A stretch of 64,000 nt of DNA from Podarcis vaucheri (lineage: Eukaryota). Under the pieces are notes generated by a model, which was not told the origin of the DNA, ran no database searches, and worked only from the letters and a program-made list of their open reading frames with translations. Made by a program: the position numbers and the translations under genes. Below, piece by piece: positions 1 through 64,000 of this stretch (position 1 is the stretch's first letter; every line of letters starts with the position of its first letter). The DNA lies in NCBI GenBank assembly GCA_965113315.1, contig OZ220373.1. One strand, given 5' to 3'.

Positions 1-1753
1 GAATATAGTTAACCAAATCAATTTAAATGTAAGCTAATTGCATGGAGAAGGTTTCTGTCAAAGTAAAGAACTCTTGAGGAATACTTGATATATTATGCTT
101 GTGGGTGTACACCTTAAAACTCTTACATGCATGTCTGTAAAAGTATGTCTTAAATTGTGCTTTCAAAGAGTTATATAGTGATAAGGGGAAATGTATATAC
201 TAGGAAGCCAGAAATGGCCATAGCTCCTTGCTATATATATTTACAATCGAAACTACAAGTGAACTGCCATGTAGAATTTGTTCCATGGAAATCAATAGGA
301 TGTAAAAGTTTTTAAAATTCCCATTGATCTTATTTTCCTTAGCTGTGTTGAGCACCTTTGCAGGATATAAATTTAGACAGGAAATAACTTTAGTAAGTAA
401 ATAAAGAGGCCCTATTATGAACTGAGACACTCTATTGCGTTTCATCCCAAACAAAGTTAGATCACCAGAAGCTAAAGAACATTCATTTATCCTTAAGCAT
501 AATTGTACTTATGTTCCAGCAATTGTTCTAGAGAGCCTGAGCACCATGACAGTTCAGAGGAATAATGACCTTGAAACAAGATGAGGCCCCTGAAATGGAT
601 TCACTTAGAAGCTTTCACAGTTCTTTGAGCAAAGCAATTCCTAGTCATTCTGGCAAGGACTTATTCTAAATTGTGCTCCTATGGATGGGAGACGCCACAA
701 GAAGAAAATCTAATACACCAAAGCACCTGGACACAATTTTCTATTTACTTTCGAATCTATCTGTATTGGAAGAGGGCCACAGTGAGATTAATGCATTAAC
801 TTTTCATTTTGGAACTTGGTTTTGTTGTCACTCGAGGACCAGGAATTATGTAACACGGGCTGCTTTGATATATTACTAGTGCCCTGGCTGGCTGTTTGTA
901 CAGTAAGAAGGCAGTCATATAAAAATAATCTCCAAACAAATTTACTGTAGCAGTTGCCATATGAAAATAATGCTGGTACTTTGACAAAAAAAAACAAACC
1001 AGAGAATTTTATGTGTTTCATTGAATCTGCAAGGGAATGAAGCTTTTGTGCAAAAAGGAGCTGGGTCAGGCTTTACATTTTTGTGCTGTGACCCTTCCAC
1101 ACAAAAAACTTTGAAAGGGTTGATATTGGCTCCACTAGTTCATTTACTTCTGCTACAAGGCACAATGAAGGATTCTGTTCGAAAGCAACAAAACAAAATC
1201 AAATCAAATCTCATCAAATGCAACCAGGCTCAGCAGCAGACCTAATTTCACCTGGAAAGTTCTGGAAATGCAGTTAGAAAACTCTTGCGAGCCTCAAGTT
1301 TCTTATAGCCTACAGTCTCAATAAGCTGCATAAAGTAGAAGTTACTGACTCGTGACCCAACAGAGAATTCTGTGACTGCAAATGCCGACATGGCAGGTGC
1401 GGTTTTCAAAGTGCTGCAGTATCAGAAGATGCACCTGATAAACCTCGCTATGCTACCCAGTTGTTAAAAGTAGTAAAACACAAACAATTCAAAACCACGT
1501 GTGTGTCTTTCAAAATGGTAATCAAATATAAATTTATGGGGTTTGGGAAGAGAAAGAAGAGGGGAGGGGATGTAGATAAGGGGAGGCTACCATTTCAGGT
1601 GTATGCAAACATCTCAAACACCAGCTAATTCTAGTAAATAAACAAACATATTTGACATTTGAAGTATGTACATAGTTGTAGATAAATTCATAATGTTTTC
1701 AGCTATTGCTTAAAGTGACCTTTGTTGTTATTATAAGTATTGCAGGAACATAC

Positions 1754-1898
1754 CTGATAATTCACAGCCAAGAAGTTCCATTCGCAAAGTGCAATGCCTT
1801 CTACAAACCTGAGGATATAATCGTATGTACTGAGATTTTATTGGTGGTGTGAAAGAATTTGCGTAAGGCGTATTATTATCCACGTTCCCACGGAAAAC
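1754..1898 (-). CDS. EDIL3: EDIL3 coding exon (human exon 8 equivalent), C-terminal part of discoidin domain 1
   Basis: Absent from the ORF track; translated by hand: [48 protein letters not shown](G). 145 nt, acceptor ATAG| (ct at 1899-1900), donor G|GTATGT (ac at 1752-1753); phase 0 in, phase 1 out. Confidence 0.97.
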
Positions 1899-2189
1899 CT
1901 ATGACAAAACACAACAGATTGTAAAAGGCATTTGAATGGCAATATGGGCCAATAAAGTTCATGATTACATACAATTATTTAGTGTCAGCAGAAGGTCTGC
2001 TGTCCTCATTTGATGGATGTGGCAGGAGTAAAACAGAATGCAACTGAAGATGGGTGAATACAGGCAACCTACCATTAAGGAAGCGGGGAATATCCTGCCA
2101 AGTAGTGGTGAGAATTGTACCATTCCTTTGTTTCCCTGGATTTCTAATTGGTGGGACATTATGGATGGAGTTTCATGCATATTTAGATA

Positions 2190-2394
2190 CAGTAGTACCT
2201 CGGGTTAAAAAACTAAATTCATTCTTAACCTGAAACTGTTCTAAACCTGAGGTACCACTTTAGCTAATGGGGCCTCCCGCTGCCGCCGCACTGCCGGAGC
2301 ACAATTTCTGTTCTCATCCTGAAGCAACCCGAGGTACTATTTCTGGGTTAGCGGAGTCTGTAACCTGAAGCATCTGTAACCCGAGGTACCACTG
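2190..2394. mobile_element. Non-autonomous Tc1/mariner (Tigger/pogo-like) MITE
   Basis: 18-bp TIRs CAGTAGTACCTCGGGTTA / TAACCCGAGGTACCACTG (1 mismatch), TA on both flanks, internal repeats of AACC(T/C)GA. Confidence 0.85.
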
Positions 2395-3437
2395 TATCCA
2401 CCTTGGTAAGTTCCACTCAGTAAATAGTTGTGTGCACACATCCATTGGTAAATAGTGGAACTGGAGTAGGGATAATGTGTGGCAGGGAAATAATAGCTCT
2501 TTGAGCAGTAGTAGTTTAGTTTGGATAAGGTCCTTAAGCAGGGCTGGGAATCATTTTAGTATATTAAGGATCTGAAACCTTTACAGGCACAGAGGTAAAC
2601 ATACCTCTGTGGTTCAAACTACACATGACATGAGACATTTGAGAATGGATATCCCGATAAACTTTTTAAATTTTAAAACGTGGGGGAGAAATTTGGATGT
2701 GGGCCATGGTGCAAGGGCAGTACAACCCTTTTCTCCTCCACTGCGGCCCTGATCCAAATTGCTCCTCCATCCCCACAACTGCTATTAAAATATAGAGGAG
2801 AAAACATATCGGCAATATTTGGAGCACCAATAGTGCTCTGCAGTGGAATCTGGATTAGGTATCCTTGCTGCAGGGGTGAAGGACTTGCTCCTTCTCCTTT
2901 CCCCCCTTGTGATGGCCCCAATCCAAATCACTCCACCAAACGTTTTTACGAGAAGAGAAATTGTGTTGAGACATAATTTGTGTGTCTGCCCTTCTATACA
3001 TCTCTTCTTAAGAGTTACGTGGAATGGACTACTTTGCATTTAGGGTTTTTAATTTTTTTAAATTGTGTCTGCAATAGTTTTAGTAGTATGGTATGTCGTG
3101 CTGCTGAAATAATATTGTCCTTTCACGGGTTAACCAATTGCCAACATAACAAAACTAAATGGAGAGCAGACAAGTAATTACTGGTCAGCTAATTAAAATG
3201 AAAACCATTTAAATATAAGAAACAGAATTATTATAGCCTTGCAATGCTATATTTATAAAACAATCAAAGTAGAGGAAAGTCTTACTCAATGCAAAATGTC
3301 GACTTATTCCAGTATTTCCCAGAATAAAATCTATCAAGGAAAAAAGTCTCAATAAACCCACTTTCTGCTATAAGGCAGTAAAATCCCTTCACTAAATTGC
3401 TATTTAAAATGCTTTTATACTGATGACAATGACTTAC

Positions 3438-3593
3438 CATATCTTCAGTTGTGCCTTTCACTTTGTACGTTGCCCATAATTTCCCATCATTACTATATGC
3501 AATTTTGTATGATTTTATATATTCTGGGCTTCCGATTCTCTTGGCACCTTGAGTTATAACACCAGTGATTCTCATCTTCCTCTGCAGGTTTAT
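3438..3593 (-). CDS. EDIL3: EDIL3 coding exon (exon 7 equivalent), discoidin domain 1 middle
   Basis: [52 protein letters not shown]; 156 nt, TTTCAG| acceptor, ATG|GTAAGT donor; phase 0-0. Confidence 0.98.
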
Positions 3594-3799
3594 CTGAAAT
3601 TATAATAATGTGTTATCAGTGACCACCAATGGTGGGATGATTGGTATTATGATGCTTCATTTAGATTTTGGTAAAATGTCTGCTTTGGCTGCATTTCTCT
3701 AATATACTGAACTTCCATCTGTCTGAGGCTTCATTTGGGCTAGAGATTAGCCCTAAAAGAGAGAACACTGTATTCATTTCAGAGGAGATTAGATACTAA

Positions 3800-3925
3800 A
3801 GCGGGGATGGGGAAACTGTGGAACTGCAGATGTTGCTGGAATTCAACTCCCATCAGCCCTAGCCAGCGTGGCCAAGGGCCAGAGATGACGGGAAGACTAG
3901 TTCAGCAACATCTGCGGGGCCACCT
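3800..3925. mobile_element. Decayed hAT-type palindromic MITE
   Basis: CAGATGTTGCTG...CAACTCCCATCAGCCCT...CAGCAACATCTG fold-back, same layout as the intact copy at 9591-9726; ends approximate. Confidence 0.65.
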
Positions 3926-5465
3926 GTACTAAAATATAATCTTTCTTACAATGTTTTTCAGTTGCAAGTAAATAAATGCAGGTATAGGGAATAATATAGA
4001 ATAAAATCTCTTTTACAAGTTGATTTCCAGTCTGGCAATCAGGTTCATGTTGTGTTCACTGGTATCACTCCTGGAATTTGCTGTTTAATCTCATTTCAAG
4101 AAAAAACCCCAAAACAAACAAACATAGTATGCACAAATGCATTATGTCCCCTAGGAGATGAAGGACGGCCAAAGAAACACAGCTCTCTGTACAAATTCTC
4201 AACGCCAAGGATCCCCCAAGTGGTCAATACTGACTCCCTGGGTTCAATGAAACAGTGCGGGGTGGGGGGCAGAATAAAGATCTACGGGTTGAAAAGGGCC
4301 TGAGGCAGGAAAGAAGTTTATGATGTACAGTATAGTGCAAAAAATAACAATCAAGAAGTATGAGCCTCAAAAATGTAGCTCCAGCGTGTCTTCTTATTCT
4401 TATTTATTAAACTTCTGTACCGCCCTTGACCCAAGGATCACATGATGGCTTACAATATAAAAACACAAAAATACACAGCATGATAGAAAGCAAAACAATA
4501 CTTTCCACAATACTTTCCAATGAGGAATTTCTGTATTTAAGAGATATTTAACTTTTTACTAATTTATTAATTGAGGTTATAGAGAGATATTCCATGACTA
4601 CGAGCCTAAGGATTTGGATTGGCGTCGATTACAACTTCATAAGCTCATCAAGCAGCCACTGAAGTGCTTAGGAAACCCTGCTTTGGTGCCGCATTGTGGA
4701 GTTCTCCCATTCAGGGTTCTCCTTAGTCAGCCATGCCTTCCTCCCTGATCACTGCCAAGCTTCAGAGGCCCTGAACAAGATGCCTTCTGGCAAAGCATAA
4801 TTATTCCTAAATCATGACACCCTGACTGCTCTCCCCTCTCTGCTGGCAGTTTCTCCCTTCCCACCCGCCTGCTGTTGCCCTGGACGCTCTGCTTCCTCCA
4901 TTAGAGGAAAGGAACATTAGAAATGCCCCCTTTCTCTCTCTCTCCCCCCCCATTTAAATATTTACAATTTGGGTCAGGCAGTTTGATGAATTGTTCAGAG
5001 AAGCGCCAACCAAACCTACAATCTTCATTGTCTGAGAGTGCCAATGAGCTGCCCACCTAAGCCCTCATCTACTGCCACTGTCTCTGGCAATTTTGGGGGC
5101 CTCATGGTTTGGGGCCCTGAAATTATATCCCAGCCCTAATGGCACCAAATTGGATGCATCATCAGAATACATTCCATTGGGAGGACAACTGTGCCCTTCA
5201 AAGGTGGTATATCCCTCACTTCATAAATAAAACAAATATTCCATTCTATGATCTGTGAGCATGCTCAATACTCATTGGGCTGTCCTGCCAAAAAAATAAA
5301 TAAATGTATGCATGTTTGCAAATCTTTGGGTTTCTCCAACCCTGTTGATATCTCCCTTTTGTGTGTGGATGTTGCTACTTTAACTGCAAAATGATCAATA
5401 GTAAGATCTGAACTTTGGAAATATAGTTATTTTCATGTTATTCACTGAGGAAAATACACTATTTA

Positions 5466-5674
5466 CTGTAGATTCCAGCGTAGAAGACGACTTTTTAACC
5501 CCGGAAGCAGCAGCAGGGGTGGCAGGCTCTGCTCCGTGCCGGGCAGCTTTCTCCCGGCACAGAGCTGCCCAACGTTTTAGGCGACTGGGCTTATAAGACG
5601 AACCCCCAAATTGCAGCTGCCAATTTGGGGGGTCATCTAATACGCCCAGTCGCCTAATACGCCGGAATCTACGG
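5466..5674. mobile_element. Tc1/mariner (Tc2/pogo-like) MITE
   Basis: TIRs CTGTAGATTCCAGCGTA / TACGCCGGAATCTACGG, TA duplications at 5464-5465 and 5675-5676. Confidence 0.8.
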
Positions 5675-5724
5675 TATTAGTAATCCAGCTTCTGATGTGT
5701 AGAAGGTTCCATGTTACTCACAAA

Positions 5725-5875
5725 CAGTGCTTTTTCCTGGGGGTACGCAGGGGTACGCATACCCCTAAACATTTTGTGAATCTAAGTTTGGCCTCATTGG
5801 GGGGGTAGTATTTCAATATGAGTAGGAAAATGAGAGTACTCCTAAGCATTTTTTTAAAAGAAAAAAAAAGCACTG
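5725..5875. mobile_element. hAT MITE
   Basis: TIRs CAGTGCTTTTT / AAAAAGCACTG; 8-bp TSD CTCACAAA (5717-5724) vs GTCACAAA (5876-5883). Confidence 0.8.
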
Positions 5876-7739
5876 GTCACAAAAGAAACAAAGCCATGTC
5901 TTCCAGCTATGTGGAGAGCACAATTGGTTACTTGTCTACTTAAATACACATTTTTCTCTGTGTAAATATGCTTGGGTCTCACTGCCTCACTGCCAAAATA
6001 ATAATGGTTCTTCGTAAGTTCTATGCAATAAAAATTGGAAATTTTGTCTAGGTTTTTTTTATAATTCTGCAAAACAAAGTTGGTTAGGAATCAGGACTCC
6101 CTCTTATTTCCCTCCAATGATTAAATCTGTTCTACATTTTGGAGCAACCAAACAAGTAAAAATGCAAATAGTCTTACAGGGTAAAGAAATAACACACGGT
6201 TAAAAGTTTGTGTTTAGCTATTTCGATGAAATGCCTTCTTTTTCTCTGCAAGTGAAAAGAATGCAAATGGTTATGTTTCATATTCATCAAAACACAAAGG
6301 TTGTTTGATTTATGACCCATAAGAAATAGTACGTTAGATGATTGGTTATCCAAACAAAGCATAATTATTCCTAAATTCCCTACCAGCTCCTTTGACTTCT
6401 GGGAATAAATTAACCTAAATTTACAACTTTATGAAGGAATGGAAAGGAGAAAATTCTGGTCATGCCTTTTTCAATACTGATTTTTAAAGAAGTAATACAT
6501 TTTCAACTGTGTTTATTGTTTGCTGCTTATTGTTTATATAGCTTATTTTCATCCTTGTAGCGTAATTGTTTTTAACATCCCTGCCACATATAATTTGCAT
6601 GGTAACAGTTAACAGAACCATGCAACTGTTTCAGAAACTCTGTTGTAGCAATGGGTTTTGAACAACATTCCTAGCAAAGCACTGTTGTATTAGAGCTCTT
6701 CTTCTTTACTTATTGCCAAAAGCAATGAAAGATAAGTGACTGAATTGGATGGAAAATTAGGAGGAGGCATTTAATTTAATCCTCACATCCCATCTCCTGA
6801 TTTCTCTCAATTTTAGCCAAAACAAACACCCACCCTTATACAAGTAAATGTGTAATTCTATACATGTCAACTCAGAAGTAAGATCTGATGAGTTCAGATG
6901 GACTTACTTCCAGGTAAGTGTATGGGATGGGATGGGGGATACCTCAGACTCACCTAGAACAGTCCAATCCTGTTGAAATGAATATGGCTTACACTAGGGA
7001 ACAATTTGCACTTCCCTATTACCTTTGAACTTATTTCTGTAAAATCTTCTGTACAATTATCTGTAGCTACACTTGTTGTTTCTCTCCCTTCCCCACCACT
7101 GCCCAGCCAATTTAAGACATGAAGTCCCAAGGAAAGCAAGCTTACAATGTAACTTTAGACAGATCTGCTCAGAGGTTAAATGACACTTATTCCAGTGAAT
7201 CTTTCTCCCTGGGCAAGTGTGTGAAGGATTTATGCAGTAATGGAGCTTGATTTTAAGCATTTCAGGGATTACAAAATCCAGCACTTCAATAGGTGACTTC
7301 GGGGAGGGGGAGGGGGAAACAAGCTTGATTAAGTTTGCCATCCTATATCTACTTGTCTAGGAGTATGCAATCAGTGGGATTTACTTCTGACGGCTGCACT
7401 GTAAGATAGTATATGAAGTGCATTTAAGAAATTCTTGTGACTAATGTGAGCCTGGGAAAGTATTCGGGATATGCACATAGAGTTTGAAAGATGGGGGAAA
7501 TAGGATGATGAAATATGAATATAGCAATCCAACAACTGAGAATCCCAGTGGCTGCATATAGTACTGTTGTGTACCCACCAAGTCTTCTGAGGCCGTTCTT
7601 TAAGCTACACCTCTAAACCCTACTAGAAGTCTGTACATCAAAGTGAATGAACCTCTGGAGCAAGCAAGCAAGCATCGTTGTGGCATAAGAAGCTTGTATT
7701 AATAACAACAAATCTGGACAACACACACAGAAGTACTTA

Positions 7740-7915
7740 TAGGAACACATACAGAGTCAGAGCTTTGTTCCATCTAACTCAGCATTATCTACACTGAAAG
7801 GCAGTAGCTTCTAGGGTTTTTGTCTAGGGCTTTCCCCAGTCCTAACTGGAGATGTTAGGTATTGAATCTGGACCTTCTATAAGCAAAGCAGATTCTCCAC
7901 CAGAGAGATACAGGT
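7740..7915 (-). mobile_element. Decayed tRNA-derived SINE (Squam3-like)
   Basis: Reverse complement resembles the copy at 26696-26865 (box B-like GATTCAATACC, CTGAGTTAGATGGA body); ends approximate. Confidence 0.55.
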
Positions 7916-9590
7916 CTTTCCCTTTATATTTGCTTTGGGTGGGGGCTGTTATTTTTGTGAATCATGTTGAAATCTGAATGACTCGCAGTGAGACAGTATA
8001 ACATTGCTATTGCAAAAATCTATTAGGCAGCGTAGTAGGACAATAATTCCCCAAAGCTTAGAACAACAGATTTGAACAAAGAACCCCCAAGAATGAATAT
8101 TATGCTGGTGAAATTTTGGTCTTTGGCACATGCACACAGAGGCAAAGTGTTTATAAGGAAGGTGGATATTCTGCAACCTTCATTATTTGGACGAAGAAGC
8201 CGTGCCACTTCAACAGCACTATGGGATGAGACTTAGTGCCACATGTGAAAACAATGCTATTATGTAACAAACTGTGTTCTACCACCCTTTATCTGTTGCT
8301 TTCCAGGCTTTAACAGCACTATCCGAGGAGTCAAATGGATTAAGTAGAAGGTCCCTGACCTCTGCAAAAGCAACATTCGATTAATTAAATCCTTACTTTC
8401 TCATATACTTTCACAAATGGAAAGATTAACATACTAGGGCTGAAACAAATATTTACAAATATTTGAAATGTGGTAAATCTTCCAATTTAACCTGGTTATT
8501 TCAAGCACAGCAATACTGTAACAGTAATATTTAACCTTTTTTCAAAAAATAAATAAAAAGAGTGGTTATCTTCTTATACACAGATGCCAAGTTTAGCATG
8601 TAAGGTAGAGCTGGCTGCCAGTCAGACTATTAAGATCTGACTTGTAATTTTGGCCCTGGGATTTGGGAATCACAGGAGACTTGTTAGCTTGCTGAATAAT
8701 TTATTCCAACAACCAGCAAATATGTAAAATATAGGAGTTAAACATTCACATGGAATCCTAAACATGGAATCCTAAACATGGAATCCATTCTCTCCAGGTA
8801 TTATTCACAGTCTGATTTTTTTACCTGTTATGGACAGTGCAAATGGAGAAAACTGTATTTCACCTTTTCTTCCATTTTAGGAATGAAATTCTCTCTTTGC
8901 TATGGCTCTTTGTCCATTATTTGTTTCACTTATAGTGGTCATATATATATTTTCTTTTTACTAATGCTCCCCACAAATGTATAAACACAGGAACTGCAGA
9001 CTTTAGGCATTTGTCTTCTGTGTTCAAGTGGGGAGAGTGAGGGTGAGAGCACTAGCTTAACTTCTCCATCACCCTCCATGAGTTGGTTGGAGGATATGCT
9101 GAAGACAGACAACAGAGTAAATGAATACATCATACAGATGTCAGAGAAGAACCTTCACCAATATTTAAGAAAGAATAGCTGAGCGTCTTTTGAAGATGGC
9201 ATTAGACAGAGCAGGCACACATATACAGGTCCATATGGTCTTTCCCACTATGGTTAGAGGTATTATATTCCTGTCTAAATTATACTAATTTTACTGTGCC
9301 AACTTGATGTTGGCAAGGTAAGGGGAGGAAGCCACAATATTACGATAGCATCAAACATGCCAACTGGACCCAAGCGCAGCAGCAGATAGATTAGCACCAA
9401 ACAATTTGGTGACTCCATTTAAATTTCCCATGATGCTCTGAAATGATTCTACATCAGAGCATTGTAAGAAATTAACATGGAGATACAGGCTTCCTGGCAT
9501 GGGAGCTTCAGGTCAGGCCCCAGCCCTGTTGGGGCCCTGAGCAGCAGCCTGAGGATGCTACATTCTGACGCCAGGGCTGATGCTCTACTG

Positions 9591-9726
9591 CAGGCATAGG
9601 CAACCTCGGCCCTCCAGATGTTTTGGGACTACAACTACCATGATCCCTAGCTAACAGGACCAGTGGTCAGGGATGATGGGAACTGTAGTCCCAAAACATC
9701 TGGAGGGCCGAGGTTGCCTATGCCTG
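9591..9726. mobile_element. hAT (Charlie-like) palindromic MITE
   Basis: 136-bp near-perfect fold-back CAGGCATAGGCAACCTCGGCCCTCCAGATGTTTTGGGACTACA.../...TGTAGTCCCAAAACATCTGGAGGGCCGAGGTTGCCTATGCCTG; perfect 8-bp TSD CTCTACTG (9583-9590, 9727-9734). Confidence 0.93.
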
Positions 9727-9924
9727 CTCTACTGCTTCTGTTGGTACTAGGCAGAACAGTGTTATCCTTTGCTGAATCTCAAAAATGCTGCTCTTTTCAA
9801 TCACAGGCTGCTGTGTACACAGTAAATGTGGAGATATGCAGATGTATTGTTGTGAACATGTTTGCCAGCTTTGATGAGACAGCTACAGAAATTTGTGGAT
9901 TGGGATAATTTGATCACAGTTGTC

Positions 9925-10380
9925 TATCCTCAAGGTTGGATTATTGCAATGTGCTCTATGTAGGCCCACCCTTGGGGTTGGCCAGAGGCTGCAACTGGTG
10001 CAGAACACAGAAGCTAGGTTGCTTGTAGGGTCACATGACCACCAGCATATAAACACCCTGCTTGTAGGATTTGCACTGACTGCCAGACCGCTATTGGGCC
10101 AAGTTCAAGGTCAAGATATAAGGCCCTCTGCAGTTCAGGAACAGGTTATTTCAGAGACTGACTATATTATCCCTGATATACCCAGTAGATCTCTGTGGTT
10201 TGAGTTTGTCCTGCAAGTTCCAAAGATCTCAGAAGCTCAGTCTGCAGTATATTGGAGCAGGGCTGCCATATTCTGTGGAATAGCACTACTCTCAAGACAA
10301 AAAAGGCACCTACTATCTACAATTTTCAGAAAGAATTGAATACATTTTTGTTTTGTCTGGCTATCCCAGCTGGATGAACT
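9925..10380 (+). mobile_element. Decayed L2-clade LINE 3' fragment
   Basis: Broken frames read SRLDYCNVLYVG and QRLQLVQNTEARLL, resembling the L2 ORF2 C-terminal SRLDYCN...LQLVQNAAARL motif; ends approximate. Confidence 0.7.
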
Positions 10381-13046
10381 GATCAGTGTCATGAGTGCCT
10401 ATTTTGTATGGCTTTAGTTTTCTTCATCCAGTGTGTATGTGTGTTTTCAACTGTTTTTTTTTTGCTATGTTTATTGTACATCACATTGAAATGCCTGTTT
10501 AGCAGTAATAATAAATTAGTGGCTAGAACTGGATCAGTGCCTATATGTTTTATTCTGCTTCAGAATGAAAATATCATAAAATTCTGCTTTTTCTTTTTCT
10601 TCCCTTCTTCCTAAGGGCTCAACTCATTTGGTTTTCGCTGGGAAACATCACTTTATGCCTTCGAGAGTTTACAGAATTAGACAGACTGAAAACTTGCTTG
10701 GTTTGTTTCTTCTTCTTCTTAAGTTATTATTTTAGTCCCAAAGGTAGTTGCTGTGAATGCTATTAATGGAAAGATATGAATTATTCAGCTACTGGCATGT
10801 TTAAACGTCAGCTTCCATACAAAGCCCACAATCAGCCTCCTGTTTTACAGAATTTTGCAGTCACTTAAATTGCATTTAATTTACAAAGTATTGATTATAA
10901 GCTTAACTATGTTTAGCAAAAGGATAATATTAATTACTTTATTCCTTGGCATATATTTTACATGATTAAGTTCCTCTATGCCATTTCCCACCATTTGCAG
11001 GCTAAAAACGTGGGGTAGGGCAGAGAGATATACACAACCAGGGGAAAAAATGTGAGCAGTACAAATATTTCAGATTAAGCTATTAAAAAGGGTTGCTTTG
11101 TTCCAGTGAGGAGATAGGCTCAGAGAAGTAACACACAGGAACATTTGGTTCTTTCCAATTTCTTTTTGCTTTTTACTTGTTTTTAAACTTTTTTGATTTT
11201 CTTATTTGGTTTTGTGTTTATATATTCAGGGTAGGGGGTATATTTCAGGGTTGTGGGATAACTATACACCAACTTTTTATATACAAGCCACCAAATATAT
11301 ATTGTCTTGAGCATTTCTGGACAGACTAGGACGGTCTGTATTAGTTTCTTATACAGGATCTCTTAAGGACCTTCTAATAGCGGACCCTGGTGTAGGTCAG
11401 GGGTGAGGAACTGCATTCGGCTGGTGGACCAGATGCTTAATTTCTCCACCTGCAAGGGCCAACTTGGGCAGGACCGCCCACCAATCAAAGTTCAAAGGAG
11501 GTTGCTGCCATAGTAACTTCATCTGAAGACATACTTTCACGGCCAATCAGCTTCAAAGGGCCTTACTGTCACTGTTGGTCCACGGTTCCAGAAAGCAACT
11601 TTGAAGTTATTCCTTCCTCAAGTTCCAGCTGCTCAGCCCTCTCCTTTGCCTCTGAGAATCTCAGTGGGAGCTGCTTCTGCCTAGTAAGTGAGGTCCAAAG
11701 GGTAACACCAAGAAAGACTAAGGATGAGGGAAGAACTGCTGCCTGTAAAATCCTGGCATCATATGAACAGCATCATATTTTCATTCTTTTAATGGGATTT
11801 TATGACTATAATTTTTTGCAAGTTGCTTTGAGAGCTTCTTGGAGCATTCACAGCAAAACTATAAAGATAGTAAACATGCTTTCAATCCTTAAGAAATAAT
11901 AAGACACAAAATATAGCTGTGGGAGCAACTGGTAGACTGCAACTATTTCTCTACCCTCAAGCTACAATTGAATATTTGTTATCATCTCAGCCACCTCAAA
12001 AATAGATGGCTCTATTTTTCATCACATTTCTTAGTTTTGTATTCTTGTAGCTTTTAACTCAGCGCTGGCGAGACAAGTGTGACAGGAAGAACCCTTCAGT
12101 TTTATCTCTGTGTTGGTTCAAGATTAATAAGAAAACCTGAACACCGAGGAAGCTGAAGAGCACGCTCCCCACTCACCCATGCTACCACAAAAAATCGGTC
12201 AAAGGAAAAGTTAAGAATTTTCAGATTTCAGCTGCAAAACAACAAGAATCCTATAAGAAGAACAAAATAAGGCATACTTTTGACAATTTATGGGCCTTAT
12301 CAAAAGTGAATTAAAGGCATTTTTAAAAGCCTGCATTATTCCTTTGCTCAGTAAAGAACGTAAGACAATACATCTCATTAAAAATTGAAAGCACTTTGTT
12401 TGGGAACATGCTATGTGGAGTAAAGCAGAGGGGAAAAGAAAACTTGATGAGTCTCAAGAGGAAGCCTGGCATTGTAATTAGGTTTTTTTTTTCTTCTGTC
12501 TTCCAACACCTACTGAGTAAAAATATCACAGCACAGATGCCCTGATCAACATTATTCAACATTCTGGCTCAAAGAACACATGAAGTTAATTATGTATAGT
12601 TTTCCTCCCTGATATTTTTTGCTGTGTATTTTTTAAAAAATAATCTAAAGCAACTGCCCAGGCTTCAATTCCTAATTAAAAATCAGTAAGTAGAGGAAGA
12701 TTTCTTATCCTTCCTTCTCTATCATTTTCCCACCTCCTGATTTCTCAATTCACCTAATTTTTGGCTTCCAAAGTCTCCTTAGAAGCAGGCTACAATTGTA
12801 CACTTTCCCTATCCTCAATATCCCCCTCAATATATGAGAGAGAGACACATTCAGTGGTAAAAGTACCTTATTTATGGTCCAGCCAACCTTTCAACCAATC
12901 AGATTTGTTTCTGGACTACCCCAGGTCAGACCATTTTTCTCATCTAATGAGTGACAAAGAATTTCCATCCAGCAAGCCAATCAAAAGTGAACCCACACCT
13001 TTCCTCGGATCAGTCTGATGCAACTTACTACCCAACTTATCACACA

Positions 13047-13224
13047 CACTGGCAGAGGAAGAGGGGTGCGCGGGGAGCGCACCGCCCCTGGCAGCGCAAT
13101 CCTGGCGGGGTACCATCGTGGCTGACCCCTGCCTGTGCTGGGTGCCACACCCCCAGGATGCGCACCAGCCCTGCCCCTGCCTGCTCTCCCCCCCCAGGTG
13201 CCGAAGCATGAAGCTCCGCCACTG
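13047..13224. mobile_element. GC-rich hAT (Tip100-like) MITE
   Basis: TIRs CACTGGCAGAG / CTCCGCCACTG (9/11), perfect 8-bp TSD ATCACACA (13039-13046, 13225-13232). Confidence 0.8.
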
Positions 13225-14605
13225 ATCACACACAGAGTAAACTTTTCTAGTTCAACATAAAACAAACTATGTTCAAGTAAACATGTTTTAAAATGTGATT
13301 TATTCACACCTATATAGCTAAGGAGTCACACATAGACTTACTTCCACTTCTTCTGGGGCAAAAGACCTTCTTACAGAGTAATCCACCCCCAACTCAACCC
13401 TGGTTGATGGTGTGTGTGTTTGGAGAGGGAGGGAGGAAATGGTATGCAGATATTACTCCACTTCAGACATTTATTTGCAATAGGAAGAAGTGTGCTTACT
13501 TGAATCAGGGACTGTATTTAATTTTCTTTAACACAACTACTTACAGCTGCTTGCATAATATGTAGGATCTATCTTTTACAATTAATAAGGAAGCAAATAT
13601 ACTCAAGCTTTGTTGTAATTAGGATGAACAACCAAGTAAGTATAGATCAAGCAAGCTACAGTATGTTACTGAAACAGAGAGGCACTGTAACAGTGTTTTG
13701 GCTTTCCAGGACCTTTATTTATAGCTATGTGTAAGATTACTTTTAAAATCTCTTTCTAAATGTAATTTGTAATTTTCCATCAGGGATAACTTAAATGGGA
13801 TCATTAGGGCTAAGCAGTAAATTAATGTACTTGGTATAATATGTCCTTAGGGATGCAAGCTTTAATCAGAACTGGGTAAGTGTTGAGAGTTGGATATTCT
13901 CTTTAGCTAAGACCAATGCGAAATAGCTTCTCCCCAAAGAGCTGATAATATATGCCACCGTTCTGCTTTGATTCCCTGCCATCAGGATACTGAAATGCTT
14001 GCACTCATGAAACAACAACGAGCAATAGATAAATTAATAGCTTAGATGGAGAAAAAGGAAGGACATTATGGGATCAATTTGTGCTTTCTCACATGGGAAG
14101 ATCAAGGATCAATTGATTTCCACACCTGGCCTACGGATCAATGTCTGTGGGTGGGTTTAGCAAGGAAGCTTATTTTGCATTCTGACACTTGAGAGGAAGT
14201 TCAGCTCTGTTTTTCTCTAACAGCCAGTGGAGGTCTCCCTACTCCTGTAGGGTGAAAAGGCTTCAGTAAGTGACAAAATCCCTGCAGCACACAGTACAAA
14301 TGGACTAAATTCATGAGAAGTGTTGACAAACTCCAAGAGACGCTTGGAGATGAACTTATGTGCTTCTAAAAGCCCACATTAAATGGGAGGAGTGGTTTCA
14401 AAGCTTGCAAATTATTCTATGCCCCTGATCAAGGTAAAACCCAGAGAAACCCCTTTCCACATGTATCTCCCAAATCTTGCCATCTCTGAAAACCTTTTCA
14501 CCAGCCTAGTCCCTGGCAAGAGTAGCAGCAGAGGCTCTTTCCTTTCCTTATTCCTTTTCTGTCACTCTGATATGCTGAATAGGTGTTTGACTAAATGCAA
14601 AGCCT

Positions 14606-14856
14606 GAAGAAAGAAAAAAATCCTTCCAGTGACACCTTAGAGACCAACTAAGTTTTGATTGGTATGAGCTTTCATGTGCATGCACACTTCTTCAGATACA
14701 CTGAAACAGAAGTCACCAGACCCTTATATACAGTGGGAGGGTGGGTGGGTTTTTTCTCAGAAGGGTAGTAGGAGATGAGTGATTGCGTCATACCAATCAC
14801 AAACTTAGTTGGTCTCTAAGGTGCTACTGGAAGGAATTTTTCTATTTTGTTTCAAC
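14606..14856. mobile_element. Penelope-like retroelement terminal-repeat remnant, inverted arrangement
   Basis: Arms ~14614-14667 and ~14788-14840 are inverted repeats (TCCTTCCAGT..CACCTTAGAGACCAACTAAG); closely similar to 28839-29048; contains a hammerhead motif. Confidence 0.75.
14662..14699 (-). ncRNA. Minimal type I hammerhead ribozyme motif (Penelope-type), G-U at base of stem II
   Basis: Minus strand GUAU-CUGAAGA-A-GUGUG(CAUG)CACAU-GAAA-GC-UC-AUAC: core boxes, stem I GUAU/AUAC, palindromic AGCU stem III. Confidence 0.7.
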
Positions 14857-15871
14857 TTGAAAGTTAGGTCGTTCAGTTGGTAAGGTAGGCCTGTTAGAGG
14901 TTGCTGCAATTCAAGAACTATATCTCCCATGCTCTCTGGACTTTGTGTACCAGTATATGGTTATATGGTAAAGTGTCTATTAACCACAAACAAAACATAC
15001 TCATAGTTTGTTGTAGGTAATAGTTTATTGCTGGTTTATAAACCATGGTTTAGATCAACCATGGCTTAGCATAATGGGTGGGCTGGCCAGGCATTATTTC
15101 CAAACTCTGCCTTTGTTGTATCCTTCCTGCCTTTCTGGAAATATTTGTTTTAAAAGCTAAAAGTCACACTAGCCCAGGCAGAGACAACAACACTTATTCA
15201 TTGCTTGGAGTTAAAAAGAAAAGGCTGAGTTTACTACAATAGGTTAAGAGATGAATTTGATCATATCTAAGTGGTGGTTATTAAAATCAAAGATATAAGA
15301 TGCTATATCTTCCAACAAAGTTAAATCAGCATTTTTTGGTCTTAATGAAGCAGTAAGCATTTAACATGGATGTTCTTTTATTAATTCTGTAAATCTACAA
15401 GGAGTGCTTTAAAGTTAGATATGAGTGTGTCTCCCTTAATTTGCTTTCAATGCCATAGCCACTGACCCTCTAAATTGCAAGCCAATTATAAACATTTTAG
15501 TTCTAGTAGTAGTTGCATGCTGGGAGCATAAATTTAGAATGGTAATTTTAATATTCAGTTCATTAGGATGATGCTGGAAAAAATAAATTACATATTTATT
15601 GGTTAGTGTTTGTCATGCACCTGGAAAATGAAGGAGGTGGCGCATTTACAACAAAAGAAAAGTACACAACACACCTGACAATGCAGTCCTGTACATGTTT
15701 ACATGTTTACTCAGAAGTAAGTCCCACTTAATTGAAATCTTTCATATGATATGTAACATGAAAAAACTGAATTTCTCAGACAAGGAGAGATCAATATTGT
15801 TAATAGAAGGCAAAGACTGCCACTTTCTCATGCTGCTGTTTTTAAGTTAAATATTTTAAAGCTATTGAGTG

Positions 15872-16106
15872 GTTTCCAACATTAGTCATACTCAGAGCAG
15901 ACCCACTGAAATCAATGAACTTTAGTCCAGTAGGTGAGATGCAGTGCAGTATGAGCAGTCTTCCTTTCTTCTTTCCTCCTTACCCTGTTAATTGTTGTTG
16001 TAGTAGTAGTAGTAGTAGTAGTTGTTGTTGCATATGCAGGCTGCAACAACTAGCTCTCACCCACTGATTTAAATAAGTCTACTCTGAGTATGACTTAGTT
16101 GGATAT
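15872..16106. mobile_element. MITE-like inverted repeat with internal (GTT/GTA)n simple repeat
   Basis: AGTCATACTCAGAGCAGAC (15884-15902) is the reverse complement of GTCTACTCTGAGTATGACT (16077-16095) with 1 mismatch; TCCAAC/GTTGGA further out. Confidence 0.6.
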
Positions 16107-16640
16107 CATCCATTTATTCAATTTCTCTTTCTCCCTTCATCACACAGTGACAAACATTCTTGTGTTGAACCAAAGGAAGCTCTGTAAATGCCATCTTGGT
16201 AGTCAAGATAACCCCACAATTAATTGGTAGTTGTTGTAACAACAAGCTCATGCATATGTTTACATTCACTTGAAGTGCTGGGCTCTGACTCCAGAAAGGG
16301 AAACTATCCATAAGACTTGGGTATTTGCCACCTATGCCCTCATCCGGTCAGGTGAAGTGATGGAAAGACCTAGCCAAAGTGACATAAGCTGCTTTGTGTA
16401 TATAGAATGTATGGACACTTGTTTTGGGTACATACAAACTATCTTCTTACTGTGGTGTCCACCCTGGCAGGCTGATTTGCTTATACCTTCCTATAATAAA
16501 GGACTAGAACTGATCACTGGCATTTTGGGCATACTTCTGTGGTATCCCTGTACCCAACCACTCCTTTGGGCCAGTGGATCAGGACATTTCTCATTATATT
16601 AATCGTAAGCCATGATTAGAGGACTCCGAATGGCAGCATA

Positions 16641-16986
16641 AAGGTAAGGTAAAGGGACCCCTGACCATTAGGTCCAGTCGTGACCGACTCTGGGGTTGCG
16701 GCGCTCATCTCGCTTTATTGGCCGAGGGAGCCGGCATACAGCTTCCGGGTCATGTGGCCAGAATGACTAAGCCGCTTCTGGAAAACCAGAGCAGCACACG
16801 GAAACGCTGTTTACCTTCCGGCCAGAGCGGTACCTATTTATCTACTTGCACTTTGTGCTTTCGAACTGCTAGGTTGGCAGGGACCAAGCAAGGGAAGCTC
16901 ACCCCGTTGCGGGGATTCAAAGCACTGACCTTCTGATCGGCAAGTCCTAGGCTCTGTGGTTTAACCCACAGCACCACCCGTGTCCA
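16641..16986 (-). mobile_element. Sauria SINE, full length
   Basis: tRNA-like head on minus strand, body ending in ACCTT(T) tail, 12-bp TSD AATGGCAGCATA (16629-16640, 16988-16999). Confidence 0.92.
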
Positions 16987-17529
16987 AAATGGCAGCATAT
17001 GCATTGTTAAATAACCAAAAATAACAAGCAAATGTCCAGATTATATATACCCCTCTGGCAACGATTCATTAATGTGAGAAGCCTCAAAGGCAATCTTTCT
17101 CTTATGTTACTCTCTGTGGTGGCTGGAGCTCTTATAGATACCATCCGTTAAAACTCCCATTGAGTTAGGTAGTGACCTATTGCGTTTTATGAAGCAGAGG
17201 CAGTGGTAATGTGTAACAATATGCCTTTCAACAGATGGTGCCACTACAGCAATAATGAACAAATACATTTCTGCAAACTGGAATGTATGCTCAACAGATT
17301 TTTGTGGCGGCAGGTTCCTGCTTTCTGATAAGGCCTGGAGCACTTAAAAGGTCTACAGCGATCGCAATAAAAATGCCTCCTCATAAGTCTAGGCCTCAAT
17401 TAAAGGTTGTAAATAAGAATCCTGATAATAGTTTGCCATTTGTGTTCATCAGTTACTTAAGTGATGTTGGCAACAGAGGCTAGGAGACTTCCTGCCACCC
17501 ACCCACCCTCTCACAGCTCCATCTGTTAC

Positions 17530-17711
17530 CTGAATCCATGGCCATCTGTCGTTTTCTGCTGCAGTCCAAGCATTTACAAGACCTTTCTTGTTAAGTCGTG
17601 CATAGTAAGGATACCATTTCTGGAGCCCAAAAAGTGCCCGATGGGTAGATGATGCAGTAATCTGCTGGTTTGAAATTATTCCGCCTTCAATTCCCAATGG
17701 CCCAGAGCATT
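17530..17711 (-). CDS. EDIL3: EDIL3 coding exon (exon 6 equivalent), start of discoidin domain 1
   Basis: (K)[60 protein letters not shown]; 182 nt, polypyrimidine tract + CCTACAG| acceptor, CAG|GTAACA donor; phase 1-0. Confidence 0.98.
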
Positions 17712-20700
17712 CTGTAGGAAAAGAAGGGATGAAAAGAAGCAAAGATACAGAACATTTGAAACACAAGAATATGGATAATAGATTCCTGACTAGGGACAGG
17801 TGAATCTGTCAATTTCTGTTCCCCCATAATTTCTCATTTCTTCCAACATAAATTTAGTTCTCTACATTTTCACATCAGTTTGTTCACGGTCTTTTTGGAG
17901 TATACAACATCTATTTGATTAATATTCTATATCTTTGATCCTTTGCTTTAAAGATTTTTTTGATTTTATTTTTAAAAAATCATATTTCTCTGTAAGCTTA
18001 TTTCACTGTATTTTGATCTATCTTTAAAGTTGAAAATAAAACCTGTGATTTCAAAGCCTGTCAGTAGTGTTGGAGGAAAATCAATTCATTTCATTGAGGG
18101 GGGGAAAGCATTTCATATATAATCAGGATCATACATCTCACCTATGAACAGATTTGTTAGCTGCTGCTAAACCTAGCAGAAACCTAGTTACAACAGGAGT
18201 TTTAGTCAATATACTTCCTTGATGAGAAAAATTGGCATAAGTTCAGGCAATTCTGAACAAACAAAATGTTTTGTCAAGGAGGAGAAAGTAGAATCCTATA
18301 TTAGTACTAAACAATATATTTGTTTTATTCTATTTATTTAATAAAAAGACAACATCAAGATGTTAAACGGGTTGGTTAAGACATACCACATCATGATTCA
18401 TGTATTCGCTTTTGCCACCCTATTTCCCTGAAGTGCTCAGATTTCCTTCTGACCAAGAAACAAAACATTGTTTCCTGGATTATCTGAACTGAGTAAACTA
18501 TGGTTTGCAAACCAGGAGACCAACCACTTCTCAGTGTAGAAAATCCACAGCTAGAGATTTCAAATATAGTTTAAACTATTGTATACATTCATGGTTTGTC
18601 CTGTTCAGATATAGCAATGAACTATGGTGTGCCATTAAAAACAAGGCAGGGAATCAGAGCACATGGAGGAAAGAGGGAGGATGCTAATATAGGCCATATT
18701 CACGTACAGGAGGCTGATGTCAACTCCTGACATCCTTAAGCAGCTGCCAAGACTGCCAGACCCACAACTGATACCTGTCTTTAACTCTACACATTGAGCT
18801 TCAACAGGTGAGTGGATCTAGCCACCCTCTTATTTTCCCACAATGCTCTTGACACAGAGTCATTCTAGGCACACTGTGGGAAATTAAAAAGGTAGCTACA
18901 CACAGCTCTCCACCACTCTTTAAAGCATTGCCACTGAAGTCAGATAGGTTCACTGAGATCCACTGGCAATGGAGGGAGGGGGAATACAAAAGCACACTTT
19001 GCCCCGATTCCCCTCTAACGTGGAAGCAGTCCTGTTAATATCATGGTTTGGGTGTTATGTGTGAATTTACCCAGTGGCTATTGAACCAGAGTTCTACAAA
19101 TGCAGGGAGCTTCCATTGCCAGCTTCAACAAAGGTTTGTGTGCAAAGGTAGCACAGTTCCCATCAACAATTGGTTTTCCACTGTCAGAAAGTGGGAGGCA
19201 TCACTTGTGTGCTTAGAGTAGCAGTAGGGGCAGGAATAATTTATATCAGGAATAATTTACATCACAATCTGTTGATGGCTTAAACAGATCTCTAATAGGT
19301 GCACAACAAAATGTAGTATCTTTAAAATAATGGTTGCCGCTGGAAGACATTGCTTTATTGTTATTCAAGGTGATGCTGCAGTCTTGGATGCATTCTTTTA
19401 ACTTATCCAGCTAGCAGAGCTCCACAAGAAGCCATCAGCAGCTCAACACAAACAGATTTCAAATGGGAGACATGTGAAAAGCAAATATGCTTTAGACATC
19501 TGTGGTCCGCTTCTCCTTCCAGTGCCTAATTTTGTGGAATGAGATAACTCTGGCTGTGCTTAGTATGGCATGATAATAGTACCGAACACAAACCCTGACA
19601 GTGGGATTATAGATGACCTCTAATACTATGGTAGTTAATACTGATTCATGCATAAACTTCTCAATGTGCAATTTAGCTCACAGCTATTCCTGTTCTCTCA
19701 CTGCTGTTTTGTGAGAGTACTTTGCTTTGGGAGGAGTGAAAAATAAAGGAAAATAAACTTTATGGAGTATCTTTATAGATAGGTTGGAATGAATATTGTG
19801 GTAGTTTGTTTATTTCATATTATTTCCATAACCAATAGAAACTATATGGGCCATTATTGGTCCTTTTCATCCATAGCACAAAGCCTATTTTCTGCAGAGG
19901 ACCAGAATGTATTGCACAAAAGCACTTCAAGACACAGAATCTTCTTTCCTTCCAGCAGACGCAGAACACTTTTCAAGCTGCTTCATTACTGTGGTACTAT
20001 AAAATTATATGATTATGACTACAGGAACAATTTTAGGGGGCTATCCATTTTACTGACAGCTATTTAAAACAGTTGGCAGCCACAGATTACTGGTCCAATT
20101 TTAATTCTGCACATATTCAGTGATAATTGAACATGACTCCCCTCCTACCCTGCTCAACTTTATGAACAGAAGCCAAGTTTCTTTCTCAAGGTGGTATTTA
20201 CTAAATCTTTGGAGAGCCCTTGATCTATATAGCAAGTGGATACTTGTGTTCCCTAGAAGATGCGAATCCTCATTTGAACTTTGCCACAATATATTTAAAG
20301 GAAAAAATTGTCCTTCATCTTTTTCTTTTGAGAAAGGAAAAAGTGGGGATGGGATTAAGGCTTCGCTTTCATAGCAGTGAAGATATTTGTCTACTACAAA
20401 TTGTTGAAAGGGTAGGAGGCTGAAGAAGGTGAGATTTGCAGCCTATTTACTCCTTGCCACAATTCCCGCTCCCCCCCCATCAGGTAGGAGCAATTAAGGG
20501 CTGGCTTTTGAGGCACATTCAAAATAAACATGGAGGTCATTTGATATCTGCTGACAAGTCTTCAAGGGCAAGGACAGCTCCAGGTTTGAAAGCCACATGC
20601 AACCACCAAAGTCTTAGTTAGAGACAGCCGTGGTGCAGGCCATGAATGCAAGCATTATGTGTTGCAGTAGCACTACGCTAAAGGAGCAATCCTATAGCAA

Positions 20701-22251
20701 GAATCAGCAGGATGAGGGGCTAGGATCCAGTGGATCTTTGGCTGAACTAAGAAGTTCCCAGGACAGCCAGGCTGTCCCAGCCTAACTCCCTCATCCTTGA
20801 CTCAGTAGAACATATGCTGCAGGTAGAAGAGAATGACATAGGAGATCTTCTTTCCACTCACAGATTCCTATGCTGGATGTCAAGGCACTGTATGAATGGC
20901 TGGATAACCAATGCCTCTGAAAAGTTAGAGTTTCAAATGTCAATGCTTACAAGACAAAGAGAAACTTGTTCTTGTTATCATATTATTTATTGTTCAGAAA
21001 ATGGTTCTAATTTTGTCCTGTCAATATAATTTTGCTGTCAAAGTAGATATACAACATACTGTTCCCTGTTTTTTCTCTTATGCTAGTGTTTCTGTATGTA
21101 TCATTGGCGTACATCAATCAATAAGGATAATAAAACCTTCACCTATTTCATAAAATGCATTTTGGTCCATTAATGCTGAGTTGGATTGCTTTGTCTTGTC
21201 ACATCTTTCCAGTTAAATTATCAACTGAGAGGTCATCTGCTTTACTGTGGCCAACCCACACAAAAGCACCATCAAATATAATGCACTTAACATTGCTGGA
21301 AGGTACTCCCTTCAGATAATAGCTTGCTTTAGCTATGCTGCTAAAAGGGATTATCCTTTTCTTTCAAGTGTGAAATTCTGGCCTTCCACATGTATTTTAA
21401 ATTGTATTCTTTCTTTTCTAAAATTTAAATGCAACAAAAGGCTTCTCCTAAAAGATGACAACAGCATTACAAGACACATTTACTAAGATAGCTTAAAACA
21501 TACCAGCTGGCCTAATTCTTCAGTAAAGGCTGAGAATGTATCACATGTCCTTTGTAAACCATCAAGAATGCAATGCTAATGCAAAATGTTAAAAATGAGC
21601 TATTGCCACCATACAAAGCACAACTGCATGCAAATTGCTCTAATTTAAATACGTTTCAAAAGCCACAAAGCCTGTTATTTTATTTTATTTAAATATCTAT
21701 ATTAGCTTTTGAAACTTCTAATAATTGTGCCAGATGTCAGTCACATAATGTACCCCATGAACGTGGGCTACAGGAGCCTGCATAAATTTATTTGTAGAAT
21801 CAGAGCCACATCTTAAATTGAAATGCAAATATGATTGACACAGATACAAAGAGAGGTTTCAGGTATGTGAGAGAAGATCCAGAATTAATGTTTGCAATAA
21901 ATGATGCTCAACTAAATTGCCCTCCCTAATAGAGGGGAAATATCCAAGTTAAAGATTGCCAAACATTATGTGCTAAAACTAGTCAAGAGGAGTTCTGTTG
22001 GGTCCAATTGCGCCCTGTTTTCCCATTTAAACTAATGTGATGCAAACCTTATTGTATTTTGTACAATTTATATATTGCTTGATTGCAAAAAACCAACAAC
22101 ACCCAAACACCTCAAAGTGGTTTATAAAAAGAAAAAAACAGCAAAGTCATCACCAAAATAGCCAATCAAATAATAATAATTAAAATCTGCAATAAGCTAA
22201 AAACAGATTAAAACACATCTACACATTCTCCAAATCTGGATTTATTTATTT

Positions 22252-22254
<3 letters not shown>

Positions 22255-22282
<28 letters not shown>
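22255..22282. repeat. (AC)14 microsatellite
   Basis: Pure AC run. Confidence 0.95.
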
Positions 22283-22285
<3 letters not shown>

Positions 22286-23703
22286 GTTGCAGGGAATGGG
22301 AGATCACCACATGCTTCCCAAATGCTCTATGGAACTTATTCATGAATGGATGGGTGCTGTTTCCCATAGCACTAGACAGATGCTTCTGGGAACCCGCTGC
22401 TAAGAATTCAATAGTTCTTGCTCTACTGATAGGCTTTGTGGGGGCATCGGGTTCAAAACTCAACCCCTATTCTGATTATTTCTTCTAGAAGTGCTCTTAT
22501 ACGTAAGTGTTTCTGAGAGGTCAGGAATGAGTTTGTAAAAAAAAAAAAAATGAAGTGAAGTGAGACCATGGCAACCATTTCTAAACAATAATGGTTCCGA
22601 TGCAAGGCTGGCCAAAGGCGTTTTGCTGCCTGGGGTGGAGATGACACCCCTCATTCCATGTACCAAATCTGACTGGACTAGCAGCTGAATCTCATTTCAA
22701 CACTGGTGCTAGACCAGCAGCTTCCACCACACATGCTAGTTTAGGGGATGCAGAGCAGGCCAAACAAGGCACACAACCCTAAGTTTAGATGACACACAAG
22801 CCAAACCTTGGTTTAGTGTGACATGACAGCAAAAAGGACCAGGGAGAAGCAAAGCTGCTATCAGCTCCATTCTAGGAACGCACATGAATACATGTTTTGC
22901 CAAGCCAAGGTCTGGTTTAGTGTAACATGGAAACTAAGCTAAAGTAATGCATTTATTCAGAACTGAAGAGTGTCTATGTTTTGTTGACAAAATAGATGCT
23001 TGCAGATTTTCTTTCTGCTAACCTGGAACCTGATAACTAAATAATAACAGCAAACAGTTTTGATATTCTCATACATTAATGGATGATGCCCAATTCTCTG
23101 CCTATAGGCTATATGGGTAAGGTAATTTCTTGTTAAAGATGCACAAATTTATGAAATTCTTAGGCTGTATTGGGGAGCAAATAAGGGAAAAAACACTGCA
23201 GGCAGGCAGTAAAACAAAATAATAATAATAAGGTAGACTGATAATTAATATGTCCACATATGGTTTATAAAAATAAAAGGCTTGCTCTTCGAATGGAGCA
23301 CACAATGAAATTGGCACAACTTCAGGAATTTCTGATGAGATATTTCTAATATTCAGTCTGACTAAAGACAGCAGAAGGTAACATCATCTGTGTTGGTACA
23401 GTGAATAACTTCACTGTAGGCAGGCTTGTGCTGGCAGACTGCTTTGGGAATTGCATCATTAATTTAAATCCTGCCTAACAAGATCTGCTAAATATCCCTA
23501 AATAAGTTTATCACTCATAGAACAATATAAAAGCCTCCTAATCCAAAGTGGCTATTCTTATTGAAATATTAAAATCAATAGACTGACTTAGGCAGGCTTT
23601 ATCTTACGGTCCTATTATCTACATGTACAATAGAATAAGGCGGTAGAATGAATGGGCTGTCCAATTTCAGCTTGCAGGCATGTGGTCACAGTTCTGAACA
23701 CCC

Positions 23704-24347
23704 TGTTACATACACTCCAACATTTCTCCAATGAAAATAGGGACATCCCATAATGATAATTTTACTATTTATACCCCACACACCTTACTAGCTTGCCCTA
23801 CCATACCCTCCAAAATTTCTCCAATGAAAGTAGGAGTGTTACATACACTCCAACATTTCTCCAATGAAAATAGGGACATCCCATAATGATAATTTTACTA
23901 TTTATACCCCACACACCTTACTAGCTTGCCCTACCATACCCTCCAAAATTTCTCCAATGAAAGTAGGGACATCCTAAGGAAAAGTGGGACATTCTGGGAT
24001 CAAATTAGAAACCCACACACCACAGACCCTCCAAGTGTCCCTATTATTATTATTTTCCAGGGATGTCCCTGATTTAGAGAAACCATCCCAATTTCTGATT
24101 TGATCCTGGAATATCCCGTTTTTCCTTAGGATATCCCTGTTTTCATTGGATAAATGTTGGAGGGTTTGGAGTTATTCGACTCCTGAGCTGTCTGAAGGAA
24201 ATCCTGTATAGGGAAGGTTTTTTAAAAAAATGTTTACTGTTTTATTATGTTGGAGCTGCCCAGAGTAGCTGCTCAGAGGGTATAAATAGTAAAATTATTA
24301 TGGAATGGGGCGTCCCTATTTTCATCAGAGGAATGTTGGAGGGAATG
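23704..24347. mobile_element. Two oppositely oriented copies of a dispersed repeat (CATACCCTCCAACATTTCTCC...AAAATAGGGAC family, probably a non-autonomous DNA element) with an internal tandem duplication
   Basis: Plus copy ~23708-24012, minus copy ~24022-24347; a third copy at ~45225-45564. Confidence 0.7.
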
Positions 24348-24710
24348 ACACTTTCGCTTCAGGGTGATAGCTGGATGCCATGATTTGGCACCCAGCTGGA
24401 TGTCATGACCTAGGGCCAGATGTCAAGACTCATAGTGTCAACACAGCACAGCACACAACTTGGCTCACATTCTCTGTCATATTTCTGAGACCTGGGTGCC
24501 ATAACTCAGAGGTATCATAACTCAGAGCCATACCTCAGAGCTGTAACTCTGAGATGACATAACACTGAAGTTTGCACATCATGTACACAGCTAACCTCAG
24601 CCTGCTGAGTCTGCATAAACACGTTCCCACAGTTACAACCACAACTGCAAGGCCAGTTATGACTAGCCTGGCCTGGCCTAAGCTTGAGATAAGGGAGCGT
24701 CAGGAAGTAA

Positions 24711-25087
24711 AGGTAAAGGACCCCTGGAACGTTAAGTCCAGTCAAAGGCGACTATGGGGTGTGGTGCTCATCTCACTTTCAGGCCAAGGGAGCCGGCATT
24801 CATCCACAGACAGCTTCCCGGGTCATGTGGCCAGCATGACTTAACCACTCCTGGTGCAACAGAACACCATGACAGAAACCAGAGTGCACGGAAATGCCGT
24901 TTACCTTCCTGTCACAGCAGTACTTATTTATCTACTTGCACTGGTATGCTTTTGAACACCTAGGTTGGCAGAAGCTGGGGCAGAGTAACAGAAGCTCACC
25001 CCATCATGTGGATTTGAACCACGACCTTCTGATCAGCAACCCCAAGAGGCTCAGTGGTTTAGACCACAGCACCATCCACATCCCTCT
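24711..25087 (-). mobile_element. Sauria SINE, older subfamily
   Basis: Colinear with the 16641 copy but CpG-depleted; 11-bp TSD TCAGGAAGTAA (24700-24710, 25088-25098). Confidence 0.9.
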
Positions 25088-25480
25088 TCAGGAAGTAACT
25101 GTCCTGTAGCCAATTAGAAGACTACCTGACTTAGGAATGCTTTGTCCACATGCGTTCCTAGCCAATAGTGAAACAGGAAATCATGCGTCTGTGTTTGCTA
25201 CAATTGTATAATTGCATTGTGCATTCTTTGTTCTAGACTTAGTCTTTTGGGAAGTGTCCAACTGTGTTCTGTGGCTCAGAATAAAATATTTTTTACCTTT
25301 CAACCCACTGTCTCTTTATTGGCTTGGGAGGGACAGCGTTTTCAATTTGGTATCATGAGGCACCCCAGTAAAAGGTTCCAGAGGGAGGTGCTTCTGTCCA
25401 GATGCTCAGTTGGGGGCCAATGGGCCACACCACTCCCCAAAATGGCATTGTGTGGACAAGCAGAGTCCCCCAGATCCCGA

Positions 25481-26297
25481 GCGCCCCCCCGTCATGTGGA
25501 ATAACGACTCAAGACAACATGCTATGGGGATTAAATTGGCCACAACTTTATTAAATTTCAAATGTGGGTAGACCTTGGCTCAGGCATTGGGCGTTATCCC
25601 TCACCAGTCCCCAGCCGGGGACCTAGGGAGCATCAGGGTTATCCAGTGTGTGTGGGGGGGATGGGCCGGCTCTGGAGAACATATGTTCAAGCAGAGATAG
25701 CCGCCCCCGTTGCACCACCGCTGCTGCAGGGGAGAGCAATGACAACCTTTTGGCGTACGGTCAAAGCCTCCCTTCAGAAACCCCTTTAATGGGGAACCCT
25801 GGTATTGCCGCTGCAAAGAGGAAGATGGACTAAAGGATTCCGCCCAAGGCCTGATACCGCCAAAGTTGTGACGTTTTGCTAGAGGAAAGGCGAAACCTGC
25901 CAATGCAGGGAAATTCCTTTCCAGCCCTTTAACAGCGACCTTGACATAGCAGTGCCCGCACACCTGTGAAGAAAAGTTAACCTGCAAACCTGTGAAGAAA
26001 GGTTAACCTGCAAAACAAGACATTAACTCAGGGTGGGTAGGGTGGGAGAAGCTCTGGAGCCAAGTGAGGATTCCCAGGTAAGATCCTCCCTCTATTGTGT
26101 GGGCAGGTAGTCCCTCCCCTACCTGGCCTGGTCTCCTTGGCAACGCTCCCCCCAGGTGGGATTGGACAGCTGACTGAGGTAGGCGGAGACCTCCAAGTAT
26201 CCCACCTGAGGGAAGGCGAAGCCAAGCCTATGCTGATGCTCCAGATCCAGGGGCTGCGCGCGTCCACGCAAAGGGCGCCCCCCGTTTTATGTGTGGA
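25481..26297 (-). mobile_element. Solo LTR-like terminal repeat, tentatively Ngaro/DIRS (tyrosine recombinase) retroelement
   Basis: GC-rich island with minus-strand AATAAAGTTGTGGCC; shares several motif blocks with 57135-57878; no TG..CA ends or clean TSD found; 26-bp tandem duplication at 25962-26013. Family name is from recollection. Confidence 0.55.
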
Positions 26298-26695
26298 GCG
26301 GTCATTCCTGAAGGGGTCGCCTCTATTTGATGTACGGCATAGAGTACAGCAGAATCAACACAGAATCAACCCTGCAAAATAATTAAGCAGCCATTGGATT
26401 GGTTGATTCAGGATACATACCCAATGCCAATGCCAAAATCTACTTACATCTGTAATCCATAAGGTTGTGGCCTATTTGAACCCCAGATGTTTGTCCTGTG
26501 TGTTTATTGTATTTTTCCATGGTACAGGCCCTGCCAGCCCCGGGTTTCCCGGCCACAATAAAGCTTGCTCACTTAAATGGCCGCATTGCAGCACTTATAC
26601 TCTATTCAAGTGATTCCCCTATAGCCTTGCACCCGCCTAAACATGCTCCAGAGGTTCCCCAACCTCCCAGGAAAGATTTAGGGAGCAAAGCTGCA

Positions 26696-26865
26696 GAGGG
26701 CCATAGCTCAGTGGTAGATCATCTACCTTGCATGCCAAAGGTCCCAGGTTCAACCCCTGGCTTCTCTAGGTAGGGCTAGGAAAGACCATGCCTGAAAGCC
26801 TGGAAAGCTGATGCTGGCTAGTGTGGACAATACTGAGCTAGAAGGAATAGTGATCTGACTTAGGG
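26696..26865 (+). mobile_element. tRNA-derived SINE (Squam3-like)
   Basis: Box A TAGCTCAGTGG and box B GGTTCAACCCC followed by a non-tRNA body (...ACAATACTGAGCTAGA...). Confidence 0.8.
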
Positions 26866-26933
26866 CCCATTCTGTTGACAAGCACCTTCTCAGCAAATGG
26901 ACAACATTAGATACATTGTTGGTATAGCTGCTT

Positions 26934-26938
26934 ACACA

Positions 26939-26987
<49 letters not shown>
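26934..26987. repeat. Compound (AC)n(AG)n microsatellite
   Basis: AC run followed directly by AG run. Confidence 0.95.
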
Positions 26988-26989
<2 letters not shown>

Positions 26990-27098
26990 TTCAGTGAAGC
27001 TTTAATTTGAATGCCAGTCATAAAAAACAAAAAAGTAACAAATAAATAAATCAATAAAAATAGGCCAAACTCTTGAGAGGTAACATAGCTGACAGTTA

Positions 27099-27461
27099 AA
27101 GGTAAAGGTAAAGGTACCCCTGCCCGAACGGGCCAGTCTTGACAGACTGTGGGGTTTGTGCGCCCATCTCACATCTATTGGCCGGGGGCCAGCGCTGTCC
27201 GGGGACACTTCCGGGTCACGTGGCCAGCGTGACAACGCTGCTCTGGCGAGCCAGAGCTGCACACGGAACGCCGTTTACCTTCCCGCTGGTAAGCGGTACC
27301 TATTTATCTACTTGCCCCCAGGGGTGCTTTCGAACTGCTAGGTGGGCAGGCGCTGGGACCGAGCAGCGGGAGCGCACCCCGCCGCGGGGATTCGAACCGC
27401 CGACCTTTCGATCGGCAAGCCCTAGGCGTTGAGGCTTTAGCCCACAGCGCCACCCGCGCCC
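27099..27461 (-). mobile_element. Sauria SINE, young CpG-rich subfamily
   Basis: Box A TGGCGCTGTGGG and box B GGTTCGAATCC intact, (ACCTTT)3 tail, perfect 15-bp TSD CATAGCTGACAGTTA (27084-27098, 27462-27476). Confidence 0.95.
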
Positions 27462-28838
27462 CATAGCTGACAGTTATCAGTTGAAATTAATGAACAGTAG
27501 GAAGTCAGCTACAATCAAGCTGTGAAAAGTCTCTCCAGGGAAGTTCAAAAATATCCTGGATTGAAGATGTTCAAAGTTAACTTCAAAGCAAAATAAAGAA
27601 AAATAAAGAAAAACAAACAAAAATCCTCAACAAAAATCCATCATGACCAAAACCTAAATTGAATGTTTGTATTTTTGATATATATCTTTTACAATTCTCA
27701 GTGGCAGTATTTTAAGGATTCTTAGACTACAGTCAGAAAATCTTGGTTTAACTGAGGTAGATGTAATCAGTACTCATCGATTTGCATAATTGGCATGACA
27801 GATTTCAATTATATAATTATTGTAAATATATGCAATGATACAATTAGGAGTTGTAATTACAATGCATAACTACATAATTAGGTGTTATGACATGGTAAAC
27901 CCTTGTGAAGAAAGTGGGAGACCTCACTATATTTTGTAGGAAGAATGTTGTGCTATGATTAGGACATCACATTTTAATAGGAACCCTGCAACACCAATTT
28001 ATGTTTATAGCTCACAAATGAATGTTAAAAATTAGGGAAATGGTGCCAAAGTGCTTGGGAGATATGTGGTTGGCTCCCTAAACGGGGGTCTTTCAGTATT
28101 GTACAGTTTAGTACCGATATTAAACAACCTGTCCAGCATAGAATTTGCACACCATAACATATCTTAGGAGTGAAGGGTAGTTAAATGTAGCCTGAATAGG
28201 GAAGTGATTCCCATGAAAGATTTTGCACTGCATTATAAAGCTTGGCTTGAATCCAGAACTTTGCTCCTGCCAACAGAAACAAAGGAGGCAAATTTGCCAA
28301 CTCCCCTCCCCCTTTTTGGGCTCCAGAGGAGTTTCCGAATTTTGGAAGGGTTGAGAGACCCCCAAGAACTGTGGGGCAACTGCAAAGGAAAGGGTGAATT
28401 GCTTAAAATTATCTCCTCCTTTCCACAACTGGTTCAAAAGTCTTTCATGGATAGAAGAAGCCCTTCCATTTGTAAAAGTAAATGGGTAAATAGGTAAAAT
28501 CTATCTTCACTATACAGGGTATCGAGTTAAGTATTAGCAGTAAAGAAGAATAGTAACAATGCACATACACCTTTCCTGATGTTTAGAAATGGGGAGGAAC
28601 TTTCCCATATGATCTTTGGGCATTAAATTGAGATCTCATTGAATTGAGAGCATGACTAAGGCTGTGTACCCATTACCAGTTTAAAATAGCTAGGTTGTTC
28701 TTTAACTCAATAGAAGGAAAATGCATCAAAACACAGTATTTCAGAAGAAATGACAGAATAGGTATTGATTGCATATAGTGCTTCCCCAACCAGTGGTTGG
28801 AGTTTGCTGGATGAAGATGAAATGGCAGCGTATATGCA

Positions 28839-29048
28839 AAATAAAAAAATTCCTTCCAGTAGCACCTTAAAGACCAACTAAGTTAGTTCTTGGTATGAGC
28901 TTTCGTGTGCATGCACACTTCTTCAGATACACTGAAAGAAGTGTGCATGCACACGAAAGCTCATACCAAGAACTAACTTTAAGGTGCTACTGGAAAGAAT
29001 TTTTTTATTTTGACTATGGCAGACCAACACGGCTACCTATCTGTAACT
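28839..29048. mobile_element. Penelope-like retroelement fold-back insertion
   Basis: Long inverted repeat (~28837-28926 vs ~28932-29012) flanked by the 12-bp direct repeat AGCGTATATGCA (28827-28838, 29049-29060). Confidence 0.82.
28893..28930 (-). ncRNA. Minimal type I hammerhead ribozyme motif (Penelope-type), intact
   Basis: Minus strand GUAU-CUGAAGA-A-GUGUG(CAUG)CACAC-GAAA-GC-UC-AUAC: all core nucleotides present, G-C closing stem II, CUC cleavage triplet. Confidence 0.8.
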
Positions 29049-29682
29049 AGCGTATATGCAGCCTGCATTGTGATGCAAACTATAGCTTCACAATTGCCCA
29101 TATAAGTGGTGGATAGAAGGTATCATGAATTAGACATGAATCTGAGACCTACAAAACTGAGCCAACCATTTGTGGAGTCGCCTCTTTCCAATTATACTGA
29201 ATGAAGAGCAAAGCCTAAGCATTTTCTTTCATCTGTAATGCTTACACCTTCATTGTGGGTCTCATTTAGAGATGCTTCTCAAATACTATATCTCCCTCTA
29301 TGTATTTTGGAGTTCCAGTCTTCTTTCTGAAGTGAAACCAAGGGAAACTTGCAATTTAATTCTGCAATTCCATTTTCAATCCCCAAATTTTCTGTGCTGC
29401 AAATGCAGGAACAGCCTTCCTCATCTTCTTCACCCTGACACCCCTGCAGCTTCCCCCAAAGGCTCAGTGAGCTGGGTGGAGAGGGAAGGGCTAATCCCTG
29501 AAAATTAGGTGGAGGCAACATCCATGAATGGCATTCCCACAGGTGGAGCTTGTCTCTACCTGACCTCCTTCCTCAGTCCCACATGCCATAGCCACTTCAT
29601 TCATCAGGGTCCCTGGAACCATAGAGGAATACCTTTCATCAGCCCGATTAAACATGTATATTTCTGAATCAAACCCATTGCA

Positions 29683-29717
29683 AATGAATGAATGAATGAA
29701 TGAATGAATGAATGAAT
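29683..29717. repeat. (AATG)8 microsatellite
   Basis: Pure tetranucleotide run. Confidence 0.95.
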
Positions 29718-30495
29718 AAACCACCACCCAATACTGTTAAAACCACAAACAAACCCATGCACCTTGATGTAATCGTACACATTTTATTCAAGGCTTTTCT
29801 GTTTTGTTTTGTTTTGTTGCTTTTGCATTCTATCAGAACACTCATTTATTATGTGATTTTTATCTTTTCATTGGTCACTCCACACCTATGGAATTTTGTC
29901 CCCCAGGAAAATGTACAGAAGAGTAATTTAAAGAACTTTAATTAACTGCTTGGTTTTAAGGAAGTGTAACATAGTTTTAATTTCATGCTTATATTATTGT
30001 GTTATTATTATCATTCATAATTATTCCATTGTACTCCACATTGAGAGAACTTATGTGCCCTGAAAGACATTTTGGGCATCATTTAATAAACCAATATTTT
30101 GCCTTCTTTTCATCAGCAATGAACTCAAAACGGGATAATGCAACAAAGCCACAAATACACTGAAAGCAAACCTCACAGAAAGCTCTGTTTCTGGAATTGA
30201 TTATAAAAAGTCTCTTCTTAAAATGGAACTCAGAAAGAGTGGAAATGGAAGGCAGAGTAAACAGGAAGCAATAAAGAATGGCATGGAGAAAATCCCTTGA
30301 TGCTAGCCTGGCTTAGTTGCATAATAGCAAGAGATTTGGGATGAGAGCAGCTTTGAACAAAGCATTACAGAAGATAGGCATCAAGCAAAGCTCTGACTGG
30401 AAGACACGCCACAGCCATTTTTAAACCATCTTCATTTAAATACTTTACAACAGAAAGAGTGGAGTTTAAATTCATACATAGTAATTTGTACTTAC

Positions 30496-30609
30496 TGTGT
30501 TGGCAGTTCCTTCCCATAAATTCGCCAGGACACTCACATGAATAATTAGCTACCAGATCTGTACAAATGCCACCATTCTTGCAGGGTTCAGCTTCACATT
30601 CGTTCACAT
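30496..30609 (-). CDS. EDIL3: EDIL3 coding exon (exon 5 equivalent), calcium-binding-type EGF repeat 3
   Basis: (N)[37 protein letters not shown]; 114 nt, six Cys, CCCCACAG| acceptor, A|GTAAGT donor; phase 1-1. Confidence 0.98.
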
Positions 30610-32222
30610 CTGTGGGGAATGCCCAGTGACAATATTAGACAGATATTCAAAATAAGATTTGCATTTTACACAATAAGAAAGTCAGACACTTTGTGAGATT
30701 GTGTATGGTAAGTATGGCTAGCAAACATATTTTCACTGAAGAATGCAATAAGGCATAAACTATTTTAACACTGTTGAAACTCTTATACCTTTCCCTCCCT
30801 TTCAAATACACAATTAAGGACCAACCAATAATATATATATATATATCTCCCTCCCTCCCCCCCTCTCTCTATATATGATACAATGTATTCAAATTAAGAC
30901 ACTTTAACACCTCAGTTAGTTTCAGTGGAAGACAGCTATATGATCAACCCACTTTCATTGAAACTGATGTGAGATAAAAGAGCATTATGAGATTTTGACA
31001 TAAGCCATAACTGGAACAGGAGAATGCATAATTGATGGCTGCAGAAACTTAGACACTATACTTTGTCCCACAGTATCAAGATATGGCAATAGATGTAGCA
31101 GTTTCAACCCTGTTGAGTGTTTTGATCCTTTGGCTGCATTTTTATTGTATTTCCAAAATGAAGACCATAATGTTTTAAATAAGAAATGTTCACTCACTCC
31201 CATTAAGGGAACCAGTCCTTTACTATCTCCTGCCCTTCACTTAAAATTGATAGAAATTGATCCATTGGACTGCACACAGCTCTGAAAAGTACTGTAAAGC
31301 TATTTCTTCAGTGTCTACTCTAGAAGAGTTGCAATTCAGTCAATATCACCTTCACAGTAGGCCCTTACTCTGTGGAAAATGAGATCTACTTCAGGGCAGA
31401 ATTTGCCAGCTATATGGAAAATCCTAAAAGGGGTCAACGTAGCTCTTCCTCCCTATAAAGGTCACATAGTATGAAGTCCTTCAAAGGTGACAGCTTTCAA
31501 CATGGAGTAACATGAGGACCCATTCCTATGAATGAAACATTGTCTGAAGCAACCTCGCCCCACCGTCTACTAGAATTGGATCTTGCCTGAAGAGAGAGAA
31601 TATTGGTTGAAAGTTAAAACTTTCTCAATGATATGGAGAGAGTTAATAATTGCCCCCCCCCCATTTTAATTACCTTTAATATATATTGGGATAGACATCT
31701 TAGTAATGCCATTAACTTATTTCCCATGTAATTTCACACTTTAAAAGTATGCTTCCAGGGAAAGAAATCCCATCATTTTTATTGAACCTGAATACCAAAA
31801 GTGACTGTATATATAACCAGTACTTTGACAGATTGTATTATTACTACTAGTGTTGTTGAAAAAACAATTGGAAAGGTCATATGAAAGAAAGTTAAAAGTC
31901 ATTAGAGGAATAGTTCAAAATTACAAGAACATTTCAGTCTACAGACAGAATAAGCACTTTTCCAAGAGAACAAGGTTTTCTTGTGCAAGTAAAATTTGCA
32001 ACCAGGTGCTGGTCACATTATTTGAAAAATAGTCTATGTTACAGGTAACAGGAAGGAACAGAAAGCAGGCAAATACTACCTGTCAAAGTTGTACAGTACA
32101 ATCCAAATGATCTCTGTGCAAAAGTAAGTCCTGTTTGGTTCAGTGGGGCTTGTTCCAGCTAAGTGGTTACAGGATTTCAGCCTTAAGCTGTACCCTAAGG
32201 GTTTCTGCACACTGACCTTTCA

Positions 32223-32297
32223 CCTGCTCTTTCCAGGCACGGTCTATACGTTAAAGCTCCATTTTCCCTAAGAAAACCTGTACCTGGAAAGAGCAGG
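32223..32297. repeat. Inverted repeat, probable MITE remnant
   Basis: CCTGCTCTTTCCAGG (32223-32237) / CCTGGAAAGAGCAGG (32283-32297), perfect 15 bp. Confidence 0.6.
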
Positions 32298-33564
32298 GCA
32301 AAAGTGTGGCTAAGCCCTTACCTGAAAGAGTCCCATTGCACATGGTGGGACTTGCTTCCCAGTATACATGCATAGGAATGTGCTGCAGTTTTCTGTAATA
32401 GCATATACTAGTTTTTCTGCAGGAGCATATATTGGGTTAAAAAACAAAAACAAAATTAAACTCTGAAAACTTCATGAAAGTTGTTGGTTATATTTCTTGT
32501 GCACAAACTGGCCTGTCAGTACAAGAAAGGTTCACACAGAATACATTTGGAGATGCCTTAATGCCGAAGGTAAACTCAATTCCGGCAAGATTATAAAGCC
32601 ATCATCCTTTAGCAAATATCATTTTAAATCCCCTTGTGTATAATAGATGCTTAGCTACATTTCAAACCAGCAAAATTCTCTGACAAACCTTTTATTAAAA
32701 GAAAGGAAAAAGCTTAAATTTGTCTCTCCCCCCCAAACCTTTTAATTCCAATAAAGCCTTCGTTCTGCACAAGGACAGACATAAGAATGTCTCATTGTGA
32801 AAGCCCTCATGTTTATAGGACTGCCCTCAAATGATAATGTGAATGGATTCAATAAGCCTGATTCCTAAATGCTAAAGTCTTGTGGGAAATGAGATCACAA
32901 CAGCAGAAGCAATATACTTATGAACACCAAATTCATTCAACTGACCCATCCCCACAGAAGTGCAGAGATAAACAGCAGGGGTGTTCACTTGTTTTCATGT
33001 TCTGCTTGTAAGCTTCCCAGGAGCATCTGACTACCTTCTGTTAAAAATGGAACGTTGGACGAAGTGGACCTTTTATTCTGATTACTTCTGAATATGGCAA
33101 TTTATCATCATAAGGTAATCAAAAGGAAAGTGAAACAAGCTCAACACTGAGAAAGAAAGGTTGGGGATAGTGGGGTGGAAACAGTCAAACCATACAATCT
33201 AAGCCATCTGCTCAGTCCAAAGGGCTGCATTAAAAATACATCATGGGGTAATTTGCATATTTTTATTTAGCAGCAAAGACGAGCATGACTGATTGGCATA
33301 ATCTGATGGACATGCATTTCTTCTATCATGCTGTTTCTGGTTAGAAGTTTCAGTATCTTTTTAATTGCTTGATGATTAAGCCAAGAACTCAGAGCAACTA
33401 TTCTTTATAATAGCTACATGGATAATGGTTAAAATGAATTCCACATGGCAATGTCTATGCATGGTAGGTGTAGCCTGGATTGTAACCAGGATTGTTTGCA
33501 TCACATGGACGGTTTTATGTCATGGTGTGGTTGAAAATACCATGCATTAGTTTCAACTGGCCTG

Positions 33565-33752
33565 CATAGGAACACAAGAAGCTGTCTTCTACCAGGTCAA
33601 TTTGCCCATTTAGTCCAGTTTTGTCTGCTCTAACTGGCAACAGCTTTCCAGGATCTCAGCTCAAGCAAAGTGCTTTCACCCTGGTGGAGGTACCAGATAT
33701 TGAGAATGTGACCCCTTGCATGCAAAGCCTATGTTCTACCACTTAGCTATGA
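33565..33752 (-). mobile_element. Decayed tRNA-derived SINE (Squam3-like)
   Basis: Minus strand CATAGCTAAGTGGTAGAACATAGGCTTTGCATGCAAGGGGTC head, matching the 26696 copy. Confidence 0.65.
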
Positions 33753-35104
33753 TCAATCCCAACAGGACTCATGTGATATGTACACTGGCGCCAAGCTTGC
33801 ACTTCCCTTTCAACAATAACTGGGTGGCTCACATGCAAGAGTCCAGCTGAAATGCAAGATGGAGCAGCTTTTCAACTATCACTTGAATTTCAATAACAGA
33901 AATTGCAGAAAGTTGAAATACTTTCCCCATATTTAAATATAATAGCTTTGCCAAATTATTTGCAGCTGAATCAGATTTCTTTTTTCTTCAGATAAACTAG
34001 GCTCCGTCTCTCTTTTATTTTGTCTTAAATTAGTCTCTGTTTTCCTCTACTGATACAGTGTTGCGCACTGTGTCATGACACAGACATTAAGGTTACCAGC
34101 AACCTCCAAATTTAGAAGTCAAGACATTTCATGAGAATCAAATGGCCAATAGGTCATTTTCAAAAAGCTGTCTGAACCTGAAGGGTCTCCTGGAGAGACA
34201 AAAAAGAGCAATAAACATTTCCTTCTCTCTGAAGTTCTGGGGAGGAAAGGGAGAGATTGTGCTGATTCAATATAAAATGGCTTTTTCACTCTTTATTTCA
34301 AAGGAAGAAAACAAGCCACTTTTTGAAAGAGAACTGGAGAAAAACTTACACTTTCTAAGAAATTGAAGGAAACGGATAACGGAGAAAAATAAAATACGCT
34401 CAGGGCTCAGATAATAGCTTTTGCTTGTTTGAATAAATAATCTGGAGAAAAACTGAAAATATTTACATAAGTTACACACTTTATGATAAGTGTGCTGTAC
34501 TGAGTGATAAAAATGAGAATTAGCATATAAACCAGCATTTGGTCTATTGTGTGAGCCTTTCTCCAAGCAAACCCCTATTGGTGGAAATAACAATTTCTTC
34601 CTTTAACTGAGGATTGCTATATAATGCTGATTTTGGAGAATTATTTACTTAAGCTTGAAGCGTTTAAAGGCGCTACCTTCAGAATGTGAAGTACACAAAA
34701 CCCAGAAGTTCCTGAATTCATGCAATGCTACATTGTTAGAATTGGAACTGGACCTCATACAGCTGGATTCTAATTTCTGCACAGCTACTCTGGGTGGCCC
34801 TGGGCAAGTAAATTACTATTTCTCAGATTTGCTTTCCTTTTTACAATGGTATCATGACGAGTGAGGAGGGAAATAAATTAACTTTATGCACATTTCCCTG
34901 AGTGCCTTGGAAGATGATTGGGATACAAATGCAACAGTGAATTACCTCAGCAGATATATGGATGATTCAAACAAAAAATAAATATACAATTCTTGTCAAA
35001 ATTGTTTGTCTGATATTCATTCTCTAAAAAGATTTGTTGATGCTGTTATGTTTGATTTCATGAAAACATCCTAATTTTAGTCCATATTTATTGGCTTTGT
35101 TCAG

Positions 35105-35720
35105 ATGCGTGGTGATCCCCTCACCTGCTGATCACAGGGCCCAAGGTGGTTGATATTGGGAGAGTTATTCCTTTAGGTATTTGGTTCCCTAGCCATTTAG
35201 GGCTTTGTATGCTGGTATTAACACCTTGAACTGGGTTTGACAGCTCACTGGCAACCAGTGCAGAACTTTCAGTGACGCATGGTCCTATCAGGCTGCCCCA
35301 CTCAGCAACCTAGTAGTCACATTCTGCTTTAGGTGTAGCCTTTAGACCAGGGGTCAGCAAAGTTTTGGTGGCTTGGGCCGGTTCACGGTCCTGCAGACAC
35401 TGTGGTGGGCTAGAGTGCACACGCGCGCGTGCACACACACAAACGCTATTTACAGTGCTCCTTCCAGCTTGGAGGAAGCGTGCACAGCTTCCCATTGGCT
35501 GCAGGAGCTTCCTGCAGCCAATGGGAAGCCGGCCAGTGTCGTGGAAGGCGGTCCCCACTCTGCTCTACACCGGTTTAGCACGGCACATGGGAGCTGACTG
35601 GGCGGGTGGCAGGGATCCATGGGACGGTTAAACGACCCCCATGGGCCTCTTGTGTTGCTGACCCCTGCTTTAGACCATCTTCAAGGGTGGCCCCATACAA
35701 AACACAATACGCTAGCCCAG
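35105..35720 (-). mobile_element. Decayed L2-clade LINE fragment interrupted by a hAT MITE
   Basis: Minus strand (CTGGGCTAGCGTATTGTGTTTTGTATGGGGCCACCCTTGAAGATG ... CTGCACTGGTTGCCAGTG...CAGTTCAAGGTG) resembles the L2 ORF2 end (LHWLP motif); ends approximate. Confidence 0.65.
35348..35667. mobile_element. hAT (Charlie-like) non-autonomous element
   Basis: 13-bp TIR CAGGGGTCAGCAA / TTGCTGACCCCTG, perfect 8-bp TSD CTTTAGAC (35340-35347, 35668-35675). Confidence 0.92.
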
Positions 35721-35734
35721 TAAATTATAAAAAA

Positions 35735-36062
35735 GTAAGGTAAAGGGACCACTGACCATTAGATCCAGTCGTGGCCGACTCTGGGGATGCGGCGCTCATC
35801 TTGCTTTATTGGCCGAGGGAGCTGGCATACAGCTTCCGGGTCATGTGGCCAGCATGACTAAGCCGCTTCTGGCGGACCAGAGCAGAACACGGAAACGCCG
35901 TTTACCTTCCCACCAGAGGGGTACCTATTTATCTACTTGCACTTCGACATGCTTTCAAACTGCTAGGTTGGCAGGAGCAGGGACCAAGCAACGGGAGCTC
36001 ACCCCATCACGGGGATTCAAACCGCCGACCTTCTGATTGGCAAGTCCTAGGCTCTGTGGTTT
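35735..36062 (-). mobile_element. Sauria SINE lacking about the first 20 nt of the head
   Basis: Colinear with the 16641 copy up to GCTCTGTGGTTT; no TSD found. Confidence 0.9.
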
Positions 36063-36084
36063 AGTAGGATCTATTTGCCAGGGG

Positions 36085-36243
36085 AAAGGACTACCTTGGA
36101 AGGTGGTGAAATTTCCTTCAATGAAGGTTTTCAACAGAGGTTGGATGCCATCTGTTAGGGATTATTTAGCTGTGATTCCTGCATTGCAGGAGGTTAGACT
36201 AGACAACCCTTGGAGTCCATTGTAATGCTAAACTTCTATGATC
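36085..36243 (+). mobile_element. CR1 LINE 3' end fragment
   Basis: ...TTCCTGCATTGCAGGAGGTTAGACTAGACAACCCTTGGAGTCC...TTCTATGA, matching the CR1 tail seen at 55336-55407. Confidence 0.75.
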
Positions 36244-36679
36244 AGTGAGAAACTTTTTTAAAAGAAACTGAACTAATTCTAAGTTGCCATTGCAACACAG
36301 TTTGGGGCTTTTTAAAGCATATAAAACTGCATTAAAATGTGCATATTAAATACATATTTAGATTTTCAAGTTGATTTTTACATATTTATAGACTAATGCA
36401 GAAAGAGACAATGAAAAGAGATCTGTTTGTCTGCCTCTAAATGCATGTCATGTCTTGCTTACTTGTTTTGGGGCCAGATAATATTTTGAAAGACTTTGTT
36501 CTTTTGGAATGGTGAGACAACAGAGTCTACAAATTAATTGCATCTTTTTTTAAAAAAAAATAGAACACTGAGATCATCCATTATATCACTAGTCATTTGC
36601 TTGAATCAATATGATGTATAATGAACTGTAATTGATCTAGTGACTGAAAAATGTCAATGAATATTTATAGGAAAACTGT

Positions 36680-36968
36680 GTATATCCTGGGAATGTGGGC
36701 TTGGGAGAGCACATCTTTTTTAAAAAAAATTCTGTCCCGCCATGTGATCCACCGAATCTTCGTGACACAATGCATGTGGAAGGTGCTGAGAGGTTGCTCC
36801 AGATGGTTGTGAGTTGCCCACAACTCACTTTCATAAAGCAGTGTGCTAAACACATGCCTGGTAGACCTTTGCCTTGGTATTGGATGTTAGCATCACATTT
36901 TCCCATACCTACATTGCTGTAGCTGCCTTGCCAATAAGCTTATCCAGCTCAGCATCAATAGAGAGGCT
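36680..36968 (-). mobile_element. RTE-clade LINE ORF fragment (decayed)
   Basis: Frameshifted translation LSIDAELDKLIGKAATAM / NTKAKVYQAC / STLLYESELWAT...FHMHCVTKIRWITWRDRI...DVL resembles the RTE RT C-terminus (LLYGSETW...ITWRD). Confidence 0.8.
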
Positions 36969-39076
36969 GCTGCAACTGATGTAGGAAGCAGAAGGGCACT
37001 ACCATATAGGAAATCACTTACAAACTTGGAAGATGGGCAGGTGAATGGTTGTGGCTGCTGTTAACAGGCCCTGTGACAGCGTTGCCAGTGTGGATTTAGG
37101 TACAGAGTTGGCATTTGGACTTGTTGCAGGTCTGGCCCCTGTATTTGGGGTTCTGTTATGTGGCGTGTTATTGCTGGTGAGTAGTTGCTTTAGGTAGGAA
37201 CTGTAGATAAGCAAGAGTAGGCCTACCATCCTGGACTGCCTATGTGAGAGTAGTATCATTGTCCTAGATGGGGTATAGTTCACTGATGATTCATGAACCA
37301 CTTGGAGGTTTTTTCTCCAATCAAGCACTATATAACTTTTATAAAATAAATAAATAAATTAACTAGGAGCTACTGTATGGCAATTCCACTTAAAAAGTTG
37401 AGGGAAATTGGTTATGTGGGTAGAGTGATGGACTTGTACTGGGGAAGACCTGCATTTGACATTCCTTCTCACAGGGTGATCCTAGGCCTTACAGGGTTTT
37501 ATTGTGAACCAAACAATGGGGTGGACCCAAATATCTCTTCCTGAGATCCTTGGAGGAATGATGGGGTACAAAATATGAGGAATAAAATTCTGGGAAGCAG
37601 ATAATCGTGCAGTTGCAAGATAGCCTTTCATGATGTGGTTAAGCAGTCTTGGTTTGAAAGCCTAGGAATCCTTTAATACCTCAGGGTGCGTCTAGAACAA
37701 TGCATCTGTTACACAAGGTCTGATAATGGTAGAAATCAGCATGGGTTCTCATCTGCACACTTTGTTTCACAGCTCAGTGCTAAATTATATCACATTATTA
37801 GCAACTGCATTTGAGGCATCTGGGATTTCTTTCCCACCCATACTAATTGCAGTTCAATTTATGACCCCTCACAGTGGCATAGAGAATATGTGCCTATTGG
37901 TATCACCAATGAAGCATCAGGAGCTTTTGAGGGATATTGAAACATTAATAATAAGCCACAGCTGTCAAGCTTAGCATATGAATTCAGTAAAAATTAATAG
38001 TGATATGCTCTGCAATTTACATATTAATTGTGTACATGATCCAGTACATGAACCAAATGTCAGGGAATCACAGAAATATTCATTTTGAGATTCGTTGGCA
38101 TGATTTTGTCAGTGTTGTGTGATAGGTTTTCTAATTATCTAGTTTAATTGATTTGGTTGGATAATATTAGATATTACAATTTGAGATAAACTAAATTACA
38201 GGTCGACACTCAGCAATCTGAATTCCAGAAGAAGCCACTTGCTTTGGAATGAGGTCATTCAGCTTCTGCACACAGCATAAGTTTCAGCAGAGCACATACC
38301 TGAATTCCAATGAGTTCACAACAAGGAAGCAAGGAGGAGATATTTTATAAGCCTATATAAATTTGTTAGCAACGAATTGGACAAAAACATGCACCACTCT
38401 GGAGAATGTGTTTAATCAACTAGATTACTCTCTGTTGATGCATTTAGGAAAGGAGTTCAGCTTTCTAAAATGCTACAAATATAGCCTGAAGTTCATTTAT
38501 TTACATTTTGGATACATTTATATTAGATAAATGAAATTTCTTGTTAGTAGCTGACAGAGAGTTGTGGTATCCAGTCAAAGCATAATCACTCCAGTAGTCA
38601 AGGTAATGTATGCTGGAATGTTTCAACTGAAAAAACAAAGGAACCCAAGAATGACTGGGGTGCCGTACTTCACAATATTGATTATAGCTTACATTTTGCA
38701 CCTACAGTGTCAATGTGTTATCATAGTTCCTCTTTAAGTATAGTATTGATTTTCTAAATACCACTTTACAGTAAGAGATAGTGCAGATATTCTCCTAGTT
38801 GAAAGAAATGGTGTTGTATGATATTTGCTTTTGAAAAAGGTATTATGCATATTCTTAATAAATTGGGGGTGGGGAGGCAAAAATAAAGAATCATTGGTAA
38901 TAAAAATGGTACTGTACATGTTCACTTTGAAGTTACTACAGGAATGCCTAGCTTCCCTTTGCTCTGACAACTCTATTTCTATAAGATTCTTTTAAAATTA
39001 AGAATATAAAGTGGGCCGTTTTTGTTTTTGTTTTAAATACAATCCTGATAATTGTGAGAAACTATGGTTGTGTGAA

Positions 39077-39435
39077 CGCGGGTGGGGACGCGGGTGGTGC
39101 TGTGGGTAAAAGCCTCAGCGCCTAGGGCTTGCCGATCGAAAGGTCGGCGGTTCGAATCCCCGCGGCGGGGTGCGCTCCCGTTGTTCGGTCCCAGCGCCTG
39201 CCAACCTAGCAGTTCGAAAGCACCCTCGGGTGCAAGTAGATAAATAGGGACCGCTTACTAGCGGGAAGGTAAACGGCGTTTCCATGTGCGGCTCTGGCTC
39301 GCCAGAGCAGCGATGTCACGCTGGCCACGTGACCCGGAAGTGTCTCCGGACAGCGCTGGCCCCTGGCCTCTTGAGTGAGATGGGCGCACAACCCTAGAGT
39401 CTGTCAAGACTGGCCCGTACGGGCAGGGGTACCTT
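39077..39435 (+). mobile_element. Sauria SINE, young subfamily (same as 27099-27461)
   Basis: Box B GGTTCGAATCC, ACCTTT tail, perfect 14-bp TSD TATGGTTGTGTGAA (39063-39076, 39436-39449). Confidence 0.95.
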
Positions 39436-40759
39436 TATGGTTGTGTGAAGTAAGCTACATCAGCAATTCCCATAATTGACAACACATTATATTTGTCCAT
39501 TTGAACACATTGTGGTTTTCCAGTTTTCTGATGATTTGTTGGCAATGAAATGGGTAAGAGATAACTAGTTGCAAGAGAAGCAGACCCGTTATGAATCTGA
39601 CTGAACACAGCTAGAGTCCACTTTCACATTTATTCTGTGGCAATGCTGGCAGTGATAAAAGGCTAATTTCTCTACAGCCACTGCACATCAAGGTCCATAG
39701 TAGTTTGGGAGCAGCTTAGACAGGATCCTTCTATCAGGAAGCTTGTTCAAAGATGTACTTGACCTTTGCCCATCCAGACTAGCAACGGGAGGACAACTAG
39801 CTGATTGTGTGATGGAAATCTTGAATTCTCCTTAAGGGTTCTATTCTGCCCTGTCTACAAATGGCAATAGTTTGTCTTTTAAAGCAGCAATCTTTGTATT
39901 CTGCTGTATTGAAGAATCATAAGTCAGTGCCCGATATTCCATTTTTTAATATGATGCTTAAGCATTTATTGGTGACCCAATTCAAAGAATCCCAAATGAA
40001 ACTGATTAACTAGATAGATTTCAGCCTGGATTCAGGCCTCGTTTTGAAACAACTGAGGTGTAGTGTTGCTGCTAAAATCTTAACAAGGGCAAGAATCTGG
40101 GATCATGTGACCCCATAAATGTATCAGCAGCCCTGGCTACCAGTCCAAGGGCTATCACATATAGAGCCCTAAACAGCTTGTGACCAGACTACTTGAAGCC
40201 CCAACACCTTTTACTCTTACATGTTTGTCAGCTGTTTTGCCTCTCTTGCATGTGCTGCTGTCTTAGAAGAGACAGGTTGGTGGCAACATACAAGAAGACT
40301 TTTTCTGTGGTGGCACCTCATATGTAGACCTGCCCACCTCAGGAGGTTAGGTTCTCTTTTTCTTTTCCACTTCTAGCAACTGACAATTTCCCCTTTTGTG
40401 TTTTTGAATCTTGTTGCTTAATGCATTGATTATTAGTACTGTCCTGTGTGTTTTCTGTTTTTGGCTGCATTTGGCTTTATTAACTTGAATTTTCATGACT
40501 GGGTTACTATTGCTTTTATATTTAGTTTTTAATTACAAGCTTCTTTGAAAGACTCATTTGTATAGGGGATAGACAGGTATAATACTTTTCACATTTTAAA
40601 AATGTGCGTTGATCATCTCAATATATGGTTTAGTCACCAGGTGTCACTGGACTTGTTTTATCCTGGTGGAGTCAGTGGTTTCCACATGTCTATGCCATTC
40701 TTGCTGAGAGACAAAACTGGGTTCATGTCTTGCTTCTTGCTGCTGTCTTGTCTAAGTCT

Positions 40760-40895
40760 GGAATGAGAAATCTGTAGTCCCCCAAATGTTGTTGGACTAC
40801 AACCCCCATTGTCCCTGACCACTGGCCATGCTGTCTCAGTTTGCTAGGAGCTGTAGTATAATATCTGATGGGCCACATGTCCTCCATCCCTGCTC
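40760..40895. mobile_element. Decayed hAT-type palindromic MITE
   Basis: GTTGTTGGACTACAACCCCCATTGTCCCTGACCACTGG...GAGCTGTAGT layout as in the 9591 family. Confidence 0.6.
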
Positions 40896-42202
40896 TAAGC
40901 CTTCCATGATGGAGAAGACCTACCATTGCTCACAGGGAGAAAACAAGCATTAAAAGTCCTTCATCTTTTTAATCCCAAAATCATGAGAAAATGTGGTGGT
41001 GGTAGGAGCCTAATTCATAATTTAATAGATATTTTCCCAAGCAGTTATAACAAATTGTAGGTAAAATGAATGCTGTGCCTTCAGCCTAAATGTTAGAAGC
41101 CCATTGCTTTTAAATCCAGTGTGTTCATTAATAAAGCCCTCAGGAAAGTCTTCCTATTGAATTAAATAACATGACTAAGAGCACCTGTCTCAGGCTGGTA
41201 TTAAAATGGGTTGAAAGAGCGAATATAGGGGAAAACCTATTAGCATAAATATCTGCTTTTTACAACCCTTTTCATCTTCAGCTATCATTAACCAAATGAA
41301 CTGCTGACAACATCAAGACGAAACCACGAGCCCTACGGCAAATCCGGCCACATTCCACTTTTCTGACACCCAATTCAGCTCATCTTTATTTTATGACAAG
41401 GAATCAAGTTCTTCTCACTCTATGTGTGCTTAAAAAACACATACTAAGGAAAAAGAAGAAGAAATCATTAGGTCTCCCCCCTCCTCCACCATCCTGAATT
41501 CAGAATTGAGCCCTTCTGAACAACTAGGATACAAGTCTGAATGGCCACAAGGTGATGACCAGAATCAGCACTTGGCACCTTTGGACAGCTACCAAGGTTC
41601 CAGTGAGTCCTACCATAGCACTGCTGATGTGTGTTCTGTGGCACCCATTTAAAAATGGTTATAGGCTGTCTATCTGAGCAGCACTGGGAGCTATGCTAAT
41701 TCCCTAACTACCCCTGACTAAGCATCAATCTGGGGCATTGTGAGACCTTAAAGTAGTGGCTGCACTGAGCCACATAGTGCTGTTTAGCTTACCACCGCCC
41801 TGTAAGCCCACGAGGTCCATGGATAGAGGAATCCTACCAGTCACTTTTCTTAAAGCTCCTCAGACTCACAGCCAACCTTACCACAATATATGAAGAAGAT
41901 CAATCAAAACAGTAATAGTTTTCCAAAGCTGTTGGCTGAAGTCCATAAAATTGTACAACCACACCTCTTTGTAGGATAGGAGTTGCATCGCTGATGTGTC
42001 ACTTTGTGCACAGAATCCTCTCTACTGCCCCTTTCCCACTGAAATTAGGCTTGAAAGAAGCATTAGGTTGCAGTGTGTCCATGTTTACAGTGTTTGTGGT
42101 GCCCACCGCATTTTCTCTGGTTTGCAAAGGTGCCCACAGGCCCCCAAAATTGCATTGTAGTTCTAAAGGGGCAGAAGAAGAAAGTATTATATTGAAACTT
42201 AC

Positions 42203-42331
42203 TGTGCTGGCAGTGGATCCCATTAAACCCCTCTGGGCATTTGCAGATATAGCCTATGAATGTGTCTCCTCTATAGGCTTCACTAATTTCACATATTCCA
42301 CCATTATGGCAGGGATTAGGAATGCATGGCC
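42203..42331 (-). CDS. EDIL3: EDIL3 coding exon (exon 4 equivalent), EGF repeat 2 with RGD integrin-binding motif
   Basis: (G)[42 protein letters not shown]; 129 nt, strong polypyrimidine tract + TTTCAG| acceptor, A|GTAAGT donor; phase 1-1. Three-EGF architecture and [12 protein letters not shown] distinguish it from the paralog MFGE8. Confidence 0.98.
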
Positions 42332-43199
42332 CTGAAAGATAAAAAAGAATGAAAAGAAAATGACACATCAAATATGAATGCAGGAAAGACACTTTGCTAC
42401 CCTTATTTCACTCAGTCATCAAGTGATAAAGGTTATGCGAAGACACATCTGCTCAGGAAGTATTAACCCACTAGCAGGCTAGGGAAATCAGTGCAGTTTT
42501 GAAAGGTTCAGTCCATACTGATTCACAATACTGAACAATTGTATCCAAATATATATGAAAACCTGTTCGTTGAGCTCAAGTACCATCCTGCAAAATTTGA
42601 TTACCATATCTTCAGAGGTATCCAAATGCATAGCAAATAAACAACTTTCCAAAATATATAATATATTAGTAATCATTAGGGCTTTGCATGGCTCTCCCAA
42701 TCTGATTCAGAGCTTGATCTGGTGCTTTGGAATGGCCCCAATTCAACCCAGGATGATGCAGACTGAATGGGGGGGGCACAATGCATGAAGCCTGCCTGAG
42801 TCTCATTCTTCCCCCTATACCCACGACTGCCTCAACATGTTTTGTTGGCATCCATCTGTCTGGGGAGACAATGGAAGAATATGAACTTTCAGGGGTAAAG
42901 TCAAACCATTGGAGAGTCACAGTGCTGGCTGTGACTCTAGAGACTGATACAGGAAAGACTTGACTTTTGCTAAATCCCAGATTGTCTCAGTTTGGCTTGG
43001 GATCCAGCTCCAGTAATCATTGTTGTTTACAAGAGAGTCAAATAGTGTAGTTTTCCTTGATACCCTTTCTGGATAACACATGAAAAGGTTGAAAAGAATG
43101 GATTTGATCACCACCACCATACAAATTTTATCATCAGACAAATGGGCATTGATACCACAGAAACCACTGAATTCCAAGTACCTCTTTAATTATGATACG

Positions 43200-43440
43200 A
43201 TAATCTTTATTGTCATTGTCCCATACCGAACAATGAAATTGAAAAAAATCTACATAAGACATTCAAAAACCGACAAGCCTGCTATCCCAGCTATCCCAAA
43301 CTGGTTAGCCCCCTAAAAACTCTGATGCCCCATTTTTAAATACAATATACTCCCATAGAGACTCCTTACACTGCATTTAAAACCAAAATCGCATTTGGAT
43401 AGAAACTGTTTCTCAGGTGACTAATTGTTAGTTTTGTTAC
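43200..43440 (-). mobile_element. Rex1/Babar-like LINE 3' end
   Basis: Minus strand reads KLTISHLRNSFYPNAILVLNAV* (LRNSFxPxAI terminal motif), then a 3' UTR ending ATGACAATAAAG. Confidence 0.6.
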
Positions 43441-43567
43441 CATCAAATCCCTCCTAAGGCTATCTTTGAAGGTGTATTGCTAGAAAGGCAAACTCACCCA
43501 TAGAAGGAAGTAGTGTGTGTAAGGATGCGGGTGGGGGTGGGGGCAGGGGCAAAGACAGGCTCTGTTA

Positions 43568-43671
43568 AGAATCATAGAATTGTAGAGTTGGAAGGGACCC
43601 TGAGGCTCATCTAGTCCAACCCGAACCTGCGACTTTGGTGTTATCAGCACTTTGCTCTAACCAACTGAGCC
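43568..43671 (-). mobile_element. tRNA(Ile)-head / CR1-tail SINE (Squam2-like), internally shortened
   Basis: GCTCAGTTGGTTAGAGCAAAGTGCTGATAACACCAAAGTCGCAGGTTCG joined to GGTTGGACTAGATGAGCCTCAGGGTCCCTTCCAACTCTACAATTCTATGATTCT. Confidence 0.8.
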
Positions 43672-45224
43672 AAGGATTCGCATACATTACTAATAAACAT
43701 TTTTTCTGGCAAAGATACTAGCACCCGTCTTCACTGCTGAATGCAAGAACATCACACTTTTGAATGTTACTTACCATTGGCATGTAGACCGCATGCTATG
43801 AAACGCAGAGGGCCCAACCATAAGGGAAAAAAATCTCCCCAGAATTGGATAAACAAGAGGAGAACAGCAAACTCCAAGGTCGGCCCACCTCTGAGGCAAG
43901 GTGAGGCCACAGCCTCAAGTGGCAGGATCCACAGGGGAAGCAGATCCAACCTCCAAGGAATGTACTGCTCACTGCTGCTGCTGACACTGACAGCAATGAC
44001 TGCAGTGTGCTGCTTGGATGCCAGATCTGCTGCCTGCTCAGCAATCCTCCCCTGTGTTGCCTCTACAGCAGCCAGTGGGCAAATAGGAGGCACTGCTGGT
44101 CTCTTCCCACTCCTAGGGAGAATATGATGGGGATTGCCCTCTGGAGTCTCCTGGGAGGGGGAGGGGCAAGGCAGCAGGGAGGCTATCATGGTGCAAATGC
44201 AGCAGCAAAACCAATTTGGTGCTCTTGCCAGTGTATTTGCACCACAGCGAGGCCCCCACCATCTTGCCCATCCCCTATTCCTTCCCGGAAAGCAGCAGCA
44301 ACTCAGCTGTCAGGTAAGCTATGGATGGAAACCAACTTTCCGTCAACGTGTTTATGAATCCTTGCTTTGCCTATCCAGCATTGGATCATAGCCATTGGTT
44401 TGCATAAAAACCTGGCAAATGATGAAGATTCTTTACCTCAAATGTTCCTCCTACAAAGAACTGGCAGTCAATTCTGGTAGTATTTTAAAAAATGATTACA
44501 TGGTTGGAAACATCTGAAGTGAGCTCTTCACAACCGCTTCTAAATTCTCCACCACAATAAAGAACTAATCTTCATTCCTTGAACTACAATGGTGTGCTTA
44601 AAAAATATGAAAATAAATATATGTTTGCCTACTTAAAATCGTATTTTTTTTCCTGCCATTTAATTTACATATAAATAAAGACTAGAGGTGGAATTAATTA
44701 ACATTTACAAAATTGTACATTTCCATATGTGTCACACTCTATATAACAATTTCCAGTTTTCTCTTCCTTATAAAAGGATTGTTGACTCTTTACACAAAGT
44801 GGCACTTATTCAAAATTCAGCTTGGTTCAGAATGCATTTTCAGAGGAACAACGAAAAGCAAGAACAATAGAGCACAGGCAATAGTGTGAACCAGAAGCCA
44901 CTGTAAATCTAGTTCTCTGTGAACATTTGTCAACCCCCTAATAAGGAATTTGTCACATAACAAATGTTAATAGAGTTTATTATAGAAATGCTAATAGAGT
45001 TTAATAATAAAATGTTTATTTCAGAAAGAAGAAGACATATATGGCTTGCTTTCTATCTGTAATGCCCATAGCACTGCGAGGCTTGATTGTTTGTTTTGTT
45101 TGTTTTAAATTGCTCTGAATATTTAACTGAGAAATAAAAACTGAAATGGATGAAGGCTTCATTTGACTCTTCACATTAGGGCAGACCACAAAAAACCCCA
45201 GACATTTGAGGAAGCTCAGCTAAA

Positions 45225-45564
45225 GCATTTATCTGATGAAAATAGGGATGTCCTGTTCATTTCTTTATTTAACTATTTAACTATTTATACCCCACCCATC
45301 TGAATGGGTTGCCCAAGCCACTCTGGGTTGCTTCCAACAGATATAAAAAACATAATAAAACATTAAACACTAAAAAACTTCCCTATACAGGCCTGCCTTC
45401 AGATGGCTCAGGGGTCGGATAGCTCCATACCCACCAACATTTATCCAATGAAAATAGGGACATCCTAAGGGAAAGCAGGACATTCCAGGATTAAATAAAA
45501 AAACTGGGATGGCTTCTGTAAATCTGGTACTATCCCTGGAAAATAGGGACAATTGAAGGTTCTG
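45225..45564 (+). mobile_element. Copy of the 23.7-24.3 kb dispersed repeat family
   Basis: ATGAAAATAGGGA..TCC twice, CATACCCACCAACATTTATCC, ends GGAAAATAGGGACAATTGAAGGTTCTG. Confidence 0.7.
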
Positions 45565-48500
45565 GGCTCAAGTAGTCTGCTAGGGAGCTAGTTTACTTTC
45601 TTTTTTTATTGAGGATTAATAGTTCACCAAAGAGCCTAGTTGGGTTCTTATGTGTATAATCTCTCCTTCTGGTGCTGCTCCACTTTGGAGAAGCCAAGAG
45701 CAAACTTTATTAACATCTGTTTTCTGTTTTACTTTCTGCCCCCAAAAACATGTTAGTTTGTTATTTAGTTAATTTGTATTCTGCTTCATTTTTCAACAGA
45801 AATCTCTGAATGGTTTACAAATCCCAACTGAAAGGATTCTGTATAAGAAATACAGTACAAATTCCACATTCAAAACCAAACTGTACTGCTGCTACTACTA
45901 ACAGCAAAAAACCACATTGTAAGTAACATAGTTAAATAAATACATACATGTAGACAGTGTACATGAACACACTGGGTGGGGTTCAGCTAATGAGTTCTAC
46001 ACGCAGAAGCCCATTTGAAGACTTCTGCCAGTTTAATGGAGCTTTCTCCCCTCTCTTCCCCTGTGTACCCCCATGTCCCCATGAGGGTGAGGGGGCTGGG
46101 AGAGCCTCAAGCACAGCATGCAGTGGGAGGAGAAGACGGATCATACTGTCTGGCAAGCTGATAAGCTTGCAATGATGGAACAATTGTCAGTGTGCTGTGT
46201 TGAATTCTTTCCAGCAGCTGGAATCTGAAAACTACGGTATATAGCTGAATCAACATTAGTATCTGTATTGATCAGTGATTGATGGCTGGCTCTAGGTGCC
46301 ATTTTCATTTGCCAGAATGTCCCTCACCTAGCATCAGTCTAGGGCATTGTGGGAAATAAATATGATTGCTGGTCTTGGCCACCCTGCATTGCTGCTAAGA
46401 GTATTACTACTGCCTCAGATCAGCTTGAGGGATCCACCAATAGGGAAGGGAGTTCGTTACAAGTCATTTCACACAGGGCCCCCTCAAACCTTGAGCCAGC
46501 CCCAGTCTGTTATGGCTTAGGTGCTTCAAAACAACAAACAAACTGAAGACTTTTGCCGTTCTTAACAGCAGACTCCAAGCAGTTTCAAAGTTATTTGTCA
46601 CAAAGCCTGAGGGTTTAGTTTAAGAGAAACACAAAAGTTCCTTAGGTTCAGTGAACTAGTTGCATTGTTCTTTGGATCCTGGACATAGTCAATACATAGT
46701 TTCACCTCCAACAGGCTGAAATAAATATAGGATGCTACCTTATTGATCCATTCTGCCCAGCATTTTCCACTCTGACTGGCAATGGGTTTCCAGGGATTGC
46801 ATTAGATGACTTTAACATCTCCTGTTATCCATTCTGTTTCAGTAGGGGATGCCAAGGGCTGAACCTGAAACTTTCTTCATAAAAAAACACTGATCTAGCT
46901 GCCTTCCATTTGTTTAAAAAGCACATGCCAAAATACTAAGAAAGAGCTGTTTTGCCACATATTAAACATCTTCCAAAATCATTCTATGAGAAATATCTTA
47001 CACACACGCATGCATGTGCATGCACACACAGCTAGCTTTCTTGATTTTTCACTTTATTCTGTATAAAAGCGTTCACGGTGAGTTCTGGCACCTCCCCCCT
47101 GAGAAAAATAGCATTGCATAAAACTCAGGATGGATATAGACACAGGTTAAAATGCTATAAATAAGTCAGGAATTAAATCATCACAACAAAGGGGGGGAGC
47201 CTATGTAAAAATCCATATAAACTCCCTTTTGCTCTCTGACACTATCTGGTGTTGGATGTTTATAATGCATTCAAAACATATTATTGTGATGAATGTAGCC
47301 GAGTCCTCAGTATCTCTTGTAATCTATGATTTGCATAATGCATAGTTATGGCTGTTCTATTTGCATTTGCAGCAGCATACTGCTTATCTTAAAGGTAATT
47401 TGTGTTTTGCATTATTATAGCAATAATTATTCAGTTTGTGTGCTTGAAGCAAATTATTATTTTAGAAAAATCTTTGTTAAATGTTTCACATCAATAATTT
47501 CATAGGTAGGGGTGTAGTTATACACATCTGAATAATATCATAGTTGTTCTTGTAAGTAACATAACATATTGATTTCAAAACAAAGGGCTCAATCCAGATG
47601 AAATTATTGCAGTAATGTTTACGTTTCATTGACCGCAAGTAATTTAAGTTTCAGTCCTTTCAGTTGGCTTTACATATGTCACAAACTGGATCTTGGAGGC
47701 ATCGGTGTAGCTCTCAAACATAATTTAATATGAAAATATGTATTCAATTGGAAATTCTTCTTTGCATTCATACAATTATATCAACTGAAATAATCCTTAA
47801 AATCTGTCCTCAAAACACACTGTCCTACATACCAATTTACAAAATATTGGCTTATGGTTTCTTAGAGCTAGCACAACAACCTTTAAGGCTGTGCTCTTTC
47901 AACCACTTTGGGTGTGCTTAGCCAAACCCATATCAGTTTATAATTAGATGTATCTTCTGTAACTGGCATCAGATTGTGTGACTGAAAAGCCCTTTCCCCC
48001 TTGAAGTCCAGTGGCTCCACTGGATTCAGAGTTCCACACTAGCAACTGCTCTCCCATTCAGCTCAATGCAAGAGAATGGTCCCTGCTTGTAATCCTCATT
48101 TTAGGAGGCACACCATGAGTAGAAATGGGTATGAATTGATAGGTAAGGAGAGTAGCAGCCCATGAGCCACTTTACTAGGCAAGCAGCAGCAGCAGAATCT
48201 ATGCGGCAGTCAAGCGGGCAGAGTAAGTCCCACCCATAGCTTTAAGGCTCTACGGACTTCTCTTTATAGAATCAAAGAGCTTCCATTCACGTTAATGAGG
48301 CCTTTCCCTCATCTTTTTACTGGTTCCCAAATTAGGATTACCATTTTTTTCTGGGCAGAAGCTCTGAAGGAGACCAAGACATTTGGAGTCAACCACCCAC
48401 CCTGACAAGAAGGAAGCCCTGTGTGAAATTTCTCCTGTATAATGCTAATGGCCAACTGCTCTTTTATAGTAAGTTCTTCTATGATGTCCCTGAAGTTCTG

Positions 48501-51500
48501 TTTCCAGCAAAAGTCATTTTCGGTATGCAGTATAGTGCTGCTAATCTTATCATTGACTTTACAGGATATGGTAGACCTCAACCTCCCTTTCATCCTCTGT
48601 TTTGGCAACACACAAATAGGCAGCTTACATGATGCACAGAAATAAAGATAGCAAATCTTTGGCATACTATAGGGAACATGCCACCAAGTTTTGTATGTGA
48701 TTGATATTATACATTAGATGCAGATGAAGTTTCAAAAGCATCCATCTATACAGCAAATTCCTGTAGTCTTGCTTGAAAGCATAATGGGCTTCGGGGATCT
48801 TTTTAAAAAATAAAAATAAATCAATAGTGTAGTAATACATTTGTAAGTAATCTTTAAGTAGCTTCTAACACAAAGAGAACAATGGCCTTTGATCAATATT
48901 AATGAGCAACAGGATTCAACACTATGCATTCCAGGCATTTTAATCCACATTCATATAAGTAATGTCAACAAGATTAATTGCACACTAAAAGCAATAGATT
49001 TCTACAGTTTGCAACTCTCAGTAAGACCCCATAGCTAGGACTAGTATGTGCTAGGAGCTCTCAGATGTGTGTGATGTTAGTATTCAGTTAGAATCCCATT
49101 CTGCATTGGAAAGATACTAATAAGGTAATCATCAATAAAAAAGGGGGTGGGGAAGGATGGCAGTTTCTGGATTTTTCAGATGCTGAAACATCTGAGGTTT
49201 TTACACAAAGGAATGAAATGACTGTTTTCTCTACAGGTTAGCAAAAAGGTCTTTAAGGCAGGAACCACGTTACTTCTTGGCCTTGGTGACAAATACAGTC
49301 AATTCAGTTCCATAATATGTGCACACCAGGGAGGACCCAACTCTGAACTGGAGATTAAATATTTCCAAATGCGACAGGTAGTTTGGATTTAAAATACAGA
49401 GGCTGTCAGATATAGTGCAGAAAGCCATTCCCCCCCCCCAGGTAAAATGTAAATGCTGACAAAGGAAATAAATAATAGGAATAAATCAGAAACAGTGTCG
49501 AGAAGGATGCGTGGTGTAGCTTGGGGTTTGAGAAATTGAATTTGCACTAACTCAAAAACAAATGTGTCTGCACATATCTTCATGCTTCCGAGTCCGGTCA
49601 TCTATTGGCAACCTGCTTTCTCCACATACCTGCTCCTGCATGGCGTACTAAAAACAACTCCATGAACCAAATCACCATATGCACTACTTTCGTCACTTTT
49701 AAAATAAGGTTAGTGGGTGTTTTCTACTAGTAAGCATGCTTATGGATGAAATGTAATGAATGTGAATTTAACTGAAGTGTGATGCTTACAGATGAGGTAT
49801 GAATATTGTTTTATCTACTTATCCTAGCTTCATGGTTGCTACTTTGGGGTGAATAAATCACACACTGTGATTGCATAATCTTCACTCCCCCCCCCCAATA
49901 ACATCTATATCCTAGCCTCGATTAAAGGAACTTAGAATGCTATAAAAGGAACCTGTAAGATAGGTGAGAATGGGTAAGGGCATCCGAGAGTCACTGGGTG
50001 AGCTTCATGGATGAATAGAAAGCCCAGCACAAATCTTAACACTCTATCCTGAACTCCATATAGAAATCAATTCCAAGCAAAAGCAGAATCATATAGATGA
50101 AACAAAACAGATGGGTCTTACAAAACAAAATACCTTAACTGTTAAGGGGCAGGGTAAAGAGGCATGTGAAAGCTTCACAACAAAGATGCTGGATGCACCT
50201 CTATGGGGAGAAAGTTCCACAATTTAGGGGGTGGTAACAGAGAAATCTCTCTTCCAGACCATTATCCCCTACATTTTCAAGGGCTGTGGAACAACAAAGA
50301 GTGCCCCTTGCTGAACTTAACACCCAGAAGAGTCTGTAGGGATGGAGATGGTATTTTGAATATTTGGTACTTAGCCATTTAGGGTTTAAAACATCCGTGT
50401 TAGCACCTTGAATTGGGCCTGGAAACAACTTGGGAGTGGGGTCATCTCCCAGGTGCATGGGCACAGCCTCCAGCATAGTTCATAAGCTTTTGAAGGCTAT
50501 AGCTTGGGAAAAGATGAAGGTGTTGCTCCAGTAACAATCTAATCAGCACCACTTGTAGCTGGGTGTGTGTGGAAGCTTTCCAGCAAATGAAAAAGCAACT
50601 CAGCCCCTAAATGCCAGGAGCTAAGCACAGAATTGAGAGGTAATTACTCTCTGGAGACAAACCAAACAGTAATTTCCCCTTCTTATCTCTGGTCACACAG
50701 GAAGGACCTGGAAACAATCCAATGGCAACAGTCGCAACATTAAGAGATCTCTAAGTTCCTTGGAATGTTTGCTGTTGGCTTGACCAAGGTTATTAAAAAT
50801 AAGCCAGTCTTGAGACCAGAGCTATACATCATGGCAGCAAACACAGCCCACTTCCCTCCCCAAATCCTCCGTTTACTGCTGATGTGCAAAGCGGCAGAGA
50901 GAGGCAATTTGTAGGGGAGAAGTAGTGTGCGTATTTGTTTTGGGGTTATTTATAATTCCACTCGTTGCTGCAACTTTTTCTTTACAACCACTTCTGCTCC
51001 TCCTTGTCCAGCAAACCTAATTCAGAACCCGGACTGAGAGAAAGAACGGCAGAGAGGGATCGAAAATAGAAGTCAGTGGGCAGGAAAAGGGTAAGGACTG
51101 TTTGCCTGTCCACTTCAACTGTCCGCTGGAAAGGCTTTGTACATCAGCTTAGAAAATGAGGATCAGGGAATGAAGAAGAAACCATCGGCAGAATAAAATG
51201 CATGTTAGCATGTGCATACACACACTCCTAGCAGAAGATAGTTGTGTGAACTCTGCATATTGTCCTTGTTAGCCAATGGCACCAAAATTTGGTAGATGTT
51301 CACGAAGTGCAAGTTCTCTGAAACTGATGTCTGAAACTCATGTCAGACAAGCTCCAAGTTGTATTCATCCCTAAGGCATTTAAAAGATCACACAGTTTAT
51401 GTTTCCCCATTTTCTTCTTCAAAAGGTAATGTCACTTTCCAAAGTCAGGTATGCATTCACAATACATAAATGACTTCCCATCAGCACATCACATTACTTG

Positions 51501-52704
51501 AAAAGGCACACAGTTGAAAGCATTCACAACCAGCAGAAAGGTTTCTCTCTGTGTCCTCAGACGGTGTGATAGGTAGCTAGCTTTTGTGTGAAGGAACAGA
51601 GGCATAGTGAAAGCAGCCAGGGACTTCTGTATTTGCTTGTATTTCCCACTTGGCTTATTAATTTAATATGATCATCCAGGCTTTTCCAGACAGGAACAGA
51701 GCACGTGCAAAGGGTATGAAAGCTCTGAATGTTCACAATGGTACACTGGCAGCACAGGGGAAATGTTGAACTGAAATGATTTTCAAAAACTAGATTGAAA
51801 AGAAAAGTTGTGCCTCATTTAATCCAACTTCACCACTCCCTAACAATGCAATCCTGCCTCGTCTACCGAGAAGCAAGTCACATTTACTTCAAATGTAAGT
51901 GAGTATAGGGTTGCAGGCTGAATTTCACAGATCACAGTCACGCTTCCTCATAACAAGATTTTGTGCTACAGTGATGAACATCTGAATATAGAAATCATTA
52001 GGGGGTGCAAACCGATTTGAGTCCCCCCCCATCAAGGGGTGTATAAATTTCAAGAAACAAATAAAATAAATAAATACAAGAACCCTGAAGCAGGCCCAGT
52101 GGCATATGGGCAGCCAGTACAAGCTTTTCATCACTAGAGTTTATGTGCTGGAGATACACTGTCCACATCAACAGTGCCTGCACTGTTCCTTAAAAGCTGG
52201 AGCCTTCAGACCAGGCCCAGGGGAAGACCCTACATAGAGTGCATTGAGGTTATTTGTAAACCACCCTGTGACCATCAGATGAAGGGCGGTATACAAATTA
52301 AATAAATAAATATTAACAGAAAATATGACTTTTAAATTCCCCTGGTACGATGATATCCAAAGGTTTCCCCACTTTCATTCAACACATGACCACATGTCTA
52401 ACAGCTGTTGTGGCTGCCCACCCTCTGCTATCAGCTCTCAATTAATCCTGGTTATCCAGGTTATCTGTTCGGTGACACAATAATGAGACTGAATTACAGT
52501 ACTATGGCATAATTAATTTTCCTTAATGAACTTGTCTATGTAGTGCTGCAAATTGATGCTGTTTTCAGTAATGTGTAATAAATCTGTAGTCTTTCTTCCA
52601 TTTATTTTAGTTCTTTAAAAAAAATTGGTCCCCCTCCCACAAATATTTCCTAATTTCACAATAACTCCTTTTGGTATAGTTGTTTTTCTATGGATCTTTT
52701 AATG

Positions 52705-53059
52705 TAAGATAAAGGACCCTTGGACTGTTACGTCCAGTCAAAGGCAATTATGGGGTGCAGTGCTGATCTCACTTTTCAGGCCAAGGGAGTCGGTGTTTAT
52801 CCACATAGCTTTCCGGTGCACGCTTCTGGTGCACGGAGGACCGTGACAAGTGCCAGAGTGCATGGAAACACCATTTACCTTCCTGCTGCAGCAGTACTTA
52901 TATATCTGCTTGCACTGGTATGCTTTCAAACCGCTAGGTTGCCAGAAGCTGGGACAGAGCAATGGGAGCTCACCCCGTCATGCAGATTCGAACTGCCAAC
53001 CTTCCGATCGGCAAGCCCAAGAGGCTCAGTGATTTAAACCACAGTGCCACCCGTGTCCC
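52705..53059 (-). mobile_element. Sauria SINE, older subfamily with internal deletion
   Basis: Colinear with the 24711 copy; head GGGACACGGGTGGCACTGTGG on minus strand. Confidence 0.88.
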
Positions 53060-53486
53060 TTATCTTCTAAGTAGGTACCTGTATAAATATAGATGATGTT
53101 GTTGTTTTGCATCCCCTTGGCTTGGTGCCCACTGCTGCAGTAAAACACCCCTAGGCAGATCTGGGCCCCCATAAAGCATCATATTGCACTGTCATTCTTT
53201 CCCCTGTCCAGTCTTGCAAGTCCTTCCTCACTGAGCCTTGATGAACTCATGTCTCTTCTGCAGCCCTGCTACTCTCCCACTCAGGGCACATATCTCATCA
53301 CACACATGCATGCATACACCTATTCATGCCAAAGCTACATAATGACTATGGTCCCTTTTGCTACACTGTATTTGACCCAGTGGTTTTGAAGATCTCATTG
53401 CTCTTTCTACATCTGAACATGTAGCTTATCATAGTCAATTTTGTTTAGATACCTATTTGGACATTTGGAACTGCCTATATTAATGC

Positions 53487-53930
53487 CATGGTTTTCCCAG
53501 TAGTGATGTATGGAAGTGAGAGCTGGACCATAAAGAAGGCTGATCGCCGAAGAATTGATGCTTTTGAATTATGGTGCTGGAGGAGACTCTTGAGAGTCCC
53601 ATGGACTGCAAGAAGATCAAACCTCTCCATTCTGAAGGAAATCAGCCCTGAGCGCTCATTGGAAGGACAGATCGTGAAACTGAGGCTCCAATACTTTGGC
53701 CACCTCATGAGAAGAGAAGACTCACTGGAAAAGACCCTGATGTTGGGAAAGATGGAGGGCACAAGGAGAAGGGGACGACAGAGAATGAGATGGTTGGATG
53801 GTGTTCTTGAAGCTACCAGCATGAGTTTGATCAAACTGCGGGAGGCAGTGGAGGACAGAAGTGCCTGGCGTGCTCTGGTCCATGGGGTCACGAAGAGTCG
53901 GACACGACTAAACGACTAAACAACAACAAC
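53487..53930 (+). mobile_element. Bov-B (RTE) LINE, 5'-truncated 3' end with open frame
   Basis: ORF 53488-53919 MVFPVVMYGSESWTIKKADRRRIDAFELWCWRRLLRVPWTARRSN...VHGVTKSRTRLND is the Bov-B ORF C-terminus; (CAA)n tail; 10-bp TSD ATATTAATGC (53477-53486, 53931-53940). Confidence 0.95.
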
Positions 53931-55170
53931 ATATTAATGCATACGTTTAAATAAAGATTGATTGAATATTCGTATCATTAATGTCAACTTAACACCATTC
54001 CATATATGGTTGTACTGTGATGTTTCCTGCATCCAGTGAAGCAAGCTGATTAACATGACCGACATGTTTGCGCCTGCTGATGCCGAAAGCAAAAGGCATC
54101 ACCTTTCTAAAACACTATGGGTCATCTTTCCCTTCTAACTCTAGCTTGCTTTTTCTATGTGAGTGAGTTGTGAATACAGGGAAACTGAAAGCAGCAATGA
54201 AGAGTTCAGCTTCTCAGCCAAATAACTGGGGGAGTAATTACTGATGACAAGCTGTTTAAAGCTTGTGGTCATGTACTGTCACTCTGTAATTTAAAAAGTT
54301 GAGCTTGATAAAGACTTTCTTGTTAGTCCCTACCCCCTCCCACCCGCTTTACTGAAAATGGCAGATTAAATTCACAGTTAAACCTGACCTTCTTTGGGAC
54401 ATTTTGTAACTGATATTCTGTACAATTCAGTTTCAACATGCTCCAGAAGGTGTTGTCTTCATTAGCGTCCAAGAAGACTTGCAACAATAGATCTTATGTT
54501 TCTTACATCACTCTTTTTCTTTCTTCCCTCTGCTTTCAAATGTCCTGCTGATTCTCCCCCAAATAATCAAGTTTTAGCCACTCATTGCTATTTCAAGATG
54601 CCATTAACACCCACTTTGTGCTGTTCACTTTTAACCCTCTGCAGTGTTTCCATAGTGACTTCTGGAGCTAAATAGGTGTACTTTCTCTATAATTTGGATA
54701 GAGGAAACAAGCATAGTCAGTATTTTCTTTACCCAATTTTTGTCTCATTTCCACTAAATTTTAAGCTGAAGTGCATAGGACAGACACATTTCATTTTTGT
54801 GTCTATAAGAATCAAAATGTTCCAGTATAGTTTATTCCTGAAATTTTGCTAGCACTTGAGCTACTCACAAATTGTTTGTACCAGATTGAGTTTCACATAG
54901 CATTTATATGCATGAATTTAAGTAATCCTGGCAAATCTCATAGACGAGAAGTTAACAACCATGAAGAGCTTTGTCGATTGATAATAGATGTATGAGATCC
55001 TACAATGAGTCAATTTTTGCAACCACCCAAGTAGAATTTGGCACTGCAGTAGAATCTAATATGGATTGGAACTACAAGCCACTTTAATAAATATTCTTTT
55101 ACAAGGATATTTGTACAAGATAATTAAAAGAACAACAATTGACCTCTCCCCCAATATGCATAAGAAAATA

Positions 55171-55663
55171 CAGTGGTACCTCGCAAGACGAATGCCTCGC
55201 AAGACAAAAAACTCGCTAGACGAAAGGCTTTTCCGTTTTCGATTTGCCTCGCAAGACGAATTTCACCTATGGGCTTGCTTCGCAAGACGAAAACGTCTCA
55301 CGACTTTGTTTCCTTTGTCTAAAAACAAAGACATGCTTGGCAGGGGGTTGGACTCGATGGCCCTTGTGGTCTCTTCCAACTCTATGATTCTATGATTCTA
55401 TGATTCTACATGTTTTGTTTATAAAGTTAATTTATTTTCCCTTCAATTTTTGAACTGCTCTTTACAGTATGTGTGACTTTAAAGAGCAGTTAATAAACTG
55501 TTGTTGTACCAAATTTGGCTTTGTTTGGACTTTTTTTGACCATAGGAACGCATTAATTGATTTTCAATGCATTCCTATGGGATTTCGTGATTCGCAAGAC
55601 GAAAAATTCGCTAGACGACAAAACTTGCGGAACGAATTAATTTCGTCTTGCGGGGCACCACTG
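55171..55663. mobile_element. Tigger/pogo-like MITE
   Basis: 22-bp TIRs CAGTGGTACCTCGCAAGACGAA / TTCGTCTTGCGGGGCACCACTG (2 mismatches), TA flanks, multiple subterminal TCGC(A/T)AGACGA repeats. Confidence 0.9.
55336..55407 (+). mobile_element. CR1 LINE extreme 3' tail nested in the MITE
   Basis: GGGGGTTGGACTCGATGGCCCTTGTGGTCTCTTCCAACTCTATG(ATTCTATG)2ATTCT; ACATG on both sides. Confidence 0.88.
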
Positions 55664-56122
55664 TAGCTGTTTGAAACCAGCCCAACTGAATAGCACCTAC
55701 CAGTGACTCACAATTTATTTGAAGACTTCCCTACCCACCCAAAATCTGTCCCTGGCTGTCTAGAGCTTTCCAGATATCCCATATGAGGACTCATCAAGGC
55801 TATGTACAGGTCCTTCACAAAGAAGCTTCTTGACTTACACAACCAGAAGCTGGGAAAACCTTGAGCTCCTATGGTCAATGCATTTATTTTATTTTATCAA
55901 CCCATTCATCCTTGTCTTCTCTTCTGTTGAATCTCTGGCATTTCTTTTTTCACTGTAAAAATGAAGTGCTATGAGTTTTTCAATTTCTTTTTCCAAACAG
56001 CAAGTAGTGACCTTCAGGCATGCAATTACCTTCCCCCACCAAATATTGAACAAATCCTCTTTCACTATCCTTGTTCCCATCTTATTTCCTAATACTGTCT
56101 CAGGGACAGGGATGCTCTAATG

Positions 56123-56258
56123 CAGGCTTCCTCAACCTCGGCCCTCCAGATATTTTTGGCCTACAACTCCCATAATTCCCTAGCTAGCAGGACCAGTGGT
56201 CAGGGATGATGGGAATTGTAGTCTCAAACATCTGGAGGGCTGAGGTTGAGGAAGCCTG
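56123..56258. mobile_element. hAT (Charlie-like) palindromic MITE
   Basis: Fold-back CAGGCTTCCTCAACCTC.../...GAGGTTGAGGAAGCCTG; perfect 8-bp TSD CTCTAATG (56115-56122, 56259-56266). Confidence 0.92.
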
Positions 56259-57134
56259 CTCTAATGCTAACTACTTCATTGGAACTCCAACTGTGAACTA
56301 AGTTACATGATAAACTTACTAGCTGCATGTCATCTCTAAACCATTACTGATTTTACTCTCTTTCCCCAATCACATTTTGAATGGTTCATTTCCCGATTCA
56401 GAACATTTGAACCTTTGTCTTTTAACACAGGAATTTCTTGAGGTTGAATTGTAAATGTCATACTACTGTATGAGTACTTTGATAAGTTGGATTAACCTAG
56501 TTCTTCTACTGCTGCACCTGATAATCATGCATGTGAATGTCTCGTCTTGGGTTTAAACCTATGGGCAAAGTGCAATGTCTTCTTCATATTGTGGAGATTC
56601 CCCACTGAATGCACAACACATGTATCTGCTTACTCAACAGAGTGATTAAGTCCCACCACAAACAATGTTATGCCTCATGAACACTGGGTTGTTAAGCTGT
56701 GAAAGGAAAACTGAAGCCAATGGATCACAACCCATGCTCCTAATTTGCTACTTCAGCTACAACTCTTGATCACAATCCCAAATTAATAACATTCCTGTCA
56801 CATCTGCTTCTGTGAAAGAACTAAGCAAACACACAAATTTCTGCCAAACAAAATGAATGAGCTATAATAGGAGCACGGAATTGGATCCGTTAGGAGTATT
56901 GGAACCTGAAGTGGCCAACCCTTCATGGGACACTTTCACAAGTGAGCAGGGCTGCCCACCTGTCAATCATTAATTAATTATTTCATAAAATTTATACAAC
57001 ACTTGATTGCTTTTTTAAAAAACCAACCTTCAAAGTGGTTTACAAAAAGATAAAACAATTACCTGATGCCATGTGATGTCAAGTCATTCAAAACTTCAAG
57101 CCAGGATGCAATGGCTTGCACATTTAGCCCTGAA

Positions 57135-57878
57135 ACCCACCCCATGGATATAAGACACAGTGGAGACAGAATTTAGTTTAAAGGTTAATGGGAAAATTTA
57201 GGCCACAACTTTATTGAATACACAAGTGTGACTGGTATTGGCTTAGGCATTAGTATCTAATGACTATAACTGACTCCTGCCCACCCAGCAGGGAGCCTGC
57301 AAGGGTAAATTACCAGCAGAGGGAGCTCCATCAATGAATATTGACTGGACTGGAGCTCACCCGTGGGGTTCCAGGGGTCCTGGCATGGCCCTGGCCCCTC
57401 CCTGGGCTTCGGACGAGATCCAGACCCCAGATTCCTTTAACGGAATACCCTATCAACATGGAGGGGCAGGTGATGGCCACACCTCCCCGCCCCACATCCC
57501 CTAAACCAATGCCTAACCGCCAAACCTTACAAAGTTGTGACGATTGCTAAGAGGTTGGCAAAAACCAAGTGGCCACTGCCAATCTGCCACACTGGGGAAA
57601 ATTTCTTACCCGGCCCCCATTCCAAAACAGGTGACCAACCAAAGTCCAAAGCAAGGACAGACACAACCTATCTAAAGGTTGGGTGGGTGTTTGGCAGCAT
57701 GAAGCAAGAGGAGGTCCCCACGTCGCACTGCCAATTAAATACCCCCAACCCCCAGCTCTTGCCACGTTGCCAATTGGCTAAAGGCCAGTGGCATGATCGT
57801 GGCACTATCCACTGGAGCGGGGCAAAGTCCCACCTCCAAGCTGGTTGAGGGGAGTCCCAGGGCCACCCACAACATGGA
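57135..57878 (-). mobile_element. Solo LTR-like terminal repeat related to 25481-26297 (tentatively Ngaro/DIRS)
   Basis: Shared blocks GGCCACAACTTTATT, TTGGCT(C/T)AGGCATT, CCGCCAAA and AAAGTTGTGACG at similar spacing; minus-strand TATTTAA and a CCAAT motif upstream. Confidence 0.55.
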
Positions 57879-59837
57879 CCCTCTGTTAGGAGGATCCAAC
57901 TTCCTTTACAGCTACAGCTCGAATTAAAACAGAATTCAAGTCACAGCTGTAAAGGTAGAATTGGGAGCACACTCTATCAAATTTGGTGTCTGTTCTGTCA
58001 CCATGTAGGGAAAGGTGGCTATGCTTTGCCCGAAACAGCAAACCACTTTGAGGGTGTGTTTTTTAAAATCAAGCTGTATATAAAGTTTATGAAATAAATA
58101 ATCTATATATAGTGATAATGTAAAAGGATTAGACGGGAGAACTTTAATTGGGTAGGTAACATTATCTGTGATTATCTCGCAGGCTTTTGAACAAGCACCC
58201 TGAGGACATATGTTAGGTAAAAGATTAGTGCATCTTTTTTTACAATGGTTTCTGGGTAGTTTTATGTAGTTTTATTCTGTAAGTTTGCTTCATTGTTTTA
58301 AAAGCATCTTTAAAATAAAAAATGCTTGTATTGTATTATAAATTTTTCAATGGACTATAAACCGAATCAAGCACAAGATTCAGTAGAACAAACAAACAAA
58401 TATCTTTCACTACATAAAAATATGAGTTTTATTTAATTCCACATCACAGCCATATCAGAATAGCTACTATTGACTTCTAGAATATCTGGACTTGAGTTGC
58501 TTGTCTCTGTCAGTAATTTTGAGAGGCAGCCTGTTCAGTTTCCTAAATGTAAGTCCCAATATGTCTTCAGGGAAACAATCTACACCTCAGTTACATGTGA
58601 CATTGAGAAAAGTGGGTAACTAACCCCTGCTATGCTTATGACTTCTCATCTAACACTCTCATTTACTGAACATTTATTTCATTTATTTCTTTCTCCCTCA
58701 ACTACATTTTGCAAAATAACACTTTTAGGATATGGACAGAAATCACAGAATCAGCTACGCAGACAATCCAATTACCTGATTCCCTTACAGGGACAGGCAA
58801 ATCCTTCTGGCTGAAGCCAGAGAGCAGATTGCTTCGGACATCAGAGAGTTTAACAGTCATTTCTCTCCCAAGATAGAGGATTAGTTGTAAGAAGGGAACA
58901 CAGTGACCATAATGTAGGAGGAAACTCACTTGGATGGGAGTGGACATCCAATCAGTGACAGAAGAGACAGAGCTTAATAACTAGAAGCACAAGGGAAAGA
59001 AATCCATTTAGTTCTATTTTAACATTTCCCCTTGCACTTTGAGATACTTAATTCCATTTGCTTCCTATCTTTCCATTTCAGCACCTCATTTGTCACTGAA
59101 AACCTAGAGCAATGCCTAGTGGTTCATTGCAACTAAGCAGTGGTATACACACAAATAATCACAAAACTATATCACAGAAAAGTTTAGGGAATGCTGGTGG
59201 GGCCTCTGGCACTACACCTTATGTTGGACTCCAACTTCAGGCCCAACTATCTTAGCCAATGGCCAAGAGTGTGAAGGAATTGGTGTCCAAAAACTTCTGG
59301 TGGACCTGAGGTCTCTCTCCCATCTCTGGTTTTGGGCTCTCTCTCAAGCTCCTACTAAAATTAATTGGAAACTTTTTAGAGCATTTGAGTTCTTTGTAAT
59401 CTTACCGGAGTAAAATGCAACCCTGTAAAGTGTTCCTCATACATGAAGCTGTCTTATACAGAGTCAGATAATTGGTACCAGTGTTCTAACTGGCAATGGC
59501 TCTCCATGACCTCAGAAAAACATACTTTAAAGAGAAAAGTTTTAAAACAGCAGTGCCCATGGCATCTTTTGTTTGACCCACTAGACAAAGACACTAACCA
59601 ACTATCAGCATTCTCTCTATCAAGATATTTTGTCTCTTAACAACAACAGGGTGACCACCATAAACTGGGCTAGTCTTCAAATCTTGAGGAAAGTAAGAGC
59701 AGCTAATTTCAAGTCACAAAGCTCAGCCACAATTTTTCTTCAATAAATACAGCTGGATCACAAATATGATTGTTTTAGGGAGAAGGGCTTTAGATGCTGT
59801 TAGCATGTGTTTTTCATTGCTTGGAAAAATGCAGGCC

Positions 59838-59885
<48 letters not shown>
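59838..59885. repeat. (TAT)16 microsatellite
   Basis: Pure trinucleotide run. Confidence 0.97.
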
Positions 59886-59886
<1 letters not shown>

Positions 59887-62223
59887 TTGAGGGGGTGATG
59901 AGAGAAATATCTCCCCTGCCCAGAATGCATAGAGAGAGAATGACACAGCTGGCTTCAGCTGGCTCTCTGTGGGGGGAATGGGAAAGTGTCCCCTCTTCAA
60001 GACAAGTAGTATTGCCCCCCTTCTTTTTATCAGTAATTGGGGGGGGGGACAAAGCTTGCCTCCCAAGAAATACATTTTGCCCTTTTGTGCTACACCACAC
60101 CTATTCTTTCTGGTGCCACCATTTAGCATATCATCAAAGGTGCAACATCACAGTTAGAACAACTCTTAAAAATAAATTAAAATGGTAAATTATATATTTA
60201 TGTTTGTTCCATTTAAAGAAAGCAGCAACAACAGAATTTTAAAAACACATGAAATTTTGTCTTAGCTAAATGCAAGGCAAAGGGAAAGGCAAAATCTAGA
60301 AGGGGAGGAGGAGAAACCGATTTAGACATATCTCCATTCATTGTGGGCTGAATGTATTGTTGCATCCATACGAACAGAAGTGACAAGAGGCACTTCTGAA
60401 ACATTACTTGCATTTGGAAAGGAAGGATTAGTCACATTTTCTACACAATATTTATATCGGTGTTTTGCAATCACCTCTGGATAGGTACGAGAGGGTTAGG
60501 CTAATTGAATCTTCCTTATTCCTATGTTTTGCCTAATCCTGAAAACAAGTGATCAGGGCTGCAGGGTAATTGTAACAAAACAAAACAAAAACAAGCAAAC
60601 AATACAAAAACAGACGAAACCGCAGAGGAACAATTGGTAGAGAAATAAGGCAGCAGAAAAACAAAACACTAATTAATTTGTCTTCTTGACCTAAGTGAGA
60701 TTTGTAGCCTTTAGAGGTGAGAGGCTTATGCACTAACTCGCTCCGCCACCTGGTACCCAGTGTTATTTTTATTACACTAGCCCAATTTCCTCTAAGCACC
60801 AATGTTCATTAAAGCCCCAGATATAGAAGTGCACTTCAGTTCTGTTTTATTAAAATATACAGAGCAGAATTTAGTGAGACAACTCCAGGCACAGAAGAAT
60901 AGAATATGCCTTTTTAGAAGAAAGGAAGAAAAAAGGAAATTGCAAATGTTAGGCAAGTTGATTTAGTGAAGCTGGTGGGAATAGGAAATCTGAATGTAAA
61001 AAATTGTGCTCTGTCTATTGGAAAGTAACACAGGGTAAAGTAACCTCTACCTTTCCAATATGCAGGGAATTTTATTGTTTATTTATTTATTTTTGCATAT
61101 TGCACAGGTATTGTTTTGCCACTGCATTTGCCAGTGAGGAAAGATATCATCTGGCTCCAAAACACCTTGGTCGGTTGAAGAAATTAGGAGGCATTATAGG
61201 AGAATAATGGGTGGTCACATAATCTCAGGCTCATTCTTAAGTGTTTATAATGTGTTGCTGTAACATGGATAGTAGCACAACATCCTATCATTATTTCTTC
61301 TATGCTTATCTTCAAGAAATCTCTTGGTGCTGCTTCTTGTAAACATTAACTGATAATGCCATACCAAAATTGGCTCCATAATGTTAGAGATTATAGGATT
61401 GCTAATAAATGACGACAACAACATCCTGATATAGTTCATAAAGTAGTAGTAAAGCTCAAACCAGAAATGACAGTCAACCATTCCTCTTTTTCTCCCTCCC
61501 CCCTTTTATTACAAAAAATAAATTTATTTCACACGTGCTTGCTGTTTGTTTGTCAGGGACCCTAACTCTTCCCGATGTCTTCAAAATGTACCATTGTTTG
61601 TTTGTTTGTTTTGGCATTTCAGAGATGTTATTGTCTTTTTCATTTTTGTAGTTTTTAACATTCATTGTTTGTCATCTGTCTATTGTGTCTGATATGTTTA
61701 TAAATTGCTTAGAGACTCTCTTGGCATTAAGCAGTATATAAATGTATGAAAAATAAATGTCTCCTTTTATTAGCCAATCTCATTTGGGAATGCCTTCCCA
61801 TTAAAATGTTTTAGTAAACGTGAAAAGTTTCTTCTAAGAAAGGCAGAAGGCTAAGTTCTGTAAAAAGTTGGGAGCAGCCACCTTACTAAGGTTCTATAAT
61901 AAATTGTCCCTCTGCTTGTTCAGATTACTGTATTTATTGATTTAGAGTATCTTAATCTTAAATGCATCTGCTGACCTCAATGTTACATGTACACAGGTAA
62001 GCTTGCATGGGAGTGCAGTGGTACTAGGCTATGACAAGGTATGGATGTGGGGTTGGTGGGTAGGAGATCCTATGATGAAGGAACTTCCACTTCCTAAGCC
62101 CCATGGATTGTTCCAGTCAAGGTGGAAAGCATTTGAGGGGTGGCCTTTTGGGGTTTTTGTTGTCTCTGCACCCCCATTTCCCCTAACACTGGTGTCAATG
62201 GATGATGAAATCACTATTAAAAG

Positions 62224-62459
62224 TGGCTCACTACACTAGCTTCCCAGAAGAACAGTCACTGTTGCTTACCAGGAGTTGGAGGGGCAAGGCGGCAGGGAAG
62301 TTAGTGCAGTGCAAACGCACTGGCGGAGTCAATCCAGTGCTCCTGCCAGTGTGTTTGCACTGCATCAACCTCCTCACTGCCGTGCCCCTCTCCCTCTTGG
62401 TAAACAACAAACATCCACAGGGAAGCAAGCATAGCAGCTCTGCCCTACCCAGTGAGCCA
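62224..62459. repeat. Long imperfect palindrome, probably a decayed fold-back MITE
   Basis: Nested complementary blocks TGGCTCACT/AGTGAGCCA, GTTGCTTACCAGGAG/CTCTTGGTAAACAAC, GAGGGGCA/TGCCCCTC, TGCAGTGCAAACGCACTGGC/GCCAGTGTGTTTGCACTGCA. Confidence 0.75.
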
Positions 62460-62747
62460 TTTCTGATTACTACACCAACTCCAGGGCTGGTATACTTTTC
62501 CATCTGTTGGTGGTGATGCTGGAGAAAATATACATAGATATTATATACTTAAAGGTTGAAATGTGTGTGAGAAGGGCTGAGCAAGTGAAGGCTGGAACCA
62601 TGAGAGAAGGAGGGAACAACATGTGTGCAGGAGCTATTGCTATAACTGTTAAGGACAAAGGAAGGAGGGAAAGATAAGAAAGTTGTGGTGCCTTGTGATT
62701 AAACCAATAGAAACTAGTAAACGGAAGTCGTGTGATATGTGGACATA

Positions 62748-63318
62748 CCGTATTTTTCGTCCCATAGGACGCTCTGTCCCATAGGACACACCTAGTTTTT
62801 TGGGGGGGAAATAAAGGGGAAAAAATCCCCTTTATTTCCCCCCCCCCAAAGCAGGTCAGGGAAACCGAACCAGGTCGAGGAACAGCGGGATGGCGGCGCT
62901 GCGCCTCCCTGCTGTCCCCTGAGCTTGTGAAGCTGGCTGATGTCTGCCCAGCGCGAGGGGCGCTCTGCTTCAGGGTGCCCCGCCTGCCGGGCGGCAGGCT
63001 GGTATCCGCAGCATGGGGAGCCCTGCGGGGAACTCCTGCAGGGCTGCCTTGGCTGCAGATGTGTTCCCGAAGCGCTGGGTGCTCTGCTTTCAGCGCGGCC
63101 GGCGCTCCGGGAAGCAGGCTACTAGCTGCAGCCTAGACAGGCTGCCTAGGCTGCGGATGTCTTCCTGAAGCCTGGAGAGCGAGAGGGGTCGGTGCGCACC
63201 GACCCCTCTCGCTCTCCAAGCTTCAGCGAAAGCCTGCATCCGCCCCATAGGACGCACCCAGATTTCCCCTTCATTTTTGGAGGGGGGAAAAGTGCGTCCT
63301 ATAGGGCGAAAAACACGG
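62748..63318. mobile_element. Tc1/mariner (Tc2/pogo-like) non-autonomous element with CpG-rich interior
   Basis: 25-bp TIRs CCGTATTTTTCGTCCCATAGGACGC / GCGTCCTATAGGGCGAAAAACACGG, TA flanks, subterminal CCCATAGGAC repeats. Confidence 0.9.
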
Positions 63319-64000
63319 TAGTTGTCCCTTTGCTTCCCTTTGCTTGTAAGTGTATAAATGCTTGTGCTTTGGTCTCATTTGGTGTGCCACCTGTCCACTA
63401 CATGGTCATTGAGGTTGTGCGACACTGACCTTGAAATGCCTAAATTAGCATCCTGTTTGACTGACAACTGGAGGCTAGATCTTATTGGCCAGCCAAGCTG
63501 AACCCACCAGGTATTCGGTATTGAATGCCAATATTTCCTCAACAGTGGAGAGGTGGTGGGGGAACAAAGGACATCTATGACCTTCTGAAATCTGCCTTGG
63601 CATGCTCCCTTTCAAGCCCTACAGCTCGTGATACATCTCCACCTATAGAAGTTTCTGCGGGTGCACTGAGGTCTTTGGGGGGGTGCTAGTGGAGCTCCCC
63701 ATTGCCAGTGGAGTGGCTTTTCCTAAATGCTTTTAGCTGGCTTTGGGCCAACTTTATGATTGAGGCCTTAATATTTAATCTGTTGTTTCAATTTTGTTAC
63801 TCAGTTTGAGAGTTTTAAGCTGAGAAGTGAGTTGTAGGATTTTATTTTCAAAAAATAAAGCATGGCCCGGAAAATAAAGTATACAAAAGTTGATCATCCC
63901 TGGCTTGTGGTATGCAAGTGGCTCTTATAAACCGATGGATGTTATACTAATTAAAATCTGCAAAGATGTTAGCTATCAATAAACATTTAGTCTATGGCTC

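Follow-up and report, generated by a model that had tools for sequence, protein, structure and literature searches.

Conserved long-range RNA pairing predicted beside an ENE-like hairpin at the 3' end of Ngaro retrotransposon units in Podarcis vaucheri

The window, by which is meant the whole 64,000-nucleotide stretch of the Podarcis vaucheri genome analysed here (contig OZ220373.1), carries on its minus strand two dispersed repeats, near 25 and 57 kb (Table 1), which an earlier sequence-only reading had taken for LTR-like elements. That label proved wrong. Judged by the layout and coding content of their relatives, both are solo units of Ngaro tyrosine-recombinase retrotransposons (order DIRS) with the order A-spacer-B; the Ngaro layout and solo A-to-B units have been described before (PMC9210276; PMC8547959). 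The 25-kb unit represents family A, an 860-bp repeat with 1690 candidate places in the genome. Forty candidates were scored and 30 fetched, and 29 other copies share identical ends with it; AA stood at either end of all 27 copies scored, with no longer duplication. The 57-kb unit represents a second family, B. Both units start with AA and end with CAA.

The pattern in which the end of a family A unit is joined through AA to its start gave 12 matches against 0 for a control pattern, 7 of the 12 being near-identical neighbours on one contig, and the loci so identified are A1-ORFs-B1-A2-spacer-B2 elements, several of them broken. A1 and A2 are 99.6–100% identical over 268 nt in these parents and B1 and B2 99–99.8% over about 410 nt, so that the family A solo unit is recognisable as their A2-spacer-B2 portion. 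The same split direct repeats, A1-[ORFs]-B1-A2-B2, were present in 25 of 60 diverged loci, which had been fetched from 150 scored matches of a hydrolase search and hand-picked for variety at 40–49% identity. Full-length parents, which the sequence-only reading had proposed to look for, were thus found for family A, of the tyrosine recombinase type and with relatives bearing a reverse transcriptase; for family B the junction pattern gave 0 matches and, because no full-length parent was found, its internal borders are placed by homology. The reverse transcriptase was recognised in two relatives (RVT_1, E 4e-14 in L137 and 2e-13 in L158), to which a family A parent is 64–72% identical in translated pieces, while family A fragments alone gave no Pfam reverse transcriptase match. 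Scores below the curated cut-off were obtained for the tyrosine recombinase (Phage_integrase, E 1e-5 and 3e-4) and, below cut-off and in one of two family A ORFs, for an SGNH hydrolase (Lipase_GDSL_2, E 1.8e-6), of which L137 gave no Pfam match. A first ORF of 512 aa and a reverse transcriptase ORF of 628 aa are present, with no Pfam match for a Gag-like or an RNase H domain. A TATA-like box lies about 55 nt before the end of A in several other clusters and is not clear in family A.

Other identities were rejected. A solo LTR of an LTR retrotransposon or endogenous retrovirus is contradicted by the lack of a 4–6 bp target-site duplication and of two complete LTRs in a parent, and a DIRS-like element by a two-strand self-comparison that gave direct repeats only, without inverted terminal repeats or an ICR. 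The objection raised against the sequence-only reading, namely that its complementary blocks might be terminal inverted repeats of a nested DNA transposon (MITE), also falls, since the blocks are internal, 92 and 434 nt inside a unit of fixed length, one arm is missing before B1, and there is no target-site duplication. Permuted elements with B before A1 were seen in 0 of 27. Rfam gave 0 matches in the window and 4 weak ones below the gathering score (E 0.35–4.9).

Several neighbouring features deserve mention in their own right. Just past the family A unit and in the opposite orientation, a third Ngaro B repeat is represented by its 3' part in decayed form (26421–26508, plus strand), with a hexamer-like motif at 26458–26472. 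By eye, an LTR-like stretch runs over about 24500–25360 on the plus strand. It contains tandem repeats of 13 bp, shows AATAAA near 25280 and, near 25348, a motif that begins with TGG, and is interrupted by a SINE-like repeat at 24710–25090. An open frame of 156 aa (53449–53919, plus strand) resembles the end of an RTE-type LINE. Long ORFs of up to 1198 aa from another retroelement lie in or beside family A parents (L076, 5189–7938; L081, oriented 3–4564), and L141 (5932–7496) is an internally deleted Ngaro, retaining A, the end of the recombinase, the hydrolase and B1, about 190 nt behind a tRNA-His gene in a tRNA gene cluster.

Table 1. Positions of the two solo units and of their predicted parts in the window.
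Feature	Position	Strand	Remarks
Solo A-spacer-B unit, Ngaro retrotransposon (family A)	25447..26306	-	AA at both ends, without target-site duplication
Repeat A (putative promoter half)	26045..26306	-	A1/A2 identity in parents
G3-N-G3-N2-G3-N-G3 G-quadruplex motif	26031..26046	+	First-cDNA strand, A/spacer border
Unique spacer between A2 and B2	25863..26044	-	No match to A1 or B1 of parents (solo positions 263-444)
ENE-like hairpin	25884..25922	-	7-bp lower stem, U-rich internal loop, 5-bp upper stem; 11 nt before arm
Outer helix, 5' arm, last bases of spacer	25862..25872	-	Before B2 in 25/25 and before B1 in 0/25 diverged elements; same in family A parents
Repeat B	25447..25862	-	B1/B2 homology begins at 25862
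Inner helix, 5' strand	25841..25854	-	Closes B domain of about 270 nt; 98.6% of cells paired
Inner helix, 3' strand	25580..25593	-	Minimum-energy fold and alignment
AATAAA poly(A) hexamer (putative)	25547..25552	-	Conserved across clusters
Outer helix, 3' arm	25539..25549	-	Overlaps invariant 9-mer 25538-25546
Predicted cleavage site (CCA)	25525..25527	-	About 21 nt past hexamer; by position only
Second solo unit (family B)	57116..57902	-	Repeat of about 790 bp, 4972 candidates
Family B ENE-like hairpin	57553-57610	-	
Family B outer helix, arm / partner	57531-57541 / 57202-57212	-	
Family B inner helix	57508-57516 / 57243-57251	-	
Family B hexamer	57210-57215	-	

Two nested helices are predicted in the minus-strand RNA, the inner one within repeat B and the outer one joining the end of B to the end of the spacer. 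The outer pairing proposed by the sequence-only reading (25541–25549 with 25862–25870) is present and extends to 11 nt with one G-U pair, the inner pairing was confirmed with 13 of 14 positions matched, and the nesting is repeated in the family B unit. The enclosed sequence had been called unalignable by eye, and the two elements indeed share little when compared pairwise, but once intermediate families are added it aligns, with shared helices. Minimum-energy folds of the minus strand contain both helices, at z = -3.94 for the 25-kb and -4.45 for the 57-kb element (0 of 100 shuffles as good). These z-scores do not pick a strand, as the antisense folds as far below its shuffles as the sense; G-U outnumbers A-C in the alignment cells (64:17 and 21:1), which favours the sense strand. 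Over 13 aligned spacer-B2 domains pairing in the three named helices reached 98.5%, and in 7 of 25 pairs both partners had changed; none of 500 shuffles did as well and slid controls were 25–47% paired, controls that ignore relatedness and bear on structures chosen from the same sequences, the 94 units in the collection amounting to 8 clusters. Further shared helices and a conserved TTAAAGG hairpin loop were seen in the B domain (about 25600–25840, minus strand), and two unpaired G's at the start of B are retained across clusters.

The two helices differ in how they vary. Double changes were found in 4 of 11 inner-helix pairs (13 sequences), including the compensatory change from C-G to U-A that had been noticed between the two elements and is real (alignment columns 123 and 464). 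The outer helix contributes none of the covariation: 8 of its 9 pairs never vary in the 13 sequences, one of them being U-G, and the unpaired neighbours of the arms are conserved too. The covariation expected by the sequence-only reading is therefore borne out for the inner helix and not for the outer, and since the latter does not covary, what argues for its pairing is position and complementarity. Among 3198 background 40-nt windows, 21 held 8 bp of complementarity to the motif when up to one G-U was allowed, and the outer helix spans 299–345 nt across the 8 clusters. A family in which the outer helix covaries was sought among 67 arm variants; 30 were fetched, 20 had a scorable partner and 1 had a matching change, and with so few the variants are read as decay. 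It is conceivable that both arms are kept as primary-sequence sites, for protein binding on RNA, cDNA or DNA or for packaging or export, with pairing as a secondary matter. The invariance of the pairs, the conserved neighbours and the equally stable antisense folds would fit this, but independent sites would rarely be complementary, as the background windows indicate, and be stacked on a covarying helix as well, and we regard it as quite improbable.

Folded locally, the outer helix had a probability of 0.97–1.00 in 5 of 6 elements and of 0.78 and 0.97 in the window copies, and it drops to 0.09 in one family A parent with a point change. In folds of the whole 3' end the pairing of the arm with B2 ranged from 0.00 to 0.64, and B1 was the preferred partner in 3 of 6 elements.

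Upstream of the arm the spacer carries a predicted hairpin that resembles an ENE. A descriptor of our own making, loose enough to be satisfied by 4.8% of background windows (59 of 1218), matched 85 of 94 spacer-B2 units in 8 of 8 clusters, 0 antisense and 2 of 85 B1 flanks. Double changes were seen in 5 of 7 lower-stem pairs among 18 sequences, and the two innermost of these pairs are G-C in 17 and 16 of the 18. The loop is short: the window copy of family A has only 3+3 U, and family A generally 3–4 U per side. At its other end the spacer opens with four runs of C, the counterpart of a G-quadruplex motif on the first-cDNA strand. The motif begins at the end of A2 in 14 of 14 chosen elements, a choice that leaves out the one cluster among 7 that carries only a two-G variant, and was present in 63 of 95 units against 5 of 752 background windows.

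The putative poly(A) hexamer is followed by CA at 20–23 nt and then by a tract containing GU or U, a geometry kept in 7 sequences from 7 clusters. Assembled contigs from 4 runs, consulted for RNA evidence, yielded no molecule ends and do not inform on level or strand. A single genomic match in which 12 A's stand 20 nt past the hexamer was rejected as a retrocopy, since B sequence carries on beyond the A's and the copy has a family mate. The sequence-only reading had stressed that the outer helix takes in the last three A's of AAUAAA. This is so in both window families, but elsewhere the extra pairing into the hexamer amounts to 0–6 pairs across 8 clusters (77 of 94 units scored), and hexamer occlusion is not the conserved feature. 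Its broader proposal of a conserved cis-acting structure is supported, with the sense strand as its carrier and the 3' end as its place. The invariant 9-mer that follows AATAAA is identical to positions 31–39 of the tRNA-His genes of this genome, i.e., to the anticodon loop and its closing pair. The true partner of the arm, which is complementary over 8 bp, might then be tRNA-His or a fragment of it, the B motif being an internal decoy that is exchanged for the tRNA, and an outside partner would explain why the arm is invariant where other helices covary. The match is however post hoc, with a rough chance of about 0.01 for any 9-mer in some 50 tRNAs, it is limited to 8 bp with no further complementarity by eye, and if the tRNA were the primer it would leave spacer bases uncopied (see below); this reading is very improbable.

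The sequence-only reading overlooked two points: the outer helix belongs to the second B copy alone, and it adjoins the ENE-like loop. Judging by the sequences compared, the arm and the predicted loop stand before B2, not before B1: among the 25 diverged loci with two B copies the arm never preceded B1 (Table 1), and no 8-bp arm complement was found in 83 B1 flanks even with up to two G-U pairs allowed. The same poly(A) signal is present in B1 and in B2, and in either copy the inner helices close B into a predicted domain. B1 has its own arrangement. The final codons of the hydrolase ORF, stop included, pair with the stretch that separates the inner helix from the hexamer, with double changes in 6 of 12 and 2 of 9 pairs (19 sequences), and a hairpin precedes B. 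The whole B1 structure is 90% paired, with 18 of 43 pairs doubly changed and 0 of 500 shuffles as good (19 sequences), the shuffles again ignoring relatedness and the structure having been chosen from the sequences on which it was scored. A second B1 pairing suggested by consensus folding, between the ORF end and the post-hexamer motif, was rejected as it needs at least 3 G-U pairs and single-sequence folds prefer another register. As the 5' neighbour of B differs between the copies, B1 pairs with the end of the last ORF and B2 with the spacer arm, and repeat B has two mutually exclusive 5' partners.

It was also observed that 35 of the 60 diverged elements (L115–L174) have no second B copy, most of them stopping at B1 and many precisely at its end, and that duplicated family A loci with and without A2-spacer-B2 have a common flank, which points to recombination between B1 and B2. 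Both B copies of L174 (oriented 7400 and 8216) are 100% identical and carry AAGAAA in place of AATAAA, a change that, being in both, has passed through the copying cycle.

Upstream of the hexamer B1 and B2 differ at 0–7 positions within a copy, mostly 0–2, against medians of 17, 21 and 43 between copies, so that one template appears to supply both. This homogenisation is among the points that speak for a role in reverse transcription. The outer helix might mark or prime it at the spacer/B2 border, the RNA 3' end held in the nested helices starting the cDNA and B2 being rebuilt from B1. In agreement with this the arm adjoins the start of B homology in every cluster, position 25862 being both the first base of B1/B2 identity and the last base of the arm, whose other bases belong to the unique spacer. 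Of 5 distant loci in metagenome assemblies, all too short to reach B2, 3 show a hairpin and then TGGCGG after the hydrolase, at the start of B1 (no relatives were found in viral contigs). The primer of DIRS elements, DIRS-1 included, is moreover described as unknown, with a 3' hairpin cited as a suggestion in the available text (PMC7192593). On the other hand, with a primer seated on the arm, the family-specific bases that separate arm and B would not be copied; these bases are inherited, and for that reason simple self-priming on the arm is rejected. The invariant U-G pair implies that the arm is not copied from its partner, and homogenisation might equally follow from a second-strand start in B1. 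A marking or priming role at the spacer/B2 border seems rather unlikely.

A role in 3'-end biology is the best reading of the structure. The RNA of a full-length element would start late in A1 and would have to pass the B1 signal, and replication would need RNA running through B1, because only such RNA holds the B|A junction from which the ends are restored. One way to favour B2 would be a poly(A)-site switch, in which the outer helix frees the motif after AAUAAA from a local hairpin that hides the cleavage site, B2 being used and B1 shut. In 20 of 21 elements the CCA site is predicted to be costlier to open in B1 than in spacer-B2 (mean 3.4 vs 1.4 kcal/mol), in 4 of 6 folds the B1 helix extends into the beginning of the hexamer, and in HIV-1 a hairpin is described as repressing the first of two identical signals (PMC2645353). 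The hexamer itself is, however, harder to open in B1 in only 7 of 21, the joint opening costs lie about 1 kcal/mol apart, with almost no difference in 2 of 6 clusters, and the local cleavage-site hairpin is weak, being better than shuffles at p < 0.05 in 0 of 17 sequences. Such a switch is unlikely; it is compatible with the ENE-based reading that follows and does not exclude it.

We lean, at slightly better than even chances, towards the reading that the outer helix docks the poly(A) tail of B2 beside the ENE-like hairpin and thereby favours read-through RNA. The inner helices would fold B into a domain whose base sets its 5' neighbour opposite the poly(A) signal. With about 300 nt of B folded out, the start of the tail would lie about 12 nt beyond the outer helix and the ENE 11 nt before it on the other strand, and a U-A-U triple helix formed with the tail would make RNA that ends in B2 more stable than RNA that ends in B1. 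The protection would extend to short transcripts that start in A2 or come from solo units. Tail docking of this kind is not strictly needed, because an ENE can act without a docking helix, and against it stands the invariance of both arms, which the model leaves without explanation. It is tempting to go further and to speculate that the spacer is a replication hub. At one end the G-quadruplex of the first cDNA strand would halt synthesis of the second strand exactly where A ends; at the other the outer helix would act as a switch, first docking the tail on the ENE and later being opened by tRNA-His, which would provide the primer or bring it into place. This combination is a long shot. For Ngaro elements of birds a preprint describes, in its available text, enrichment of Z-DNA and not of G-quadruplexes (10.1101/2025.10.17.683159).

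The structure bears on the ways in which tyrosine-recombinase retrotransposons terminate, protect and prime their RNA. Two mutually exclusive partners of one repeat offer a concrete and mutable answer to how the second of two identical poly(A) signals may be favoured, and the defined parts, i.e., arm, ENE-like loop, G-quadruplex tract and B1 helix, render the replication model testable. The findings would place an ENE-like element in a vertebrate Ngaro family, thousands of whose dispersed solo copies could end and stabilise host transcripts. In a literature search, incomplete for key papers, neither this structure nor an ENE nor poly(A)-site control was seen described for Ngaro elements.

Among known elements, DIRS-53_XT of Xenopus has the same A1-ORFs-B1A2B2 split direct repeats and ORFs for reverse transcriptase, tyrosine recombinase and SGNH hydrolase, with a B of 152 bp (PMC9210276) against 360–420 nt plus a unique spacer of about 180 nt here. 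Solo AB repeats of Cafeteria Ngaro elements (PMC8547959) and SIRE of Trypanosoma VIPER (PMC6681497) are likewise dispersed A2-to-B2 units of a split-repeat element, both from other hosts and SIRE with a spacer of about 30 bp. The available text of these papers mentions no RNA structure for DIRS-53_XT, Cafeteria Ngaro or SIRE, nor poly(A) control for DIRS-53_XT (PMC9210276; PMC8547959; PMC6681497). ENEs, as in KSHV PAN RNA and in Evade/Copia93, are described as having likewise a U-rich internal loop between helices with adjacent G-C pairs, and the placement is alike as well, upstream of the poly(A) site within a spacer that precedes the terminal repeat (PMC12501189; PMC7583470). The ENE in the Evade spacer is reported to stabilise the RNA and to raise mobility (PMC12501189), and for vertebrate mobile DNA, ENE-type elements of stickleback retroviruses are mentioned (PMC7583470). 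Unlike known ENEs, the loop described here is single, short and predicted, it comes with a 300-nt long-range helix by the poly(A) signal, and only one of the two identical signals has it.

Context and RNA structure also distinguish between two identical poly(A) signals in the case of the HTLV-1 Rex element and of hepadnavirus first-pass read-through. The polyA hairpin of HIV-1, as described, likewise tells such signals apart by context and RNA structure (PMC2645353). The present arrangement differs from all three in that more than 6 kb separate the first signal from the promoter, the repeat pairs with a strand that is not its own, and hexamer occlusion is not conserved. The element thus belongs to a known superfamily, and its RNA module is a variant of known ENEs and of retroviral 3'-end devices.
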